A stretch of 64,000 bases of DNA, taken from the NCBI GenBank assembly GCA_012838425.1, contig DUPG01000014.1, forward strand, positions 65,541 through 129,540. The letters are read 5' to 3'. The translations under genes were made by a program, and so were the position numbers. Position 1 is the first letter of the stretch; every line of letters begins with the position of its first letter. Shown here one piece after another: positions 1 to 64,000 of the stretch. Source of the stretch: Clostridiales bacterium. GTDB lineage: Bacteria > Bacillota > Clostridia > Christensenellales > CAG-138. The notes under the pieces are model-generated. The model searched no databases. It saw only the letters and a list, made by a program, of their open reading frames with translations, and had not been told where the DNA came from.

Positions 1-87
1 ACCACGGGCGGCGCGACATACGCGCTGTCAGCAGTCGCAGCCTTAGGTTTAGGCGCAGGAATATTGAGCAAAAAGCGTAAGCAATAG
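1..87 (+). CDS. 3' end of a surface protein with a sortase-type (LPXTG-like) C-terminal sorting signal; 5' end lies outside the window
   Basis: Frame 1 is open from base 1 to TAG at 85-87 and reads TTGGATYALSAVAALGLGAGILSKKRKQ*. That is TG, a hydrophobic helix and a basic tail. A terminator follows. Confidence 0.5.
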   Translation, partial: TTGGATYALSAVAALGLGAGILSKKRKQ

Positions 88-104
88 TGTTTTAATGATG
101 AGAA

Positions 105-127
105 ACAGGGGGCAACCCCTGTTTTTT
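105..127 (+). terminator. Rho-independent terminator
   Basis: Hairpin acagggg-gcaa-cccctgt followed by a T-run (123-127). Confidence 0.75.
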
Positions 128-227
128 GTATGTTCACTCAAATAGATTGCTTGACCTCACTAAAACCAGCCAGCTTTTGCCCAAACGAAAAGGGGCATAT
201 CGCCCCTTGATGTTTTGTAATTCAGCT

Positions 228-3068
228 TCACTCGCCAATCGCTTCCGGATACAGCTCCAGTATCAGCGGCAGGTTGTGCAGATACAGGTATGTAAGAGGC
301 TCAGCGAACTCGTCAAGCGTTCTTATCAGGCTGAACTCGACAAAGTGCATGCTTGAATATTTAGGCTCGGGATTTTCGCCGTTAAGCAGATTCAATACGG
401 TATCATCGCTGAACGCTTCTTCTGATTTCTGACTTCCAGCAAAGCTTGGGTTAACAGTTTCTGTCGCGTTCGTAGAATTCTCTATGTAGTAGCAGTTCGT
501 AACGCTCGTTGTAAGCCCATCACCCTGAACATACGCCAATATTCCGCCGCCCTTGCCTATATTCTGAGAAACATAGTTAAAGCCTATGTTGTAGCAGTCG
601 GTTACAGTTATTGTTCCGTTGCAGGCGTATGCTATAATGCCGCCCGAATAGCTCATGCTCTTTATTAAGCCTAAGTTATAGCAGCTATCCACAGTAATTA
701 CTATCGTTTCGGTATATGTAAAGCCTATAATGCCGCCAGCATAGAACCAGCCTGCTGTTACATTGCCTTCATTTGCGCAGCTTGTAATTGTTGAATCAAA
801 CCTCAAATAGCCTGCTATTCCGCCCGCATAGTTGTCAGACGCATTTATATAGCCCGTATTCTTGCAAAGAGTTATGCTTGAAGCCGAAACATCGGTGCGC
901 CCAACAATGCCGCCTACGGATTGATAACCCATTATATTTCCGGAGTTAGTGGATTTTTCAATGCTTAGCGGCGCGTTGCAGTAACCAACTATTCCGCCGA
1001 AAGCTATGTTGTCAAGTATAGGAGTATCAGTGCCTATTGCGCCTGAGTTGCTGCATTCGGAAATCACAAGCGCGGAGGTCGAATTCATATCGCCTATGAT
1101 TCCGCCTATAGAAGCGAGCCCCTGTATAGCGCCCGTATTATAGCTATTTGTTATTGTAGTATCGTTAGTAGCGCTTCCGATTATGCCGCCTGTATAGTTT
1201 GCCGCGTTTGTTATTGCGCCTGTGTTGTACGAAGAATCAATATTAACCGGCGAATCGCTTATGCCGATAATACCGCCTACGCCTGATATGACATGCGTTC
1301 CGGTTCCCGTTACCTGCCCGGCGTTATATGCGCCTGTAATAATGGTTTCAAGGTTGCTTATGCTGCCTATTACACCGCCTACTGTCTGAATACCCGAAAC
1401 CCTGCTTTCGTCGGTAGAGCCGCAATTCTCCATATTAAGTATTGCAGTGGTATCAACACCCTGCGTTGCTATGCCTATTATGCCGCCTACATCGTTCGAA
1501 TCAGCATATACTCTGCCCGAGTTTACACAGTCCTTAACCTCAGCAGAGCTATACAGCGCGCCTATTATGCCGCCCGTATATGCGTATTCCGATAAGCAGC
1601 CGCCGACTGTTCCGCTGTTTTCGCAACGGCGTATGGCTATGTTCTGAGAAGTCTTGCTTATATAGCCCACTATGCCGCCTATGTAGCGCGCATCGCCTTC
1701 GGATAATACCCAGCCCGTGTTCTTGCAGTCGTTAAGCGTTGCGGAAGTGTTGATGAAGCCTATTATGCCGCCCGCGTATCCGTTTGCAGGCGCTAAATCC
1801 TCCTCCACAGTGCTTGCGGTTACCACAACACCCGCGTTGAAGCACCTCAAAAACTTTGTAGTCGCGCCATCAGTCAGCGTTGAGCCTGCAATTGCGCCTA
1901 CATACATTTTTCCGCGAATGTATGAATCGACTATGCCTAAATCCTTTATAGTCGCTCCGTCAACATATCCGAACAGCCCTTCGCGCAGGTTAAGCGGCTT
2001 ATCTATATACAGCCCTCTTATGCTGTGTCCGTTACCGTTGAATATGCCGGAATACGCCAATTCCTTAGTGTCGCTTATGGGGGTCCACATAGTAAATTCG
2101 CCCGTATTCAGCGTACCGTCACTCTTTAATAGATTGCTGTTAAGTATAACATCGCGTATTAGCTTTGCGTTAGAGTCCTTAGGTATGCTCTGATTGTTTA
2201 TGGAGTCTCTAAACCAAAACAGCTGCTGCTTGTTGTGAATCAAGTACTCGTTTGTAATGGGGTCTTGTACCGGTACATCATCTAAAAATACAGCAGTATA
2301 TGTTACCATAGCGTTAGGAAGGTGGTATTTCTCGCCGCCGTAAAGCTCATACGCGGGGTCGTTGCGCGGCATACCGTTCACTTCGCTAAGCTGCCAATAT
2401 GCAAATGATTTATCCCCCAGCGGTGGCGGGTCGGCAGGCACAAAGTGCGTAGATGAATCGTCATAGCTTGATAAAACAACCTCTAAGGTATCGTATCCGT
2501 CAGCACCCTCCACTAAGTATCTGAATGTCGTAATGTATTCCGTAGTCATGCCGTTGCTCGGCGTAACCTTAGGCTCTGCGTATTCGCCTATTAAGAGCTT
2601 GCCTTGATATATTACTGCATATTCAAGCTCTCTGCTCATTTTAGCTGTGATGTTTATATACTCGGGTGGAATGGTATCCGTAGTGTCTAACATAAAAACA
2701 GAGCCGTTCAGCTCGCTGCCAAGCATTGCGAGTACAGCCTCTTGCACTGTGGTATATCCGTCAAACTGGGAGAATCTCTGCGGGTTTACGCGCAAAACGC
2801 CTTCCTTGAAATCATATCCGAAAATATAGTAGCCGGAGTCGCCTTTAACAAATATCACTATTGAAGGCGCTGTTTGCTCTATAAATTGTGCTTTATATGC
2901 TGTAAGGGCTGACTTTGCGTTCGCAAGCGCAGTCTTATCGCCTGTTCCTTCATGCAGATTAGATAGGCGCGGAATGAGCACCGCCGCCAATATACCTAAT
3001 ACTGCAATAACTATAGAAACTTCAACTAAAGTAAAGCCCCTTTTATTTATCTTAACCTTTTCTTTCAT
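228..3068 (-). CDS. Large modular prepilin-type protein: N-terminal cleavage/methylation signal plus GLUG-type repeats (putative pilus-borne adhesin)
   Basis: ATG at 3068 is preceded by GGAGGG. The N-terminus is MKEKVKINKRG|FTLVEVSIVIAVLGILAAVLIP (Gly-1, Phe+1, Glu+5). There is an FNGNGHSIRGL entry motif and about 15 repeats centred on GG(I/V)(I/V)G, encoded at roughly 520-1915. Confidence 0.8.
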   Translation of the reverse strand: MKEKVKINKRGFTLVEVSIVIAVLGILAAVLIPRLSNLHEGTGDKTALANAKSALTAYKAQFIEQTAPSIVIFVKGDSGYYIFGYDFKEGVLRVNPQRFSQFDGYTTVQEAVLAMLGSELNGSVFMLDTTDTIPPEYINITAKMSRELEYAVIYQGKLLIGEYAEPKVTPSNGMTTEYITTFRYLVEGADGYDTLEVVLSSYDDSSTHFVPADPPPLGDKSFAYWQLSEVNGMPRNDPAYELYGGEKYHLPNAMVTYTAVFLDDVPVQDPITNEYLIHNKQQLFWFRDSINNQSIPKDSNAKLIRDVILNSNLLKSDGTLNTGEFTMWTPISDTKELAYSGIFNGNGHSIRGLYIDKPLNLREGLFGYVDGATIKDLGIVDSYIRGKMYVGAIAGSTLTDGATTKFLRCFNAGVVVTASTVEEDLAPANGYAGGIIGFINTSATLNDCKNTGWVLSEGDARYIGGIVGYISKTSQNIAIRRCENSGTVGGCLSEYAYTGGIIGALYSSAEVKDCVNSGRVYADSNDVGGIIGIATQGVDTTAILNMENCGSTDESRVSGIQTVGGVIGSISNLETIITGAYNAGQVTGTGTHVISGVGGIIGISDSPVNIDSSYNTGAITNAANYTGGIIGSATNDTTITNSYNTGAIQGLASIGGIIGDMNSTSALVISECSNSGAIGTDTPILDNIAFGGIVGYCNAPLSIEKSTNSGNIMGYQSVGGIVGRTDVSASSITLCKNTGYINASDNYAGGIAGYLRFDSTITSCANEGNVTAGWFYAGGIIGFTYTETIVITVDSCYNLGLIKSMSYSGGIIAYACNGTITVTDCYNIGFNYVSQNIGKGGGILAYVQGDGLTTSVTNCYYIENSTNATETVNPSFAGSQKSEEAFSDDTVLNLLNGENPEPKYSSMHFVEFSLIRTLDEFAEPLTYLYLHNLPLILELYPEAIGE

Positions 3069-3313
3069 ATTCAGTACCCTCCTGACTGCTATGCAAAAGC
3101 AGTATAATTGTGCAATTACCCATTTAACAGTATCACATTTATTATATAATGTCAAATAAATATGTATAATTGAAAAGTCGAAATGTGTATAAATAATATG
3201 GCTAAAATGGTAAAGCTAATATAGCTGAAGAAAGTGCTTCAGAATTGCTTCCGAAACACCTTCCACAGAACAAACTAATTGCAGTGCAGCAACCTGTTTC
3301 CCTTGCTACTGTA

Positions 3314-3342
3314 ATAATATCACATTCCGCTTTTGCGGTCAA
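3314..3342 (-). promoter_or_regulatory. Candidate sigma-A promoter, far upstream of the pilin-like gene
   Basis: Minus strand reads TTGACC (3342-3337), 17 nt, TATTAT (3319-3314). It would give a leader of about 240 nt. Confidence 0.35.
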
Positions 3343-3428
3343 CAAAAATATTGCTATTATTCGACATTTTTCAAAAAATATCAAAAACAATGCAAACTGC
3401 ACCGCGCCCATGCTACATAATATACTTT

Positions 3429-3998
3429 TTATAGCTTAAATATTACTCCTATTATTGCAGAAGCGGCTATAAAGAATATCGGATGCAGCTTCGTTTTAAT
3501 TATCGGGATAAATAATACAACGGCTAATATCAAGGTTTTATAGTTTATCGCAGAGAAGAAGCCCGAGAAAGAGCCTATCTCATTCAGCGGCACATTAAAA
3601 AATGTAACCTTTGCAATGCTGATTAGCGCCATAACTATCAACGCCATAGTTGCGGGGCGAATAATGTAAAATATTGCTTTTACTTTGGGCGAAGTCTTAA
3701 ACTTGTCCAATATCTTTATTACAAGCAGTATCGTTAAAAGCGAAGGAAGCACCAGTGACAGCGAAGCGACTATTCCGCCCAGCAGCCCGAATGTCAATAT
3801 GCCCACATATGTTGACATGTTTATGCCCAAAGGACCGGGAGTGGACTCAGAAACCGCTACCATGCGCAATATGTCCTCATTCGTGAACCAGCCTGTGCGC
3901 GTGCCCATATCGTATAGGAAGGGCAATGTCGCCAAGCCTCCGCCGAAAGCGAGCAAGCCGGTAATAAAGAACTCGTACGCAAGCTGCAACAATCTCAT
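3429..3998 (-). CDS. Chromate transporter (short CHR family, second half of a pair)
   Basis: 189-aa polytopic membrane protein with GGGLATLP..SESTPGPLGINMSTYVG motifs. Its start overlaps the upstream partner by 4 nt. Confidence 0.8.
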   Translation of the reverse strand: MRLLQLAYEFFITGLLAFGGGLATLPFLYDMGTRTGWFTNEDILRMVAVSESTPGPLGINMSTYVGILTFGLLGGIVASLSLVLPSLLTILLVIKILDKFKTSPKVKAIFYIIRPATMALIVMALISIAKVTFFNVPLNEIGSFSGFFSAINYKTLILAVVLFIPIIKTKLHPIFFIAASAIIGVIFKL

Positions 3999-4561
3999 TT
4001 GTCTGCTCCCTCCTCAAACCTGCGCTTAAATGCTTTCGTGTATGAAAGCCCAAAGCCTATAAGCCCGAAAGCAAGTATTATAAGCACAACGGGAATGCTT
4101 GTAAACAGCGATAGAAGCGTAACTATCACGAATACGCCGAGCGTTAGCTTATCAACTATTGCCTTTTTGCCTAATTTTATTATTGAACTCAGTATCAGTG
4201 CGCACACGCAGGCGCGGATACCGCCAAATGCGTGTACTACTATTTCAGATTCCGCAAATTCAGCTATTATTGAGACAATAAGCGAAATAATTATTATAGA
4301 AGGCAGTATAACTCCCAAAGTCGCGACCACCGCTCCCCAAAAGCCCTTTACCTTATGCCCCACAAATGTAGCTGTGTTTACAGCAATAACTCCGGGAGTG
4401 CATTGGCTTATGGCATAGTAGTCCATAAGCTCTTCATCGGTAATCCATTTGCGTGATTCAATGAGCTCCTTCTGAAACATAGGCAGCATGGCATAGCCGC
4501 CGCCGAAGGTAAATGCGCCTATTTTTGCGAATGAAATAAACAGCTTCCAAAAATCCTTCAT
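3995..4561 (-). CDS. Chromate transporter (short CHR family, first half of a pair)
   Basis: FTFGGGYAMLPMFQKELIESRKWITDEEL..SQCTPGVIAVNTATFVG is typical of ChrA-type proteins. Confidence 0.8.
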   Translation of the reverse strand: MKDFWKLFISFAKIGAFTFGGGYAMLPMFQKELIESRKWITDEELMDYYAISQCTPGVIAVNTATFVGHKVKGFWGAVVATLGVILPSIIIISLIVSIIAEFAESEIVVHAFGGIRACVCALILSSIIKLGKKAIVDKLTLGVFVIVTLLSLFTSIPVVLIILAFGLIGFGLSYTKAFKRRFEEGADK

Positions 4562-4650
4562 TCTACTATTATCTCCATTCTGTTGCTCTTGATAATCATA
4601 TCACAAAATTAACGAAGTCTACTAATTATTCGATATATAACTGAAAGTAA

Positions 4651-4678
4651 TTGCAGATTTCAAAATTAGTAGTATAAT
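4651..4678 (+). promoter_or_regulatory. Candidate promoter of tdh-kbl
   Basis: TTGCAG (4651-4656), 16 nt, TATAAT (4673-4678). Confidence 0.4.
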
Positions 4679-4712
4679 TACAAGTGGAATGCAAAGGGCA
4701 TTGGAGGATAAT

Positions 4713-5753
4713 ATGCAAAAAATGATGGACGCAATCGTAAAGACCCACAAAGGCAAAGGCTTAGAACTAAAGCGTGTTCCTGTTCCTACACCTAAAATGG
4801 GCGAAGCGTTGATTAAGATTCACAAAACAGCTATCTGCGGAACTGATGTTCACATCTATAACTGGGATTCCTGGAGCGAGAAAAATTTAGTACCCCCATT
4901 GGTTATCGGTCATGAATATGTAGGCGAAATCGCTGAGTTAGGCGAGGGCGTTACTGCGTTTCATGTTGGTCAAAGGGTATCCGGCGAGGGCCACATAGTA
5001 TGTGGTCATTGCAGAAATTGCCGCGCCGGCAACGCGCATTGGTGTAAGCATACAAAGGGCGTAGGCATAAACAGGGACGGCGCATTTGCCGAGTACCTTT
5101 GTATTCCTGCAACGAATGTAGTGCCGGTAAGCGAAGCAATCGATGAGGATATAGTTTCTTTCTTCGACGCTTTCGGCAACGCTACACATACTGCGCTTAT
5201 GTTCGATGTTGTAGGCGAGGATGTGCTGATCACTGGCGCAGGTCCCATAGGCATGATGGCAGCGGCTATTTGCAGGCAAAACGGCGCAAGGCGTGTCGTA
5301 GTTACCGATGTAAACGAGTACAGGCTCAAGCTTGCTAAGAAAATGGGCGCAACCGCAATAGTTAATGTCGCAAAGCAGAAGTTAGAAGATGTAATGGTTG
5401 AGCAAAATATTGTAGAAGGCTTCGATGTTGGGCTTGAGATGTCGGGCAACGGAGCTGCATTGAATCAGATGTTAAGCTCTATGCGAAACGGCGGCAAGGT
5501 TGCGCTGCTGGGCATTGCAGGCCCCGGAACAGTGATAGACTGGAACGATGTAATATTCAAGGGCTTAACACTGCAAGGCATTTACGGCAGAAAGATGTAT
5601 GAAACATGGTACAAGATGGGCGCTATGATTGAAGCAGGGCTTGATTTATCACCCATTGTAACTCACAGATACAGCTATAAGGACTTCGAAAAGGGCTTTG
5701 CGGCTATGAACAGCGGCGAAAGCGGCAAGGTAGTGCTTAATTGGTTAGAATAA
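4713..5753 (+). CDS. tdh: L-threonine 3-dehydrogenase
   Basis: Zinc-ADH fold with CGTDVHIY and GHEYVGEI motifs. GGAGG lies 5 nt upstream of ATG 4713. The track start at 4689 lacks an RBS. Confidence 0.9.
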
Positions 5754-5782
5754 TATAAGACCCAATGGGCAAGGAGGTTAAT

Positions 5783-6964
5783 ATGAAAAAAGCGTATGAA
5801 GTATTCAGGCAGGAGCTTGATTTGATTCGCGAATCGGGAATGTATAAGAACGAGCGCATAATAACCACTCCCCAAAAAGCGAGAATCGATACAACCGCTG
5901 CGCGCAATGTGCTAAATATGTGCGCCAACAATTATCTTGGGCTGTCAAATCACCCTGAGATAATAGCGGCAGCAAAGGCAAGCTATGACAAATGGGGCTA
6001 TGGGCTGTCCTCCGTGCGCTTTATTTGCGGCACACAGGAAATTCACAAGCAGCTTGAGAGAAAAATCGCAGACTTCTTGGAAATGGACGACTGTATTCTG
6101 TATTCATCGTGCTTTGACGCTAACGGCGGCCTGTTCGAAACGCTTTTAGGTCCTGATGACGCTGTAATTTCAGACGAATTGAATCACGCCAGCATTATTG
6201 ACGGCGTTCGTCTTTGCAAGGCACAGCGCTTCCGCTACAAGAACAATGATATGGACGACCTGAGGGCAAAGCTTGAAGAAGCAAAGAATTGCCGTATCAA
6301 GCTTATTGCCACAGACGGCGTATTCTCAATGGACGGCTTTATTGCCAACCTCAAAGCCATATGCGACCTTGCAGACGAATACGACGCGTTGGTAATGGTT
6401 GACGACAGCCACGCGGTAGGCTTCATGGGCGAGCACGGCAAGGGCACTCACGAGTACTGCGGAGTAATGGGCAGAGTAGATATTATAACAGGCACATTAG
6501 GCAAGGCTATGGGCGGCGCTTCCGGCGGCTACACAGCAGCAAGACAGGAGATAGTTGACCTGCTGCGTCAGCGTTCAAGACCGTATCTTTTCTCAAATAC
6601 ATTGGCGCCTGCTATATGCGCTGCGTCAATAAAGGTTATAGATATGCTTTCAGAGTCAACGGCGCTGCGCGACAAGCTGCACGAGAACACAGCTTATTTC
6701 AGGAATGAGCTGAGCAAGTTAGGCTTCGATGTTCCTGAGGGCACACACCCCATAGTTCCCGTAATGCTGGGCGATGCGGTTATAGCGCAGGAGTTCGCCG
6801 CGCGTATGCTTGAAAAGGGCGTATATGTAGTCGGCTTCTTCTATCCCGTTGTACCAAAGGGCAAGGCGCGTATTCGCACACAGGTTTCCGCAGGGCACTC
6901 AAAAGAGGATCTGGACTTTGCAGTAAAATGCTTTGCCGAAGTCAAAAAGGAAATGGGACTGTAA
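5783..6964 (+). CDS. kbl: Glycine C-acetyltransferase (2-amino-3-ketobutyrate CoA ligase)
   Basis: Contains [10 protein letters not shown] and [16 protein letters not shown]; PLP-dependent class II aminotransferase. GGAGG precedes ATG 5783. Lies immediately downstream of tdh. Confidence 0.9.
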
Positions 6965-6973
6965 TAGAAATAT

Positions 6974-7002
6974 AAAAAGGGCGACTCAGTCGCCCCTTTT
7001 TT
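6974..7002. terminator. Bidirectional Rho-independent terminator between kbl and the convergent aminopeptidase gene
   Basis: gggcgac-tca-gtcgccc stem flanked by an A-run (6974-6978) and a T-run (6997-7002). Confidence 0.8.
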
Positions 7003-7013
7003 GTATTAAAGCT

Positions 7014-8129
7014 TTATATCAAATTCTCCGGATTCAAGCACTCCAATTCAGGCAGCACGAATCTCCCGTCTTTCCTTATAAGCACTCCGTCAAAGTACAT
7101 TTCGCCGCCGCCGTACTCGGGAGTTTGTATGCATACCAGATCCCAATGCAATGCCGATTTATTGCCATTGTCTGCGTCGTCATAGCATGAGCCGGGAGTA
7201 AAGTGGAATGAGCCTGCAATCTTCTCGTCAAACAGCGTGTCCTTCATAGGAACGGTAATATAGGGGTTTACGCCTATTGCGAATTCGCCTACATACCTTG
7301 CGCCCTCGTCTATATCGAATATCTTGTTTATGCGCTCCGTATCGTTTGAGGTCGCTTCAACAATCCTGCCGTCCTTGAACTTCAACACTACATTTTCAAA
7401 TGTAAATCCGTCGCGCAAAGAGGGCGTATTGTATGATATAACACCGTTTACGGAGTTATTAACGGGGGCAGTATATATCTCGCCGTCGGGAATATTCATC
7501 TCGCCTGCGCACTTAACAGCGGGTATGCCCTTAATTGAGAATTCCAAATCGGTGCCCTTGCCTACAATGCGTACCTTGTCTGTACGCTCCATAAGCGCTT
7601 TAAGGCTGTCCAACGCCTTGTCCATCTTAGAATAATCGAGGTTGCATACATTGAAGTAGTAATCCTCAAATGCCTCTGTGCTCATGCCCGCCTGCTGCGC
7701 CATAGAGGGCGAAGGATAGCGCATTACAACCCAGCGTGTCTTAGGAACGCGCACCTTGCCATGCACTTCCTCTGAATAGTATTTTGACATTATTTCAAGC
7801 TTCTCAGCAGGCACATCGCTAAACTCAGAAATATTGCTTCCGCCGCGAATACCCACATACGCCTGCATATTGCTCATAAGCTCCGCGTCTAAGCGTGCTA
7901 TAAGCTTTTGCTGTTCAATGTTTGCGCCCATCGCTAATTCCCTTGTAATAGTGGGGTGTGATACCCATACGAAGGGATTTGCGCCTATCCTGTACGCTTC
8001 CTTTACAAGCGCATGCACAAGCTCATCGTTATTGCCCTTTGAATCTATTAGCACGTTTTCGCCCTTTTGCAGCTTAACAGAAAAGTTAAGCAGGTTCTTT
8101 GCCAGCTTTTCAATTCTTGGATCCTTCAT
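7014..8129 (-). CDS. Aminopeptidase, M29 (AmpS/PepS-like) family
   Basis: 371 aa. N-terminus is MKDPRIEKLAKNLLNFSVKLQKGENVLI. C-terminal EGARYVGEFAIGVNP and HFTPGS motifs are typical of thermophilic-metalloprotease M29. Confidence 0.8.
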   Translation of the reverse strand: MKDPRIEKLAKNLLNFSVKLQKGENVLIDSKGNNDELVHALVKEAYRIGANPFVWVSHPTITRELAMGANIEQQKLIARLDAELMSNMQAYVGIRGGSNISEFSDVPAEKLEIMSKYYSEEVHGKVRVPKTRWVVMRYPSPSMAQQAGMSTEAFEDYYFNVCNLDYSKMDKALDSLKALMERTDKVRIVGKGTDLEFSIKGIPAVKCAGEMNIPDGEIYTAPVNNSVNGVISYNTPSLRDGFTFENVVLKFKDGRIVEATSNDTERINKIFDIDEGARYVGEFAIGVNPYITVPMKDTLFDEKIAGSFHFTPGSCYDDADNGNKSALHWDLVCIQTPEYGGGEMYFDGVLIRKDGRFVLPELECLNPENLI

Positions 8130-9082
8130 ACTTCCTCCGATTCAATATTGATTTTTTCTTTTACTATATACAATGGACGGTTTAAGAGCTCATGATACAT
8201 TCTGTTCATGTATGCGCCCTGTATTCCCATGTTTATAAACATTATGCCGTTAATCAGCGCGAACCCCGCGACTGCCCAAAGCCAAGGAGCAACGCCTATT
8301 GTAAGCGCCAATATAAGCAATGCTATAAGCCCTAATACCGACATTACGCTTAAGAATATGCCAAAGCCCATAGAAAGCGTCAAAGGCCTGTCCGAAAAGC
8401 CCGTAATGCCGTCAAACGCTAATTTCAGCATTTTTTTCAAGGTGTACTTCGTCTTGCCTGCGTAGCGCTCATGGCGCACATATTCTACCGGCACAGCCTC
8501 AAAGCCCATCCACGCGCTCATGCCGCGCAAAAACCTGTTGTGCTCGCGCATTTGCAAGAATGTATCGGCGACCTTTCTGTCCAACAGTCTGAAATCTCCC
8601 GTATCTAACGGAATAGGATATGCGCTCATTGACTTTAACAGCCTGTAATACATAAACGCGGTAAGCTTCTTAAAAATGGTTTCGCCCTTGCGCTTTACAC
8701 GCTTGCCGTATGCAATATCCGCACCCTTTTCCCAAGCGGCTATAAGGTCGCCTATTACCTCGGGCGGGTCCTGCAGGTCAACATCAATTATAATAAGCGC
8801 GTCGCCCTTTGCGTGGTCCATTCCGGCTGTAACGGCCAGCTGATGCCCGAAATTGCGCGAAAAGCTGATAACCTTTACATGAGAGTTTCTGCCCGCTATT
8901 TCACGCAGCTTGGATAATGAAGAATCCCTGCTTCCGTCGTTCACATAAATTATTTCATACGGATAGCCAAAGGACTTCATAGCAGCGTCCATCTTCTCAA
9001 ATGAAACATCTAACACTTCTTCTTCGTTATATACGGGAACAATCAGCGATAACAGCTTGTCCTTCCTTGAAATGCTCTCCAA
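8126..9082 (-). CDS. Family 2 glycosyltransferase, polyprenyl-phosphate sugar transferase type (GtrB/CsbB/ArnC-like)
   Basis: Contains LSLIVPVYNEEE..YVNDGSRDSS..IIIDVDLQDPPE plus two C-terminal TM helices. TTG start follows GGAGGG. Confidence 0.8.
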   Translation of the reverse strand: MESISRKDKLLSLIVPVYNEEEVLDVSFEKMDAAMKSFGYPYEIIYVNDGSRDSSLSKLREIAGRNSHVKVISFSRNFGHQLAVTAGMDHAKGDALIIIDVDLQDPPEVIGDLIAAWEKGADIAYGKRVKRKGETIFKKLTAFMYYRLLKSMSAYPIPLDTGDFRLLDRKVADTFLQMREHNRFLRGMSAWMGFEAVPVEYVRHERYAGKTKYTLKKMLKLAFDGITGFSDRPLTLSMGFGIFLSVMSVLGLIALLILALTIGVAPWLWAVAGFALINGIMFINMGIQGAYMNRMYHELLNRPLYIVKEKINIESEEV

Positions 9083-9143
9083 ATCTTTTGCCCTCCTATC
9101 TCATGCTTATAAGATTATAGAACCGAATACTGATTATTGCAAG

Positions 9144-9383
9144 CTATTTCAGCTTTATTCGACGCTTGCCCGTATTCCTGATATGCGCTTCAGACAACCT
9201 TACTCCGTTGATTGCGGAGCTAATACTAAGCACCCACAGTATTATTTTAGTTTGCTTGTTTCCCAAAAAATTCATAGCCGAGTTCATAGAATCAATTATA
9301 AGAAACACAATTAGCATAACCGACAGTATTATCGATATATGGGGCAGAGTTATTATAATTAAGCTAAACAGGTTCTTTTTCAT
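9144..9383 (-). CDS. Small membrane protein (2 predicted TM helices), unknown function
   Basis: 79 aa. Strong RBS (GAGGTGG) lies 4 nt from the ATG. Sits between two glycan genes on the same strand. Confidence 0.55.
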   Translation of the reverse strand: MKKNLFSLIIITLPHISIILSVMLIVFLIIDSMNSAMNFLGNKQTKIILWVLSISSAINGVRLSEAHIRNTGKRRIKLK

Positions 9384-9393
9384 ATTCCACCTC

Positions 9394-10344
9394 TTAAGGA
9401 TTTTCGCAAATATAGATAATGTCTGAAATCTCCCTGCCGCCTTTTGCGGGACTGTTCACTATTTCACCGTTGAAATACATCTGCGCCGACATTCCGCCGT
9501 CAAGATTATACGCGACCTTGCAGCCCAACTCATACATAAGCTGTGAAAGCTCCATAAGGGTCATGCCTTTCGAATCGTTCTCGCCCCTGCCGTCAACCAC
9601 AACAAAGCAGTAATGCCCGGGCTCGTAATATCCTATAGCAGCTCGCGGGTTTTTGGGCTTTACATCTGAATCAAAAGCAGTTTTTGGCTTGCCGCTATTA
9701 TCTAACAGCGCAGGACCAAAAGACCATGCCTGATACGCCCCGTTCTGCAGCTCCTTATATGCGTCTATTTCGTTTTTTGAGAATGTTTTCATCTCTCCGT
9801 TTCTGTATAATACGCATACATCGCGAAACCTCGCGTCTCGATATAAAGTACCGTTCCTTATAACTACGCCTATGTCGCGCGCGCCGTAGTAATCGCCCGT
9901 AATAGCGGCTATGGCGTTATGCTTCTCTGCAATATTAAATGCGGTATCCTTGAAGCCTATGCCGTATTTGTCTTTCGCAAAAGCGGTTTTCAGGCTTTCA
10001 ATATTCCTAATATGAATGTCTTGAACAAAATACACCACACCGTTTTTTTCGTGGCGTTTCAGCTTAATGCTTATGTTTTTGCTCGTGTAGCTGTACCTGT
10101 CAGATATTGTGGCTGTGCTGAAGCCCTCATAGCTCCAGCCCATGCTCGTAGGAGTAGCTAATGGATTTGACGCTTCTGTTTCATTTGGAAAGCTATACGC
10201 AGTCGGCGAAGTAGGGAAAGGGGTAGCAATAGGCGTGCCTTCGCGCGGCATCACATGATGAAAAAGCGCGTAAACAAGCAGACCTATGCCTATAAGCAGA
10301 ATATCAATAAATATAACAAGCAGCCTGCGCTTTCCTGTATCCAT
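9394..10344 (-). CDS. Phosphodiester glycosidase family protein (NAGPA/DUF2233-like), membrane-anchored
   Basis: N-terminal TM helix, then YNLDGGMSAQMYFNGEIVNSP and AIGYYEPGHYCFVVVDGR motifs. Start overlaps the upstream stop (TAATG). Confidence 0.7.
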   Translation of the reverse strand: MDTGKRRLLVIFIDILLIGIGLLVYALFHHVMPREGTPIATPFPTSPTAYSFPNETEASNPLATPTSMGWSYEGFSTATISDRYSYTSKNISIKLKRHEKNGVVYFVQDIHIRNIESLKTAFAKDKYGIGFKDTAFNIAEKHNAIAAITGDYYGARDIGVVIRNGTLYRDARFRDVCVLYRNGEMKTFSKNEIDAYKELQNGAYQAWSFGPALLDNSGKPKTAFDSDVKPKNPRAAIGYYEPGHYCFVVVDGRGENDSKGMTLMELSQLMYELGCKVAYNLDGGMSAQMYFNGEIVNSPAKGGREISDIIYICENP

Positions 10345-11387
10345 TATTCCTCCTTGCGCGTTTTGAACACGACTCTGCTTTGAACCAAGTAATTTACGCA
10401 GAACAATATTGTGCCTGCAATGATTTTCGCAAGCGTTTTATTTATATTCAGCTCAACCATAAGCAATACCAAAAGCGCGTCGGCGCATAGAGTGAATATA
10501 ACCAATATAGCGTATTTTATAAATGCCTTGCCCGTGCTTTCATTGCCTGAAAAAACGAATGTCTTATTCAAAAAGAAGTTTAATGTAGAGCTAATACACC
10601 TTGCTATTACTTCGCTGATAATTATTGATTGCGTTTGTCCCAATGCTATAGTATAGTGCGCGAGCAATGAGAACAAGCCAATATCCAATAAAAAGCACAG
10701 GAAAGATGAAAGCGAATATTTAGCAATGCAGGTGATTATTTTTATAGAATCCTTAAACGGATTGAAATGGCTTGACCTATTGTGGTCTAAATAAATAGTT
10801 TGTATATAGAATTCTCTTATATCCATTCCGTTCCGCGCGGCTTGTATAAGCATATTCATTTCGAATTCGTATCTATTGCCCTTTATTTGCAGGAAATCAT
10901 TAATTCTTGAAGTTGAAAACGCCCGCAGTCCCGTTTGAGTGTCATATACATACTTTCTGTTTGCCAATGCGAATATGTTGCGGGTTATGAAATTGCCAAG
11001 CCTGCTGCGAAGCGGAACTGTTTTATTATCAAAACGCCTGCTGCCCAGTATAAGCGCGTTGGGATACTTAATAAGCTGCTCCTTTGCTTCCAATATAGCT
11101 TCTATTGAATGCTGTCCGTCCGCGTCTGCTGTTATTATCCCGAACACATCAGTAAGGCTTTCGCTTATGTAAGCCAAAGCGGTTCTTATAGCTTGCCCCT
11201 TGCCTTTATTTTCGGCATGTGCAAGTAGGATAACCTGTGCCGGAAGCTGTGAAAAGATACTGTCATACTCCTTGCCGCTACCGTCATTTACAACTACACA
11301 TAAAAGGTCTCTCTCAATCAGCTTTTTGGCAAGCGAAATCAGCTCAAAATCGGGCTTGTATGCGGGAATAACACAAACAAACTTCAT
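10344..11387 (-). CDS. Bifunctional family 2 glycosyltransferase / GtrA-like membrane domain protein
   Basis: N-terminal region reads VIPAYKPD..VVNDGSG..ITADADGQH. The C-terminal ~130 aa has 4 TM helices of GtrA type. ATG 11387 is preferred over TTG 11399. Confidence 0.75.
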   Translation of the reverse strand: MKFVCVIPAYKPDFELISLAKKLIERDLLCVVVNDGSGKEYDSIFSQLPAQVILLAHAENKGKGQAIRTALAYISESLTDVFGIITADADGQHSIEAILEAKEQLIKYPNALILGSRRFDNKTVPLRSRLGNFITRNIFALANRKYVYDTQTGLRAFSTSRINDFLQIKGNRYEFEMNMLIQAARNGMDIREFYIQTIYLDHNRSSHFNPFKDSIKIITCIAKYSLSSFLCFLLDIGLFSLLAHYTIALGQTQSIIISEVIARCISSTLNFFLNKTFVFSGNESTGKAFIKYAILVIFTLCADALLVLLMVELNINKTLAKIIAGTILFCVNYLVQSRVVFKTRKEE

Positions 11388-11482
11388 AATATGCCCCAAG
11401 TTTTTTACTACTTATCATTATACACTTGCCTGGTATTTAATTCAAGCTTAAATGTTATTTATTATTAGAAATATACAATGAT

Positions 11483-12115
11483 TTAGTTTAAGCTGCTCTT
11501 TGCTTTTTCTAAGTAATGTGCCAGCTTGCCGCGTATCCTCTGCAATGCGTTGTCAACGCTTTTTGTGCTCTTTTTCAGCCTTGATGAAATCTCCTTGTAT
11601 GAAAAGCCCTGCAAGAAAAGCTTTAGTACATTCATTTCCAATAACGATAGCATTGCGCTCATGTCTTTGAAGAACTTTTCGGTCTGCTCCTCCTGAATGG
11701 CTAATTCCTCGGGCGAAGGAGTGTTCTTGTCCTCTATCATTTCCATAAGCTGTACTTCGTCATACTCTGTCGTGGGCTTAGCATATAGCGAAATATAGGT
11801 GTTAAGCGGCAAATTCTTGTCAGACGCCGCCTTCTTTATGGCTGTGAATATTGCTCCGGTTACGCAAATGTTCAAGAAGCTGCGAAAGCTTGCCGACTGG
11901 CTTCTGTCAAAGCGTTGTATAGCGTTAAGCAAGCCCCATATACCCTCCTGAACCAAGTCCTCCTTATCCGCGCCCATCAAAAAATAGGGATATGCCTTTG
12001 CGCGTATGAAGCTCTTATATCGCGAATACAGTATATCCTTTGCGTCCTCATTTCCCTTTTGCGCCAATTCGACCAAGTCTTCGTCAGAAAGAGAGTATAG
12101 ATTAGCTGTGTTCAT
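11483..12115 (-). CDS. sigH: Sporulation-initiation sigma factor SigH
   Basis: Collinear with B. subtilis SigH: YKSFIRAKAYPYFLMGADKEDLVQEG, LPLNTYISL, KSVDNALQRIRGKL. Confidence 0.85.
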   Translation of the reverse strand: MNTANLYSLSDEDLVELAQKGNEDAKDILYSRYKSFIRAKAYPYFLMGADKEDLVQEGIWGLLNAIQRFDRSQSASFRSFLNICVTGAIFTAIKKAASDKNLPLNTYISLYAKPTTEYDEVQLMEMIEDKNTPSPEELAIQEEQTEKFFKDMSAMLSLLEMNVLKLFLQGFSYKEISSRLKKSTKSVDNALQRIRGKLAHYLEKAKSSLN

Positions 12116-12132
12116 TGCGTACCTCTATAGCT

Positions 12133-13488
12133 TTATCGTATTTTACCGTTATGTGCATTTACTAATGGTTCAGCTATGTATAGCGCTCTGTTCCTTATAT
12201 CGTTAATGTCCACGCCCTCAAGCATTATGCGAATCAACGGCTCGGTGCCGGATTCCCTCACAAGCACTCTGCCGCTGCCTTTCAGCTCCGCTTCTGTCTT
12301 TTGTATGCGCTTCTGCATTTCAGCGTCATTCATAGCGGCTTTCTTTGAATTTGCATCAACCTCAACATTCAATAGTATTTGCGGATATATGGGAATATCT
12401 TCAGCAAGCTCTGAAAGCGGCTTGTTTTCCGCCTTTACCACATTTAATACCTGTATTGCCGACAACAGCCCATCGCCTGTCGTGTTGTAATCAGAGAATA
12501 TAATATGCCCCGATTGTTCGCCGCCCAAGTTGTAGCCATTCAGGCGCATTTCCTCAAGCACATACCTGTCGCCCACACTCGTCTCAACAGTGTTTATGCC
12601 AAGCTCCTTGAGCTTTAGCTTCAGCCCTATATTCGACATTACGGTACAAACTAATGTGTTCTTAGCCAAACGCCCTGCCTTACTCAAAGCTATAGCACAC
12701 AGCCCCATTATTTTGTCGCCGTCAACAATATTACCATGTTCGTCGCAGGCGATTACCCTGTCCGCGTCGCCATCGAATGCAAAGCCTATGTCTGCCTCGC
12801 ACTCCTGAACAAATCTTTGCAGATTCTCAATATTGGTTGAGCCGCAAGCCCTGTTTATATTGCAGCCATTGGGTTTATTATTGCATACCGAAACTTGTGC
12901 GTTAAGCTTCTTAAATACCTTAGGCGCTACATACGACGCTGCTCCGTTAGCGCAATCCAGCGCGATTCTCATTCCGTTAAGGTCGTATTCGCAGGTAGAG
13001 CACAAGAACTCTATATAGTCGGCTTTTGATCGTTTCAACTCAGTAATTTTACCGATATTTTCGCCTGTGGGACGCTCAAACGGGTGATCCAAAGCCATTA
13101 GCGCTTCAATTTCAGCCTCTAATTCATCTGAAAGCTTGAACCCTGCGTTGTTGAACCACTTTATACCGTTATCCTGCATGGGGTTGTGTGACGCGGAAAT
13201 CATAACCGCGGCGTCGGCGCAATATTTGCGTGTCAAAAAGGGCAGTGCGGGCGTAGGTATAACCCCCGCGTACAGCACATCGCCGCCTACGGAGCATATG
13301 CCGGCTATCAATGCGCAAGCAAGCATATCCTTAGATTTGCGCGTGTCAGAGGCTACAATAATTCTTGGCTTATGTACTTCACTTGTAAGCACATAAGCAC
13401 CGCACATTCCAAGCTTTAACGCTAATTCGGGTGTCAGCAATCCATTTGCAAGCCCCCTTACACCGTCAGTTCCAAACAGCTTTTTCAT
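12133..13488 (-). CDS. glmM: Phosphoglucosamine mutase
   Basis: MKKLFGTDGVRG and the SASHNP phosphoserine loop. ATG 13488 is preferred to the TTG at 13500. Confidence 0.9.
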   Translation of the reverse strand: MKKLFGTDGVRGLANGLLTPELALKLGMCGAYVLTSEVHKPRIIVASDTRKSKDMLACALIAGICSVGGDVLYAGVIPTPALPFLTRKYCADAAVMISASHNPMQDNGIKWFNNAGFKLSDELEAEIEALMALDHPFERPTGENIGKITELKRSKADYIEFLCSTCEYDLNGMRIALDCANGAASYVAPKVFKKLNAQVSVCNNKPNGCNINRACGSTNIENLQRFVQECEADIGFAFDGDADRVIACDEHGNIVDGDKIMGLCAIALSKAGRLAKNTLVCTVMSNIGLKLKLKELGINTVETSVGDRYVLEEMRLNGYNLGGEQSGHIIFSDYNTTGDGLLSAIQVLNVVKAENKPLSELAEDIPIYPQILLNVEVDANSKKAAMNDAEMQKRIQKTEAELKGSGRVLVRESGTEPLIRIMLEGVDINDIRNRALYIAEPLVNAHNGKIR

Positions 13489-13538
13489 TTTTTCTCTCAA
13501 TTATCTCTTATCACTCAATAATCTTTTATTCGCGCAAA

Positions 13539-14471
13539 CTACGCGTTAAGCTCCGTTCTTACGTACTGCATAGCCGAATCGGCGGCAATAGCACCGTCTG
13601 CTACGGCAGTTACAACCTGCCTAAGCGGCGTATTCCTTATGTCGCCAGCCGCGAAAACACCCTTGATATCCGTTCTCATAAGCTCATCGGTTATTATATA
13701 GCCTTCATCTGTAAGCTTCACGCCGGCGGCTTTTACAAACTCGGTATTCGGCATTATTCCTACTGCTACGAATACGCCGTCAACCTCTATTGTGGTTGAT
13801 TCATTAGTTACCTTGTTCAATACCTCAATGCTTGACAGGAATTCATCGCCCATAGCCTTAGTTACGACGGAATCCAATATGAACTCTACATTTGTTTTTG
13901 TATGTATGTTTTCCATAAGCGTTTCAATAGCCCTGAACTCGCTTCTTCTATGAATCACATACACCTTTTCGGCAAAGCGCGACAGGTATATAGCGTCTGA
14001 AATAGCTGTGTTTCCGCCGCCAATTACGGCTGCACGCTTGTTTTTGTATAATGCACCGTCGCATAGCGCGCAGTATGAAACGCCCCTGCCTATAAAATCG
14101 TTTTCATTGGCGAAGCCTGCGGGCTTTGGCGCAGCACCTGCTGTAATAATTATACTCTTTGCGTAGTATTTATTACTGTTTGTTATGATTTGCTTGGTTT
14201 CACCTTCAAGCACCAGACTTGTAACTTTCTCATTCAGTATCACAGCGCCGGCTTTCTTTGCCTGCTTCTCCATCTCCATAGCTAATGTAAAGCCATCGGT
14301 GCCGTTTGAGAAGCCCGGATAATTTGTAAGATGTGTTATGCTTCCCAGCTTTCCTCCGGGTATTATGCCCTCGAATATAACGGTTTTCATGCCGCCCTGC
14401 GCCGAATATAAGCCTGCGGCAAGCCCTGCGGCACCTCCGCCAATAATTGCAATGTCGATTAAATCCGTCAT
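13539..14471 (-). CDS. trxB: Thioredoxin-disulfide reductase
   Basis: IIGGGAAGLAAG FAD motif, redox CALC motif (SYCALCDG), GGGNTA NADPH motif. Confidence 0.85.
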   Translation of the reverse strand: MTDLIDIAIIGGGAAGLAAGLYSAQGGMKTVIFEGIIPGGKLGSITHLTNYPGFSNGTDGFTLAMEMEKQAKKAGAVILNEKVTSLVLEGETKQIITNSNKYYAKSIIITAGAAPKPAGFANENDFIGRGVSYCALCDGALYKNKRAAVIGGGNTAISDAIYLSRFAEKVYVIHRRSEFRAIETLMENIHTKTNVEFILDSVVTKAMGDEFLSSIEVLNKVTNESTTIEVDGVFVAVGIMPNTEFVKAAGVKLTDEGYIITDELMRTDIKGVFAAGDIRNTPLRQVVTAVADGAIAADSAMQYVRTELNA

Positions 14472-14484
14472 TTCCTTCTCCTTA

Positions 14485-14946
14485 TCAATCGTTATTATCT
14501 ATATTTGCCCAGTATATGAGCGCGTCTTCTTTATTATTTGAATAGTATCCGCGTCGTACGCCCTTTTGAACAAAGCCCAACGAAGCGTATAAGGACTTCG
14601 CCACCTCGTTGCTTCTGCGCACCTCAAGCGTCATTCTGCTTGCGCCTAACTGCCTTGCCGTTTCAATCATATGCAGCATGAGCCTGCGCGAATAACCATG
14701 CCCCCTGTATGGCTTGTCTATTGCTACATTCGTAATATGCGCCTCGTCGAACAGCACCCACATTCCCGCATAGCCCGCTACCTGATTGTCAACCTCTATT
14801 ACGGAGTAGTATGCTACATCGTTCGAAAGCTCGCCGCGCAGCGCGTTGAAGCTCCATGGCACCGGAAAGCTTGCAAGCTCTATTTCATGAACTCTTCTCA
14901 GGTCCTGCCTGCGCATCGGGCGAATTGCTACTTCCGGCTCTTCCAT
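14485..14946 (-). CDS. rimI: Ribosomal-protein-alanine N-acetyltransferase
   Basis: GNAT fold (AIDKPYRGHGYSRRLM). Sits in the conserved tsaE-tsaB-rimI order. Confidence 0.8.
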   Translation of the reverse strand: MEEPEVAIRPMRRQDLRRVHEIELASFPVPWSFNALRGELSNDVAYYSVIEVDNQVAGYAGMWVLFDEAHITNVAIDKPYRGHGYSRRLMLHMIETARQLGASRMTLEVRRSNEVAKSLYASLGFVQKGVRRGYYSNNKEDALIYWANIDNND

Positions 14947-14959
14947 ACTACACGCAATA

Positions 14960-15700
14960 TCACTCGAACTGTTCTTCCGGTTCGTCCGGCTCTTCCGGCT
15001 CCTCGGCTTCGGCTTTTATATCCCTCATTCTTTCGGCTTGAGAGGGTCTGAAATATGTAGGCTCAACCTGCGATAGGGCGCAGGATTTATCCTTTTCATA
15101 CAAAGCAAACGCTGCCATGGCTACGCTTACTGCGCAAGGGAAATTGCTTGCGCACAGGTTGTCTTCCTCGTCTTTAATTGCGAATCTTACATAAGGGTGT
15201 GCAAAGTGAATTTTATCTTTATAAGCCAAAGCGCCGTCGCCTATGCAAACACAGTTGCTTGGGATATGGTGTAGCAGCTCCTCGATCGGAGTTGCGCACG
15301 CGGGGAAAATCTCAGAATCCTTATTATATATGGCTGCATATACGCTGTCGTGCTTAGCGTCAATTAGCGCCGCTACTACATCGTATTTGGGAATGCTGTG
15401 TCGCAGCGCCAGCAGCGAGGTAACACCAATAATGGGCTTATTTGCGCCAAAAGCAAGCCCATTTGCAGTGGCGACACCAATGCGCACACCTGTAAATGAG
15501 CCGGGTCCTATATCAACAGCTATTCCGTCTATATCTGAAAGTGAAACATTGTATTCGTTGAGCATTTCATCAATTGCAGGCATTAGGGTTTTTGAATGAC
15601 TCGTACCGCCAAGCTTTTTTGAAGCTACAATCGAATTAGGCATTACCAACGCCGCAGAAGCCTCTGCGCTTGACGATGATATAGCCAGCAATAGTTTCAT
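14960..15700 (-). CDS. tsaB: tRNA t6A37 biosynthesis protein TsaB, with an acidic C-terminal tail
   Basis: Contains DIGPGSFTGVRIGVATANGLA. The C-terminus is EAEEPEEPDEPEEQFE. Confidence 0.85.
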   Translation of the reverse strand: MKLLLAISSSSAEASAALVMPNSIVASKKLGGTSHSKTLMPAIDEMLNEYNVSLSDIDGIAVDIGPGSFTGVRIGVATANGLAFGANKPIIGVTSLLALRHSIPKYDVVAALIDAKHDSVYAAIYNKDSEIFPACATPIEELLHHIPSNCVCIGDGALAYKDKIHFAHPYVRFAIKDEEDNLCASNFPCAVSVAMAAFALYEKDKSCALSQVEPTYFRPSQAERMRDIKAEAEEPEEPDEPEEQFE

Positions 15701-16161
15701 ATTACTGTCTCCTTGAGCACTTCTGTATATGCGGTTCCATGCGGTATGAATATCATAGTCCTGTATTGATTGCCGCTGCCCGAAATATGTATATCCAATC
15801 TCTCCTTCGGCAATGCTTCAAGCACCTTATCTGCCCATTCCAACACCACTACGCCGTTCTTATAGCAGTAATCTAAAAAGCCTATGTCCAATAATTCAGA
15901 TGCGTTTTTCAGTCTGTACGCGTCGAAATGATACAGGGCTAACTCCTTGCCCGAGTATTCTGTAACGAGATTATAGGTAGGGCTTGGCAATACGCCGGTA
16001 ACCCCCATGCCCTCAGCTATTGCGCGTGTCAAAGTAGTTTTCCCGGTGCCCAAGCCGCCGTATAGTGCTATAAAGGCTCCGGGGAAAAGCACTGCACCAA
16101 TCTTCTTTCCTAAGGAAATAGTGTCCCTTTCCAGCATGCAGGGAAGCGTGTATTCGGGCAT
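15697..16161 (-). CDS. tsaE: tRNA t6A37 biosynthesis ATPase TsaE
   Basis: Walker A motif GGLGTGKTT and HFDAYRL motif. ATG 16161 (RBS AAAGGTG) avoids overlapping tgt. Confidence 0.85.
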   Translation of the reverse strand: MPEYTLPCMLERDTISLGKKIGAVLFPGAFIALYGGLGTGKTTLTRAIAEGMGVTGVLPSPTYNLVTEYSGKELALYHFDAYRLKNASELLDIGFLDYCYKNGVVVLEWADKVLEALPKERLDIHISGSGNQYRTMIFIPHGTAYTEVLKETVI

Positions 16162-16192
16162 AAACTCACACACCTTTCTTGTCGTAGCAATT

Positions 16193-17296
16193 TTAATATG
16201 TAACAGAGAGTGCAAAATCGGCTAATGAATCCGATAATATCGCCTCTCTTATACGCTCCATCAAGTTCAAAGTAAACTTTAGGTTATGCAGTGTAATAAG
16301 CTGTGCAGCTAAGATCTCCTCAGCTTTTATCAGGTGGCGAATGTACGCGGCAGTGAAATTTCTGCACGCATAGCAGTCGCAGCTCTCGTCAATGGGCGAA
16401 AAATCGTTTTTATATTCGGCGTTTCTAAGCATCTTCCTGCCCGTTGAGGTAAGCGCTAATCCGTTTCTTGCCGCACGCGTCGGCAGCACGCAGTCAAACA
16501 TATCAATACCGCGCATCACGCCGTTCACCAAGCAGTCGGGACTGCCCACGCCCATAAGATAATGCGGCTTTTCCTTGGGCAGCTCGTCTCTTATGGCTTC
16601 AAGCATTTCGTACATAAGCTCTTTGGGCTCGCCTACGCTAAGTCCGCCCACAGCCACTCCGAAAAAGTCCATATCCGTAATAGCTTTTGTGCTTTCTAAG
16701 CGCAAATCCTTATACATTCCGCCCTGTATAATGCCAAACAATGCTTGGTCATCGCGCTTGTGAGCTGTTTTGCACCGCTTTGCCCATTCGTGAGTGCGCT
16801 TCATTGCCTGCTCGGTGTATTCCCTTGAAGCAGGGTAGGGGGCGCATTCGTCGAACGCCATAATTATATCCGCGCCGAGATTCTCCTGAATCTCTATTGC
16901 CTTTTCGGGTGTGAAATAATGCTTGCTCCCGTCTAAATGAGAGCGAAACTCTACACCGTCGTCAGTAATCCTGTTAGTATCTCCTAAGCTGAATACCTGA
17001 AAGCCGCCGCTGTCAGTCAATATAGGTCTGTCCCACGACATAAAGCTGTGGAGCCCGCCGGCGCTCCTTACAAGCGCGTCGCCGGGGCGCAGGTATAGGT
17101 GATATGTGTTTGAAAGTATTATCTCTGCGCCTATATCGGCTAAATCCTTAGGCATCACAGCCTTTACGGTAGCTTGCGTGCCAACCGGCATGAAGCAAGG
17201 AGTCTTTATAATGCCGTGCGGTGTTGTCAACACTCCAAGCCTTGCGCCTGTCTGCCTGCATTCTTTTAACAGCTTAAAGCTAAACCCGTTTGGCAT
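16193..17296 (-). CDS. tgt: Queuine tRNA-ribosyltransferase (tRNA-guanine transglycosylase)
   Basis: [21 protein letters not shown], and zinc site CDCYAC..H. Confidence 0.95.
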
Positions 17297-17442
17297 TTAC
17301 TAACTTCGCCATTCGCATAAAGCGAAAAATGGCGATTTTCCCCCTATACTAATATGGTTCTATTCTATCAAACAAGTGTATAAAAAGCAACATTTTTTTA
17401 TCTTAGCATAAGTCAAATGTAATTGTTGGAAAAACTACGCTA

Positions 17443-17470
17443 TAAAAAAAGAAAACCCGATCGGATTTTC
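17443..17470 (-). terminator. Rho-independent terminator after the rho operon
   Basis: Minus strand reads gaaaatccga/tcgggttttc hairpin followed by TTTTTTT. Confidence 0.7.
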
Positions 17471-17487
17471 TTCTTGAGCATAGCTGC

Positions 17488-17958
17488 TTATTTTAGTTTT
17501 ATAGGAATGAACACTTCCATTTGCGCCCAGCCCTGCTTATTTATCACTTCCTGAGGTGTTATAATATGCCCCATAGAATAGTGATTCTCCCGTACATCAA
17601 GCTCGAACACTTCAGAGCTTCTGATGTACTCAAGTGCCTCGTTATACAGCTTGTCGTGCTCCGTGTCGTCGCCGTCAACGTAAGCGAATGTCAGGTAGTA
17701 GCCGCCGTCGAAGTCAACAACCTCATAATTCTCAGTATCCAAGCCCTCAAATATGGCATACCACCAAACCATTCCCTGCTTCTCCTCATCGAAGAAAAGG
17801 AAATCGCGCGGCATAAAGCTATATCTGTCAGGCGGCGTAATCTTCGAAAAATACTCGTTAAACTTCCCCAACACCCCGTTTTCCGAGAAGTCAAACTCTG
17901 TATCCACGCCTGACGATACTGCTGAAAAAGGAGGCAAGTAAACTATTCTGAAATTCAT
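17488..17958 (-). CDS. GyrI-like / effector-binding-domain family small protein (tentative)
   Basis: 156-aa cytosolic protein. The Y/F/W-rich pattern resembles SOUL/GyrI-like ligand-binding folds. Its start overlaps the rho stop (ATGA). Confidence 0.4.
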
Positions 17959-19751
17959 GAGTTATTTCTTAATGGGGTGTAGCCGTCCTTCTCATAAATA
18001 TTGAACAGCTGCTGCAGCTTCTTTATAAATTCAGCGTTTGATGAGGTTTTGTCAAGCAACGATATGAATTGCTCTGTAACCTCGTTGGGATTGCCGGTTG
18101 ACAGCACCCTGCGCAGCGTCATCATGCTCTCGTATTCCTCGGTAGTAAGCAAAAGGTCATCTCTGCGCGTGCCGGACTTGTAAATATCTATTGCGGGGAA
18201 TATGCGCTTCTCAGACAGCTTTCTGTCTAAGTGAATTTCCATATTGCCCGTACCCTTGAACTCCTCATAAATCATATCGTCCATGCGGCTGCCGGTTTCA
18301 ACAAGCGCGGTCGCGATAATGGTCAAGCTGCCGCCGCCCTCTATGTTTCTTGCCGCGCCGAAGAAGCGCTTTGGCTTGTATAGTGCGCTTGGGTCCATAC
18401 CGCCCGATAGCGTCTTGCCCGTTCCGGGAAGCGTTATGTTGTATGTGCGTACCAGTCTTGTAATAGAGTCCAACAGCACAACCACATCCTTGCCATGCTC
18501 AACAAGGCGCATAGCTCTTTCCATTACCATTTCAGCTACTTTTATGTGGTTATCGGGACGCTCGTCGAAGGTTGAGAAAAGCACCTCGCCCTTTGTTGAA
18601 CGCTGCATATCGGTTACTTCCTCGGGGCGCTCGTCAATCAAAAGCACTATCAAATGAACATCGGGATGATTTGCCGTAATACCGTTTGCGATATTTTTAA
18701 GAAGTGTAGTCTTACCTGCCTTGGGCTGGCTCACTATCAAGCCTCTCTGACCCTTGCCTATGGGAGCTATAAGGTCTATCAAGCGTATAGCCAAGTTATT
18801 GTCGCCCGCGTGCTCAAGCGTTAAGCGTTCGTTCGGGAATATAGGTACTAGCTCCTCGAAGGGCTTTCTGCTTCCCACGCTTTCGGGGTCGTCGCCGTTA
18901 ATTGCTGTAATGTAGTAAAGCGCTAAATATTTTTCGCCTTCCTTTGATTGGCGAGCCTTGCCTGCAATCCAGTCGCCTGTTTTTAGTCCGAAGCGTCTAA
19001 TCTGCGCGTTGGAAACATATATGTCGCGCGCCCCGGGCAAATAGTTATCCGAACGCAAAAAGCCGAATCCGTCTGTCAAAACTTCCAAAACGCCTTCGCA
19101 GATATGGAAATCATCGGGATCTTCAATTGTAGGTGGCTGCTGATAATATATCTGTGCCGCATCTGTGATTTCAGGTTCAGTCGGCTGTGGATAGAAGGGC
19201 TGCTGGTATGTGTCGCGCCTTTGATAAGGCTGTTGATATTGTTGATTGTATCCGGGCTGCTCGTAAGGGTTCATATCCTGATTGGGATGCGGATAGTTGC
19301 TGCCATAGTATGGCGTGCGCTGCTGGTATGTGTTATCCTGCCTGTACGGCTTCTTGTACGGCTGCTGATATTGAGTGCGCTGCTGATAAGGATAGTTGTT
19401 GCGATTAGGCGAATAGCCCGGGGTGTAGCCCTGCTGCGGCGGATATTGCCTTTGCTGCTGAGGGCGCATAGTGTGTTCCATCTGCGAAACGGGCGCTCTC
19501 ATAGGGTCCTCGTATATTTCCTGATGCGGAGGTGCATACGGAGCAGCAGGAGCCATTTGTTCCGGCTCAAGCTCCGGCTTTTGCGGTTCGGCTGTATCCG
19601 TGCTGTGAGAAGGCTTCTTAACAACGCCGCCTGCCATAATAATGTCGATAAGCTCGGATTTGCGATACTTGGTGATTGATTTTACACCCTGTGCCTTCGC
19701 AATCTCACGAAGATCCATCAAACTTTTTTCTTCTAAAATCTCTCTGGTCAT
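17955..19751 (-). CDS. rho: Transcription termination factor Rho with a long low-complexity N-terminal insertion
   Basis: Rho_N ([25 protein letters not shown]), CSD-like RNA-binding domain, Walker [10 protein letters not shown], conserved C-terminus. Residues 45-212 are Q/Y/P/N-rich. Confidence 0.95.
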
Positions 19752-20091
19752 AAAATTCCCTACTTCTTTGCTTTTTTATTTTTTATTTTGTGAAAATTGG
19801 TTTACACACAAATTCGCTTAATAGGTACACTAATAGCGTAAGACATACGCATCTGATTTAATTATAATCATTATTGGTGGCCAATTAATCACAAACCTAA
19901 TAACATTAAATCTATTTTAATATGTATTATATGCGCATGTCAACCGGTTTATAATAATAGATAGATATATTTTGTTCTGCTTATACCTTAATTAAAGGCT
20001 TAGCAGTATAGTAATTATACGCAGGTCTGTAAAATATTATACCAATTGAAATCAAATAATATTCGAATTAGAACTTCAGTACTTTTTTATA

Positions 20092-20125
20092 TAAGAACAA
20101 ACGCCCTCAAAAGCATTTTGAGAGC
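20092..20125 (-). terminator. Probable terminator of rpsT
   Basis: ctcaaaa/ttttgag stem. On the minus strand it is followed by GTTTGTTCTT. Confidence 0.5.
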
Positions 20126-20151
20126 GCGGCATAGATTTCACAGCAAGTGAA

Positions 20152-20412
20152 TTATTGAGCGTTCAACATCTTTGCTAACTGGGCTTTTCTTCTGTTAGCT
20201 GCGTTCTTATGTATTGCACCCTTTGAAGCAGCCTTGTCTGCCTTGCTTACAGCAGCTATATATGCAGCCTTCAAAGCCTCTGCATCGCCTGATTCGCGAG
20301 CGGCTTTAACTCTTTTTATAGCAGTGCGCATAGAAGAAATAAGCATACGGTTGCGCAAATTACTCTTTCTTGAAGTCTTAATACGCTTTATCGCAGACTT
20401 AATATTTGCCAA
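20152..20412 (-). CDS. rpsT: 30S ribosomal protein S20
   Basis: TTG start at 20412 is preceded by GGGGGTG. The product reads (M)ANIKSAIKRIKTSRK... Confidence 0.9.
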   Translation of the reverse strand: MANIKSAIKRIKTSRKSNLRNRMLISSMRTAIKRVKAARESGDAEALKAAYIAAVSKADKAASKGAIHKNAANRRKAQLAKMLNAQ

Positions 20413-20513
20413 ATTATTCACCCCCTGTATTTTTATCAACGATGGGAATTATAACACGCCCGAATAATCAATGCAAGCGTTTTTTCAGAGAATTTTAATT
20501 ATATACAAGCAAA

Positions 20514-21023
20514 TTACTCTCTTTCGCTTGCGTATTTGCACATTAGAACATATACAGCGGATGATAATCTGTTCAATGCCAGTGAAATTTTCTCAAAAAC
20601 CTCGCCCTTGTTCAAATCCGCATTCGCTCTAATATACGCCCTTTCACATTCTCTGATATGAGTTCTAAGCAGGTTCAGATATGCAAGTGCGACTCCGCTT
20701 TCAGGCTTAGGCACAAAATGCCCTTTCCTGAAATACTTTTGCGGGTTGTGCGACATCTCGTGAAGAGCATCCATATCCAAGCCCATTACGCTTTGAAGCT
20801 TAGGAGCTTCGCCTGCAAAGTCCGCGCGCATAACCTCCATAAGCCCTTTTGTAACCTCGTTCACATACTCTGAGAACTCAGGGTCGCCGTCAGAAAAGAA
20901 AAGCGCAGCGCATAATGCCGAGCTCGCTATCGCGGAGTCAAGCTTGCCTCTGAATTCAATTCGCGGGTCGTCTTTTCTTACAAATTCGTTTATGTAAAGC
21001 TCTGTGTATGTTGAATCACGCAT
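20514..21023 (-). CDS. Cob(I)alamin adenosyltransferase-like protein (PduO/EutT-like Cob_adeno_trans fold), tentative
   Basis: KDDPRIEFRGKLDS, LRTHIRECER and LNRLSSAVYVL parallel the PduO motifs (KNDPRV..GEVDE, RRAER, INRLSDYFF). Confidence 0.5.
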   Translation of the reverse strand: MRDSTYTELYINEFVRKDDPRIEFRGKLDSAIASSALCAALFFSDGDPEFSEYVNEVTKGLMEVMRADFAGEAPKLQSVMGLDMDALHEMSHNPQKYFRKGHFVPKPESGVALAYLNLLRTHIRECERAYIRANADLNKGEVFEKISLALNRLSSAVYVLMCKYASERE

Positions 21024-21142
21024 AGTTTTCTCCTAATACTTGATTTTTCTACATTAGCATAGTTTAGAGTATCCTGCAAATGCGTTTGTTTATGTAATCT
21101 TTAATAAATAACTTAAAAGTTAAGTTTTTTTACAATTAAGTG

Positions 21143-21171
21143 TTGACAAAAGCATTTTATTACAATAAAAT
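21143..21171 (+). promoter_or_regulatory. Near-consensus sigma-A promoter driving the small RNA below
   Basis: TTGACA (21143-21148), 17 nt, TAAAAT (21166-21171). An A/T-rich segment lies upstream. Confidence 0.6.
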
Positions 21172-21177
21172 ATAGTT

Positions 21178-21259
21178 GAGTCCTTATGAAAATCCGCCTC
21201 GCCCCCCGGCGATAAAGCCCCCATCTCCCGGTTTTCAAGGACTCACTTTTTTTATTTTT
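21178..21259 (+). ncRNA. Candidate ~80-nt small RNA: a long hairpin with a C-rich interior and an intrinsic terminator
   Basis: GAGTCCTT (21178-21185) pairs with AAGGACTC (21237-21244). Inner pairs are gaaaa/ttttc and ccg/cgg. The interior holds CCCCCC, CCCCC and CUCCC runs. TTTTTTTATTTTT follows. No plus-strand CDS lies downstream. Confidence 0.5.
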
Positions 21260-21435
21260 GGCAATAGCAATGCTTAACACTTGGTAGCAATATAATTCGA
21301 TTTACTTTATTTATCACAAAAAAACTGATTAGCAATAAAATATGAGATGAATTCAAGAAGTATTATAATTTTTTGCGCAATAAAACCTATAAGCACTGTT
21401 CGTGCCATTTTGAAAGGGAAAGCTAAATTTTTATG

Positions 21436-22083
21436 CTATCTGCATCTAATGTTCGCAGTTGTGCGCGACATAGTTGCTGTAACATTGTTTTCGGTAAACA
21501 GGAATGTAGCCGTCACCCTATAATATCCGCGCGATAGCATATTAGACCTTATCGCTGAATAATAGTATGATTCGGAATTATACACATAACTGTTTCCTAT
21601 TCCGAAAACCGTCATCCATCTGCCGCCGCTATAGTATTGCAGCCTTAAAGAAGCTAAGCCCATCTTATAGACAGGACGGCGCGACAGCATGGCAGCCGAA
21701 ACGCAAATCTTACCCGGGCCGAAGCTGTTAATTGACAGCATTGCCGAACGCAATATAGTCTGTAATTGCGGCGACTTCATATCGTCGGTTTCGATTTCGG
21801 GCGCAGACCATGTTATAACGCTTGAATAAGTCGAAGAATACGATGATTCTCTAAGCCTTGAAAAAGCGTCAACATCTTTTTTGCGCAACACACTAAACCC
21901 AGAATCAGAAAAGAGCAAATCCTGCGAGCTGATTCCGAAATCCAACCTGCTGTCAGAAGCTAATCCGGGCTTCACAGCACCTTTCGCGCTATTCACTGCG
22001 AGTGATGCGTTAGCAGGCAAAAGCACAACCATTAGGCTCAATGTAACGAGCATTAGCACAACCGTTCTTTTTGCCTTACTCAT
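21436..22083 (-). CDS. Secreted protein of unknown function (signal peptide)
   Basis: AAGGAGGG RBS. N-terminus is MSKAKRTVVLMLVTLSLMVVLLPANA. Last gene of the sigma/anti-sigma unit. Confidence 0.6.
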   Translation of the reverse strand: MSKAKRTVVLMLVTLSLMVVLLPANASLAVNSAKGAVKPGLASDSRLDFGISSQDLLFSDSGFSVLRKKDVDAFSRLRESSYSSTYSSVITWSAPEIETDDMKSPQLQTILRSAMLSINSFGPGKICVSAAMLSRRPVYKMGLASLRLQYYSGGRWMTVFGIGNSYVYNSESYYYSAIRSNMLSRGYYRVTATFLFTENNVTATMSRTTANIRCR

Positions 22084-22101
22084 ATTCGCACCCTCCTTAT
22101 T

Positions 22102-22956
22102 CTATTGCATATAGAGCATGCTGAGCAGCTCTAATAATTCCTCACCCTCTATGTCGGTAATAATATGATATACGGAGTTCTCAATGTTCCAAATAACTGC
22201 CGTTTCACCTTCGTTATATGTAATTATATGCTCTATGCCATTTATGCTTACAGCGTCGTATTCGCCTGTCTTGCTCTCGGCTGTGATTACGAAGGCAGTA
22301 TCGGCACTTGGGAACATATTATATGTATAGTAAAAATAGTTACCGCTATCGTTTTGATATTCAATAGACAGCGAAATATTCGCGCCACTGCCTGCACCTA
22401 ATATATTATGTATCCTAAAATTATAGTTTGTCAAGTCGAAAATAAGGGGATTTATTCGAAGCTCAGCACAAGCATCGTCAATACTATTGTATTCTTTATA
22501 TCCATTTGAAGGTGTGGTCGGGAACTCTATCGGGTCGGGAGTATTGCCGGGGTTGCTTTTGCCCGAATAGTCTATATAGCCTATTTGCCCAGTTATAATA
22601 GTCTTCCATACATCTATGCCGAAAGCGTAGGCTATGCCAGTTGAAGCGGCTATGAATATTATTATCGCCAACGAATAAGCAAGCACCCTGCGTGCAAGCG
22701 TATGCACGCAAGGCTGCTTTGCTTCTGTGCGCCTGCCCCCCCTCAATAAAGCCTGCGCATAGGATATGGTATCTAAACATTCAGACATCAGAGCCGCATC
22801 GCGTTCATGCTCATCTTTGCTTAACTCGCTCCAGTAAATTTCTTCGCAGGAACTAATCAAGCGTTTTAGATCGCCATATCGACATCTCTTATTCGGTTTT
22901 CCCCCAAATAATCGCATTATCTCTATCTCCCTATCTAAATAGCGCAGCTTTTTCAA
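22102..22956 (-). CDS. Putative anti-sigma factor: single-pass membrane protein with a DUF4367-like extracellular domain
   Basis: Cytoplasmic N-terminus, TM helix VLAYSLAIIIFIAASTGIAYAF, C-terminal ..VIWNIENSVYHIITDIEGEELLELLSML. An alternative start at 22917 (ATG after AGGGAG) is possible. Confidence 0.6.
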   Translation of the reverse strand: MKKLRYLDREIEIMRLFGGKPNKRCRYGDLKRLISSCEEIYWSELSKDEHERDAALMSECLDTISYAQALLRGGRRTEAKQPCVHTLARRVLAYSLAIIIFIAASTGIAYAFGIDVWKTIITGQIGYIDYSGKSNPGNTPDPIEFPTTPSNGYKEYNSIDDACAELRINPLIFDLTNYNFRIHNILGAGSGANISLSIEYQNDSGNYFYYTYNMFPSADTAFVITAESKTGEYDAVSINGIEHIITYNEGETAVIWNIENSVYHIITDIEGEELLELLSMLYMQ

Positions 22957-22985
22957 AAAAAGCGGGGTAACAAAAAAATATATTT

Positions 22986-23516
22986 TTACAGGTTCAAACC
23001 TGATACTATCTGCTTTATTTTCAGCTCTAACTTTATCAATCTCATTCGCGCAGCGCTTTCGGATAACGAAATCTGCTCGGCTATTTCCTTGATAGTCAGC
23101 TTTTTTTCGAAGCGCAGCGAATACAGCTCATACTCCTCTATTGTGAGCTTGCGCAATACTAATTCCTTAGTCTTTTCAATATCGATTTCATTATAGCTTT
23201 CTTCTTCAAATTCATGAACATACTGCAATGCTGCAATATATCGTTCGGAAGCATCGTCTATATAGATTTCTCTTTTCTGCTTCTTAGCTTTTTTTCTGAG
23301 AGCGCGCTTTATTCTATACTGCGCGGTTACTTTAAGCCAGCCGACAATGTTAGGATGATTTTGTAATTTAGAAGTGTTTTTTTGGGCTTCCTCAAAAACC
23401 GCGTTGGTGCAATCCGCAGCGGCTTCGTCATCTCCGTTTAGCATAGCGAGGCAGTAAGAAAAAATAGAGGTGTAGTAGTCGTGATACAGTTTATTCAAAA
23501 AGGCATCGTTAGCCAA
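22986..23516 (-). CDS. Sigma-70 family (ECF-like) RNA polymerase sigma factor
   Basis: 176 aa. Region 2 (YYTSIFSYCLAML), region 4 HTH (LTIKEIAEQISLSESAARMRL). TTG start follows GGGGAGG. Confidence 0.75.
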   Translation of the reverse strand: MANDAFLNKLYHDYYTSIFSYCLAMLNGDDEAAADCTNAVFEEAQKNTSKLQNHPNIVGWLKVTAQYRIKRALRKKAKKQKREIYIDDASERYIAALQYVHEFEEESYNEIDIEKTKELVLRKLTIEEYELYSLRFEKKLTIKEIAEQISLSESAARMRLIKLELKIKQIVSGLNL

Positions 23517-23552
23517 TTACAACCTCCCCGCTGCCCTTTTTCGTGAACAGAA

Positions 23553-24266
23553 TTACTCTATTACGCCATTTATGTATTCGGGAACAACATCGGTTACATC
23601 TTTTGAGAAGCAAAACTTAATATCGTCCTGAAAGCCTAATTCGACCAAGCGCGACCAATGCGTAGTTTTTGAAAGGTCTAAGCTTCCCTTATCCCAGCTC
23701 TTGTACAGGCTTTGACATACAAAAGCCATATCGCTCTGTTCTATTTTGCCGTCATATGTCTTATGTATAGCGTCTATAATAGCGCCTGCTGCGCACAGAT
23801 CATCTGCCGAAATCTCATCGTCTGTGCCTGCGCAGATAATTAAGACATCGTCATTCGATTTTGCCACGCGCTTGGCAACGGCGCTCATATTTATCATGCC
23901 GCCTATAAGCACGCTTTTCGCGCCCTTTGCGCCATTGATAACCTTTGTGCCGTTAGATGTGCTGATAACTATTGTTTTGTTAGCGACAACCTCGGGAGAG
24001 AACTCAGAAGGTGAGTTGCCTATATGAAAATCGGGGTGCTTCACTCCGCCGATTTCGCCAGCTAAAACTACATCGGGTGAATCGAGTTTGCTGAGAATCG
24101 TAGCCGCTTCGCCTGCGTCAGTAGCAGGGATTATCTTACCCGCACCATTCTTTACTGCCCAAATAATGCTGGTAGATGAGCGCAGCACATCGATAACTAT
24201 TACAGTCCGCCCCGAAACCCTGCTGTCAATTAGTTTACTGAACTTTGGGTAAACATCTATGCGCAT
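23553..24266 (-). CDS. comB: 2-phosphosulfolactate phosphatase (ComB) family protein
   Basis: VIVIDVLRSSTSI and GNSP motifs. ATG 24266 is preceded by GGAGG. Confidence 0.7.
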   Translation of the reverse strand: MRIDVYPKFSKLIDSRVSGRTVIVIDVLRSSTSIIWAVKNGAGKIIPATDAGEAATILSKLDSPDVVLAGEIGGVKHPDFHIGNSPSEFSPEVVANKTIVISTSNGTKVINGAKGAKSVLIGGMINMSAVAKRVAKSNDDVLIICAGTDDEISADDLCAAGAIIDAIHKTYDGKIEQSDMAFVCQSLYKSWDKGSLDLSKTTHWSRLVELGFQDDIKFCFSKDVTDVVPEYINGVIE

Positions 24267-24366
24267 TACGACCTCCAATTTGCAAGTCCTCAAGTATTAT
24301 AGCACTCTAATATCGCTTTTGGCAATCAATATTACTTGTGTATATTTGATTCACAATCAAATAATT

Positions 24367-25698
24367 TCATTCAATACAGGTTATTTTATCGCCCATGACT
24401 GCCGTAATACGCTTTTTCGCCGGCTCAAAATACTTGGATTTATGCCCTGCGCTGTATTTTTCAACGACCGGAAGTATTAGGTAGTCCTTCTCTAAGAATG
24501 TAGTGAAAACTCTGCAAGGGATATACCCTTCCTCTGCAATTACTATTTTTCCGTTTTCGTTTTTAAGCACTAAGCGCAAAATGATAGTGTCCTTATTTAC
24601 AGTTTTCTTCATATGCGAAACGAAATTGCCCATAGAATACACCACAGGCACCTTTCTGCCGTCCTTCGCGGGCAACACATCATACTTCTGCAATGCGTGC
24701 GGGTGTGAGCCTATTATGTAGTCAACTCCGCTGTCCGCCATTTCCTGCGCGTATCTGACTTGCTTATCTGTTACTTCGTTTGTGTGCTCTCTGCCCCAGT
24801 GATTGTACGCTATTATGAACTGCGCGCCCAACTCTTTCGCTTTCTTTACATCTGCTTCAACGCGTTCTTTAGAATACTTGTTTAACAGAATATCTACACC
24901 CTCGTCGGTAAAGTAGTATTCCTTATTGTTATACCATGTTGCATATGCCATTACGGCAATCTTAATTCCGTTTACATCTATAATCAAAAAGCGCTGCTCG
25001 TTTTCAGAGGTAAACAGCCCTGTATGCATAAAGCTGTATTTATCAAGCTGCGATATGGTTTCGAATATGCCATGAACTCCCGTATCGGCGGAGTGATTGT
25101 TTGCATTAACAAGCAGGTCGAAGCCTGCGTATTTTAGCGCGTCTAAATATGTTGCGGGCGCGTTGCAGAAGGGCTTGCCGTCAACCTTGTTAAGCTCGCT
25201 CATATACGGTGCTGTCGAATCCAGCATGGTTTCTAAGTTGCCCACAACTAAATCCGCTTCGGAAAAAATGTCTTTGACTATTGAAAAGCTCTCGGTAAAG
25301 TCATATTCGCCGTCTTTGTATGCGGCTTCCTGCTGCCTGCCCTGACACATAAGGTCGCCTACGAACATAAGCACCGCGCTGTCAGACCTTTCCCAGTTAG
25401 TATATACGCCATTTACAAATGAGTAACGCGATTCAGGTATAGGGTATAAAGGTTTGGGCGCGGCTCTGTCTAAAACATCATAGCTTGGATGCTCTTTTTG
25501 ATATGTAGCTATAGCCCATTCTATGTAGTCGGGCGAATATGTGGTTTGCGGCGCATGAGTAGGCGTGGGCATCAGATAGGGCGTAATGCTCGGCGTACTG
25601 TATGGGGTAGGAATATTGCTTATGACAGTACGGCTTGTGCAGCCTGAAAGCGTCGCAATTATTATTATGAATAGCAGTAGTCGCTTGAACCGTTTCAT
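24367..25698 (-). CDS. CapA family (PGA_cap metallophosphatase-like) lipoprotein
   Basis: Lipobox LSGC. MFVGDLM, GNLE and HWGRE motifs. Confidence 0.75.
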   Translation of the reverse strand: MKRFKRLLLFIIIIATLSGCTSRTVISNIPTPYSTPSITPYLMPTPTHAPQTTYSPDYIEWAIATYQKEHPSYDVLDRAAPKPLYPIPESRYSFVNGVYTNWERSDSAVLMFVGDLMCQGRQQEAAYKDGEYDFTESFSIVKDIFSEADLVVGNLETMLDSTAPYMSELNKVDGKPFCNAPATYLDALKYAGFDLLVNANNHSADTGVHGIFETISQLDKYSFMHTGLFTSENEQRFLIIDVNGIKIAVMAYATWYNNKEYYFTDEGVDILLNKYSKERVEADVKKAKELGAQFIIAYNHWGREHTNEVTDKQVRYAQEMADSGVDYIIGSHPHALQKYDVLPAKDGRKVPVVYSMGNFVSHMKKTVNKDTIILRLVLKNENGKIVIAEEGYIPCRVFTTFLEKDYLILPVVEKYSAGHKSKYFEPAKKRITAVMGDKITCIE

Positions 25699-25701
25699 AG
25701 C

Positions 25702-26472
25702 TTAGAACCCTTTTCTGACAGGAACGAATGCCGAATCCCAGAACATCAGCACTCCCTCGTATTTTTCAGCAGCCGTTATTATACCCGTTGTAACTGCGTC
25801 AATCTCGTGCTTGTTAAGCGAAGAAATCTTGTGCACCACAACCCCATGCGGCTGTTCATATTCCATAGTGAATTCCGCTTCGCCAATAGCATAGCCGGCA
25901 AGCCGCGCTTCCTCCTCAAACAGAATCCTCAAAGGCTCGGAAGGAAAGTACATATGCAGATTTATTTTTCTTGGAGCATCTATGTTGTCGCCGCGTCGCT
26001 TATAGGCTAATATTTGCTCTCTGTTAAGCTCGGTATGGCGTTTTGCGGCATTGGGATATAAAACTGTGGTGTAAAAGCTGTGCTTCTCGTCTTGCCTGCA
26101 ATCCAAAGCAATGCGTTTATGCGCTTTGAACATGTTTTCAAGCACGCCCAAGTTGTCGCAATTATCTGTATAAAAGTAGTATCGCACTATGTTCATTGTT
26201 TCTATAAAGCCTACATAGCTTATGTTCAAGCCCTTTTTTTTAATATTTACTATGCTGTTTTTCGCTCTTTCATAGGCTTTCAGCTCTGAAATCTTTAATT
26301 CGTTATGCTTAGAAGTGCATACCATGGTAATCAGCGATTTGCCGTGCTTGTCCAATTCCGAAAAAAAGTCTTGGTCAACGCCGAACAAAGCATCTGCGCC
26401 CTCAAATTGCCAGTCATACTCAAACCAGTTATTAAGCTTTTTTGGCTTAGACAGCTTCTTTGCTTTTGACAT
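25702..26472 (-). CDS. DUF695 / RraB (regulator of ribonuclease activity B)-like fusion protein
   Basis: The C-terminal half, NREQILAYKRRGDNIDAPRKINLHMYF, resembles the RraB signature. The N-terminal half is DUF695-like. Confidence 0.5.
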   Translation of the reverse strand: MSKAKKLSKPKKLNNWFEYDWQFEGADALFGVDQDFFSELDKHGKSLITMVCTSKHNELKISELKAYERAKNSIVNIKKKGLNISYVGFIETMNIVRYYFYTDNCDNLGVLENMFKAHKRIALDCRQDEKHSFYTTVLYPNAAKRHTELNREQILAYKRRGDNIDAPRKINLHMYFPSEPLRILFEEEARLAGYAIGEAEFTMEYEQPHGVVVHKISSLNKHEIDAVTTGIITAAEKYEGVLMFWDSAFVPVRKGF

Positions 26473-26491
26473 AATCCTTCACATTTAATAA

Positions 26492-27637
26492 TTAGTCGTT
26501 TATGAGGCTTTCCTCAACCACTACGCTTATTATAGCACGAACACCCCCGTTTTCAAGCAAAACGGTTTCACTCTTTTTCGATACTATCCTGCATTCCTTT
26601 GAAAGTGAAGCTAACATCAGCTCCTCGGCATGTATTAACGCGTATTGCTTCAGCTCCTCAGCTTCGGGTGTCGCTTCACCCATAACAAGCTCGTAGGCGG
26701 TTTCGGTTTCAAAAATTATGGGGAAGAAGCAGTTTACAAGCCTTCGCTTCTCGTTTGATTCTATTTCCGCTTCACCATATGGCTTAGGCTTTACAGTAAT
26801 CCCAAACAGCGTTGCGCTCGTGTAGGTTTTGCTCTCGCCGCTTCGTACTAATTTTTGAATTGCAGGCGGCGCGTCGTATGCGAAGGTGTATAGCACCCTG
26901 CCTATCACCTTGCCCTCCGCGCGTACATAGGCTTCAACGGTTTCTGTGCTTATGTCGCCTGAAATAAGTATGTCGCCCTTCTTAACAGCTGCTCCCTTTT
27001 TGACCATAGGAATACCCTTTGTGGCTATAATATCAACCACAACCCCGTCTGATTTCGCGTACAGGTTTCTCGGCTCAGTCGGAAAATTCGTGTTAGGCGG
27101 AAGCTCAGCCTCAACAATGCTCACATACAGCTTAACGCCTATAAGCCTTACCCCTGCCCATGCTATGCGCTCGTCTGCGCTTCTCAGCTTACCGGGAAGC
27201 TCCTTCAGAAGCTCCGTTTTAGCCACTATGCCGGGGAATACCCCATACTCCTCCAACAGCGCGTAAACCTCTGCTTGTTCAATTTCGTAGCACCCCTTTA
27301 CCTCAACGAACCATACTCTTTGGCTTAGCAGAAACAGCGCAAGCAAAATTATGAGCCAGCCCCATATCAGTACATAGCGTGATTTGTTCTTAGCTAAAAA
27401 GAAGCGAAAACCCTTTTTTTTCTCTATGTGCATTCTCAGCCTGTGCTTTTTTATTATGCTTACTGCCGGATAAAAGTCTTTTAGCGCTATTGTAGCTGTA
27501 ATGGCGTTAATATACATAATGTTCGAGGGGGCGACTCTGCATGTGTTATGCAGACTAATCCCCTGCTTTACGGAATCGTTTATGAAACGCTCAATATTCC
27601 TGCCTTCTATGCGCAATTTTACTGTGTTTGTCCGCAT
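26492..27637 (-). CDS. yqfD: Sporulation protein YqfD
   Basis: 381 aa. N-terminus VKLRIEGRNIERFIN, central TM helix, and position directly after yqfC. Confidence 0.85.
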   Translation of the reverse strand: MRTNTVKLRIEGRNIERFINDSVKQGISLHNTCRVAPSNIMYINAITATIALKDFYPAVSIIKKHRLRMHIEKKKGFRFFLAKNKSRYVLIWGWLIILLALFLLSQRVWFVEVKGCYEIEQAEVYALLEEYGVFPGIVAKTELLKELPGKLRSADERIAWAGVRLIGVKLYVSIVEAELPPNTNFPTEPRNLYAKSDGVVVDIIATKGIPMVKKGAAVKKGDILISGDISTETVEAYVRAEGKVIGRVLYTFAYDAPPAIQKLVRSGESKTYTSATLFGITVKPKPYGEAEIESNEKRRLVNCFFPIIFETETAYELVMGEATPEAEELKQYALIHAEELMLASLSKECRIVSKKSETVLLENGGVRAIISVVVEESLIND

Positions 27638-27644
27638 ATGTCCT

Positions 27645-27950
27645 CTAACTCACACTAATTTGTGATATTTCGCCATATACCATCACCCGTTCGTCGGTAA
27701 TGCCTCTTATCTCTAAGTGCTTTCCCGTAATTTTAAGAATAAAGCTCTGGCTCTGAAACTCTATGCAGCCGTCTAAGTATGAGTAAACTATGCCGTAGTT
27801 CTCTATAAGCACCTTGCTATTGCTTATCATGGTAACACGAAGCACATCGCCCAAGCAGTCCTCAGGCAGATCCAATACCTCGAAAAACTTCCGTCTGAAC
27901 GCAGTAAACCTGCGCCCCTTAATGCTTTTATTCGGCTTATATTTTCGCAT
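27645..27950 (-). CDS. yqfC: Sporulation protein YqfC (YabP family)
   Basis: The pattern DLPEDCLGDVLRVTMISNSKVLIENY..LEIRGI is typical of YabP/YqfC. Confidence 0.8.
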   Translation of the reverse strand: MRKYKPNKSIKGRRFTAFRRKFFEVLDLPEDCLGDVLRVTMISNSKVLIENYGIVYSYLDGCIEFQSQSFILKITGKHLEIRGITDERVMVYGEISQISVS

Positions 27951-28143
27951 GGTAATATTTATGCGGACTTATTATTAGAAATGCAAAATGATTAGTGTGG
28001 AGAGTGAAGTGCGGAATTGCCGCGCGGATAAAAAAATGATGAATGTAAAATGCAAAATGATAAATAATGTTGCGCTTGCGCAATATTTCATGTCCGCAGG
28101 ATATCTCACAATTCCCGCTGGGCATTTCACGCCGCGAAGCTGC

Positions 28144-29160
28144 CTACACATCATCCGGTATGCTCAGCCTAATGAATGTGTTTATCGCGTATCTGTCTGT
28201 CATGCAGGCTATGTAGTCGGCTGTTACCACATCTATTCCGTCCTCGTCTATGAACTGCGTGAACTCCGGCGGCATAAGGTGACAATTCTCTTTATAGTAG
28301 TTGAATAAGAATGCGACTATCTGCTTAGCCTTTACCTCCTCACGCCTTGCCTCCTTATTGAGATATACATACTCGAACATAAAATTGCGCAGATTGTCAA
28401 ACTCTCGTGCTACAATATCGCTCATTCCTATTTCAGGCTCGTTGAAGCTGTGCTTTATAACATCGGTTATAAGCGTATTTATGCGCTCGCCATGCGTTCT
28501 GCCCAATACCTTCAGGCAGGATTCGGGAATATCTTCTTCTTTAAGAATGCCTGCGCGTATAGCGTCGTCAATGTCGTGATTCACATACGCAAATTTATCC
28601 GACATGCTTACTACCGTCGCTTCAAGCGTCGCTTTCCTGTCCTTGCTTCTGTGGTTCAGTATTCCGTCGCGCACCTCAAAGGTTAAATTTAAGCCTGTAC
28701 CGCCGTTTTCTAATTTATCCACTACGCGCAGGCTCTGCTTGTTGTGCTCAAAACCGTTTGGCACAAGCTCGCTAAGCTTATTTTCGCCCGCATGCCCGAA
28801 TGGCGTATGCCCCAAGTCGTGCCCCAATGCTATGGCTTCTGTCAAATCCTCGTTAAGCAGCAAGCCTCTTGCTATTGAACGCGCAATCTGCGTTACCTCT
28901 AAAGTATGTGTAAGGCGTGTTCTGTAATGGTCGCCTACCGGCGCGAAGAACACCTGCGTTTTGTGCTTCAGCCTTCTGAATGACTTGCAGTGAATTATCC
29001 TGTCCCTGTCGCGCATGAATTCAGAACGCAAAGGGCATGGGGGAATATCCTTCTGCCTGCCCTTCGTGTTTTCAGACAATACCGCGTATTGTGAAAGCGT
29101 TTCCCTTTCTCTTTTAGCTAATAGCTCTTTTACCGTTGAAATATCGTTAATCATACGCAC
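28144..29160 (-). CDS. dGTP triphosphohydrolase-like HD-domain protein
   Basis: RTRLTHTLEVTQIARSIA and LGHDLGHTPFGH motifs. Confidence 0.85.
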   Translation of the reverse strand: MRMINDISTVKELLAKRERETLSQYAVLSENTKGRQKDIPPCPLRSEFMRDRDRIIHCKSFRRLKHKTQVFFAPVGDHYRTRLTHTLEVTQIARSIARGLLLNEDLTEAIALGHDLGHTPFGHAGENKLSELVPNGFEHNKQSLRVVDKLENGGTGLNLTFEVRDGILNHRSKDRKATLEATVVSMSDKFAYVNHDIDDAIRAGILKEEDIPESCLKVLGRTHGERINTLITDVIKHSFNEPEIGMSDIVAREFDNLRNFMFEYVYLNKEARREEVKAKQIVAFLFNYYKENCHLMPPEFTQFIDEDGIDVVTADYIACMTDRYAINTFIRLSIPDDV

Positions 29161-31027
29161 TCCTGTTTTGCTTTACTCTCAGATAAATTCCTGAATAGCC
29201 TTCAATGTCCAAATCTATATAGTGCTTGTCATTTTCCTCATAGCTTTTTACTGTGTATTTTGTGCTTTCTAAATTCCCGCCGAAACGGACATCGTTTGAA
29301 TGAAGTATGACCTCTGCTTCTAAGCTCTCAGGAACTTCTATTTTATACTTTTCATATTTTACAGGCGTGAAGTTTAATACGCAAATTATTTTTTTGCGCT
29401 TATCATGGCGCATAAAAGCTATAAGAGACCTGTCCTTATCGCCAACTATTAGCCAGCTGAAGCCCTCCCAGCTCGTATCGTATGCGTAAAACGGCGTATT
29501 CTCTCTATATACGAAATTCAATTCGCGCACAAAGTCCTTCATCTCTCTATGGCGCGGATAATCAAGCAAAAAGAAATCCAAAGACCGCCTGAAATCCCAC
29601 TCAATAAACTGTCCGAACTCACAGCCCATGAACATAAGCTTCTTGCCCGGGTGCGCGAACTGATACATATATAAAAGCCGCAGCTGCGCAAACTTCTCGT
29701 CATAGCTGCCGGGCATCTTCTCAATGAGAGAGCGCTTACCGTGCACAACCTCATCATGCGAAAAAGGCAGTATGAAGTTTTCCGAAAAAGCGTACATCAT
29801 TGAAAAGGTCAGCTTGTCGTGGTGATGCTTTCTGAAATATGAGTCCATGCTTATATAGTACAATGTGTCGTTCATGTAGCCCATATTCCACTTAAAGTTA
29901 AAGCCCAAGCCCCCATGTTCGGGAGGCATTGTTACAAGCGGAAACGCGGTACTTTCCTCCGCAATCAGCAAGGCGGAGGGGCACTCCCTCCCCACAGTCT
30001 TAGCAAGCGTGCGCAAAAAATCTATTGCGTCTAAATTCTCTCTGCCGCCGTACTGATTAGGCAGGTACTCGCCTTCTTTTTTCCCGTAGTCAAGGTAAAG
30101 CATACAGCTGCACGCGTCAACGCGCAGTCCGTCTATATGAAATTCCTTCAATAAAAATATGGCATTTGACAGCAGAAAGCTCCTCACAGCAGGCTTTGAA
30201 AAGTCAAACAGCGTTGTTCCCCATTGCGGCTGCTCGCTTCGGCGCGGGTTGCTGTGCTCATATAGCGGTTCTCCGTCAAAGCAGCGCAGACCATGCTCGT
30301 CCTTCGCAAAATGCGCAGGCACCCAGTCCGCTATTACGCCTATATTGTGCTTATGACATTCGTTTACAAAGTGCTTCAGGTCGTATGGCGTGCCGTAGCG
30401 TGTGGTTATAGAATAATACCCCGTTACCTGATACCCCCAGCTGTCGTCTAACGGAAACTCGCTTACGGGCAGCAGCTCAATATGCGTATAGCCCATATCC
30501 TTTACATATTGAACAAGCTCTGTTGACAGCTCGTACAGCCCCTTCCCCAGCTTCCATGAGCCCAAATGCACTTCATATATGCTCATGGGTGAATGATACG
30601 GGTCTTTCCTTTTGCGTTGCTCCATGTATGCTTGGTCTGTCCAGTCGTAATGCTCAATTTCCCATACCACAGAGGCAGTTTCGGGGCGGTGCTGCGAACG
30701 AAACGCATACGGGTCGGCCTTGTATAGAATTTGTCCGCTTTTTGTCCTGATTGCGTATTTATATAAATCGTTGTTGCTTGCGTTTTCTATTATCGCTTGC
30801 CATATTCCGCAGTCGTTTAGCTTTTCCATATTGTTTTTTGAAATATCCCAGCCGTTGAAAGAGCCTACTACGCTTACTTCTGTTGCGTGCGGGGCATATA
30901 CTGTGAAGCGCTTAGCGGTTTTACCGTTTGCAAGCGCTACTGTGTGGCAGCCGAATAGCCTGTAGCTATATGCGGCAGTACCTTCAAAAAATAAGTATGT
31001 GTCTAATTCAAAGTCGCTGTGCTTCAT
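29147..31027 (-). CDS. glgB: 1,4-alpha-glucan branching enzyme
   Basis: 626 aa GH13_9 with DWVPAHF, GLRVDA, EESTAFP and FILPFSHDEVVHGK. Confidence 0.95.
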   Translation of the reverse strand: MKHSDFELDTYLFFEGTAAYSYRLFGCHTVALANGKTAKRFTVYAPHATEVSVVGSFNGWDISKNNMEKLNDCGIWQAIIENASNNDLYKYAIRTKSGQILYKADPYAFRSQHRPETASVVWEIEHYDWTDQAYMEQRKRKDPYHSPMSIYEVHLGSWKLGKGLYELSTELVQYVKDMGYTHIELLPVSEFPLDDSWGYQVTGYYSITTRYGTPYDLKHFVNECHKHNIGVIADWVPAHFAKDEHGLRCFDGEPLYEHSNPRRSEQPQWGTTLFDFSKPAVRSFLLSNAIFLLKEFHIDGLRVDACSCMLYLDYGKKEGEYLPNQYGGRENLDAIDFLRTLAKTVGRECPSALLIAEESTAFPLVTMPPEHGGLGFNFKWNMGYMNDTLYYISMDSYFRKHHHDKLTFSMMYAFSENFILPFSHDEVVHGKRSLIEKMPGSYDEKFAQLRLLYMYQFAHPGKKLMFMGCEFGQFIEWDFRRSLDFFLLDYPRHREMKDFVRELNFVYRENTPFYAYDTSWEGFSWLIVGDKDRSLIAFMRHDKRKKIICVLNFTPVKYEKYKIEVPESLEAEVILHSNDVRFGGNLESTKYTVKSYEENDKHYIDLDIEGYSGIYLRVKQNRSAYD

Positions 31028-31148
31028 CTTTTCTCCGAATACTTGGTAATGCTATTATATCATAACACGAGAAAACACTATAGCGTTTGAATAAAAAGCC
31101 GTAATTTATTATATTCTGTTGATATTTGGTATATTTGTTGTATAGAGG

Positions 31149-31176
31149 TTGAACAAAACTTTTTTTGTGGTAGAAT
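31149..31176 (+). promoter_or_regulatory. Candidate promoter of pgk-tpiA-gpmI(-ftsY)
   Basis: TTGAAC (31149-31154), 16 nt, TGgTAGAAT (extended -10; hexamer at 31171-31176). Confidence 0.5.
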
Positions 31177-31211
31177 AGGCAAAGATGAATAACGCTTCGG
31201 AGGTGGTTAAG

Positions 31212-32417
31212 TTGAATGAGCCTTTAATCTCCAAAAAAACTTTGAGAGATTATGATTTCGATTCAAAACGCGTACTTGTGAGAGTTGACTTCAATGTTCC
31301 GCTTGATGAAAATCGGCAGATTACAGACGATAAGCGTATCGTCGCAGCACTGCCTACTATTAAATATCTATTAGAGCATCACGCAAAAGTCATATTGTGT
31401 TCTCACTTAGGCAGACCAAAAGGTAAAATAGTTCCCGAAATGTCATTAAAACCCGTATATGAAAAATTATGCGAGATTCTCCCCGGTATAACAATCAAAT
31501 TCGCTCATGACGCAGTGGGTGAAGATGCAAAAGCAAAGGTGAACAGTCTAAATAATGGCGAAATACTGTTGTTAGAAAATTTACGCTTCTACCCGGAGGA
31601 AGAAAAGAATTCTCCTGAATTTGCGAAAGAATTGGCCTCTCTGGCGGATATTTTCGTGTCCGACGCGTTCGGAACGGTGCACAGGGCGCACGCATCAACA
31701 GCGGGCGTGTGCGAATATCTCCCGTCAGCAGTGGGCTTCTTAATAGAAAAAGAGATTAATGCTTTAGATTCGGCATTAAATAACCCAAAGCGCCCGTTTG
31801 TAGCGATACTGGGCGGCCTTAAGGTTAAGGATAAAATTGGCGTTATCAGAAATTTATTGAGCCTGTGCGACACGCTTTTAATAGGCGGCGGTATGGGCTA
31901 TTTTTTCTTGAGGGCGCAGGGCTACGAAATAGGAGAGTCCGTTAAAACGGACGAAGAAAGCATTGCATTAGCAAAAGAATTATTACAGGAAGCAAAAGAA
32001 AAGCAGGTTGACTTGGTATTGCCCATAGACATAGTAGTTGGAGAGGAGTTTTCAAACGAAACCAAGTATTACACCGTAAACGCTACTAAAATACCAAAAG
32101 GCATGATAGGCATGGATATTGGCGAAAACACCATAGAGCTTTTCAGCAAGTATATTAAGAGCGCGAAAACAGTTGTGTGGAATGGTCCTGTGGGCGTGTT
32201 CGAATTCAGCAGCTTTGCAAAGGGTACCGGCGAAATTGCAAAGGCTTGCGCGGAAAGCGGCGCAGTCACTATAATAGGTGGTGGAGATTCAGCGGCTGCC
32301 GTAATTCAAATGGGCTATGAGGATAAGATGACGCATATATCCACAGGCGGCGGCGCGTCGCTTGAATATCTTGAAGGCAAGAAGCTGCCCGGCATCGAGG
32401 CAATACAGGATAAATAA
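31212..32417 (+). CDS. pgk: Phosphoglycerate kinase
   Basis: [17 protein letters not shown] and GGGDS motifs. TTG 31212 lies 6 nt after GGAGGTG. ATG 31185 has no RBS and sits at the predicted TSS. Confidence 0.9.
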
Positions 32418-32449
32418 CGAGTAAAATATAGTGTATTCGGAGGATAAAA

Positions 32450-33205
32450 ATGAGAAAAAGGATTATTGCGGGCAACTGGAAGATGAACCTAACGCCCAAG
32501 CAGGCAAAAGAACTTATTCTTGAGCTTTCGCCGAAGGTAAAGCACGCTGCTTGCGAGGTAGTGGTATGCCCTCCGGCAGTCGATTTGCAGGCGGTAAGCG
32601 AAGCCATTTCGGGCACTAATATCGTATTAGGTGCGCAGAATGTGCATTGGAAGGAAAGCGGTGCATACACAGGCGAGATCAGCGCAAAAATGTTGTTAGA
32701 GCTTGGCGTAAAATATGTTATAATCGGTCATAGCGAACGCAGGCAGTATTTCGGCGAAACAGACGAAACCGTAAATATGCGCGCCCTGTTTGCGTTAGAA
32801 AGCGGCTTGGTGCCAATAATATGCGTTGGCGAATCGTTGGAAACGCGTGAGAGCGGCACGACGAACGAGTTTGTTTCCAATCAGATAAAAGCTGCTCTAA
32901 AAGGTATGAGTAAAGAGCAGGTAAAGGGCATTGTAATAGCCTATGAGCCTATTTGGGCAATAGGCACAGGCAAAACAGCCACAAGCGCAGAAGCATACGA
33001 AGCAATATCTGCAATAAGGAGTACGATAGCAGATATTTACGACGAAAGCGTAGCAAACTTGGTTCGTATTCAGTATGGCGGAAGCATGAATTCAAGGAAT
33101 GCGTCCGAGCTGTTAGCTATGGAGAACATAGACGGCGGCCTTATAGGCGGAGCGAGCTTAAAGGCTGATGATTTCGCAGCAATTTGCGCAGCCGCGAGCA
33201 AGTAA
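32450..33205 (+). CDS. tpiA: Triosephosphate isomerase
   Basis: IAGNWKMN, IIGHSERR and AYEPIWAIGTG. Confidence 0.95.
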   Translation: MRKRIIAGNWKMNLTPKQAKELILELSPKVKHAACEVVVCPPAVDLQAVSEAISGTNIVLGAQNVHWKESGAYTGEISAKMLLELGVKYVIIGHSERRQYFGETDETVNMRALFALESGLVPIICVGESLETRESGTTNEFVSNQIKAALKGMSKEQVKGIVIAYEPIWAIGTGKTATSAEAYEAISAIRSTIADIYDESVANLVRIQYGGSMNSRNASELLAMENIDGGLIGGASLKADDFAAICAAASK

Positions 33206-33228
33206 ATTTGGAGTAATGGTAGAAATGT

Positions 33229-34785
33229 ATGAAGAAACTAACTGCACTGATAGTGCTTGACGGATTTGGACACTCAAAAGATGTATTCGGCAACGCCATA
33301 ATGGCGGCGGATATAAGCTATATCCCATATCTGCTGGACAACTACCCCAACACGCTTATAGCTGCTTCGGGGGTAGATGTCGGCTTGCCCGAAGGTCAAA
33401 TGGGCAATTCAGAGGTAGGGCATATGAACTTGGGCGCGGGCAGAATAGTCCCGCAGGAGCTGCTTTTCATAAACAAGCATATTGAGGAAGGCACATTCTT
33501 CACAAACGAGGCGTTCTTAAGCGCTATTGAGAACTGTAAAAAGCATGATTCCGCCCTGCACATATTCGGGCTGTTGTCCGATGGCGGAGTGCACAGCCAC
33601 ATAAATCACCTGTACGCGCTTATAAAGCTGGCTACACAGCACAAAATAACAAAGCTGTTCATTCATTGCTTTATGGACGGCAGAGATACAGCCCCCAACA
33701 GCGGCATAGACTTCATAGACGAGCTGCAATATAAGCTGGATAACGAGTTCCGTAACGGTAAAATCGCAAGCATAATGGGAAGATTCTACGCTATGGACAG
33801 GGACAGCAACTTCACGCGTATCCAAAAAGCCTATGACGCGCTTGTTTTCGGCAAGGGCAGGGAGTTCAACAGTGCGCGTGAGGCTGTGCTGGCTTCGTAT
33901 GAGGAAAACATATTTGACGAGTACATAATTCCTTCTGTAATAGTCGAAAACTCAAAGCCGGTCGCGACCATACAGAGCAATGACAGCATAATTTTCTACA
34001 ATTACAGACCCGACAGGGCATTCCAGATAACAAAAACATTCGTAATGCCTGATGACAGGTTCGATGTTGAGGGCTTTAACCGCAAGCCAAACTTCTTCCC
34101 GTATTTCGCGGCTATGTCGCCTTACAGAGAGTGCGTTGATCCGTACATACACATAGCATACAACCGCAAGAGCGTTGAAGGTACAATGGGCGAGTACATA
34201 TCGAAGTTAGGTTTGAAGCAGCTTAGGATTGCCGAAACCGAGAAGTTCGCTCATGTTACTAAGTTCTTCAACGGCAACAGCGAAATTCAGTTCGAGGGTG
34301 AGGACAGGGTGCTTATACCTTCCCCGAAGGTCGAGCGTTATAGCGAAATGCCCGAGATGAGCGCATACAAGGTAACCGAAGAATGTATAAAGCGCATACA
34401 AAGCGGCGAGTACGACTTTATGGTTTTGAATTTCGCAAATCCCGATATGGTAGGGCATACGGGCGAGTTTGACGCGGCTGTAAAGGCGGTCGAGGTGGTT
34501 GACGAGTGCCTGCAAAGGGTTGTAGAAGCAATATTGGCACAAAACGGTCGCGCTATAGTAACTGCCGACCATGGCAATATTGAGAAGATGATAGATAAGC
34601 TCACAAGGAAGCCTTTAACAGAGCACACCACTTCAGAAGTAATGTGCATTATAGTCGATAACGACAGAAAAAACATCAAAATGCGCGAGCATGGCAGGCT
34701 GTGCGATGTAGCTCCCACGCTATTGGAGCTTATGGGTATTAAGCAGCCTGAAATCATGACGGGCAAATCCTTGATAGCGGAGTAA
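33229..34785 (+). CDS. gpmI: 2,3-bisphosphoglycerate-independent phosphoglycerate mutase
   Basis: VLDGFG, GNSEVGHMNLGAGR and TADHGN. Confidence 0.95.
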   Translation: MKKLTALIVLDGFGHSKDVFGNAIMAADISYIPYLLDNYPNTLIAASGVDVGLPEGQMGNSEVGHMNLGAGRIVPQELLFINKHIEEGTFFTNEAFLSAIENCKKHDSALHIFGLLSDGGVHSHINHLYALIKLATQHKITKLFIHCFMDGRDTAPNSGIDFIDELQYKLDNEFRNGKIASIMGRFYAMDRDSNFTRIQKAYDALVFGKGREFNSAREAVLASYEENIFDEYIIPSVIVENSKPVATIQSNDSIIFYNYRPDRAFQITKTFVMPDDRFDVEGFNRKPNFFPYFAAMSPYRECVDPYIHIAYNRKSVEGTMGEYISKLGLKQLRIAETEKFAHVTKFFNGNSEIQFEGEDRVLIPSPKVERYSEMPEMSAYKVTEECIKRIQSGEYDFMVLNFANPDMVGHTGEFDAAVKAVEVVDECLQRVVEAILAQNGRAIVTADHGNIEKMIDKLTRKPLTEHTTSEVMCIIVDNDRKNIKMREHGRLCDVAPTLLELMGIKQPEIMTGKSLIAE

Positions 34786-34787
34786 CC

Positions 34788-35792
34788 ATGGGCATATTCA
34801 AAAAGAAAAAGGATACAGACACCCGAAGCGTTGAGGAAATAGTTTTTGTAGAAGCGCAGAATCCGGAAGCCGAAAAGAAGGAGGAGAGCAAGGGCTTTTT
34901 CGCTAAGCTGAAATCCTCGCTTTCAAAAACTGGCGGCGGGCTGCTCAGCTCAGTATTTAATACGCACGAAAAAATTGACGCCGACTTTTACGACGAGCTT
35001 GAAGAAGCAATGATTTTAGCCGATATGGGCTTGGAAACCACTCAGGAAGTGCTGGATTCGTTGCGCCAAGTCGTAAAAGCGCAGAAATTAACCGCTCCGC
35101 AAGAGGCAAGGGAAGCATTAGTTGAGCTGTTAGCCAACAAGATGCAGCCCGAAAACGAGTTCTTGGCAGAAGTCGAGCAGGCTGTAATACTGATTGTAGG
35201 CGTAAACGGAGTTGGCAAAACAACCTCAATAGGCAAGCTATCAAACTATTATAAGCTAAGCGACAGAAGCGTAGTTATTGCAGCGGCAGATACATTCCGC
35301 GCCGCAGCGGCAGAGCAGCTTACCAAGTGGGCGGAGCGTGCAGATGTGCCAATAATTAAGCATGGCGAGGGCGCAGACCCCGCGGCAGTTGTGTTCGACG
35401 CAATAGCTTCATTCAAGGCAAAGCATAATGATATTTTAATTTGCGATACAGCAGGCAGGCTTCACAACAAAAAGAATCTTATGAACGAGCTTGCGAAAAT
35501 TCGCCGCGTGATTTCGCGCGAGCTGCCCGATACACCGGTAGAGGTGCTGTTGGTGCTTGACGCTACAACAGGGCAAAATGCAGTGTTGCAGGCGCAGGCG
35601 TTTGCGGAGTCAAGCGGCTTGACAGGGCTTATCATAACCAAGCTTGACGGTACGGCAAAGGGCGGCATAGCAGTATCAATTAAGGATATGCTCAACCTGC
35701 CCATACGCTTCATAGGAGTAGGCGAGGGCATAGACGATATGCGCCCGTTCGACGCTTACGAATACGCAAGGGCGTTAATAGGCGAGAAATAA
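34788..35792 (+). CDS. ftsY: Signal recognition particle receptor FtsY
   Basis: GVNGVGKTTSIGKL, DTAGRL and TKLDGTAKGG. Confidence 0.95.
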   Translation: MGIFKKKKDTDTRSVEEIVFVEAQNPEAEKKEESKGFFAKLKSSLSKTGGGLLSSVFNTHEKIDADFYDELEEAMILADMGLETTQEVLDSLRQVVKAQKLTAPQEAREALVELLANKMQPENEFLAEVEQAVILIVGVNGVGKTTSIGKLSNYYKLSDRSVVIAAADTFRAAAAEQLTKWAERADVPIIKHGEGADPAAVVFDAIASFKAKHNDILICDTAGRLHNKKNLMNELAKIRRVISRELPDTPVEVLLVLDATTGQNAVLQAQAFAESSGLTGLIITKLDGTAKGGIAVSIKDMLNLPIRFIGVGEGIDDMRPFDAYEYARALIGEK

Positions 35793-35817
35793 GCCTTCAT
35801 AGCTTCATTGTATTATT

Positions 35818-35843
35818 GAGAGTACGCGGTACTCTCTTTTTTT
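35818..35843 (+). terminator. Rho-independent terminator after ftsY
   Basis: gagagtac-gcg-gtactctc stem followed by TTTTTTT. Confidence 0.85.
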
Positions 35844-36016
35844 AAGCTGCTATTTTTCTTGATATTGGAGCACGCTTATCAGTGCCCTCTGAAAGCATTT
35901 TTATTTGATTCTTATATTTTCGTATAGCTTTTCGCATATCGCGCTCATAATAACATATGGCAAGGTGTTGGTTATTTTCTGTTTAATGTGCAAATACTTT
36001 GCCTGAGGAGTAAACT

Positions 36017-37627
36017 ATGGGCTTATTAAAAGTATTAAGGTCGTTATCGCATTTTTTTAAGTTTGACGATTCAGACAGCCGCTTTGAGCTGCTTGAAACC
36101 GAATACGGTACGCCGTATGACAAGGAGCGCAACAAGCGCAGCATCGAGCTTGACAACAGCGTCAAGGAGGACGCGGAGATTTCCGCGGAATTAAAGAGCA
36201 ATTTAACTCTAATCAGGCAGGATTTCAGAGCGGATATAAATCCCGATATTCTAATACGCGAATTTACATTGGGCGGCGAGGTTGATGCTGCAATCGTGTT
36301 CATAAACGGGCTTGTAAATTCAGTAATGCTCAATGATTTTATATTGCGCGACGGTATGAAAAAGGACGCGCTTGAGAATGCATCAAAACCCATTGTAGAG
36401 TACGCCTTGAAAAACATTTTCACGGTATCCGACGCGCAGATAGAGTGGAATTATCTTAAAATAAAAAAGGCGATATTGGCAGGGCAATCCGTATTGTTCA
36501 TAGAGGGCGAAAACAGGGCGCTGATATTCGATACGCGCAATCAGCCCACGCGCGGCATAGATGCAGCCGAAAACGAAAAGTCGGTATTAGGCCCGCGCGA
36601 AGCATTTGTTGAGAACATGAAAACCAATATATCGCTTATAAGAAAGCACCTGCAAAATGACAGCTTAGTATGCGAAATGCGTACAGTGGGGAAGGAGAGC
36701 AACATTAAGGTAGGCATTCTTTACTGCGAAGGCGTCGCTAACAGCTCTCTTGTAAATGAAGTGAAGAGCAGGCTTTCGAAGGTAAACTTAAATAAGGTAA
36801 TTGCCGTAAATACGCTTATTCAGGTAATGGAGAAAAACTCAAACATACTTTTCCCAAGTGCGCTATTGACAGAGAAGCCCGACAGAGTAGCCTCATTCCT
36901 GCTTGAAGGTCATGTGGTTTTGATGTGCGAGGGCAACCCTCTTGTTGCGGTAACTCCTACAACCCTGCACATGATGTTCTCAATGCCTGAGGACGCGTAT
37001 GCGCGCCCGTCTGCCGCATCATTCGTGCGCTTTGTGCGCATATCCGCCGCGGTGGTTTCGGTTTATTTACCAGCGCTTTTCATAGCGGTTGTAAGGTATC
37101 ATCAGGGATTCTTTTCGCCGGAAATGCTTAATACGCTTGTAGCTTCGCACACTATGGTATTCGTTCCTATAAGCTTAGAGCTTGTATTGCTTATGTTCAT
37201 GTTCCAGTTAATAAGAGAAGCCGGTATGCGCGTACCCGGTTCCGTAGGTCAGGCATTAGGCATTATTGGAGGTCTTGTGTTAGGGCAGGCGGCAATCGCC
37301 GCGAATTTAGCAAGTCCGGTAGTTTTAATACTTGTCGCGCTTGTAGGCTTAGGCAATTTCTGCATACCCGAGTACACTATGCAGCTTACATCGTTTTATA
37401 TACGAATCGCGTTTGTAGTATTAGCAATAATGGCAGGCTTTTTGGGCATTGTGTGCGGAACATTGCTGCTTGTAGGGTATATGTCGTCCGCTAAGTCTTT
37501 CGGAGTGCCGCTGTTGACGCCTTATGCGGTAAAAGCATACTCTAAGCGTCCTTTAATTATGCGCGGCAAGGTGAAGAACAATGACCTTAGCGGCGAGGAC
37601 TATATGAACAGAGAAAACGATTGGTAA
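36017..37627 (+). CDS. Spore germinant receptor A subunit (GerA/GerKA family)
   Basis: 536 aa. Soluble N-terminal domain plus C-terminal TM bundle. RBS is GAGGAG. Confidence 0.85.
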   Translation: MGLLKVLRSLSHFFKFDDSDSRFELLETEYGTPYDKERNKRSIELDNSVKEDAEISAELKSNLTLIRQDFRADINPDILIREFTLGGEVDAAIVFINGLVNSVMLNDFILRDGMKKDALENASKPIVEYALKNIFTVSDAQIEWNYLKIKKAILAGQSVLFIEGENRALIFDTRNQPTRGIDAAENEKSVLGPREAFVENMKTNISLIRKHLQNDSLVCEMRTVGKESNIKVGILYCEGVANSSLVNEVKSRLSKVNLNKVIAVNTLIQVMEKNSNILFPSALLTEKPDRVASFLLEGHVVLMCEGNPLVAVTPTTLHMMFSMPEDAYARPSAASFVRFVRISAAVVSVYLPALFIAVVRYHQGFFSPEMLNTLVASHTMVFVPISLELVLLMFMFQLIREAGMRVPGSVGQALGIIGGLVLGQAAIAANLASPVVLILVALVGLGNFCIPEYTMQLTSFYIRIAFVVLAIMAGFLGIVCGTLLLVGYMSSAKSFGVPLLTPYAVKAYSKRPLIMRGKVKNNDLSGEDYMNRENDW

Positions 37628-37636
37628 GGAGGCAAT

Positions 37637-38761
37637 ATGCACTTAGCGGAAGGTAAGGTAGGTCAGCAGGCTGTAATAAGCATGACTTGTATAGCTATGG
37701 CAACGGCAGGGCTGTTCTCATTTTATTCGGGAGAGCTATATCCCAATGGCAACTCAACATATGTCAGCTTCCCTGTCGGGGTACTAATAGCCGGGCTTGT
37801 GTTCATGTTAGCCGCTGCTGCAATGAAGGCGTGTAATGCAAATTGCTTTATAGAGATGCTTGAATTCAGCGTAGGCAAGTTTTTTGCAAGAATCATATGT
37901 GCTGTGTTCATAGTATATTGCATAGTAGCCGCTATACTGCCTCTTAACAGGTTTCTAAACATAATGTTCAACAGCTTTTTTATAAACTCGAATTACTTTA
38001 CTATTTCGGTGTTTATATACCCTGTGCTCGTGGTGTTTTCTCTATTGGGGCTCGAACCCATATACAGAACTGCAAGGGCGTTAGTTTGGTTTTTCCTATT
38101 AGCTCATATGCTTATGTTAGGCAATGAAGCAGGCGGGCTTGAAATAACCGAAATGGCACCAATTATGGGCGACGGTATAAAAAATACTGCAATAATAAGT
38201 TTAAAATCCTCAGCCATTTTCCTGCCCGCATTGCTTTTTATACTGATGATTACAAGAAGCGTGCATGGCATTAAGTTCGCAAAGCGTGCCGCGTCATTCG
38301 CAGTTCCTATAACCGCTGTTTTTTGCGGAATAACTTATTTAGCGTTAGCCATGATGTTCAACTATGTCGACTTAACAAACATATACACTCCGCTTTATCG
38401 ATACAGCATGGCGGTTGCTTCTGAAAGTCTTATACTAAGGCTCGATAAAATTATGTCATTTATCTGGATAATGGCTATACTGCTTTCGGGTTCGTACTAT
38501 GTGTATGCCTCGTCTAATATTTATGCAAAAATATTCTCCCAGAACGATATGCGCCCCGCGGCGATGGGAGTGGCATTGATGCTTCTGTCAATAGCCGTCG
38601 GCTCACACTTGACATTCCCCGCAATCAAGGATGTATTTGATTTCTTGCGCAATTACGGGTTCTTTATATTTGTGGTTCCGGTAATACTGGTATCGGGAAT
38701 AGCCATTGTGCGCGCAAGCATACTGAACAATAGGAGGAAGTATGAAGTCGGTACGAATTAA
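37637..38761 (+). CDS. Spore germinant receptor B subunit (GerAB-type permease-like)
   Basis: 374 aa with about 10 TM helices. RBS is AAGGAGG. Positioned between the A and C subunits. Confidence 0.8.
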   Translation: MHLAEGKVGQQAVISMTCIAMATAGLFSFYSGELYPNGNSTYVSFPVGVLIAGLVFMLAAAAMKACNANCFIEMLEFSVGKFFARIICAVFIVYCIVAAILPLNRFLNIMFNSFFINSNYFTISVFIYPVLVVFSLLGLEPIYRTARALVWFFLLAHMLMLGNEAGGLEITEMAPIMGDGIKNTAIISLKSSAIFLPALLFILMITRSVHGIKFAKRAASFAVPITAVFCGITYLALAMMFNYVDLTNIYTPLYRYSMAVASESLILRLDKIMSFIWIMAILLSGSYYVYASSNIYAKIFSQNDMRPAAMGVALMLLSIAVGSHLTFPAIKDVFDFLRNYGFFIFVVPVILVSGIAIVRASILNNRRKYEVGTN

Positions 38762-40055
38762 GCTGATATGCCTTTGCTTGATAATTGCTTCCCTTGTATC
38801 TTCGGTATCGGGCTGCTTGAATCCCGACGATATTTCTGAATTCATCTATGTTATATCAATAGGAGTGGATAAAGGCAAGCAGTACAAGTATAAAATGACA
38901 TTTTTAATGCAGAGCGCATCGCCTTCTGCTGAAACGCCGCAAGCAAATCAAATAGTAATGACAGCGGCGGAGGGCGACAACCTATTCGAAGCAATAGACA
39001 TTGTAGAAGCGGGTATGCCGAACAGAATGAACTTCTCGCGTATGAATATGCTTCTGTTCTCTCAAGAATGTGCGGAGAATGGGTCTATTGAGGACTTCTT
39101 CCGCATATCGTGGAGCACGACTAAGATAGGAACATCAGCGAGCTTGGTAGTCTGCATAGGCAAGGCGGAAGATTTCTTGGAAGGGCTGAACAGTGCGGAC
39201 AATTCGGCATTTGCTAAGCTGCAACACATATTGGTAGATTACTCAAAAGCAACAGGCCTCATAAACAGCTCAACCATATATGAGTTCATCAGCGCTACGG
39301 GAAGCAAAAGGGCGGACCCCGTTATCGCCTTAGGTTCTATAGACGAGTCGATAATAGAGAAGAGCAGCAACTCCGGTGGCAGCGGCGGTTCCGGTGGCGG
39401 TGGCGGTTCCGGTGGCGGTGGCGGTTCCGGTGGCGGTGGCTCCGGTGGGGAGCAGTCGCCCGAGCCATCACCCACAAAGGATACAACAGGCGGTGTCGAG
39501 CGTGAAGGCGGTACAAAATCATACTTCTTTGGAAGTGCGCTGTTTGACGGGCAAAAAATGGTGGGCGTAATATCAGGAGAGCAGACGCAGCTTCTTATGA
39601 TGGCCGGTGGCAAGCTTACAGGCGCTAAGTTCTCAGTAGTAGATGAAAAGCAGATAAAGTATGTTGTGCGCGTCGCAAACGCTAAAAAGACAAGGGTAGA
39701 TGTCGATATAAAAGAGGATAGAATAGATGTTGTGTTCAATATTGCGCTTACAGTCAGGCTTGATATGTCAGTAGATGAAGAAGAAATGAGTGAAATGCGC
39801 AAATCAGGCGGATTGTTAGAGCGTATGGCTAAGCAAATAGTCGAGTATTCCGAAAGCGGCTTGGAGCATCTGTTCGCCGATTGCAAAAGAGTCAACTGCG
39901 ACGCTTTCGAGATAGGAAAATTCGTAGCATTGAAGTTCCGCACAGTAAAGGAATGGGAGGAGTTCAACTATAAGAGCAGGTACCAGACCGTAAATGCAGT
40001 ATTCAATGTAGAAATAGATATGGAGGATGTGTATGTTTCATCATACATAGACTGA
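38742..40055 (+). CDS. Spore germinant receptor C subunit (Ger(x)C lipoprotein) with an inserted Gly/Ser linker
   Basis: Lipobox VSGC. The N-terminal YVISIGVDKG motif is typical of GerAC. The insertion is SNSGGSGGSGGGGGSGGGGGSGGGGSGGEQSPEPSP. Confidence 0.8.
   Translation: MKSVRIKLICLCLIIASLVSSVSGCLNPDDISEFIYVISIGVDKGKQYKYKMTFLMQSASPSAETPQANQIVMTAAEGDNLFEAIDIVEAGMPNRMNFSRMNMLLFSQECAENGSIEDFFRISWSTTKIGTSASLVVCIGKAEDFLEGLNSADNSAFAKLQHILVDYSKATGLINSSTIYEFISATGSKRADPVIALGSIDESIIEKSSNSGGSGGSGGGGGSGGGGGSGGGGSGGEQSPEPSPTKDTTGGVEREGGTKSYFFGSALFDGQKMVGVISGEQTQLLMMAGGKLTGAKFSVVDEKQIKYVVRVANAKKTRVDVDIKEDRIDVVFNIALTVRLDMSVDEEEMSEMRKSGGLLERMAKQIVEYSESGLEHLFADCKRVNCDAFEIGKFVALKFRTVKEWEEFNYKSRYQTVNAVFNVEIDMEDVYVSSYID
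39372..39450 (+). repeat. Tandem 18-bp repeat (ggttccggtggcggtggc, about 4 units) encoding a (G4-5S)n linker
   Basis: Direct reading of 39372-39450. Confidence 0.85.
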
Positions 40056-40056
40056 T

Positions 40057-40215
40057 ATGGCTTGGTTTATGTTATATTCAACACTATGCGTTTTGTATAA
40101 CGCGCTATATGCTCTGAACTGTATAAGGAACAAGTGTGCCCCCGGGTTTTCGGGCGCTATGTTAATCACTTTGATTTCCATAGGGTGTATTGTGTTATTG
40201 CAATTCCATATCTAA
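40057..40215 (+). CDS. Possible 52-aa two-TM mini-protein coupled to the gerC-like stop
   Basis: The ATG starts 1 nt after the TGA (tgATATG). The product is MAWFMLYSTLCVLYNALYALNCIRNKCAPGFSGAMLITLISIGCIVLLQFHI. No clear SD. It is below the ORF-track length cutoff. Confidence 0.3.
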   Translation: MAWFMLYSTLCVLYNALYALNCIRNKCAPGFSGAMLITLISIGCIVLLQFHI

Positions 40216-40252
40216 GGCGTTATAATCTCGTTAGCTTAGTACGGGAGATATA

Positions 40253-40714
40253 ATGCTTAACATAGTACTTGTTGAACCTGAAATACCGCAGAACACAGGC
40301 AACATTGCCCGAACCTGCGCCTGCTTGGGGGCAGCTTTGCACCTTGTTGAGCCTTTGGGCTTCAGCATTGATGAAAAGCATGTGCGCCGCGCAGGGCTTG
40401 ACTATTGGAGCGAGCTTACAATACACCGCTATTCTGACTTCACAGATTTTTTAGAGAAGAATCCTAATGCGGTTATGTGGCTTTTTACCACCCATGCCGA
40501 AAAGCACTATTGTGATGTCAAGTATAGCATAGACGATTACCTGGTATTCGGCAAGGAAACAGCAGGCTTGGGTGAAAAGCTTATTGCGCGGTATTCAGAC
40601 AGATGTGTAAGGCTGCCTATGCGCAACAGCCTGCGTTCATTGAACCTTTCAAACTCTGTGGCTGTCGCGGCATACGAAGCCATGCGCCAGTTAGGCTTTC
40701 CCGATTTGGTTTAG
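40253..40714 (+). CDS. trmL: tRNA (cytidine/uridine34-2'-O)-methyltransferase TrmL (SpoU family)
   Basis: MLNIVLVEPEIPQNTGNIARTC and LNLSNSVAVAAYE. Confidence 0.85.
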   Translation: MLNIVLVEPEIPQNTGNIARTCACLGAALHLVEPLGFSIDEKHVRRAGLDYWSELTIHRYSDFTDFLEKNPNAVMWLFTTHAEKHYCDVKYSIDDYLVFGKETAGLGEKLIARYSDRCVRLPMRNSLRSLNLSNSVAVAAYEAMRQLGFPDLV

Positions 40715-41871
40715 CCTCTGATGCACACCCAGAACTTAAAAAGCATAGATAAAAAGTCTGAAAAACCTGCAGGCGCAATATCTTGTTCGACTCCCAACTC
40801 GAGAGTAGCCACTCTTTCGCCCTTTGCATCGAAATAATCGACTGTGCCTAAGCAATCGCCTGCGTTTATTGGTGCAGTAAGCGTTTGCGGAACATTATAC
40901 ACAGCGCTTGGCTGTTCGTCATTCATTCCGCAGAGAATAGATAGGTCGTTAAGCGCAACAAGGTCAACAGCTCTCATAATAGAACCGTTTATAGCTACGC
41001 CCTTAACTATTGCGTCACCCTTATTTGCAATTTTTACACTCTTATAGCTTGCATAGGCGTATTCTATCGCGGCGCGCGCCACATCAAAGCGTTCTGCGCT
41101 GTTCTTTGCGCCCAGTATTACTGCTATGTACTCAGCTCCGTTTCTTGATACAGAGAAAACACCGCAATATCCCGCGTCGTTTGAAGAACCTGTCATAAGC
41201 CCTGTGCAGCCTACTAATTCGCGTATAAAGCGGTTTGGGTTTACAAGCTCTGTTCTGTTTCCGTTGGAATGTATTATTTCGCTCATATATGTAGTGCTGT
41301 ATCGCTTGAAGGAGGTGCACTCCGCCAACGCGCAGCCTATTTTTGCTAAATCGCTTACAGATATTTTGAGGCTGCTTCCCATAGGGTCTTGATAAACCGC
41401 CTGCACGCCTAAATCCTTTAATCTGTTGTTCAACTTTGACAAAAATACATCCATGCTTCCAAAAGCCGCTTCGCAAAGCGCGTATATAGCGTCGCCTGCG
41501 GAAATCATAACTGCGCTTTTGTATAAATCATCGGCGGATATTACCTCGTTCGCCTCAACGAATGCGGTAGGTCCCGGAACCTTTGCGGCATTTGTGCTAA
41601 CAGTAACATTGCCTTCAAGTGAGAATTCGCCCTTATCTATAGCCTCTGACAGCAAAAGCATAGGACCTATGCGCGTCAGCCCGGCGGCCGGCAAGCTTGA
41701 TTCTGCTTCGTGCTGTAATATCACCTGATGAGAGCCTCTTGCAACAACAATTAAAGCTGAGGCAGAGCCCAAGCTTATAGGCATCTTGTCAGCATTGGCA
41801 GAATAGGGTATATAAGCACATAGTATTATTGTCGCAAGCAATATCGCCAAGCACTTGATAGAAAAACGCAT
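40711..41871 (-). CDS. D-alanyl-D-alanine carboxypeptidase (PBP5/DacF-like, S11) homologue with degenerate catalytic motifs
   Basis: Signal peptide present. Collinear with DacF, but SxxK is GLTR, SxN is SAG and KTG is MTG. Confidence 0.75.
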   Translation of the reverse strand: MRFSIKCLAILLATIILCAYIPYSANADKMPISLGSASALIVVARGSHQVILQHEAESSLPAAGLTRIGPMLLLSEAIDKGEFSLEGNVTVSTNAAKVPGPTAFVEANEVISADDLYKSAVMISAGDAIYALCEAAFGSMDVFLSKLNNRLKDLGVQAVYQDPMGSSLKISVSDLAKIGCALAECTSFKRYSTTYMSEIIHSNGNRTELVNPNRFIRELVGCTGLMTGSSNDAGYCGVFSVSRNGAEYIAVILGAKNSAERFDVARAAIEYAYASYKSVKIANKGDAIVKGVAINGSIMRAVDLVALNDLSILCGMNDEQPSAVYNVPQTLTAPINAGDCLGTVDYFDAKGERVATLELGVEQDIAPAGFSDFLSMLFKFWVCIRG

Positions 41872-41963
41872 ACAGCCCTCCTAAACACTCGTCCTGTTAA
41901 ATACATATGCAGGCTGTATGCGCGAATATGCTCATTCACACTTTTGCAAGGTGTTGTAATGTA

Positions 41964-43892
41964 TCAATCAGCTATGTACCACTTATCTATGCTTCGCATT
42001 ATGTCCGGTTCCCTTACTGCTGATATGCCATATATGTTCGCTGAATAAATAATGCTGTTTAATCGGTAGCCAAGCACTATGAAGGGTAATTCCTCAATGA
42101 ACGCCGCTTCAAAAGCGTATGCCGCCTCGCGCATTGAGCTCTCGTCAATCGCAGCAGTTATTCTGCTGCAAAGCGATAATAGCTTTTCGTTGCTTACCTT
42201 GCCATAGTTGATTTCGGATTCTATAAAAAGCGGCTCCAAGTAGCAGTCCCTGCTCAGACTGAAGCCCACAAGCGCCATATCGAAATTGCCCTCTTTAAGC
42301 TGCTTTATGTATTCGGATTTCGAATGGGGTGCTGATGGCAAAAATGTATGTGATACGATGTTCACTTCGATACCGCATTCCATAAGCTGTGCCTTTATCG
42401 CTTCCGCTGCGTTCTTCCTAACAGCATTGTCTGTGGTTTCGTTAACCAAAAGCGTGAAGGAAAGCTTATTCTTAGGGTCGTCCTTATGGCGCAGCACGCC
42501 ATTTGAGTCGGTCTTTGTGTAGCCCGCGTCTGCAAGCAGGTCTTTTGCGTAGTCCAAATCGTACTCATACACCTTGTACTTGCTTGAATACAGCCATGAA
42601 TCAGGCGCTATTGGCACATCAACATCTTGCAGCTTGTTCATATATACATTCGAAACAAGGCGCGATGTATCCAATGCGTACATAATGGCTTTGCGCACAT
42701 TCGGATTGCTGAATACAGGGTTGTCATAGTTGAATATCATAAGCTCAATATTGTTTGTCATAATATCAAGCACCTTGGTTACGCCTTCTTTGCGATACTT
42801 TCCTGCCGATACTATTGAGGTGGTTACGAAATTAAGCTGCTTTGCCTCGTATGAAGCCAGCGCAGTTGCGTTATCAGCACGCGGCAGGAATGTTATATTA
42901 GAAATATAGGGCATAGTGCGCCACCAATTCTCATTTACGGTCAACTGCACCTTTGACTTTTTTGCTTCAACAACCTTGTAAGGGCCTGTGCCTATCATGG
43001 TTGTGCCCGCTTCCTCGGCACTCTTGCACATTATGGGGAATGTCAGCGCGTACAGCGAGCTAAGCCCGCCGTTATGCATTTTGACTCTTATTGTATAGTC
43101 GTCAATTACATTTATATTCTCAATTCTTGAAATATGGTATGAGTAGTATGATGCGTCCGCCACAGCAGGCTCAGGCGTAGGCGAGGGCTTGGGTGTGGGC
43201 GAAGGGCGCATGGTAGGCGTAGCCTGCGGCCTTTTTGAAGGCGTGGGCGTTGAATCGGGCGTAGGTGTAGGTATAGGCGTATCGATAGGCGTTTCAGTCG
43301 GGGGCTCTGTCGGCTCAATGGTCGCTGGGGGCTCTGTAATAGGTTCAATGGTCGGTGTAGGCTCGGGCTCCTGCGTTTCTTCCGTCATAGGCTGTGCCGC
43401 TAATTGTGCGAATACAGCGCCGCCCCTTGCGCTAAGCTCAGAATTGCTCGGAATCTCCATATCCAACGCGGTGAGCAGCCTGTGATATGTGTATAGCACA
43501 TCTTTGGCTGTGAAATCACTGCCGTCGTGCCATTTTACATTCTTTCTCAGCTTCAATGTCCAAATGCTGCTGTCCTCCGGGTTTACCGCCCAGCTTTCCG
43601 CCAATGAGGGCGACAGCTTGCCCGCATCGTCAATGCTCAACAGCCCTTCAAATATTAAAGAATACAGTATAAGCATTTCCTCGGTGTTCACAATATGCGG
43701 GTCGCCCAATCGAGGATTCATAGGCATAGCCATAATAAGCTCCCCACCTGTTTTCGGTTCAGGTGTGGGAGTGGCTACATTTTGCGTAGGCGCAAGCGTG
43801 GGTGCTACATTAGCGTTTTTGCACCCAAACGCTGAAATCATTAAACTTATTATCAAAATGAATACCAAAGTCTGCTTGCAAACTCTATTCAT
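41964..43892 (-). CDS. ABC transporter substrate-binding lipoprotein (family 5, peptide/nickel type) with an internal P/T/E-rich insertion
   Basis: Lipobox AFGC. SLAESW..WTLKLRKNVKWHDGSDFTAKDV is typical of SBP_bac_5. It is an orphan: no permease or ATPase gene lies adjacent. Confidence 0.8.
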   Translation of the reverse strand: MNRVCKQTLVFILIISLMISAFGCKNANVAPTLAPTQNVATPTPEPKTGGELIMAMPMNPRLGDPHIVNTEEMLILYSLIFEGLLSIDDAGKLSPSLAESWAVNPEDSSIWTLKLRKNVKWHDGSDFTAKDVLYTYHRLLTALDMEIPSNSELSARGGAVFAQLAAQPMTEETQEPEPTPTIEPITEPPATIEPTEPPTETPIDTPIPTPTPDSTPTPSKRPQATPTMRPSPTPKPSPTPEPAVADASYYSYHISRIENINVIDDYTIRVKMHNGGLSSLYALTFPIMCKSAEEAGTTMIGTGPYKVVEAKKSKVQLTVNENWWRTMPYISNITFLPRADNATALASYEAKQLNFVTTSIVSAGKYRKEGVTKVLDIMTNNIELMIFNYDNPVFSNPNVRKAIMYALDTSRLVSNVYMNKLQDVDVPIAPDSWLYSSKYKVYEYDLDYAKDLLADAGYTKTDSNGVLRHKDDPKNKLSFTLLVNETTDNAVRKNAAEAIKAQLMECGIEVNIVSHTFLPSAPHSKSEYIKQLKEGNFDMALVGFSLSRDCYLEPLFIESEINYGKVSNEKLLSLCSRITAAIDESSMREAAYAFEAAFIEELPFIVLGYRLNSIIYSANIYGISAVREPDIMRSIDKWYIAD

Positions 43893-43894
43893 GC

Positions 43895-44506
43895 TTATTC
43901 CCTCTTTAATAGCTTATCGAATAATTCGCGCACTGATATGTTCAGCTCGCTTTGTGTGATAGTGTTTTCTATCACCACATCAGCCCTTTTTATTAGCTCG
44001 GAATCCGCAACGCGCGCGTCGGCACGCTTTTTCGCCTGCTCATAGTCAAGCCCGTCGCGCTGCATTATACGCGTTAACCTCTGCTCATACGGCGCGGTTA
44101 CTACCCATATCTCGTCGCAGTGCTCGTCTAAATTCGCTTCAAATAAAAGCGGCGCGTCAAACACCACTATTTTTTCCCCGGATTCAAACGCGGCGACCCT
44201 TATATCCAGCATTCTTCTTATTATATAGGGGTGTGTTATCGCGTTCAGCATTTTCAGCTTTGCTTCGTCGCTGAACACAACTTCGCCCAACCGCCTTCTA
44301 TTGATTATATCATTTTTTTCGAATACTTCCTCGCCAAACTCTTTCCTTATTTGGTCTAACAATGGAGAATTTGGCGCAAGAGCTTCTCTTGCCACAATAT
44401 CGGCAGAAATAACATAAGCCCCTAATTCCTCTAATATCCGAGAAACAGTGGTCTTTCCGCTGCCTGTTGAGCCTGTTATGCCTAATGTGAGCTTATTTTG
44501 CGTCAT
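43895..44506 (-). CDS. coaE: Dephospho-CoA kinase
   Basis: LGITGSTGSGKTT. Located downstream of polA, as in many Firmicutes. Confidence 0.9.
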   Translation of the reverse strand: MTQNKLTLGITGSTGSGKTTVSRILEELGAYVISADIVAREALAPNSPLLDQIRKEFGEEVFEKNDIINRRRLGEVVFSDEAKLKMLNAITHPYIIRRMLDIRVAAFESGEKIVVFDAPLLFEANLDEHCDEIWVVTAPYEQRLTRIMQRDGLDYEQAKKRADARVADSELIKRADVVIENTITQSELNISVRELFDKLLKRE

Positions 44507-47069
44507 GCCAGTTTTCGCCTACATGAACATCGGCTATTAGCGGAACCTTCAGCTTAACCGCGTTCTGCATACAGTCCGCAAGCAGCTTTTTCACTATTTC
44601 AACTTCTTCCTTTGGCGTGTCGATAATCAGCTCGTCATGCACCTGCAAAATAAGCTTTGCTTTTAGATTGTTTTGCTTCAACGCCTCGAAAACCTTTACC
44701 ATAGCCAGCTTGATTATATCTGCCGCAGAACCTTGTATCGGCATATTCTTAGCAACTCTTTCACCGAATGAGCGTGTATTATAATTAGAAGATTTCAGCT
44801 CGTGCATAGCCCTTCTGCGCCCGAAAAGCGTAAGCGCATAGCCCTTTTCATGCGCCTGCGTAACAGTATCGTTCATGTATTTCGCAATACCCTTGTACTT
44901 TGCCAAGTATGAGTTAATGTATTTAGCTGCCTTAGCCCTTGAAATATTCAGGTTCCTTGATAAGCCGAAATCGCTTATGCCGTAAACTATGCCGAAGTTT
45001 ACAGCCTTTGCCTCTCTGCGCTGCTCGGGGGTTACGCTGTTAAGTGGAACATCTGCAATTTCCGAAGCCGTAATAGCGTGTATGTCAATGCCGTTGTTGA
45101 ACGCGTCAATCATCACCTCGTCGCCGCTCATATGTGCCAATACGCGAAGCTCAATCTGCGAATAGTCCGCGTCAACAAGCAGATTGCCGTCAGAAGCAAC
45201 GAAGGCTCTGCGTATCTCCCTGCCAAGCTCTGTGCGTATGGGAATATTCTGTAAATTAGGCTCGGTTGATGAAATCCTGCCCGTTGCGGTTATTGCTTGA
45301 TTGAATGTTGTATGCACCCTGCCCGTTTTCGGGTTTATCTGCTGCAACAGCCCGTCAACAAATGTGCTTTTCAGCTTTGATATGAAGCGGTACTCTATTA
45401 CCAACGGCACAATTTCGTGCTGGTCTATCAAGTTTTCCAATATATCGGCAGAGGTCGAATACCCCTGCGTGTTCTTCTTTCCCGGAGGCAGCTTCAGCTT
45501 TTCAAAAAGCACCATGCCTAATTGCTTCGGGGAAAGTATGTTGAACTCAACCCCCGCAAGCTCAATTATCTTCTTTTCTAATTCCCTGCGCTGCTCCCCG
45601 AACAGATTGCTAAGCTCGTTCAATGTGTTTACATCTACTCTGAAGCCAGTTTTCTCCATATCATATAGCACATGCATAAGGGGAAGCTCAATATCCCAAT
45701 ACAGACTTGAAAGCGAAAGCCTGTCCATCTCCTCCAACATAGGCGCACACAGCAGGAAAAGCGAAAATGCGTCAGCCGCCTTGTTGTTAAGCCTCTCATT
45801 GACAAGCTCTTCTAAATTCTTTGAGGGCGACACCGCGTTAAGCAGGTAGTCAACTATCATAGCGTCGAAATACACATTGTTCAGCGTAATACTCAGCTTG
45901 TCTAATTCGTGCATAAGCGATTTCGCGTCATATACTAACTTCTTTTGCTCCGATTCAAGCACTTCTTTTAACGCCTGCAATGCTTCATAGGTGTTCAAGC
46001 CCGCGTCAAGCAATGTACCGCCCGACTTAACCTTAACGAGTATTTCGCCGTTGCAAACAGACAGCTGCTCTCCGTAATGAAAAGCGATTTTTTCTGTTTT
46101 TGACAGTTTGGGAATGAGCGCTCTTAGCTGTTCGATATCTGATACGATAATTTCTTTTATAGTTATTTCTTGTTCGCTGTTGTCGTCAAATGGCAAAGCA
46201 TTTTTCTCATCGCTGTTGGGAAGCCTTTTCATCAGGCTTCTAAGCTGCAGCTCCGCCATCATGCCGCGCGCGTTCCACATATTGCTTTCGTCAAATGCGC
46301 AATCGTCAATTGACGCGTCTATCGGAACATCAGTATCTATCCTGCCAAGCTTGTAGCTCATCATGGCGCTTTCATAGTTCTCAGCTATTTTCTTTTGCAG
46401 CGCGCCCTTTTCCTCAACAGCTCCACGCTTTAGAACCTCCTCAATGCTGCCGTACGCTTCAAGCAGACGCAAAGCGGTTTTCTCGCCTACGCCGGGAATA
46501 CCGGGCAGGTTGTCTGAAGCGTCGCCCATCAAGCCTTTTAAGTCAACCATCTGCTGTGGGGCAAGCCCGTATCTTTCACGCAATGCGGCTTCGTCATACT
46601 CGACGGTTTCAGAAATGCCGCGCTTTGTATATAGCACATGAGTTTTTTCGTTAATAAGCTGGAAGGAATCCTTATCGCCCGTTACAATAAGCACATCTAA
46701 GCCCTTATCATTCGCTTTTTTTGCCATTGTGCCTATAATGTCGTCGGCCTCATAGCTTTGCAGCTCTAATATTTTAATTCCCATTTCGTTGAGCAGCCGT
46801 CTGATAATATCGAACTGAGTTACAAGCTCGGGAGGTGTGGGCTTTCTGCCTGCCTTGTATTCGGAGTATTCAGAATGCCTGAATGTCGGGCCGGACATAT
46901 CAAATGCAACAGCGATATGCGAGGGCCTGTATTCGACCAGCTTAAAAAGCATGGATACAAAGCCGTAAATAGCTCCTGTGGGCGTTCCTGTTTTCGTTCT
47001 CATATCGGGAAGAGCGTGAAATGCCCTGTGCATTAAGCTGCTGCCGTCTATTAAAATCATCTTGTTCAT
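44493..47069 (-). CDS. polA: DNA polymerase I
   Basis: 5' nuclease domain (LIDGSSLMHRAFHA), polymerase motif A DYSQIELRVLAH, motif B RREAKAVNFGIVYG, motif C QVHDEL. Confidence 0.95.
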   Translation of the reverse strand: MNKMILIDGSSLMHRAFHALPDMRTKTGTPTGAIYGFVSMLFKLVEYRPSHIAVAFDMSGPTFRHSEYSEYKAGRKPTPPELVTQFDIIRRLLNEMGIKILELQSYEADDIIGTMAKKANDKGLDVLIVTGDKDSFQLINEKTHVLYTKRGISETVEYDEAALRERYGLAPQQMVDLKGLMGDASDNLPGIPGVGEKTALRLLEAYGSIEEVLKRGAVEEKGALQKKIAENYESAMMSYKLGRIDTDVPIDASIDDCAFDESNMWNARGMMAELQLRSLMKRLPNSDEKNALPFDDNSEQEITIKEIIVSDIEQLRALIPKLSKTEKIAFHYGEQLSVCNGEILVKVKSGGTLLDAGLNTYEALQALKEVLESEQKKLVYDAKSLMHELDKLSITLNNVYFDAMIVDYLLNAVSPSKNLEELVNERLNNKAADAFSLFLLCAPMLEEMDRLSLSSLYWDIELPLMHVLYDMEKTGFRVDVNTLNELSNLFGEQRRELEKKIIELAGVEFNILSPKQLGMVLFEKLKLPPGKKNTQGYSTSADILENLIDQHEIVPLVIEYRFISKLKSTFVDGLLQQINPKTGRVHTTFNQAITATGRISSTEPNLQNIPIRTELGREIRRAFVASDGNLLVDADYSQIELRVLAHMSGDEVMIDAFNNGIDIHAITASEIADVPLNSVTPEQRREAKAVNFGIVYGISDFGLSRNLNISRAKAAKYINSYLAKYKGIAKYMNDTVTQAHEKGYALTLFGRRRAMHELKSSNYNTRSFGERVAKNMPIQGSAADIIKLAMVKVFEALKQNNLKAKLILQVHDELIIDTPKEEVEIVKKLLADCMQNAVKLKVPLIADVHVGENWHDAK

Positions 47070-47123
47070 ATTATTGCAATTCCACTCATTTTTATTTGTC
47101 TATCAAGAAAATAGCATATCTAC

Positions 47124-47152
47124 ATATTAGTTATAATGAGAGATGTTGTCAA
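47124..47152 (-). promoter_or_regulatory. Candidate polA promoter
   Basis: Minus strand reads TTGACA (47152-47147), 17 nt, TAATAT (47129-47124). Confidence 0.45.
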
Positions 47153-47162
47153 GCAAAGCTAC

Positions 47163-47190
47163 TTGAACGCTTTTGACAGCGTGCTATAAT
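47163..47190 (+). promoter_or_regulatory. Candidate promoter of the 203-aa membrane protein gene
   Basis: TTGAAC (47163-47168), 16 nt, TGcTATAAT (hexamer at 47185-47190). Confidence 0.5.
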
Positions 47191-47219
47191 AATATGAAGG
47201 AAAAATAAAGGAGTATCTT

Positions 47220-47831
47220 ATGAGCGATAAAAAAGAGAGCAAGGGAAGGTTCAAGTATTTTGATGACTATCCCTTTCAGGATGTAAAAACAAAGAGCGGC
47301 AAAATCAAGCGCCGAAGAATCTATGCGGGCGATTATTACGGCTACGCTATTCCGAAGGAGTATGAAAACAACGAGAAGCAGTTCGTAAACAGAATTAAGC
47401 TGTTTTATTCTATCGTAATACTGCTGTGCTTGGGCTTATTGCTGTTCGCAGGCTTGATAAATCCGAGCACCTTGAATGTGTTTTATGTCTTGCCGGGTTT
47501 TTGGGTAACAGCAATCAGCTTGCTGCTGATAATATTCACCTGCGGCGAGTTTGTATTGCTCACATGGGAAAACAGGTTTGAACGGGTATTCGCAGACGCG
47601 CTGTCAAAGGGCTTGCGTACTAAAACTATAACATTGATGGTAAGTTCTGCTATATGTTTTGTAACAGCTGCGATAAATGTATTAGTAAACTACTTCCAAG
47701 CTAACCCTGCGCAAAGGCTGCTTCAAGATGTGCTGATGGCGCTGGCAATGCTCATAATTGCCGTTTTAGCGCGGTTTTTCTTAAAATTGCAGGACAGTCT
47801 TAAAATTATCGTATTAACAAAGAAAGGGTAA
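47220..47831 (+). CDS. Membrane protein of unknown function (4 predicted TM helices)
   Basis: AAAGGAG RBS. Basic cytoplasmic N-terminus followed by hydrophobic helices. No family recognised. Confidence 0.6.
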   Translation: MSDKKESKGRFKYFDDYPFQDVKTKSGKIKRRRIYAGDYYGYAIPKEYENNEKQFVNRIKLFYSIVILLCLGLLLFAGLINPSTLNVFYVLPGFWVTAISLLLIIFTCGEFVLLTWENRFERVFADALSKGLRTKTITLMVSSAICFVTAAINVLVNYFQANPAQRLLQDVLMALAMLIIAVLARFFLKLQDSLKIIVLTKKG

Positions 47832-47877
47832 AAAATATGATAAACTACGCGTGAAAGCATTTTTTTGAATAAAATTG

Positions 47878-47906
47878 TTGACATTATTCTTTTCATTTGT
47901 TATCAT
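47878..47906 (+). promoter_or_regulatory. Candidate promoter of the Opp-like operon
   Basis: TTGACA (47878-47883), 17 nt, TGtTATCAT (hexamer at 47901-47906). The leader carries a TTGCGCA/TGCGCAA hairpin at 47924-47942. Confidence 0.55.
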
Positions 47907-47969
47907 AGGTTAAACCCTTAGGCTTGCGCAGTGTATGCGCAAAGCAAAATAAATAGGAGGAAAAACATA

Positions 47970-50357
47970 ATGAAGTCTCGAAAACTCTTAAAAGTTGTGG
48001 CTTTTGGCTTGGCGATGATCATTTGCCTTGGCGTTCTTGCAGCTTGCAAGAAGGGCACTGAGAATCCCTCGCCGACACCCGCTCCGACAGAACGCCCTGT
48101 GCAGACTAGACCTTTGGTAGTTGCATATCAGGAGTTCTCGCAGAAGTTTAGCCCCTTCTTTGCGACAACCGGTTATGACCAAGATGTTGCTGGCATGACA
48201 CAGCTCAGCATGCTTACGATTGACCGCGCTGGCGCTATTGTTTACAACGCGATAGAGGGCGAAACAAGAAATTACAATGGTACCGATTATTTCTACAATG
48301 GTATCGCAGACATTACGGTAGAAAAGAAAGAATCTACCACAGTTTACACCATCAAGATGCGCGAAGATATTAAGTTCGCAGATGGTGAACCCGCTACAAT
48401 CGACGATTTGATTTTCTACTACTATGTAGTGCTTGATCCTGCTTACACAGGTCCCTCAACACTCAGCTCACACAACATCGTTGGTTATGAGAACTATCGT
48501 TACAACAACTCAAAGGCTGAGGAAATTGATTATGTTCAGATTCTTGAAGACATCGACAACAACGAGAAGCTTCAGAACTGGGTAAAAGAGAACATCATCA
48601 AGGCTACTCTTGATGAAGAGCTCTTGTGGGCAGAGAGCCTGTACACAAACGAGAAGTACTTGCAAAATGAAACATATGCGGCACTCTTCGAACAGTATCC
48701 CGAGAGAAAAGACCTCCTCTATAATGTGTTCTACGGCACAGATGAAGATTATGATTCAACAGCTCACACAGAAGAAGAGGTTATGGCGAAGCTGTACGAA
48801 GAATACGGCTATGACTACAAGGCATTGGGTACCGCATACGCTGGCGATCCCGAGTACTTTGCTGATCAGAAAATGATCGACGCTATCTATGAGATAGCTC
48901 TTGAAGACGCTGAGGGCGCAACAGAAGTTCCCAACATTGCTGGTATTAAGAAGATTAACGACTACACAGTAGAAGTAACTCAAAAGGGTTATTTCGCTAA
49001 CTCAATCTACAATATCGGTGGCGGTAACCTCACTCCCTTGCATTACTACGGTGATGAAAGCATGTACGACTATGAGAACAACAAGTTCGGCTTTAAGAAC
49101 CGTGAACCCGATGCAATGGATCTCATCGAAACAAAGACAACTGTTCCCATGGGCGCTGGTCCCTACAAGTTCGTTAAGTTCGAAAACAAGGTTGTTTACT
49201 TTGAAGCTAACGAACACTACTGGAAGGGCAGACCCATTATCCAGAACATCCAGTTCAAAGAAACAGCTTCCGTCGATATGGTAGCCGCTGTTGCTAAGGG
49301 CGAAGCTGATGTAGCAAACGAAGTAACTGGTTCAAAGGAAAGATTCAAGGAAATCGCAAGCTATAATACTGACACCAATGCCGAAACCGGTAACACAATC
49401 ACAAGCTCACTCGTTTGGAACTTGGGTTATGGCTATATCGGTATCAACTCCGGTAAAGTAAATGTTGGCGGCGACCGCGCATCAGAAGCCTCCAAGAACC
49501 TGAGAAAGGGCTTGGCAACAATATTGGCAGTATATCGCGATGTTGTTATCGACTCTTACTACGGCACAGCTGCATCAGTTATCGAGTATCCCATAAGCTC
49601 AACCTCATGGGCTGCACCTCAGGTATCTGATGAAGGCTACCGCATTGCATACTCCGTTGATGTAGACGGCAATGACATCTACACAGCTGATATGACAGCT
49701 GAGCAGAAGTACGAAGCAGCATTGCAGGCAGCAATCGGCTTCTTCAAGGCAGCAGGCTACACTTGGGACGAAGCACAAGGCAAGTTCACAGCTGCTCCTG
49801 AAGGCGCAAAGCTCGAGTACGAAATAATCATCCCCGGTCAGGGTCAAGGCGATCACCCGAACTTCCAGGTTGCTTCTAACGCAGCTGAAGCACTCAAGAA
49901 GATTGGCTTCACATTGACAATCAATGACCCCGCTGACTCCAACGTTCTCTGGAACAAGCTCGACTTCGGTGAGCAAGAGCTCTGGACAGCTGCTTGGGGT
50001 TCAACAATTGACCCGGATATGTACCAGGTTTACTACTCAACTAATGTTCCTAAGGCAGTTCCCGGTGCTGCATCCAACTCATCAGGCTCGAACCATTATC
50101 AGATAATGGATCCTCAGCTCGATAAGTACATCATCGATGCACGCACATCAGCAGACCAGACCTACAGAAAGCAACTCTATAAGCAGTGCCTCGACATAAT
50201 CATGGATTGGGCTGTTGAGATTCCTTCTTACCAAAGAAAGAATGTTATCATATTCAGAACTGAAAGCATCGACTTGGACACTCTGACACCCGATATCACA
50301 ACATACTGGGGCTGGATGTCTGAAATCGAAAATCTTCAGCTTAAGAACGCTGACTAA
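47970..50357 (+). CDS. Oversized ABC transporter substrate-binding lipoprotein (family 5, oligopeptide type)
   Basis: GGAGG RBS. Lipobox LAAC. 795 aa. Contains SBP_bac_5-like segments (KFADGEPATIDDLIFYY, PMGAGPYKF). Confidence 0.8.
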   Translation: MKSRKLLKVVAFGLAMIICLGVLAACKKGTENPSPTPAPTERPVQTRPLVVAYQEFSQKFSPFFATTGYDQDVAGMTQLSMLTIDRAGAIVYNAIEGETRNYNGTDYFYNGIADITVEKKESTTVYTIKMREDIKFADGEPATIDDLIFYYYVVLDPAYTGPSTLSSHNIVGYENYRYNNSKAEEIDYVQILEDIDNNEKLQNWVKENIIKATLDEELLWAESLYTNEKYLQNETYAALFEQYPERKDLLYNVFYGTDEDYDSTAHTEEEVMAKLYEEYGYDYKALGTAYAGDPEYFADQKMIDAIYEIALEDAEGATEVPNIAGIKKINDYTVEVTQKGYFANSIYNIGGGNLTPLHYYGDESMYDYENNKFGFKNREPDAMDLIETKTTVPMGAGPYKFVKFENKVVYFEANEHYWKGRPIIQNIQFKETASVDMVAAVAKGEADVANEVTGSKERFKEIASYNTDTNAETGNTITSSLVWNLGYGYIGINSGKVNVGGDRASEASKNLRKGLATILAVYRDVVIDSYYGTAASVIEYPISSTSWAAPQVSDEGYRIAYSVDVDGNDIYTADMTAEQKYEAALQAAIGFFKAAGYTWDEAQGKFTAAPEGAKLEYEIIIPGQGQGDHPNFQVASNAAEALKKIGFTLTINDPADSNVLWNKLDFGEQELWTAAWGSTIDPDMYQVYYSTNVPKAVPGAASNSSGSNHYQIMDPQLDKYIIDARTSADQTYRKQLYKQCLDIIMDWAVEIPSYQRKNVIIFRTESIDLDTLTPDITTYWGWMSEIENLQLKNAD

Positions 50358-50407
50358 GCGAGACGATTGAGCTAAGTGTCATAGCTTAGCAGATCACAAT
50401 CGACGAT

Positions 50408-50444
50408 AAGCCCACCGCTATATATGGTGGTGGGCTTAGTTTTA
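50408..50444 (+). terminator. Intra-operon terminator/attenuator after the binding-protein gene
   Basis: aagcccacc / ggtgggctt 9-bp stem followed by AGTTTT. Confidence 0.6.
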
Positions 50445-50521
50445 GGGTAAACAACACCTTATATTACCTCTATAACAGGTAATAATTTTGCCTAAAATAA
50501 GGCAACGGGAGAGGGAAGGTT

Positions 50522-51508
50522 ATGAGTAAGTTTTTAATTAGAAGGCTGAGTCTTGCGCTTCTGATATTCTTTATGGGCGTATTCGTGTCATACAGTGTTA
50601 TCCGTATGATGCCATCGTCATATGTTGAAACGAAGGCAAGGGAATTATCAGCTGCACCAGGTAGTAAGCCTTATGAGGAGTGGCTGGAACAGCTAAACAA
50701 GAAATACGGCTTAGATACCGATATTTTTACTGGTTATGTTAGATGGCTCGGGGGAGCTGTAAGATTAGATTTTGGTGATTCGTGGAAATATACAATCCCT
50801 GTAACAGAAAAGTTTGGACAAGTAATCTGGTATTCCTTTGCAATGAACCTGCTAACATTGTTCGTTCAGTTTGCAATAGGTATCCCGTTAGGAATATTGG
50901 CTGCCCGTAAGCAGTACTCAAAAACAGACTATGCAGTTACAGTTTTTGCGTTAGCATGTATCTCATTGCCTACATTCTTTATGGCGATGATATTCAAATA
51001 TTTCATTTCGATAAAACTGGGTTGGCTTCCATTGTACGGTCTGCATAGCTCGACCTATGGAACTTTGTCAACGTTTGGCAAGATAGCAGATATAGCATAC
51101 CATATGATACTGCCTGTTCTCACATTGACACTTTTGAGCATAGGCGGTATTATGAGATACACTCGTACAAATATGCTGGAAGTTCTAAACTCTGATTATA
51201 TTAGAACGGCACGAGCTAAGGGTCTGCCGGAGAAACGCGTCATAAACAAGCATGCATTCAGAAACACACTGATTCCGTTGGTAACACTTATGAGCACACT
51301 GTTGCCGAGCATGTTCGGCGGTGCCATGATTACCGAAACAATGTACCAAATACCCGGTATAGGTTATATTTCATATCAAGCTATCATAGCAGGCGACATT
51401 CCGTTCTCGATGTTCTATCTGTCGTTCCTATTGATACTAACGCTTATCAGCTTGATATTGGCGGATATTATGTATGCTGTTGTTGACCCGCGTGTCAGGA
51501 TTAACTAG
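50522..51508 (+). CDS. ABC transporter permease (OppB/DppB-like)
   Basis: 328 aa, 6 TM helices. Contains the EAA-like loop YIRTARAKGLPEKRVINKHAFRN. Confidence 0.85.
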   Translation: MSKFLIRRLSLALLIFFMGVFVSYSVIRMMPSSYVETKARELSAAPGSKPYEEWLEQLNKKYGLDTDIFTGYVRWLGGAVRLDFGDSWKYTIPVTEKFGQVIWYSFAMNLLTLFVQFAIGIPLGILAARKQYSKTDYAVTVFALACISLPTFFMAMIFKYFISIKLGWLPLYGLHSSTYGTLSTFGKIADIAYHMILPVLTLTLLSIGGIMRYTRTNMLEVLNSDYIRTARAKGLPEKRVINKHAFRNTLIPLVTLMSTLLPSMFGGAMITETMYQIPGIGYISYQAIIAGDIPFSMFYLSFLLILTLISLILADIMYAVVDPRVRIN

Positions 51509-51521
51509 TGGGGGTGAAAAC

Positions 51522-53378
51522 ATGGAAAACAATAATGTTGAAAACAATATGCTAAATTTCGAAAAAGATAAAAATCCTCAGCAAACTGACACACTTAGCG
51601 ATGAAAGACGCGTTAAGGTTATGTCGCCCTCAATGCTTGTTTTCAAGCGCTTTATTAGAAACAAGCTTGCGGTTATTGGCTTCATAATCCTTGCATTTAT
51701 GTTCCTGTTCTCGTTTGTGGGTCCGTTCTTCTCACCGTATAAATCGCGTGATCGCTTCTATACATTTGAGGAGATGGCGAAGGAGTATGCTGAGTTTAAG
51801 GTTATAGGTCCTCAGGACTGGAAATACCTTGTACGCTCTGATGAGTACTTAGCTGCCGCTATGCAGGCAACAGCCAAGCTAAGCAGCAAAGAACCTTCTT
51901 TTGTATATGAAGATTCGAACGGCAAAAAGCAAACAGGCTATCTGACTTATATCGGTGATAGGGTAGCAATACTATCATCACAGTATGAGCTAGCAAGGTA
52001 TGTTGACGGTGAGGTAACGGCTTCCGATTCAGGCACTGTTCTCTCTGAGGAATTAGTTGCACTGATAATTCAAAAATCTCAGGAGTTAGCTGCCGCAAAG
52101 GAAAAGGAAGGCACTCTTGAGTTTGAAGGCGTTACATATAAGCTTGTAAAGCAGTTTAATCCGGAAGACCGTCTGCAAACGATTTACAGCGTGTCTACCG
52201 ATTCGGATATAGGTATTCTTCACAGGCTTTCATTCCATTCAATAACCGACGATAAATCGTTGGAAGCATTGTTTAAGGATTATGAATTTGTGAAGCAAGC
52301 GCTGATTGGTTTCGCGAATGGTGGAAATGCAGAATTCAATATGGGTACTGACAGATTCAGAATATCTGCACTCGATTCAAATGGTTATGCGGATGTATTG
52401 CGCAACAATCAGATGATTGCTAAGATTACCAACTACAATCTTGGACCAAAGGTTTCTGCTTTCCTTTCATTTGAATATAAGGAAGCAGCGCGCCAAGCCT
52501 GTGAGCAGGTTAAGTCCGGCAAAGGAACCTTCACATTCCCGGATGCCGACGGTAATGAAGTGGAATATGAAGTCGAGCTGAAGGACTTCTACTATACTAT
52601 AACGCGTATAGAGCAAACCTATATGCTTGCTCGCTACAAGGCTCCATTTACTGAAAACCAGTTAAACGGTAAACCTTCAATAAACCCATTTGGCACAGAA
52701 GAAAGCGGATTTGATGTTCTCACTCGTTTGATGTACGGCGGCCGCATATCGCTAATGGTTGGCTTCGTTGTAGTGTTCATCGAAATCATAATTGGCGTTA
52801 TAATTGGTGGTGTTGCTGGCTATTTCAGCGGTTGGGTTGATGTAATAATCATGCGCTTCATTGAGCTTTTCAACTGCATACCGTTCTATCCGCTTTTGAT
52901 GATAATCGTTGCGGGTCTTGATGCTGCACGTGTTGGAAACAGCGTAAGAATCATGTTGCTGATGGCGGTTCTCGGCATATTGTCGTGGCCGGGCATTGCA
53001 AGAATTGTTCGCGGTCAGATACTATCATTGCGCGAGCAGGACTTTATGGTAGCAGCAGAAGCAACTGGTCTCCCTGTAGGCAGACGCATATTCAGACACT
53101 TAATACCAAATGTAGTACCGCTACTCATAGTTTCGGCAACAATGAGCTTAGGTAGCATCATCATAACAGAAGCGACATTGAGCTTCTTGGGATTAGGCGT
53201 TAAGTATCCTGCCGCTTCTTGGGGTTCGATTATCAACCAAGCAAACGACTTCGTTGTTATGAGTCAATACTGGTGGGTATGGATTCCCGCAGGTATTCTG
53301 ATACTGTTAACAGTGTTGGGCTTCAATTTCGTTGGCGACGGTCTGCGCGACGCATTTGACCCAAAAATGAAAAGGTAG
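51522..53378 (+). CDS. ABC transporter permease (OppC/DppC-like) with a ~320-aa extracytoplasmic insertion
   Basis: GGGGTG RBS precedes ATG 51522. TM1 is followed by a soluble segment of about 320 aa, then the conserved core FGTEESGFDVLTRLMYGGRISL and FMVAAEATGLPVGRRIFRH. Confidence 0.8.
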   Translation: MENNNVENNMLNFEKDKNPQQTDTLSDERRVKVMSPSMLVFKRFIRNKLAVIGFIILAFMFLFSFVGPFFSPYKSRDRFYTFEEMAKEYAEFKVIGPQDWKYLVRSDEYLAAAMQATAKLSSKEPSFVYEDSNGKKQTGYLTYIGDRVAILSSQYELARYVDGEVTASDSGTVLSEELVALIIQKSQELAAAKEKEGTLEFEGVTYKLVKQFNPEDRLQTIYSVSTDSDIGILHRLSFHSITDDKSLEALFKDYEFVKQALIGFANGGNAEFNMGTDRFRISALDSNGYADVLRNNQMIAKITNYNLGPKVSAFLSFEYKEAARQACEQVKSGKGTFTFPDADGNEVEYEVELKDFYYTITRIEQTYMLARYKAPFTENQLNGKPSINPFGTEESGFDVLTRLMYGGRISLMVGFVVVFIEIIIGVIIGGVAGYFSGWVDVIIMRFIELFNCIPFYPLLMIIVAGLDAARVGNSVRIMLLMAVLGILSWPGIARIVRGQILSLREQDFMVAAEATGLPVGRRIFRHLIPNVVPLLIVSATMSLGSIIITEATLSFLGLGVKYPAASWGSIINQANDFVVMSQYWWVWIPAGILILLTVLGFNFVGDGLRDAFDPKMKR

Positions 53379-53387
53379 GTAATTGCA

Positions 53388-54533
53388 ATGGAAAAGAAGA
53401 AGAATCTTGGATATATATCGGCAAAAGAGCTGCGGAAAATCTCGCGTGAGAACCGCCGAATCACAAATGAATTAGAGAAGGAACGCAATCGCAAGAATGT
53501 TCCTATTGAGGAATACACAACGCAGATGCGCGACCCGAATAATGTTGTCGAGTTCGATAACCTGCATACCTACTTTTTTACCGATATTGGAACTGTAAAG
53601 GCTGTTGACGGCGTTTCATTCGATGTTCCAATCGGCAAGACTGTCGGCGTTGTTGGCGAATCCGGCTGCGGCAAGTCCGTTACAAGCCTTTCGCTAATGC
53701 AGCTTCTGCAAAGACCGCAGGGTCAGATAGTTGAGGGCGAAATACGCTTCAATGCAGGTGATAAGGTTTACAACATTGCTAAAACACCGACTGAGGTTAT
53801 GTATAATATTCGCGGAAATCATATTTCGATGATTTTCCAAGAGCCCATGACAAGCCTCAATCCTGTTTTCAGAATAGGCTTCCAGCTTGACGAGGTTACA
53901 AAGCTGCATAACCCTGAAATGTCCGACGAAGCTGTCAAGCAGCGTTCGCTGGAAATGATAAAGATGGTTGGCATAGGCAACCCTGGCGTTTACAATATGT
54001 ATCCGCATGAGCTGTCAGGCGGTATGCGCCAAAGAATCATGATAGCTATGGCGCTTGCTTGTTCGCCGCGTCTGATAATTGCAGACGAGCCTACAACCGC
54101 GCTTGATGTTACAATTCAAGCACAGATACTTGACCTGCTGCGCAATTTGAAGGACCAGATAAATTCTTCAATCATGCTCATAACTCACGACTTGGGCGTT
54201 ATCGCAGAGATGGCGGACTTCGTTGTAGTTATGTACGCAGGCAGAGTCGTTGAGAGAGGAACCGCGCAGGAGGTTTTCAATTCACCTGCGCACCCCTACA
54301 CAAGAGGTCTTATGGAAAGCAAGCCGGTTATAAACAAGCGTGTTGAGCGTTTGTATAGCATACCGGGCTCCGTTCCTAACCCGATAAATATGCCTGATTA
54401 CTGCTATTTCAGAGATAGGTGTGAGCGCAGAATAGGCAAATGCGATGGAGTATATCCCCAAGAGTTTCGTATTAGCGATACTCACTTTGCTTCATGCTAT
54501 CTCTATGATAGGCAAGAGGAGGTCATACGATGA
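53388..54533 (+). CDS. ABC transporter ATP-binding protein (OppD-like)
   Basis: [16 protein letters not shown] and [10 protein letters not shown]. The C-terminal oligopeptide-type domain contains cysteines. There is a basic N-terminal extension of about 45 aa. Confidence 0.9.
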
Positions 54534-55552
54534 CTGAGAATTTACAAAGCAACTTACAGCAAAATGACGATGTTCTGCTTGATGTCGTCAACTTAAAGAA
54601 GTATTTTCCGATTAAGGCGGGTCTCTTTAACCGTGTAGTCGGTCATGTCAAAGCTGTTGACGATGTTTCGTTCCAAATCAAGCGCGGAACAACAATGGGT
54701 CTTGTTGGTGAGTCGGGCTGCGGCAAAACCACAGTCGGCAAAACAATATTGCGCCTTAACGAAAAAACCGACGGTAAGGTAATATTCAACGGTCAAGACA
54801 TATTTGAATTGGACCACGAATCACTCAGACGCTTGCGTCCTAAGATTCAGATAATATTCCAAGACCCGTATTCGAGCTTATCGCCTCGTTTGCCTGTCGG
54901 TGAAATAATCGGTGAAGCGGTAAGAGTACACAATCTTGTGCCGCCAGACGAATTCGATGATTATATCACGAAGATAATGCTCGCTTGCGGCTTGCAGGAA
55001 TATCACAAGGATCGTTATCCGCATGAATTTTCCGGCGGTCAAAGGCAAAGAATATGTATAGCAAGAGCTTTGGCGCTTAACCCCGACTTCATCGTGTGCG
55101 ACGAGCCTGTTTCGGCACTTGATGTGTCAATACAGGCACAGATTATCAATCTGTTAGAGGATTTGCAGAGCCAATTCGGCTTGACATACCTGTTCATATC
55201 GCACGATTTGAGCGTTGTTGAGCACATTTCAGACACAGTCGGCGTTATGTACTTGGGAAGCATGGTCGAGTTCGCTACCAAGGACGATATATTTGCAAAA
55301 CCCTTGCACCCATACACGCAGGCATTGTTCAGTGCAATACCTGTACCGGATCCGAATTACAAGCAGAAGCGCATAATATTAGAGGGAAATGTTCCTTCAT
55401 CTGCAAACCCGCCCTCAGGATGTAAGTTCCATACAAGGTGCAGGCACTGCATGGATATTTGCAAGGAGGTTCCCCCTGAGACATACGATGCTGGCAACGG
55501 TCATTATGTAGTATGCCACTTGTATGACGGAAACCTTTATAACAAGGAGTAA
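54530..55552 (+). CDS. ABC transporter ATP-binding protein (OppF-like)
   Basis: [17 protein letters not shown] and [10 protein letters not shown]. Start overlaps the upstream stop (ATGA). Confidence 0.9.
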
Positions 55553-55553
55553 A

Positions 55554-55814
55554 ATGGCAAAGCGCAAGCAGTATGACGACGATGACGGTCGCGTCATAGC
55601 CAAAATGAATGTTGAGGGTATGCCTTGGTATTCGCCCAACAGCAGTTCTTCTACGGAAGAAAACGAGGGCGCAGGGCATACCTCTGCTTCTAATGATTTA
55701 TCGAAAAAGGAAGAGTTCTACATTTTTGTAGGCGCAATGAAGGCAGGATGTGTCGTTGCTGCGTTATTCGGCATAGCTATGCTTATAGTAATACTCTTCT
55801 TTATACCGAAGTGA
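55554..55814 (+). CDS. Small C-terminally anchored membrane protein, unknown function
   Basis: AAGGAG RBS precedes ATG 55554. The product is MAKRKQYDDDDGRVIAKMNVEG... with one C-terminal TM helix. Confidence 0.5.
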   Translation: MAKRKQYDDDDGRVIAKMNVEGMPWYSPNSSSSTEENEGAGHTSASNDLSKKEEFYIFVGAMKAGCVVAALFGIAMLIVILFFIPK

Positions 55815-55821
55815 GTTAATT

Positions 55822-56073
55822 ATGGAACAAGAAAAGCCCAAATACCCCAAATATCTATTGAAGCACATAGTTCAGTGCCCACACTGTGGCGCAGATGCGT
55901 TGGATCATATGACGAGCTGCCCCAAGTGTAAGGGCGAGCTTGAACCGCGTGGCTATTCTCCTATAATTGCCACTCCCACACAAAAGAGAATAAAAAAGAT
56001 ACTCTCAATTATACTCTATGGCATATTAGCAGTTTTGCTTATTATAGTGCTTTATGAGAGGTTCTTTTCATAA
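55822..56073 (+). CDS. Zinc-ribbon (CxxC...CxxC) protein with a C-terminal TM helix
   Basis: CPHCGADALDHMTSCPKCKG followed by ILSIILYGILAVLLIIVLY. Confidence 0.5.
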   Translation: MEQEKPKYPKYLLKHIVQCPHCGADALDHMTSCPKCKGELEPRGYSPIIATPTQKRIKKILSIILYGILAVLLIIVLYERFFS

Positions 56074-56083
56074 ATGCTTGATG

Positions 56084-56102
56084 AGGGCAATAGCCCTTTT
56101 TT
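56084..56102 (+). terminator. Weak terminator ending the ABC operon
   Basis: agggc-aat-agccct followed by TTTTTT. Confidence 0.45.
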
Positions 56103-56141
56103 GTTGCGCATTTTTTTGGCAACATAAGCGTATATAACATT

Positions 56142-56164
56142 AAAAAAGGGGGCTGTCGGCCCCC
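56142..56164 (-). terminator. Rho-independent terminator of glnA
   Basis: Minus strand reads gggggc-cgaca-gccccc followed by TTTTTT. Confidence 0.75.
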
Positions 56165-56179
56165 AAAGTATTGCTTCAA

Positions 56180-57595
56180 TCAAATATCAAAATACTTCGC
56201 GAACTCCGCAGGGTGCGGTATCTTGTCTATCTCCTCTGCCTCCTTGCGCTTCTTGTTTATCCAAATCTCAATGAGCCTCTTGGGGAATACGCCGCCGGCA
56301 GTCAGGTAATCGTGGTCCTTCTCCAACGCATCTAAAGCCTGATAAATGTTTGTAGGCAGTGAGTCAATCTTTGCCTTTTCTTCATCGGGAAGCGTGTATA
56401 GGTTGAAGTCATAGGGACCCCAGCCATTCTTTGACGGGTCAATCTTGTTCTTAATACCGTCAAGGCCTGCCATAAGAATTGCTGCATATGTGTAGTAGGG
56501 GTTGCAGGTAGCGTCGGGGTTTCTCAGTTCAAAACGCTTCAAATCAGGTGATTTTGCGTATGAAGGAATGCGTATAACAGCACTTCTGTTAGCAGTTGCA
56601 TAGCCAATAGTAACAGGCGCTTCAAAACCTGGGATAAGGCGCTTGAAAGAGTTAGTTGTGGGGTTTGCGAAAGCGCATATTGAAGCTGCGTGCTTCAGCA
56701 AGCCGCCTATGAAGTAGTGCGCTGTTTCGCTCAGCTGTGCGTATCCGTTCGGGTCATAGAATATTGGCTTATTGTCCTTCTTCAAAAGCATATGCACATG
56801 CATGCCGCTTCCCGCCTCGCCATGTAAGGGCTTAGGCAAAAATGTAGCTGTCTTGCCTTCAAGGATAGCCTGATTCTTAATTATGTACTTGATGTTCATT
56901 GTATGGTCAGCCATCTTCACGACATCGCCCAGCTCAACCTCTATTTCAAGCTGGCCAGAACCGCCAACCTCGTGGTGATGATACTTAACATCAATGCCCG
57001 CTTCAGCTAAAAGCATGCACATACGGCTTCTGATATCCTGCGATAAATCGGCAGGCTGGGAAATATGATAGCCCTTCTTGGGGTGAACCTGATAGCCCTT
57101 GCTGTCAGGATCCTTGTCACTGTTCCAAAGGGCCTGCTTAGAGTCGATTTCATAATATGAGCGATTGGTTTCAACCCCGTACCACATATTATCGAATAAA
57201 TAGAATTCAAACTCGGGACCTATAAGCATTGAATCTGCTATACCGGTAGCTTTCATAAACTCGTTTGCGGCTTTCAACACATTGCGCGGATATTAGTCGA
57301 AAGGCCTGTTCGCTTCTTTATCTATTACCATTGCGTCGCCCAGCATTGAAAGCGTGGGAACCTCGCAGAACGGGTCAACCATTGCCGTAGAAAGCTCAGG
57401 AATAAACACCATATCGCTTTTCTCAACAGGCGCATAGCTGTAATTTGATGCGTCAAAGCCTATACCGAATTTCATTGTGTCTTCATTGAATCTTTCTACC
57501 GGAATTGTAATGTGTCTCCACCGACCGTCTAAATCAATCATTCGAATTGAGTTTTCTTCGCAAAATTTCAGCACATCCTTCACGCTGTTAAACAT
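56180..57595 (-). pseudogene. glnA: Glutamine synthetase type I interrupted by one in-frame TAA (57293-57295)
   Basis: The N-terminal domain ORF (57293-57595) and the catalytic-domain ORF (56180-57280) share a reading frame. Across the stop it reads ..NRPFD*YPRNVLKAANEF... Confidence 0.7.
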
Positions 57596-57646
57596 AAGAG
57601 TTTACCTCCAATTATTTTTGCAGCGAACTAAACTCGCAAGCATTTG

Positions 57647-57675
57647 ATTATCTACCAAAATTCGCTTTTTGTCAA
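57647..57675 (-). promoter_or_regulatory. Candidate glnA promoter
   Basis: Minus strand reads TTGACA (57675-57670), 17 nt, GATAAT (57652-57647). Confidence 0.5.
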
Positions 57676-57871
57676 TATGTATTTATTTTTGTTTATCAGT
57701 ATAATACAATTGGCAAAAAAAGTTCTTTACATAATAAATAATATAAATTATATTAAAATTATCCGATGAGCGATACCTATATATAGGTAATATTTTATAG
57801 CCAGAACTGCAGTATATTGATTTGACAATGTGCTAACTCATTAAACAGTGCTTTTACTTCCCTTAATAAGC

Positions 57872-57895
57872 AAAAAAGCCACGCAAAGCGTGGCC
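57872..57895 (-). terminator. Rho-independent terminator of the dockerin-protein gene
   Basis: Minus strand reads gccacgc-ttt-gcgtggc followed by TTTTTT. Confidence 0.8.
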
Positions 57896-57912
57896 TTTTA
57901 GCTTGTGTAATA

Positions 57913-60819
57913 TCAGCTTCTAACTATAGCATGATTTAGTATTGCCGCGGCGTCGCCTGTGTTTACATTGCCGTCAAGGTTAAAGTCGCCAAGCTCCGGC
58001 TTTATTAGCTCTGCAGCACCTACCACATATCTCAGTATAATCACAGCGTCGCCTGTATTTATTGTGTTGTCAGCATTGGCATCGCCAATCTCCTTATACA
58101 GCGCAGTTATCACCGTATCCTCTATTATGTTAGAGAAGTCCTTATCCCAGCCCCAGAACACATGGCCTTCGCGTACAGGATCTTGCGGAGCTACGGCGGA
58201 TTTATTCTTCTCGACATATTGAATATCGATTACCCTTCCGTCATAGTCAACGAAGGTTACGGTATATGTTACAGAAGTAATCTCATATATAGGTCTAACT
58301 TCTAAATCGCTGCGCACCTCATTGAAGGGCTTATCCCAGCCAACGAACCTATAGCCCGGGCCATAGTTAGGAAGCGTAGGCTCAACGGCTGCAGCACCAT
58401 GCGGCACATTCTGAGTGGAAATCACATTGTCGTCCTTGTCGAAGAACTTAACTACATAGGTTTTTCCGGGTATTATCACATCTATATTGTCAAGCCAAGC
58501 CGCATCGTCATTCGCGTTTTGGCTCATATCCTTAGTGTAGCCCCATTCAAAAGTATAAGTGCCGTCATAGGGGATTGTATAAGTAACCGTTGTCCAATCC
58601 CTAACACCGCTAATATCTGGAATACTCGGAATAGCAGCGCCGTTCACTCTGAAATATAGATAGTCCCAGCGAACCTCGCACGATACCTTCCAGTCGAACG
58701 AAACTACAGTGTTTGCAGGCAGATATATGCTTTCAAGGCGAATGTTTGAGTTGCTCGGTGAAACGCCCGTATTCGTGCATTTAACTGCCATTCTGTTATT
58801 CTGCATATCGGGACGCCAAGGATATGTTTCGTGGTTCTTGAGGTTCAGCGTACCACCCGTTGCGTTGATAGCCAGCGGGAAGTCCGCATATACTACATTT
58901 ACTGCGACATTCTTTGAATATCCGCCGTCAACAGTAGTTACGGTTATAACAGTAGTGCCCTCAGCTACGGGTGATACCCAGCCGGTTTCGTCAACCGTTG
59001 CGACTGATGTATCCGCGCTTTGATAATTCAAAGCCTGATTAGTGGCGTTGTAGGGCAATACATGCGCCTCAATGCGTACAGGGTTAGAATCGGTGTATAG
59101 GTTTATTACGGTAGTTTTTACTTCAATGCCGGTTACCTTCAAATCGCCTAAGCTCGTTATCACGCTTGTTCCGAAATAAGTAACAGGATTTGCTTCGTCT
59201 GTATAGTCTATAACTGTGCATGTAATCTGCGCAGTGCCCTTTGAATGTGCTACAACCAAGCCGCTTTGGTCAACAGTAGCCACATTCTCGTTATCGCTGC
59301 GCCATTCGTATGTGTAATTGTTCGCGCTCTCAGGCTCTATTACTAACGCAAGCTGTACCGCGTTATTGTTATACAGCTCATAGCTTGCAGGCGAAACAGA
59401 TACGCCAGCTATGGCAATTCGCGGAATCTGTAATGAGAAATTACCGTTGCCCTGATATTTCATTCTTGCGTTGGGATAAGTATATGGGTCGTAAGAGCCT
59501 GCTTGCTGGAAGCCTATCTGCATCGCTTCCTGGAAGGTATAATATCTGTCTTCGGAAGGATGCTTTGATACCATAGCGCCCCAAACAGCAGCGGATAACT
59601 TGAAGTCGTATGTAAACGAAACGCTTTCGTCATAGCCGACTACAAGGAGTGCGCCTAAGTTGCACAAGGGAGTTGAAATTGCGGTGGTTTTCATGCCTAA
59701 GCAGATAACCAAGTACACCATTGTGCCGGGGAGAGTTTTTCCTGCGGCTTGGAAATACTTCGTAAAGAAGCTGCCCGTAACGCCTACATCTGATGAACCT
59801 GTGGATATTATATGTCCTGCGGACAAGTCAGTATTATATTCATAATCTGCGGTGTTGCCCTTGCGCATTATCATATAAGATTTGCCGCCCGAGGTTGTGC
59901 CATGGCTGTCTATTAAGAAAAAGCCATAATCAGCTATGTTTATTATGTTGCCGGGGTAAGCAGCGGATTCCTTCAAATCGTTTACAATGCCGCCTGTTAT
60001 GTTGCATACATTCTGAGCGATTGTAGAATAGAATTCGTTTGCGAAATCGCCCATAGAGGGTGAGTTTCTATACGGTCTGAAAAGTATAAAGTCAGGGTCG
60101 GCGGCTGTAACGGTTTCTACTTTGTTCTTTTGAAGCCCGTCCAAGAAAAACTGCAATGCGGCGTCAGCGTCGCCTGATTTGCGGTCTAACGCGCTGTAAA
60201 GCGTATAAGCATTTGGTATTCCCGATTTCAGCATAAAGCTGAATGAGTAGTCGCTCTCAATCTCAATAGCTTCTGTTTCGGGATTATTCGCAACGAAGTC
60301 GTAAATTGTATTGAATATCTCGTCGTTCGACAATCCTTTTGCTTTCAGTTCGCGCTCCAAGCTCTCAATTTCAAGCCATAGTGTATCGTGCTGCTTGATT
60401 TCTGCTTCTGTTGCGAGTCTATAATAGGTTATACTCCACTCGCCGACCACACGATTGTTAAGCCACGCTTGATATGTAACCTCTGTGCGCGCTTTATCTG
60501 TCTTTTTCAGAGATACATTCTGCGAATATACTCCGTCATTCGCAATCGCATCGCCGCCTTTGCCGTTGTCGTAGAGCTTTGCGACTAAATTTCCGCTGTC
60601 GTCAACAACTCTTATAGCCAATGGAAAAAGCGATGTCGTATCCGCCGATACAGAAAAAGTAACGAAGTGTTCCTCATTGAGCGTCAGTTCAGTCTTGCTC
60701 GCGTGGAAGTCCGTTACTTTCGTCATTTCTGCCGCAGTTGCCGTAGAAGCAAACAAGGGCAGAGCTATGAAAGAAAAAGTAAGAATCAAGGCAAAAAACT
60801 TAAAAAGTAACTTTTTCAT
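57913..60819 (-). CDS. Secreted multidomain protein with Big_2 Ig-like domains, B-repeat modules and a C-terminal type I dockerin
   Basis: Signal peptide present. Two Big_2-like segments (..VATVDQSGLVVAHSKGTAQITCTV.., ..VATVDETGWVSPVAEGTTVITVT..). B-repeats (..GYRFVGWDKPF.., ..GHVFWGWDKDF..). Dockerin duplicated loops DANADNTINTGD and DFNLDGNVNTGD. Confidence 0.85.
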   Translation of the reverse strand: MKKLLFKFFALILTFSFIALPLFASTATAAEMTKVTDFHASKTELTLNEEHFVTFSVSADTTSLFPLAIRVVDDSGNLVAKLYDNGKGGDAIANDGVYSQNVSLKKTDKARTEVTYQAWLNNRVVGEWSITYYRLATEAEIKQHDTLWLEIESLERELKAKGLSNDEIFNTIYDFVANNPETEAIEIESDYSFSFMLKSGIPNAYTLYSALDRKSGDADAALQFFLDGLQKNKVETVTAADPDFILFRPYRNSPSMGDFANEFYSTIAQNVCNITGGIVNDLKESAAYPGNIINIADYGFFLIDSHGTTSGGKSYMIMRKGNTADYEYNTDLSAGHIISTGSSDVGVTGSFFTKYFQAAGKTLPGTMVYLVICLGMKTTAISTPLCNLGALLVVGYDESVSFTYDFKLSAAVWGAMVSKHPSEDRYYTFQEAMQIGFQQAGSYDPYTYPNARMKYQGNGNFSLQIPRIAIAGVSVSPASYELYNNNAVQLALVIEPESANNYTYEWRSDNENVATVDQSGLVVAHSKGTAQITCTVIDYTDEANPVTYFGTSVITSLGDLKVTGIEVKTTVINLYTDSNPVRIEAHVLPYNATNQALNYQSADTSVATVDETGWVSPVAEGTTVITVTTVDGGYSKNVAVNVVYADFPLAINATGGTLNLKNHETYPWRPDMQNNRMAVKCTNTGVSPSNSNIRLESIYLPANTVVSFDWKVSCEVRWDYLYFRVNGAAIPSIPDISGVRDWTTVTYTIPYDGTYTFEWGYTKDMSQNANDDAAWLDNIDVIIPGKTYVVKFFDKDDNVISTQNVPHGAAAVEPTLPNYGPGYRFVGWDKPFNEVRSDLEVRPIYEITSVTYTVTFVDYDGRVIDIQYVEKNKSAVAPQDPVREGHVFWGWDKDFSNIIEDTVITALYKEIGDANADNTINTGDAVIILRYVVGAAELIKPELGDFNLDGNVNTGDAAAILNHAIVRS

Positions 60820-60904
60820 ATAATCACCCCTTTACAAAATATAGTATATCATCATAGTATGTTTGTTACAAGCATGAGTTTGATAATTTACGATAAATTC
60901 ACAC

Positions 60905-60933
60905 TTGCAAATTATGACAATTTCCAATATAAT
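60905..60933 (+). promoter_or_regulatory. Candidate promoter of the WYL regulator gene
   Basis: TTGCAA (60905-60910), 17 nt, TATAAT (60928-60933). Confidence 0.55.
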
Positions 60934-60960
60934 GGGAAAAATTGAATAGGGGGAACCAAA

Positions 60961-61950
60961 ATGTCAAGGTGTTCTAATCAGAAGCTGAAATTGCTAAATG
61001 TTCAAAAAATACTATTAGAGCAAACAGACGAGCAGCATCCTATAAGCGTTGAGGAAATAATAAATAAGTTAAAAGCGTTAGGCATTGAGGCAGAGCGCAA
61101 AAGCATATATGACGATATTAAGGCGTTGACAGATTTCGGCATGGATATTCAGCATCAGCGCCAAAAACCCTCAGGCTATTATGTTTACTTGCGTGATTTT
61201 GAGCTTGCGGAGCTTAAAATGCTTGTTGATAGCGTACAGGCAGCCAAGTTTATAACCGAAAAGAAAACAAAAGAGCTTATTACAAAGCTTACAGGCCTAT
61301 GCAGCAAGCACGAAGCCAATTTATTAAACAGGCAGCTATATGGGGCGAATCGCGTAAAAAGCGACAACGAACAGATTTTTTATAATATAGATGGCATTTA
61401 TAACGCGATAAATCAGGATAAAAAGATTTGCTTCAAGTATATTGAGTTCGATTTGAACAAGCAAAAAAAGTTCAGAAGAAACGAAAAAATGTATTGCGTG
61501 AGTCCGTTCGCGCTTATTTGGGAGGACGAGCGCTATTACTTGCTTGCATACGACAGCGAAGCCGAAATAATGAAGCACTATCGCGTGGATAAGATGGAAA
61601 GCATCGATATTGCAGAAGAAGAGCGCGAGGGTAAAAAGGTATTTGCCGAAATAGATGTTGCGGAATACACCAAGCGTAATTTCAGCATGTATAGCGGCGA
61701 ATTAACAAAGGTGCGTATGCAGTTCCATAAATCCCTTATAGGCATAGTAATAGATAAGTTTGGAAAGGGTATTATGACCCACCAAGTTTCCGACGATTAT
61801 TTCGAGGTATGTGTAGAAGTCGGCGTAAGTCAGGTATTTTATTCATGGGTGTTTACATTCGGCGATAAGGCAAAAATCATACACCCCGAGCATGTAGTCA
61901 ACGAAGCGAAGGAAATGCTAAAAAGAATGTTGAATCAATATGAAAGCTAA
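60961..61950 (+). CDS. HTH + WYL domain transcriptional regulator
   Basis: N-terminal wHTH (ISVEEIINKLKALGIEAERKSIYDDIKAL). WYL core (CFKYIEFDL...VSPFALIWEDERYYLLAY...HYRVDKM). Confidence 0.8.
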   Translation: MSRCSNQKLKLLNVQKILLEQTDEQHPISVEEIINKLKALGIEAERKSIYDDIKALTDFGMDIQHQRQKPSGYYVYLRDFELAELKMLVDSVQAAKFITEKKTKELITKLTGLCSKHEANLLNRQLYGANRVKSDNEQIFYNIDGIYNAINQDKKICFKYIEFDLNKQKKFRRNEKMYCVSPFALIWEDERYYLLAYDSEAEIMKHYRVDKMESIDIAEEEREGKKVFAEIDVAEYTKRNFSMYSGELTKVRMQFHKSLIGIVIDKFGKGIMTHQVSDDYFEVCVEVGVSQVFYSWVFTFGDKAKIIHPEHVVNEAKEMLKRMLNQYES

Positions 61951-64000
61951 TACTTTATTATAGCTGTTTTAGTGTTTTTGAAAGCAGTATCGCTTGTTCT
62001 CGCGTACTTTGGCACTAATGCGCGTTTCAGCTTATTGCAGCCCATAAAAGCCATATCGCCTATGCTCTCAATGCTTTTCGGAAGGTTTACTTCCTCTAAT
62101 TTTTCACATCCCGAAAACGCCTGCTCATAAATTGCCTTCAAACCGTCGTTAAGGCGTATTGCTCTCAATTCTATACATTCTGAAAAAGCGTTTTCGCAAA
62201 TGGTTTCAATAGTGACGGGCAATTCGACATATTTCAGCTTCTTACATTCTGAAAACGCCGCTTGTGGAATTGCTGTAATGTAGCAGCTTAATTCAAGTGT
62301 GTGCAGGCTTGCGCAATCTGAAAACGCAAATGCGCCCAATTCTTTGACGCTGTTCGGTATGGATACTTCCTCCAAGCTCGTACAATGCTCAAATGCGCCG
62401 CGTAATATAGCTCGCACACCGTTATTTATCGATAGCGTCTTTAACCCTTTGCAGCGGCTGAACGCATAGCAGTCTATGGTTTTTATGTTGCTGTGAATAG
62501 CAAGCGTTTGCAGCGACGCGCAGCCGAAGAAAGCCTCTTTGCCTATTGAGTTCAGTTTATCAGGCAGCTTTACCTCTTTTAGCGAGGTGCAGCAGAAGAA
62601 TGTACCGTCGTCGATAGCTGTCAAGTTAATGGGCAATATAGCCTCTTCAAGCCTCGTACAGTCAGAAAAAGCAAACCTGCCTATTTTCTTAATGCTGTTC
62701 GGAATTGAAATGTGTTTCAGCGCAGTGCATTTAGAGAAGCAGCAATCCTCAATTTCGCTCAATCCGTTTGGGATATTAACCTCCTCTAATGCGCGGCAGA
62801 GATAAAAGGCTTGTCTGCCTAACTTCTTCAAAGTAAATGGAAGCTCAGCCGCCCGCAGCTTTTCACAGCTGTAAAACGCTTTATTGCCTATTCTCTCAAC
62901 ATTTATGGGGATATGTATTTCACGCAGATTTATACAGTCGCAAAACGCGCTGTCGCCAATGGCTTTTAGCGTCGTAGGCAAGTAGGCGCTTTCAAGTGCG
63001 CGACAGTTTAGAAACATATTGTCGCTTATTTTAGCACAGTAAGGCGGTATTTCAATAGCCTTCAACGCGGTACAGCTTGCAAAAACACCTTCGCTGAAAG
63101 CTATATCGCTTATGGGCAGCTTAATCTCAGTCAGACTTCTACATTCAGAAAATGCGTACTTGCCAATTTTCTTGACCTCTTGCGGCAAATGCACTGTTTT
63201 CAGCGCCTTACAGCCCAAAAATGCCCTTTCGCCTATGGTTTTCAGCTCGGAATCATAAGCAAACTCTATTTTAGTCAGGTTTTCGCATTCAATAAATGCT
63301 CTTGCGCTTATTGAAATAAGCTTTGCGTTTACATAAACCTCCTGCAAAGCGGTACACCTTGCAAAAACTGCTGAAGCCAGCTTTGTCAAGCTCCCGGGCA
63401 AAGTGATTTTAGTTAGTGAACCACAGTCAGAGAATGCGCCTGTTCCGATAAAGTCTATATTTTCGGGCAGGTTTATTTTCGTCAGCTTAGCGCAGCCCGA
63501 AAACGCATTCTTCGCAATAGTAATAAGGCTATCGGGCAGAGCAACGCTTTCAAGCTGTTCACAGTTTAAGAAAGCGTCCTCATCAATCGTTTCCACTCCA
63601 TTTGGAATAGTGATGTGTCTTATTCCGCTTTCAGCAAATGCGCTTTTTGAAAGCTTTTCAAGCGTATTAGGCAATTCAATTTCATACAGGCTTTTGCAGC
63701 CGTAAAAAGCGTTGCTGCCTATTTTGTGCAGCTTGCTTGGCAGCTTTACAAACGACAGCCTTATACATTCGGAGAACAAACTGTTAGCGCATGAATGCAA
63801 CCCCGAATTCAGTACAGCGCTTGTAAGCTCGGTACATTTTGAAAACGCCCCCTCGCCTAAAAGCGACAGGCTTGTCGGCGCCTCGATTTTCTGAACAGCC
63901 GTATTGTAAAAAGCGTATGCGCCTATCGCCTGCAAGCCATGCGGCAGTATGATTTCGCGTAAAGCCTTACAGTTTGAGAATGCCCCGTCCTCAATCTTTT
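61947..64000 (-). CDS. BspA-type leucine-rich repeat (LRR_5) protein; 5' end lies outside the window
   Basis: Tandem ~23-aa repeats (..I.IP.sV..Ig..AF..C..L..v..). The frame stays open from the track start to base 64000 (..KIEDGAFSNCKALREIILPHGLQAIG..). Confidence 0.85.
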   Translation of the reverse strand, partial: KIEDGAFSNCKALREIILPHGLQAIGAYAFYNTAVQKIEAPTSLSLLGEGAFSKCTELTSAVLNSGLHSCANSLFSECIRLSFVKLPSKLHKIGSNAFYGCKSLYEIELPNTLEKLSKSAFAESGIRHITIPNGVETIDEDAFLNCEQLESVALPDSLITIAKNAFSGCAKLTKINLPENIDFIGTGAFSDCGSLTKITLPGSLTKLASAVFARCTALQEVYVNAKLISISARAFIECENLTKIEFAYDSELKTIGERAFLGCKALKTVHLPQEVKKIGKYAFSECRSLTEIKLPISDIAFSEGVFASCTALKAIEIPPYCAKISDNMFLNCRALESAYLPTTLKAIGDSAFCDCINLREIHIPINVERIGNKAFYSCEKLRAAELPFTLKKLGRQAFYLCRALEEVNIPNGLSEIEDCCFSKCTALKHISIPNSIKKIGRFAFSDCTRLEEAILPINLTAIDDGTFFCCTSLKEVKLPDKLNSIGKEAFFGCASLQTLAIHSNIKTIDCYAFSRCKGLKTLSINNGVRAILRGAFEHCTSLEEVSIPNSVKELGAFAFSDCASLHTLELSCYITAIPQAAFSECKKLKYVELPVTIETICENAFSECIELRAIRLNDGLKAIYEQAFSGCEKLEEVNLPKSIESIGDMAFMGCNKLKRALVPKYARTSDTAFKNTKTAIIKY

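Follow-up and report, generated by a model that had tools for sequence, protein, structure and literature searches.

Modular pilins and GLUG proteins

Modular pilins are an established class (PMC8179133). In the Streptococcus sanguinis proteins PilB and PilC, which come from a monoderm host, a small pilin module with a class III signal is combined with a bulky grafted module, a vWA module in PilB and a lectin module in PilC; these grafted modules are not specific to pili and have been proposed to serve display for adhesion (PMC8179133, PMC9934059). Large minor pilins with extra beta-rich domains have also been described in diderm bacteria. ComZ of Thermus thermophilus, whose extra domain is a beta-solenoid, and CofB and TcpB of type IVb pili are believed to be located at the tip of the pilus, with a role in ligand binding (PMC8179133). 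The combination of an N_methyl signal with GLUG repeats (architecture IPR012902-IPR011493) is represented by six proteins in Dataset S1 of the 2021 survey, where they are only listed under the label 'predicted peptidase ... M26', no member having been characterised (PMC8179133). Outside pilins, GLUG-type right-handed beta-helices are known from the N-terminal part of M26 IgA1 proteases (6xja, 7uvk) and from BACOVA_03286 (3n6z).

The 946-aa protein described here is encoded in a window of 64 kb, by which we mean the whole stretch of DNA that was analysed. Its host, a member of the Clostridia, forms spores and is uncultured. The protein resembles PilB and PilC in its monoderm host, its class III signal and its layout of a small pilin module with bulky cargo. 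In contrast to these proven pilus components, which are encoded in a pil locus, it is an orphan known from sequence. Its cargo, a GLUG beta-helix of ~600 aa, is roughly double the size of previously known modules and is joined through a spacer region of ~150 aa instead of a short loop, and its alpha1 helix has the Gly14 and Pro22 of major pilins, unlike PilB and PilC. ComZ, CofB and TcpB differ in that they are diderm proteins of smaller size, encoded together with their machinery, with cargo folds unrelated to GLUG; moreover, the extra domain of ComZ is inserted in the pilin head, whereas in our protein the module is appended. With the M26 IgA1 proteases and BACOVA_03286 the protein shares the beta-helix, but it has no metalloprotease domain, HExxH, LPXTG or G5 region and carries the module on a pilin instead.

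The IPR012902-IPR011493 proteins have the same domain combination as our protein (PMC8179133). Because our protein lacks the M26 catalytic domain, the M26 label is probably an over-reading. IPR011493 is presumably the Pfam GLUG motif, which fits the label chosen in the survey. In its domain make-up the protein fits the published definition of a modular pilin (PMC8179133): a single polypeptide exceeds the cut-offs of both N_methyl and Glug, and the two form separate modules in the structure model. Literature searches for GLUG together with pilin, for 'GLUG motif' and for IPR011493 returned nothing beyond PMC8179133. As the N_methyl-GLUG architecture is already contained in that survey, the protein adds a member to a known kind, and is a further example of an architecture that is experimentally uncharacterised.

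The gene and its expression signals

All features given below lie on the minus strand, with coordinates referring to the window. Counted from its first possible start, the ORF extends over 228..3155. The coding sequence, as defined by gene calls and HMM matches, occupies 228..3068 including the stop codon, the chosen ATG being 3068-3066. An AGGAGGG sequence at 3077..3083, 9 nt 5' of this ATG, reads as the ribosome-binding site. A promoter-like site, putative and recognised by its consensus match (TATACA, 16 nt spacer, TATAAT), is located at 3141..3168, and a terminator-like hairpin followed by a T-run is found at 190..208, 20 nt past the stop codon. With these, the gene has a promoter-like site and a terminator of its own. 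The alternative start, TTG 3155, has no ribosome-binding site, the promoter-like site is downstream of it, and the leaders of the homologues are only 7-11 aa long. Taking into account also that gene callers picked ATG 3068 on all six public contigs shown, the start at 3068, which an earlier sequence-only reading of this DNA had preferred to 3155, is favoured.

An identical protein is encoded on 8 public contigs, and the six contig copies that were compared with the window differ from it by 3-4 nucleotides, all of them synonymous. The pN/pS ratio against a 77% identical relative is 0.20. Judged from these substitution patterns, the gene is under purifying selection, and together with the identical protein on 8 contigs this rules out a pseudogene or a spurious ORF. 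Recent horizontal import was likewise rejected (GC content 46.5% in the gene, 44.7% in the window and 44-48% in the neighbouring genes).

The N-terminal pilin module

The 946-aa product opens with MKEKVKINKRG and continues with FTLVEVSIVIAVLGILAAVLIP. The first 11 residues (3036..3068) form a short leader peptide with a net charge of +4, for which cleavage by prepilin peptidase is predicted after Gly11. Read as MKEKVKINKRG/FTLVE, the junction has the Gly-1, Phe+1 and Glu+5 of a class III signal. The hydrophobic alpha1N, FTLVE.SIVIAVLGILAAVLIP, contains the hydrophobicity peak of the protein (residues 12-33), which is also its sole strongly hydrophobic segment. Pfam N_methyl matched residues 8-31 with 29.3 bits (cut-off 21.2) and TIGR02532 scored 30.5 bits (cut-off 16.3). 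The class III prepilin signal proposed from the sequence alone is thus borne out by its residues, by the basic leader and by two pilin models, both above their curated cut-offs.

The likeness to pilins extends well beyond the signal. The alpha1 helix (residues 12-61, 2886..3035), delimited by two structure models and by phmmer and profile matches, consists of alpha1N, with Glu+5, Gly+14 and Pro+22, and an amphipathic alpha1C. A profile of the N-terminal module matched ~20 solved major pilins and pseudopilins across the whole of alpha1 with E values between 4e-15 and 4e-5, among them geopilin, M. xanthus PilA, MshA, PAK, gonococcal pilin, S. sanguinis PilE1, GspG and PpdD, and phmmer also matched this helix to solved major pilins. 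Gly-1, Phe+1 and Glu+5 are invariant among the relatives and, with Gly+14 and Pro+22, remain so across diverged sequences of 28-34% identity. The helix thus is, in its sequence features, a full-length alpha1 of the major-pilin type (Glu5, Gly14, Pro22). None of these five residues would be required in a simple membrane anchor, and their invariance points to more than anchoring.

The helix is followed by what appears to be a small pilin head (residues 62-120, 2709..2885), modelled with low confidence (pLDDT 55-77), with three beta-strands at 69-75, 80-86 and 91-94; both structure models contain a helix at 14-61 and then a three-stranded sheet. The alignment of the relatives shows a conserved hairpin, VIFVK..G.YIFGY, in this head. 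A separate model of residues 1-125, built from a 12-sequence alignment, had the expected topology at a pLDDT of 63.6, and with this low-confidence model Foldseek returned no significant pilin match in the PDB. A homologue search with the N-terminal 270 aa yielded 5 matches, too few to deepen the alignment; one of these (P0123) is a classical pilin of 167 aa that shares the head hairpin.

Spacer, beta-helix and C-terminal tail

Residues 121-211 (2436..2708) are poorly conserved and were modelled with pLDDT values below 50; this spacer of ~90 aa is probably flexible. Next comes a small beta domain (residues 212-265, 2274..2435; strands between 220 and 262 in the model), which the sequence-only reading had called B-repeat-like. 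The likeness to Listeria-Bacteroides repeats is visible by eye, and the segment aligns with P0066, a relative that carries Flg_new, but the Pfam search gave no Flg_new match at E<=1 in residues ~212-265, so that the resemblance stands by eye and by alignment and not by HMM.

The largest part of the protein (residues ~270-872, 453..2261) is predicted to be a right-handed beta-helix, with pLDDT mostly above 90. The entry motif FNGNGHSIRGL corresponds to residues 343-353 (window 2010-2042). It is followed by exactly 15 G[GA]xx[GA] centres between residues 391 and 845 (window ~534-1898), spaced 28-36 aa apart, in agreement with the roughly 15 GG(I/V)(I/V)G repeats that had been placed at 520-1915. 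Their assignment to the GLUG type is confirmed by Pfam Glug (40.1 bits, cut-off 20.5), and the expected order of an alpha1 helix and then a beta-helix appears in the model. Tandem Repeats Finder detected no DNA-level tandem repeat in the gene, which indicates that the GLUG repeats are old and diverged. In a Foldseek search with the beta-helix, the top-ranking structures were 3n6z (E 3e-5) and IgA1 protease N-terminal domains. The most conserved residues of the helix are structural (Gly, Ile, Asn and Cys in the rungs).

The C-terminal tail (residues 873-946, 231..452) contains short helices of low confidence. The protein has neither an LPXTG-type motif nor a C-terminal hydrophobic or TM segment, and a sortase substrate was rejected on these grounds. 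An M26 IgA1 metallopeptidase was rejected as well: the protein contains no HExxH motif and gave no match to the M26 catalytic-domain model, and Peptidase_M26_N scored 12.7 bits, well under its cut-off of 27.7.

Genomic neighbourhood and relatives

No pil or com gene was found among 43 large annotated ORFs of the window, 40 of which were scanned with Pfam and three (3429-3998, 3995-4561 and 7014-8129) taken from the public gene table; 44493-47069, 60961-61950 and ORFs shorter than 150 aa were left out. A six-frame motif scan of the window detected the prepilin motif of our protein alone and no T2SSE-type Walker A motif. The previous remark that the window lacks pil/com genes therefore holds for these ORFs and for the motif scan, and public contigs extending ~9 kb beyond the left end of the window added neither a prepilin peptidase nor an assembly gene. 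Pil operons are common in Clostridia, where pilin genes frequently lie apart from them (PMC3244431). The neighbouring gene that had been described as an upstream, sortase-anchored surface protein does carry a sorting signal (SPTTG, then a TM segment and KKRKQ), but it is downstream and convergent.

The closer relatives P0006, P0066, P0099 and P0120 are also orphans without adjoining pilus machinery. In contrast, among the matches listed, three Lachnospiraceae genomes encode giant prepilins with homologous GLUG-like repeats, whose genes are part of pil operons or neighbour those of minor pilins and PilD. In an Acetatifactor MAG, genes for T2SSF, PilM/N, T2SSE and two pilins precede that of a 3,125-aa GLUG-like prepilin. 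Murimonas intestini DSM 26524 encodes a 3,287-aa N_methyl+Glug protein followed by three pilins and a Peptidase_A24, and an Anaerostipes MAG has the same layout around a giant prepilin of 2,958 aa. The size of our protein, which had seemed unusual, is consequently not extreme. These proteins share with it the prepilin signal and homologous GLUG-like beta-helix repeats (27% identity to the Murimonas protein by BLASTP over ~450 aa, E 2e-11). They are, however, three times larger, stand beside minor pilins, PilD or full pil machinery, and have a minor-pilin-like alpha1 without Pro22, the similarity being confined to the repeat module. Because of the different alpha1 and the repeat-only similarity, their link to our protein is one of architectural analogy and not of orthology.

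The beta-helix itself is very widespread. The GLUG module is present in 28,538 representative protein clusters, and among the 120 best homologues it accompanies a variety of anchors: 10 have a prepilin signal, 12 LPXTG, ~18 a dockerin, 5 SLH and 2 a T9SS C-terminal domain.

Proposed function and alternative explanations

We consider it somewhat better than an even chance that the product of the gene is a modular type IV pilin, which would display a beta-helix binding module. The pilus-displayed adhesin suggested from the sequence alone gained support from the N_methyl and TIGR02532 scores, the profile matches over alpha1 and the giant prepilins in pil operons. The prepilin would be inserted in the membrane through alpha1N, and a PilD-type peptidase, with its gene at another place in the genome, would cut the 11-aa leader after Gly11 and methylate Phe1. 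A pil machinery, likewise encoded elsewhere, would then pull the subunit out of the membrane and dock alpha1 in the core of a type IV pilus. The subunit would be incorporated at low abundance, in a position at the tip or close to it, or on the side of the filament if the spacer permits this, and the beta-helix would be shown beyond the Gram-positive wall as a binding (adhesin) module. We infer this binding role from the modelled fold and from the anchors that accompany the module; in a habitat such as the gut, or one where fibre is degraded, it would probably bind glycans or other surfaces. To our knowledge no binding partner of the GLUG module is known, and literature searches on GLUG turned up none. 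Several points count against the pilin reading: neither the window nor the ~9 kb beyond its left end yielded a prepilin peptidase or an assembly gene, the closer relatives are orphans too, the low-confidence head model has no significant structural match to pilins, and the giants in pil operons have a different alpha1. Size is a further point, the mature subunit of 936 aa being larger than any pilin experimentally shown to assemble.

The large cargo, which would be hard to pack in a filament, is among the observations that also suit another arrangement, in which the prepilin-type N-terminus is only a membrane anchor or part of a short pseudopilus-like stub, with or without PilD cleavage. The protein would remain tethered through alpha1N, with its beta-helix inside the wall or immediately beyond it, and would not be built into a long pilus. 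Our protein and its closest relatives never adjoin pilus machinery and alpha1N is the only hydrophobic segment; furthermore, as the same cargo is found on interchangeable surface anchors, the prepilin N-terminus could be another tether. Such an arrangement is nevertheless unlikely in our judgement, given that Gly-1, Phe+1, Glu+5, Gly14 and Pro22 are strictly conserved and that the whole 50-residue alpha1 is homologous to that of assembling major pilins, while the genes of related giant prepilins form part of pil operons. A charged Glu in a transmembrane helix is costly unless it is used for processing or assembly, and a ~7 nm beta-helix fixed to the membrane would hardly extend past a Gram-positive wall. 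An orphan gene, a large product and modular cargo would fit a protein for which the class III signal serves export: after PilD-type cleavage it would be released, or would stay in loose association, as the cargo of a T2SS-like system or type IV filament, and would not be a filament subunit. Archaea have non-pilin proteins with class III signals, a precedent for substrates outside filaments, and the ~90-aa spacer, probably disordered, could be a site of proteolytic release. This we regard as improbable, because the hydrophobic alpha1N is retained after cleavage, so that the mature protein would still partition to the membrane or to a filament; no release motif is evident, and the conserved alpha1C and head hairpin suggest an interface between subunits.

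The pilus-displayed module could also be an enzyme: a lyase or hydrolase acting on polysaccharides, or an M26-type protease, as the InterPro-based label in the survey implies (PMC8179133). M26 IgA1 proteases contain GLUG motifs, weak matches to Peptidase_M26_N (see above) and ZmpA were obtained, beta-helix enzymes such as tailspikes and chondroitinase B appear in the Foldseek output at E values of 0.01 to 2, and dockerins, a feature of cellulosomal enzymes, are present in many of the homologues. On the other hand, none of the matches to enzymatic beta-helices reaches significance, the fold matches concern the non-catalytic N-terminal beta-helix of the IgA1 proteases, and the most conserved residues are structural. 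Since the protein contains neither a catalytic motif nor a catalytic domain, the enzyme option of the sequence-only reading found no support, and we give catalysis a slim chance.

Significance

Taken alone, the finding mainly confirms the published concept of modular pilins with one more example. The most extreme multi-domain protein in the 2021 survey has 860 aa (PMC8179133), and pilins with demonstrated assembly reach about half that length; if the 946-aa protein is assembled, pilus subunits would span a wider range of sizes than is known at present. Giant prepilins of this kind are encoded in two cultured strains, Murimonas intestini DSM 26524 (3,287 aa) and Lachnospiraceae bacterium AC2029 (2,077 aa). 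More speculatively, and with considerable doubt on our part, the prepilin signal might be a general route by which Clostridia of gut and rumen display beta-helix or repeat cargo of 600-3,300 aa, beside anchoring by sortase, dockerin and SLH. Their pil machineries would in that case be capable of extracting and polymerising subunits of 100-350 kDa, and orphans with a major-pilin-like alpha1 would be recruited in trans and would decorate the filament laterally through long flexible spacers, not only at its tip. Should the protein described here be assembled, the very widespread GLUG beta-helix would join the modules that pili can present.

Gene, start site and conservation

The 946-aa prepilin-GLUG protein is encoded in a real ORF at positions 228..3155 of the minus strand. 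AGGAGGG (3083-3077) lies 9 nt before the in-frame ATG at 3068, and a consensus-like promoter element (TATACA-16-TATAAT, 3168..3141, minus strand) ends downstream of the alternative TTG start at 3155. A hairpin followed by a T-run lies 3' of the stop codon (208..190, minus strand). Because of these signals the gene looks monocistronic, and 3068 is the most likely translation start; initiation at 3155, which would make the prepilin motif internal, is the less probable choice. The start at 3068, favored already in the sequence-only reading on the basis of its ribosome binding site, is also borne out by gene calls and homologues: the identical protein occurs on eight public contigs, the same start was called on all six contigs displayed, and in relatives the leaders before GFTLVE are only 7-11 residues long. 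Six public copies each have 3-4 nucleotide differences from the window, all synonymous. Comparison with P0002, a 77% identical homologue that is incomplete at a contig edge, gave pN/pS = 0.20 and dN/dS ~0.06, the latter with saturated dS. The GC content of the gene resembles that of its neighbors. Directly upstream (3202-3411, minus strand) is an ORF for a hydrophobic, Cys-rich 69-aa polypeptide, which was called on all six contigs displayed and had no Pfam match.

Pilin module and beta-helix

The product begins MKEKVKINKRG, followed by FTLVEVSIVIAVLGILAAVLIPRLS. The basic 11-residue leader is thus followed by the class III signature (Gly-1, Phe+1, Glu+5, and also Gly+14 and Pro+22), and the signal recognized earlier by inspection scored above the cut-offs of both Pfam N_methyl (29.3 bits, cut-off 21.2) and TIGR02532 (30.5 bits, cut-off 16.3). 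There is one hydrophobic segment, at residues 12-33. A profile built from residues 1-125 and relatives matched about 20 pilins and pseudopilins of solved structure, each of them a major subunit, across the entire alpha1 (E 4e-15 to 4e-5), including geopilin, M. xanthus PilA, MshA, the PAK and gonococcal pilins, S. sanguinis PilE1, Thermus PilA4/5, GspG and PpdD. Pilin matches were also obtained with the query as a single sequence.

Pfam Glug matched with 40.1 bits (cut-off 20.5). The estimate of about 15 GLUG repeats proved accurate in number and position, as a pattern scan found exactly 15 GG(I/V)(I/V)G-type centers at residues 391-845, spaced by 28-36 residues. No DNA-level tandem repeat was found in the gene, therefore the repeats must be old.

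The anticipated succession of a pilin helix and a beta-helix was seen in an AlphaFold2 model computed from a 45-sequence alignment (mean pLDDT 79). The model consists of a helix (residues 14-61), three low-confidence strands (69-93), an unconfident stretch (121-211), a small beta domain (~220-262), a continuous beta-helix (~270 to 870, mostly pLDDT >90) and a low-confidence C-terminal tail. Separate modeling of residues 1-125 again yielded a helix and three strands (pLDDT 64), without a significant structural neighbor; the pilin head fold is a low-confidence, unproven prediction. In Foldseek comparisons with the PDB the beta-helix was nearest to BACOVA_03286 (3n6z, E 3e-5) and also paired with the beta-helix at the N-terminus of the IgA1 proteases from Gemella and pneumococcus; matches to tailspikes, pertactin and lyases were only weak. 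Taken as a whole, the feature is real and had been read correctly.

Relatives of the beta-helix module

The beta-helix module was detected in 28,538 representative protein clusters (E<=1e-3). Many of the top matches (homologues P0246-P0394) are proteins of 1,000-7,000 aa carrying multiple copies, with up to 26 matched stretches. The module represents a vast, essentially uncharacterised surface-protein family. Among the 120 best homologues it is coupled to varied surface-attachment devices: dockerin (~18), LPXTG (12), prepilin signal (10), SLH (5) and T9SS C-terminal domain (2). The query itself has no LPXTG motif anywhere in its sequence. Of the top representatives at 50% identity, 149 were read, and a single one had a prepilin signal.

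The prepilin-bearing homologues form two groups. One comprises P0006 (1,236 aa), P0010, P0066 (1,304 aa) and a protein of a goat-rectum Clostridia MAG (L012), which share with the query alpha1 and the head hairpin VIFVK..G.YIFGY; the other is a family of ~620-aa proteins (P0099 to P0120). Wherever the context was readable, they were orphans amid housekeeping genes. On a Hadza gut metagenome contig (L092:5691-11884) the 627-aa P0120 lies ~3 kb from a 491-aa N_methyl protein, with no pilus machinery within 10 kb. Such small clusters of orphan large prepilins are recurrent.

Genomic context and host

Pfam annotation covered 43 large ORFs of the window, 40 by direct scanning and three through labels in the gene table that accompanies the public contigs. 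They included no pilus gene, in agreement with the earlier reading, and a six-frame motif scan of the window detected neither a second prepilin motif nor a T2SSE-type Walker A; nor was a pilus gene found in the ~9 kb past the left edge. The annotated ORFs function in housekeeping, glycolysis and transport, and in sporulation and germination (YqfD, GerA/B/C). Two further surface proteins are encoded on the minus strand: a 968-aa Big_2/Flg_new/Dockerin_1 protein (57913-60819), whose dockerin implies that the host has a cellulosome-like surface system of the cohesin-dockerin kind, and a 662-aa BspA-type LRR protein (61947-63935).

The neighbor described before as an upstream sortase-anchored protein is actually convergent and downstream (1-80, plus strand, continued at L001:10325-11068, minus strand, on the contig extending the left side). 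Its anchoring is plausible: the 247-aa protein combines a signal peptide and a small beta domain with a stalk rich in Pro and Thr, SPTTG, a TM segment and KKRKQ, and SPTTG looks like a sortase signal of the Clostridioides (S/P)PXTG type, not an LPXTG one. Farther left (L001:13386-14316) are two adjoining YajC-family genes (118 and 117 aa) and a Peptidase_M23 gene.

No other database entry exceeds 79-80% identity to the window's PGK (best named entry 79%); with entries from Clostridia and Christensenellaceae the identity is ~66%. Based on these identities the host is an uncultured member of the Clostridia; it is spore-forming.

Interpretation

Read most simply, the sequence encodes a modular type IV pilin as Raynaud et al. 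use the term, with the pilin module as the carrier and the grafted module as the effector (PMC8179133). We infer that a prepilin peptidase (PilD) encoded elsewhere would cleave the leader after Gly11, alpha1 would enter a pilus built by an unlinked pil operon, and the beta-helix would be shown on the pilus as a binding module. In Clostridia pil operons are common, and it is normal for pilin genes to be unlinked (PMC3244431). A tip-capping subunit lacks Glu5 (reviewed in PMC10191384). Since Glu5, Gly14 and Pro22 are all retained in the query and its spacer of ~90 residues is probably flexible, judging from the model, lateral incorporation is conceivable besides a near-tip position; the placement of modular pilins, lateral or at the tip, was explicitly left open (PMC8179133).

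Alternatively, the N-terminus might serve only as an anchor or a pseudopilus stub, or the protein might be a class III substrate destined for release, but conservation of the pilin-specific residues disfavors both. An enzymatic cargo is disfavored by the lack of a catalytic domain in the query: Peptidase_M26_N scored 12.7 bits, far under its cut-off of 27.7, and HExxH is absent from the whole protein. A 'peptidase' label does not fit this modular pilin candidate. IPR011493 we take to be the GLUG entry, which agrees with the wording of the survey of modular pilins. The IPR012902-IPR011493 architecture (6 proteins, mentioned by the authors as a predicted M26 peptidase module) is among the 264 architectures of more than 1,200 modular pilins surveyed (PMC8179133), thus N_methyl-GLUG is already catalogued; its members are so far unstudied.

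Giant prepilins in Lachnospiraceae pilus loci

Among the matches listed in a genome scan were prepilins of far greater size whose GLUG-like repeats are homologous and whose genes sit inside pilus loci. In an Acetatifactor MAG (L011:364-16552) a full pil operon, with genes for a pilin, the assembly proteins T2SSF, PilM/PilN and T2SSE, and two pilins, is directly followed by the gene of an N_methyl protein that has 3,125 aa and GLUG-like repeats. In Murimonas intestini DSM 26524 (NZ_JANKBI010000011.1, L037:7988-22846) a 3,287-aa N_methyl+Glug protein (32.4 and 22.9 bits, respectively) precedes two unknown ORFs, after which come three small pilins with N_methyl and the prepilin peptidase Peptidase_A24; the same order is repeated in an Anaerostipes MAG with a 2,958-aa prepilin and PilD (L063:2002-17627). 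The Murimonas protein would be a putative pilin of ~350 kDa in a cultured type strain, and BLASTP aligned it with the query at 27% identity over ~450 residues in several registers (E 2e-11). Pro22 is missing from the giants of the pil loci, as it is from minor pilins, whereas Gly14 and Pro22 are both retained in the orphans, like in major pilins. The most extreme multi-domain case of the survey has 860 aa (PMC8179133); the query, with 946 aa, exceeds it but remains far below its ~3,000-aa relatives.

The cultured isolate Lachnospiraceae bacterium AC2029 has three tandem genes (L028:9923-21143). Their products are a pilin of 238 aa and two N_methyl proteins, one of 2,077 aa with six repeats of the BspA-like DUF285 type, the other at least 1,338 aa long. 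The DUF285 prepilin indicates that giant modular pilins with other types of cargo exist too. The Lachnospiraceae giants, a by-product of this analysis, are more interesting than the query itself.

What the first reader, a model, noticed from the sequence alone, without database searches (positions are those of the whole stretch)
19116..19619. Rho carries a ~170-aa Q/Y/P/N-rich, prion-like N-terminal insertion with Sup35-like YQQ oligopeptide repeats
Seen: low-complexity sequence sits between the Rho_N helix bundle (aa 1-44) and the CSD RNA-binding domain (from about aa 213). In its 96-aa core (aa 95-190, nt 19182-19469) I count by hand 24 Q, 18 Y, 17 P and 8 N, with no long hydrophobic stretch. 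Motifs recur: [30 protein letters not shown]. Known: Clostridium botulinum Rho has an N/Q-rich candidate prion domain, and it was shown experimentally to switch Rho into a self-propagating, termination-defective state (Yuan and Hochschild, 2017). Yeast Sup35 uses PQGGYQQYN-type repeats. Inference: this Rho may undergo aggregation, prion-like conversion or phase separation, which would give heritable genome-wide read-through. The Y/P-rich composition and the length differ from the C. botulinum example as I recall it.
Basis: partly seen in the sequence, partly recalled or inferred. Interest (0 to 1): 0.7.

Follow-up and report, generated by a model that had tools for sequence, protein, structure and literature searches.

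The report
Tyrosine/glutamine-rich disordered insert in Rho
The transcription terminator Rho of this uncultured Clostridiales bacterium carries a 168-residue disordered, Gln/Tyr/Pro-rich insert built like the "sticky" low-complexity domains of FUS and Sup35; this is a tyrosine-based variant of a known kind of Rho insertion and looks more suited to reversible clustering than to a heritable prion.

Summary
Residues 45-212 (nt 19116-19619) are an insertion between the Rho_N helix bundle and the RNA-binding domain. Q, P and Y are enriched 7.6-, 5- and 3-fold; N is not enriched. YQQ[P/R] occurs 6 times against 0.17 expected. AlphaFold2 and FoldIndex both predict disorder.

The prion reading is only partly supported. 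This protein falls below threshold on all three predictors I could run: PAPA -0.098 (cut-off 0.05), PrionScan composition 47.4 bits (cut-off 50) and 29 Q/N per 80 residues (cut-off 30). Its 18% scattered proline is the cause. It has the lowest PAPA score of 14 related lineages; 7 of the 14 pass.

Across those lineages the conserved features are about 22 aromatic residues (CV 0.08), evenly spaced, and an acidic aromatic-free linker. Gly, Pro and Asn vary freely. This is the sticker-and-spacer grammar of FUS-like domains, so reversible condensation is the best-supported mechanism. It is inferred, not shown.

Disordered, prion-like or phase-separating Rho insertions are already known. The tyrosine-based type is rare among Rho insertions and was not found described in the papers searched.

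The parts
17955..19751 (-). rho coding sequence, 598 aa. Identical to NCBI HHT86767.1 (MAG TPA: Clostridiales bacterium).
   Evidence: ORF list. NCBIfam Rho equivalogs score 625.5 and 595 bits, above their cut-offs. Exact identity to cluster member P0271.
19620..19751 (-). Rho_N helix bundle, aa 1-44.
   Evidence: Pfam PF07498 matches aa 6-37. AF2 predicts helices at 3-8, 11-20 and 31-39 with pLDDT 85-91. It is 98% identical to the closest relative L081.
19116..19619 (-). N-terminal insertion domain (NID), aa 45-212: a disordered low-complexity region.
   Evidence: No Pfam family covers it. It has no PDB sequence match even at E<=10. pLDDT is about 30 with no secondary structure. FoldIndex is below 0. 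Solved Rho structures align only from aa 213-218 onward.
19470..19619 (-). Sub-region 1 of the NID, aa 45-94: an acidic Pro/Ala/Glu-rich linker with few aromatics (2 Tyr).
   Evidence: Composition is P10, E7, A6, with a net negative charge. The same aromatic-poor acidic linker (net -3 to -16, 0-4 aromatics) is found in all 14 dereplicated lineages. It is the fastest-evolving part, 44% identical to L081.
19182..19469 (-). Sub-region 2 of the NID, aa 95-190: the Tyr/Gln/Pro-rich core (Q 25%, Y 19%, P 18%, R 8%) with recurrent YQQ[P/R] motifs.
   Evidence: Counts. Motif enrichment. Aromatic residues occur about every 5 residues, and over the wider aa 101-215 segment they are more evenly spaced than in shuffles (z=-1.77, p=0.03). 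The aa 101-205 stretch is 71% identical to L081, and 21 of the 23 aromatic positions in the whole NID are conserved.
19116..19181 (-). Sub-region 3 of the NID, aa 191-212: the acidic junction to the RNA-binding domain (…[22 protein letters not shown]).
   Evidence: Net charge is -2 to -6 in 15-aa windows. Y202, Y203 and P207 are invariant in the alignment. Relatives carry a conserved YYNKEYGTSNPAVPxLLEGGEC motif here, which in this protein is shortened by 8 residues and has diverged.
18882..19097 (-). Rho RNA-binding (CSD/OB) domain, aa 219-290, holding the primary RNA-binding site.
   Evidence: Pfam PF07497, E=5.8e-32. The GFGFLR and DIYVS motifs are present in the sequence.
18174..18788 (-). 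RecA-type ATPase domain, aa 322-526, with Walker A (PKAGKT) and Walker B (LLIDE).
   Evidence: Pfam PF00006, E=1.9e-27. The motifs are visible in the translation. It aligns to solved Rho structures at E about 1e-136.
19914..19943 (-). Promoter-like site (TTGACA-18-TAAAAT, 11 of 12 matches) about 160 nt upstream of the rho start. A consensus match only.
   Evidence: Promoter scan. The number of sites in the region is not above the shuffle expectation.
20101..20127 (-). Terminator-like hairpin plus T-run after rpsT, separating rpsT from rho.
   Evidence: 12-bp stem followed by a T-rich tail. The upstream ORF matches Ribosomal_S20p.

Best explanation
This is a functional Rho factor with a 168-residue intrinsically disordered insertion (NID) between the N-terminal helix bundle and the RNA-binding OB domain. 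In the hexamer, six such tails would radiate from the RNA-loading face.

The insertion has two parts: an acidic, aromatic-poor Pro/Ala/Glu linker, and a Tyr/Gln-rich core. In the core, about 22 tyrosines spaced roughly every 5 residues act as 'stickers', and Gln/Pro/Asn/Arg act as 'spacers'.

The most likely mechanism (inferred) is that Tyr-Tyr and Tyr-Arg contacts, multiplied about six-fold by the ring (around 130 stickers per hexamer), together with RNA, drive reversible and concentration- or stress-dependent self-association (condensation) of Rho. This would change how much Rho is available at terminators, or how active it is there.

In this species, many positions that are Gln or Gly in relatives are Pro. 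That should keep assemblies dynamic and disfavour a stable cross-beta prion state.

Shown here: the anatomy, the predicted disorder, the composition, the motif enrichment, and the conservation of sticker number and spacing. Inferred: condensation itself, and whether it raises or lowers termination.
For: - Genuine Rho with an insertion at the canonical site.
- Predicted disorder: pLDDT about 30 with no secondary structure over aa 47-212, and FoldIndex below 0.
- Composition close to FUS LC and Sup35 N in Tyr and Gln. Aromatics per 100 aa are 19.8 in the core and 13.7 in the whole NID, against 12.6 for FUS and 18.7 for Sup35.
- In 14 lineages whose NIDs are less than 60% identical to each other (34-41% to the window), aromatic count is 22.4 +/- 1.8 (CV 0.08; Poisson expectation 0.21). 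By contrast G ranges 4-29, P 12-32 and N 5-22.
- Aromatic residues are more evenly spaced than in shuffles in 12 of 14 lineages at z <= -2 (z -2.3 to -4.5). The window gives z=-1.77, p=0.03; only P0019 shows no trend.
- Tyr columns are the best conserved in the NID: 57% conserved, against 27-28% for Q and P columns.
- Against the nearest relative, pN is 0.18 while pS is 0.86 in the Y/Q core. 21 of 23 aromatics are kept, and the dominant change is P<->Q.
- Bipartite acidic-linker plus Y/Q-core layout in all 14 lineages.
- Known grammar. Tyr (with Arg) drives FUS-family phase separation, and Tyr-Tyr contacts drive it for isolated prion-like domains (review PMC7865556). That aromatic valence and even patterning favour liquid condensates over aggregates is my own knowledge of Martin et al. 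2020, Science 367:694.
- Precedent in Rho. The B. thetaiotaomicron Rho IDR drives condensation that raises termination activity and gut fitness (PMC13269538; review).
- Prion predictors are below threshold for this protein.
Against: - Nothing experimental was done.
- No dedicated phase-separation predictor could be run.
- In BtRho the driver of condensation is a Lys/Glu-rich segment binding RNA, and the N/Q-rich prion-like part is regulatory. The one Rho precedent therefore uses a different grammar.
- The window protein's own patterning signal is weak (p=0.03).
- Alignment of low-complexity sequence tends to line up tyrosines artificially.
- The 14 lineages are related, so low variance in Tyr number partly reflects shared ancestry.
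- 18% proline could weaken any self-association, not only amyloid formation.
Confidence: 0.45

Rival explanations
1. True prion, as in C. botulinum Rho. The insert converts to a self-propagating amyloid that inactivates Rho and gives heritable genome-wide read-through.
For: - Q/Y-rich composition and YQQ motifs like the Sup35 repeats.
- The scores are only just below two composition thresholds: 47.4 of 50 bits, and 29 of 30 Q/N.
- Sister lineages pass. 7 of 14 dereplicated lineages reach PAPA >= 0.05, and 10 of 14 reach PrionScan >= 50 bits. The nearest relative L081 scores 58.1 bits and 36 Q/N.
- Precedent: CbRho-PrD forms amyloid and a ClpB-dependent heritable state.
Against: - PAPA is -0.098, the lowest of 119 homologues and of the 14 lineages. 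The window also has the highest proline fraction of the set.
- Its 31 prolines are scattered, not clustered. This is the pattern reported to disfavour prion formation and penalised by PrionScan.
- There is no Asn-rich or proline-free stretch comparable to the CbRho core NNNNSNFNNNSNNNSSFNNSN.
- Even spacing of aromatics is a feature associated with suppressing aggregation (own knowledge of Martin et al. 2020).
Confidence: 0.1
2. RNA-recognition extension. The insert mainly adds RNA contacts next to the primary binding site and alters rut-site choice or affinity, as shown for the insertions of Micrococcus luteus, Mycobacterium tuberculosis and Bacteroides fragilis Rho. No higher-order assembly would be needed.
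For: - It sits directly beside the primary RNA-binding domain.
- The Y/Q core (aa 95-190) carries net positive charge (R8 + K2 against D3 + E1), and Tyr can stack on bases.
- The literature states that insertion domains raise RNA affinity and aid Rut recognition.
Against: - Only 14 basic residues in 168, and the whole insert is net negative.
- It lacks the Arg-rich RxR-type motifs that mark the RNA-binding insertions.
- The conserved features are Tyr number and spacing, while Arg positions are not conserved: 6% column conservation.
- This reading is not exclusive of the condensation model.
Confidence: 0.25
3. Tolerated low-complexity filler. The insert is a fast-evolving spacer produced by slippage and mutation bias, with no specific function beyond being harmless.
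For: - NIDs are hypervariable across Clostridia: KE-rich, PA/K-rich, RE-rich or absent.
- Among 79 proteins with at least 97% identical cores there are 71 distinct NIDs and 16 lengths.
- A relative carries an in-frame stop inside the NID.
- Harrison 2019 found Rho prion-like domains sporadic in evolution.
Against: - Aromatic number is under-dispersed while other residues vary.
- The spacing is non-random.
- YQQ[PR] occurs 6 times against 0.17 expected.
- pN is far below pS in the core.
- There is no DNA tandem array in this species to explain it by slippage.
- Length stays within 158-223 aa across the 14 lineages.
Confidence: 0.12

Closest known systems
Clostridium botulinum Rho candidate prion domain (Pallares 2016, PMC4703818; Yuan & Hochschild 2017)
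   Same: It is a disordered polar low-complexity insertion at the same position in Rho of a Clostridia-class bacterium. It is flagged by yeast-prion-style composition measures.
   Different: - The CbRho core is 67% Asn and 24% Ser, with no Pro, Tyr or Gln. The window insert is Q 18%, Y 13%, P 18%, with Asn not enriched.
- The CbRho insertion is about 119 aa; this one is 168 aa.
- CbRho passes PAPA; this protein does not, at -0.098.
- There is no sequence homology between the inserts.
Bacteroides thetaiotaomicron Rho IDR (Krypotou 2023; Krypotou 2026, PMC13269538)
   Same: It is a large disordered insertion in Rho with sub-domains, including a prion-like part. Composition rather than sequence is conserved among relatives. 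This is the experimental precedent that a Rho insertion controls condensation and termination.
   Different: - BtRho has a 309-aa insertion with a 176-aa Lys/Glu-rich driver of RNA coacervation, a conserved BCD motif and a 68-aa N/Q-rich regulatory PLD.
- The window insert has no KE-rich segment and is Tyr-based.
- ppGpp control cannot be assessed here.
Arg-rich insertion domains of Micrococcus luteus / Mycobacterium tuberculosis Rho
   Same: Same insertion site, and disordered. The first ~220 residues are unresolved in the M. tuberculosis Rho cryo-EM structure.
   Different: Those are Arg/Asp/Gly/Asn-rich, with RxR and EDDV motifs, and increase RNA affinity. The window insert has 5% Arg and none of those motifs. 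Among the other insertion-bearing Rho representatives, mean Tyr content is 2%.
FUS / hnRNPA1-type prion-like low-complexity domains (eukaryotic RNA-binding proteins)
   Same: - Tyr density: 13.7 per 100 aa in the NID against 12.6 for the FUS LC.
- Even aromatic spacing, polar spacers and attachment to an RNA-binding module.
- Sticker number is conserved while spacers drift.
   Different: - Spacers are Gln/Pro/Arg rather than Gly/Ser.
- Bacterial origin, fused to a hexameric helicase.
- There is no homology, so this is convergence.
Yeast Sup35 N domain and its PQGGYQQYN oligopeptide repeats
   Same: A shared YQQ core motif, and high Q and Y content (Q 25% and Y 19% in the core against 28% and 16% in Sup35 N).
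   Different: - Sup35 has 16% Asn, 17% Gly and only 5% Pro, plus a proline-free Q/N-rich nucleation tract. Here P is 18% and G 4%.
- The Sup35 repeats are a regular tandem array. Here the motifs are irregular and there is no DNA tandem repeat.
- Sup35 passes all three predictors and this protein passes none.

Membership tests
Transcription termination factor Rho (NCBIfam TIGR00767 / PRK09376) | Whole-protein score above the curated equivalog cut-off. | tested here: met
   625.5 bits against a cut-off of 315, and 595 bits against 509.45.
Transcription termination factor Rho (NCBIfam TIGR00767 / PRK09376) | Three-domain architecture (Rho_N, Rho_RNA_bind, RecA-type ATPase) with Walker A and B motifs. 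| tested here: met
   Pfam PF07498, PF07497 and PF00006 are all above gathering scores. PKAGKT and [10 protein letters not shown] are present. E is about 1e-136 to solved Rho structures.
[quoted passage not shown] 2024, PMC11347177; D'Heygere 2013) | Extra polypeptide between the N-terminal domain and the RNA-binding domain. | tested here: met
   There are 181 residues between the Pfam Rho_N match (ends aa 37) and the Rho_RNA_bind match (starts aa 219). The profile alignment implies an insertion of about 166 aa.
[quoted passage not shown] 2024, PMC11347177; D'Heygere 2013) | Exceptional composition and predicted intrinsic disorder of the insertion. | tested here: met
   Q, P and Y are enriched 7.6-, 5- and 3-fold. 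pLDDT is about 30 and FoldIndex is below 0.
Yeast-type / CbRho-type prion-forming domain | PAPA prion propensity of at least 0.05 within a disordered region. | tested here: not met
   The maximum is -0.098. Controls: Sup35 0.098 and FUS LC 0.099. PAPA was re-implemented using the published odds ratios.
Yeast-type / CbRho-type prion-forming domain | Q/N-rich composition: PrionScan at least 50 bits per 60 aa, or at least 30 Q/N in 80 aa. | tested here: not met
   47.4 bits before the proline penalty, and 29 Q/N per 80 aa. Both are just under threshold. PLAAC was not run.
Yeast-type / CbRho-type prion-forming domain | Forms amyloid and a self-propagating, chaperone-dependent heritable state. | not testable with these tools
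   This needs fibril, SDS-resistance and reporter-inheritance assays.
FUS-like sticker-and-spacer prion-like domain (functional analogy, not homology) | High aromatic valence, conserved among orthologues. | tested here: met
   There are 23 aromatics in the window insert. Across 14 lineages the count is 22.4 +/- 1.8, CV 0.08.
FUS-like sticker-and-spacer prion-like domain (functional analogy, not homology) | Aromatic residues more evenly spaced than random. | tested here: inconclusive
   The window protein gives z=-1.77, p=0.03, which is weak. The signal is clear in 12 of 14 related lineages (z -2.3 to -4.5).
FUS-like sticker-and-spacer prion-like domain (functional analogy, not homology) | Undergoes phase separation dependent on the aromatic residues. 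| not testable with these tools
   This needs in vitro turbidity or microscopy with Tyr-to-Ser variants. No LLPS predictor was available.

The most novel reading that the evidence does not exclude
A whole clade of uncultured Clostridia has convergently evolved, on the essential Rho helicase, a FUS-like tyrosine sticker domain.
- Sticker number (about 22 per protomer, about 130 per hexamer) and even spacing are held by selection.
- Spacer chemistry (Gly, Gln or Pro) drifts between lineages, and repeat number varies between near-identical strains.

Spacer chemistry and repeat number would then act as a natural dial, from liquid condensate (Pro-rich, as in this window) to prion-competent assemblies (Gly/Gln-rich sister lineages that pass PAPA). 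The result would be lineage-specific, possibly heritable, control of genome-wide termination.
Probability: 0.25. Interest if true: 0.65.

Novelty: new variant of a known kind. Interest (0 to 1): 0.4.

Why it matters
Rho sets the boundaries of transcription genome-wide, so any switch in its availability reprograms many genes at once. Two such switches are known, and both depend on insertions at this site: an Asn-rich prion in C. botulinum, and Lys/Glu-rich RNA coacervation in B. thetaiotaomicron.

A third, tyrosine-based grammar would matter for two reasons. It would show that the 'molecular grammar' worked out for eukaryotic FUS-family proteins also operates on a bacterial hexameric motor. It would also offer a natural series of variants for testing how valence and spacer chemistry separate liquid condensation from prion formation: 14 or more lineages that differ in Pro/Gly/Gln spacers, plus strain-level repeat-number variation.

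If the insert proves inert, the case is an ordinary example of the already documented compositional diversity of Rho insertions.

Tried and rejected
- DNA-level tandem repeats as the origin of the motifs. TRF found none in 19000-19760, and direct repeats are only degenerate. Rejected for this species. Relatives such as L082 do carry 12-39-nt periodic repeats.
- 'The closest relative lacks the insert' (P0002, 446 aa). Rejected. Its contig carries the whole insert, interrupted by one in-frame stop, so the gene was called in two pieces.
- dN/dS between the window and L081. Synonymous sites are saturated (pS 0.72-0.86), so no ratio could be estimated. Only pN and pS are reported.
- Species-representative genome scan to name the organism. 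The best hit is only 68% identical in its best segment, and those Clostridia carry unrelated insert types. Taxonomy remains 'uncultured Clostridiales bacterium'.
- Folded-domain explanations. There is no Pfam family over aa 45-212 and no PDB sequence match at E<=10. AF2 gives no structure there.
- The plus-strand ORFs overlapping the region (19104-19679 and 19187-19408). These are mirror images of the low-complexity coding strand. The Rho frame is continuous with homology on both sides, so they were not pursued.
- Rfam and tRNA scans of the whole window found nothing.
- Papers not held in the library: Toombs 2010, Yuan & Hochschild 2017 and Martin 2020. Statements resting on them are marked as my own knowledge or taken from reviews that cite them.
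- PLAAC and FuzDrop could not be run. I did not try to reconstruct PLAAC's parameters from memory.
Full report
**1. What is there**

The window encodes a 598-aa protein on the minus strand at 17955-19751.
- Pfam finds Rho_N (aa 6-37), Rho_RNA_bind (aa 219-290) and the RecA-type ATPase (aa 322-526).
- The two NCBIfam Rho equivalogs score 625.5 and 595 bits, well above their cut-offs. Query residues 4-578 align to profile positions 4-412, which implies an insertion of about 166 residues.
- Solved Rho structures align only from residue 213-218 onward, at E about 1e-136.
- The protein is identical to NCBI HHT86767.1, 'MAG TPA: transcription termination factor Rho [Clostridiales bacterium]', which has been seen on 25 contigs. 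The gene itself is therefore already in public databases, under a plain Rho annotation.

**2.

The hand counts for aa 95-190 (Q 24, Y 18, P 17, N 8) and every listed motif are reproduced.
- Relative to 17 kb-worth of other long ORFs in the same window, Q is 7.6-fold enriched (P=2e-18), P 5-fold (2e-13) and Y 3-fold (5e-6).
- Hydrophobic residues are 7% against 33% in the background.
- Asn is not enriched (0.9-fold), so 'N-rich' should be dropped.
- Sequence order matters beyond composition. YQQ occurs 6 times against 0.72 in shuffles, and YQQ[P/R] 6 times against 0.17.
- The motifs are not a tandem array. TRF finds no repeat, and only degenerate 12-32-nt direct repeats exist.
- No other open frame in the 64 kb window has a comparable composition.

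**3. Predicted disorder**

AlphaFold2, run with a 25-sequence alignment, gives pLDDT 85-91 for the helix bundle. Over aa 47-212 it gives pLDDT about 30 with no secondary structure. FoldIndex is negative from about aa 31 to 205. The segment matches no Pfam family and no PDB chain even at E<=10.

**4. Prion-type scoring**

I took the published PrionScan log-odds and the Toombs odds ratios from Table 1 of PMC3654983. I re-implemented PAPA (41-residue windows, FoldIndex gate, consecutive-proline rule), the PrionScan composition score (60 residues, 50-bit cut-off) and the Michelitsch-Weissman Q/N count (30 in 80).

| Sequence | PAPA (cut-off 0.05) | PrionScan bits (cut-off 50) | Max Q+N in 80 (cut-off 30) |
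|---|---|---|---|
| Window Rho | -0.098 | 47.4 (before proline penalty) | 29 |

Two of the three misses are narrow, and PLAAC was not run. The reason for the low scores is proline: 31 of 168 residues, scattered. This is the pattern reported to oppose prion formation. The experimentally amyloidogenic CbRho core is 67% Asn and proline-free, a very different chemistry.

**5. Relatives**

The 120 best database hits are almost all 586-648-aa Rho proteins from uncultured Clostridia, with 156-221-aa Q/Y-rich inserts, many with GYQQ-type repeats.
- Of 119 full-length proteins, 101 pass PAPA and 113 pass PrionScan. The set is redundant, however.
- Dereplicating the inserts at 60% identity gives 14 lineages. 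Of these, 7 pass PAPA and 10 pass PrionScan. The window protein has the lowest PAPA score and the highest proline fraction.
- The nearest relative is L081 (GCA_012511925.1), 87% identical in the catalytic part. It keeps 21 of 23 aromatic positions. The commonest difference is Pro in the window against Gln in L081 (9 sites), a single-base change. L081 scores higher: PAPA 0.000, 58.1 bits, 36 Q/N.
- Amino-acid identity to L081 is 98% in Rho_N, 44% in the acidic linker, 71% in the Y/Q core and 87% in CSD plus ATPase. pN is 0.18 in the core against a saturated pS of 0.86. The core is thus constrained, though less so than the enzyme.

**6. What is conserved**

Across the 14 lineages the conserved features are not those scored by prion predictors.
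- Aromatic number is conserved: 22.4 +/- 1.8, CV 0.08 against 0.21 for a Poisson count. Meanwhile Gly ranges 4-29, Pro 12-32 and Asn 5-22.
- Aromatic spacing is conserved. It is more even than in shuffles in 12 of 14 lineages (z -2.3 to -4.5). The window gives z=-1.77, p=0.03.
- Tyr columns are the best conserved in the insert: 57%, against 27-28% for Q and P columns.
- The bipartite layout is conserved: an acidic, essentially aromatic-free Pro/Ala/Glu linker followed by a near-neutral Y/Q core.

Caveats apply. The lineages are related, and aligners tend to stack tyrosines in low-complexity sequence. The contrast with freely varying Gly, Pro and Asn argues nonetheless that sticker valence is what selection sees.

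**7. How common is this type**

A search of 1.84 billion 50%-identity representatives returned 150 top Rho proteins.
- A CSD motif was located in 132 of them, and 121 of those have at least 100 residues before it.
- Only 7 have a 100-aa window with at least 12 Tyr and at least 15 Gln.
- The other insertions average 2% Tyr.
- Other Clostridia from the species-representative genomes have KE-rich, PA/K-rich or RE-rich inserts, or none.

On the literature side, the survey of Rho diversity (Moreira 2024) reports insertions in 26.6% of Rho. [quoted passage not shown] The word 'tyrosine' does not occur in that paper, in the 2025 review or in the mycobacterial LLPS preprint. No held paper combines 'termination factor Rho' with 'tyrosine-rich'. 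So the kind is known, and the tyrosine-based variant appears undescribed in the library searched.

**8. Mechanism**

Established knowledge is as follows.
- Insertions at this site lie at the outer, RNA-loading face of the hexamer.
- In FUS-family proteins, tyrosines (with arginines) drive phase separation. Gln and Ser spacers harden assemblies and Gly keeps them fluid.
- Aromatic valence and even patterning favour liquid condensates over aggregates (own knowledge: Martin et al. 2020).
- BtRho condenses via its IDR, and this raises termination and fitness.
- CbRho forms a prion that lowers termination.

My inference is that six tails with about 23 aromatic stickers each make the hexamer highly multivalent. 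Reversible Tyr-Tyr, Tyr-Arg and RNA-mediated condensation is then the most likely behaviour. The Pro-rich spacers of this species bias it towards dynamic rather than amyloid assemblies. I cannot tell from sequence whether condensation would increase or decrease termination.

The rival readings are a true prion (about 0.1), a pure RNA-affinity extension (about 0.25, and not exclusive of condensation) and neutral filler (about 0.12).

**9. Verdict**

- Novelty: a new variant of a known kind.
- Interest is moderate. The general phenomenon is well documented. The conserved tyrosine grammar and the natural spacer and valence series would nonetheless be a useful experimental system.

Noticed in passing
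L081 2527-4341 (GCA_012511925.1, JAAZFD010000056.1), corresponding to window ~19320: In the closest relative, rho is interrupted by one in-frame stop inside the insertion: ...KKPYRQDGNY*QRPYYGSNY, where the window has ...[13 protein letters not shown]. The gene was therefore called as a 142-aa Rho_N ORF plus a 446-aa ORF with a non-ATG start. This could be a MAG or consensus error, a population variant, or a real nonsense mutation that would yield a Rho lacking its N-terminal bundle.
   Followed up: partly
Homologues P0003-P0120; DNA of one member at L082 2864-3083: Among 79 Rho proteins whose CSD plus ATPase parts are at least 97% identical, there are 71 distinct inserts with 16 different lengths (161-191 aa) and 18-25 aromatics. 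The DNA of one member shows 12-, 15- and 39-nt periodic repeats (85% identical copies). This points to strain-level repeat-number variation in the insert. The window's species shows none: 7 full-length variants differ only by point substitutions, 6 of 7 of them within aa 39-211.
   Followed up: partly
window 19116-19160 (aa 198-212) versus alignment A1 columns ~308-335: Relatives carry a nearly invariant motif, (E/D)GYYNKEYGTSNPAVPxLLEGGEC(G)D(C/A), just before the RNA-binding domain. It also occurs in a Clostridiales Rho with a quite different Pro/Ala/Lys-rich insert (L004). In the window protein and in L081 it is shortened by 8 residues and diverged to [18 protein letters not shown]. Only YY and one Pro stay invariant. 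Its role is unknown. It may be a short folded or binding element at the insert/CSD junction.
   Followed up: partly
window 17488-17958 (minus strand): A 156-aa ORF starts 4 nt before the rho stop codon (overlap at 17955-17958), which suggests translational coupling. It has no Pfam or NCBIfam match. It is 73% identical and in the same position in L081. In the more distant relative L082, rho is instead followed by rpmE (L31), the usual Firmicutes arrangement.
   Followed up: partly
window 19752-20151: There is a 400-nt AT-rich spacer between rpsT and rho. It holds a strong terminator-like hairpin after rpsT (20127-20101) and a near-consensus promoter-like site (19943-19914). That would give rho its own promoter and a leader of about 160 nt. 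Rho autoregulation through leaders is known elsewhere but was not examined here.
   Followed up: no
window 1-64000: No tRNA gene and no Rfam family at gathering threshold were found anywhere in the 64 kb window.
   Followed up: no
window 21436-22956 (minus strand): Two adjacent ORFs lie upstream of the cobalamin adenosyltransferase-like gene. One is 215 aa, with an apparent hydrophobic N-terminal segment (read by eye, no predictor run) and no family match. The other is 284 aa and matches only DUF4367. Neither matches any NCBIfam model.
   Followed up: no
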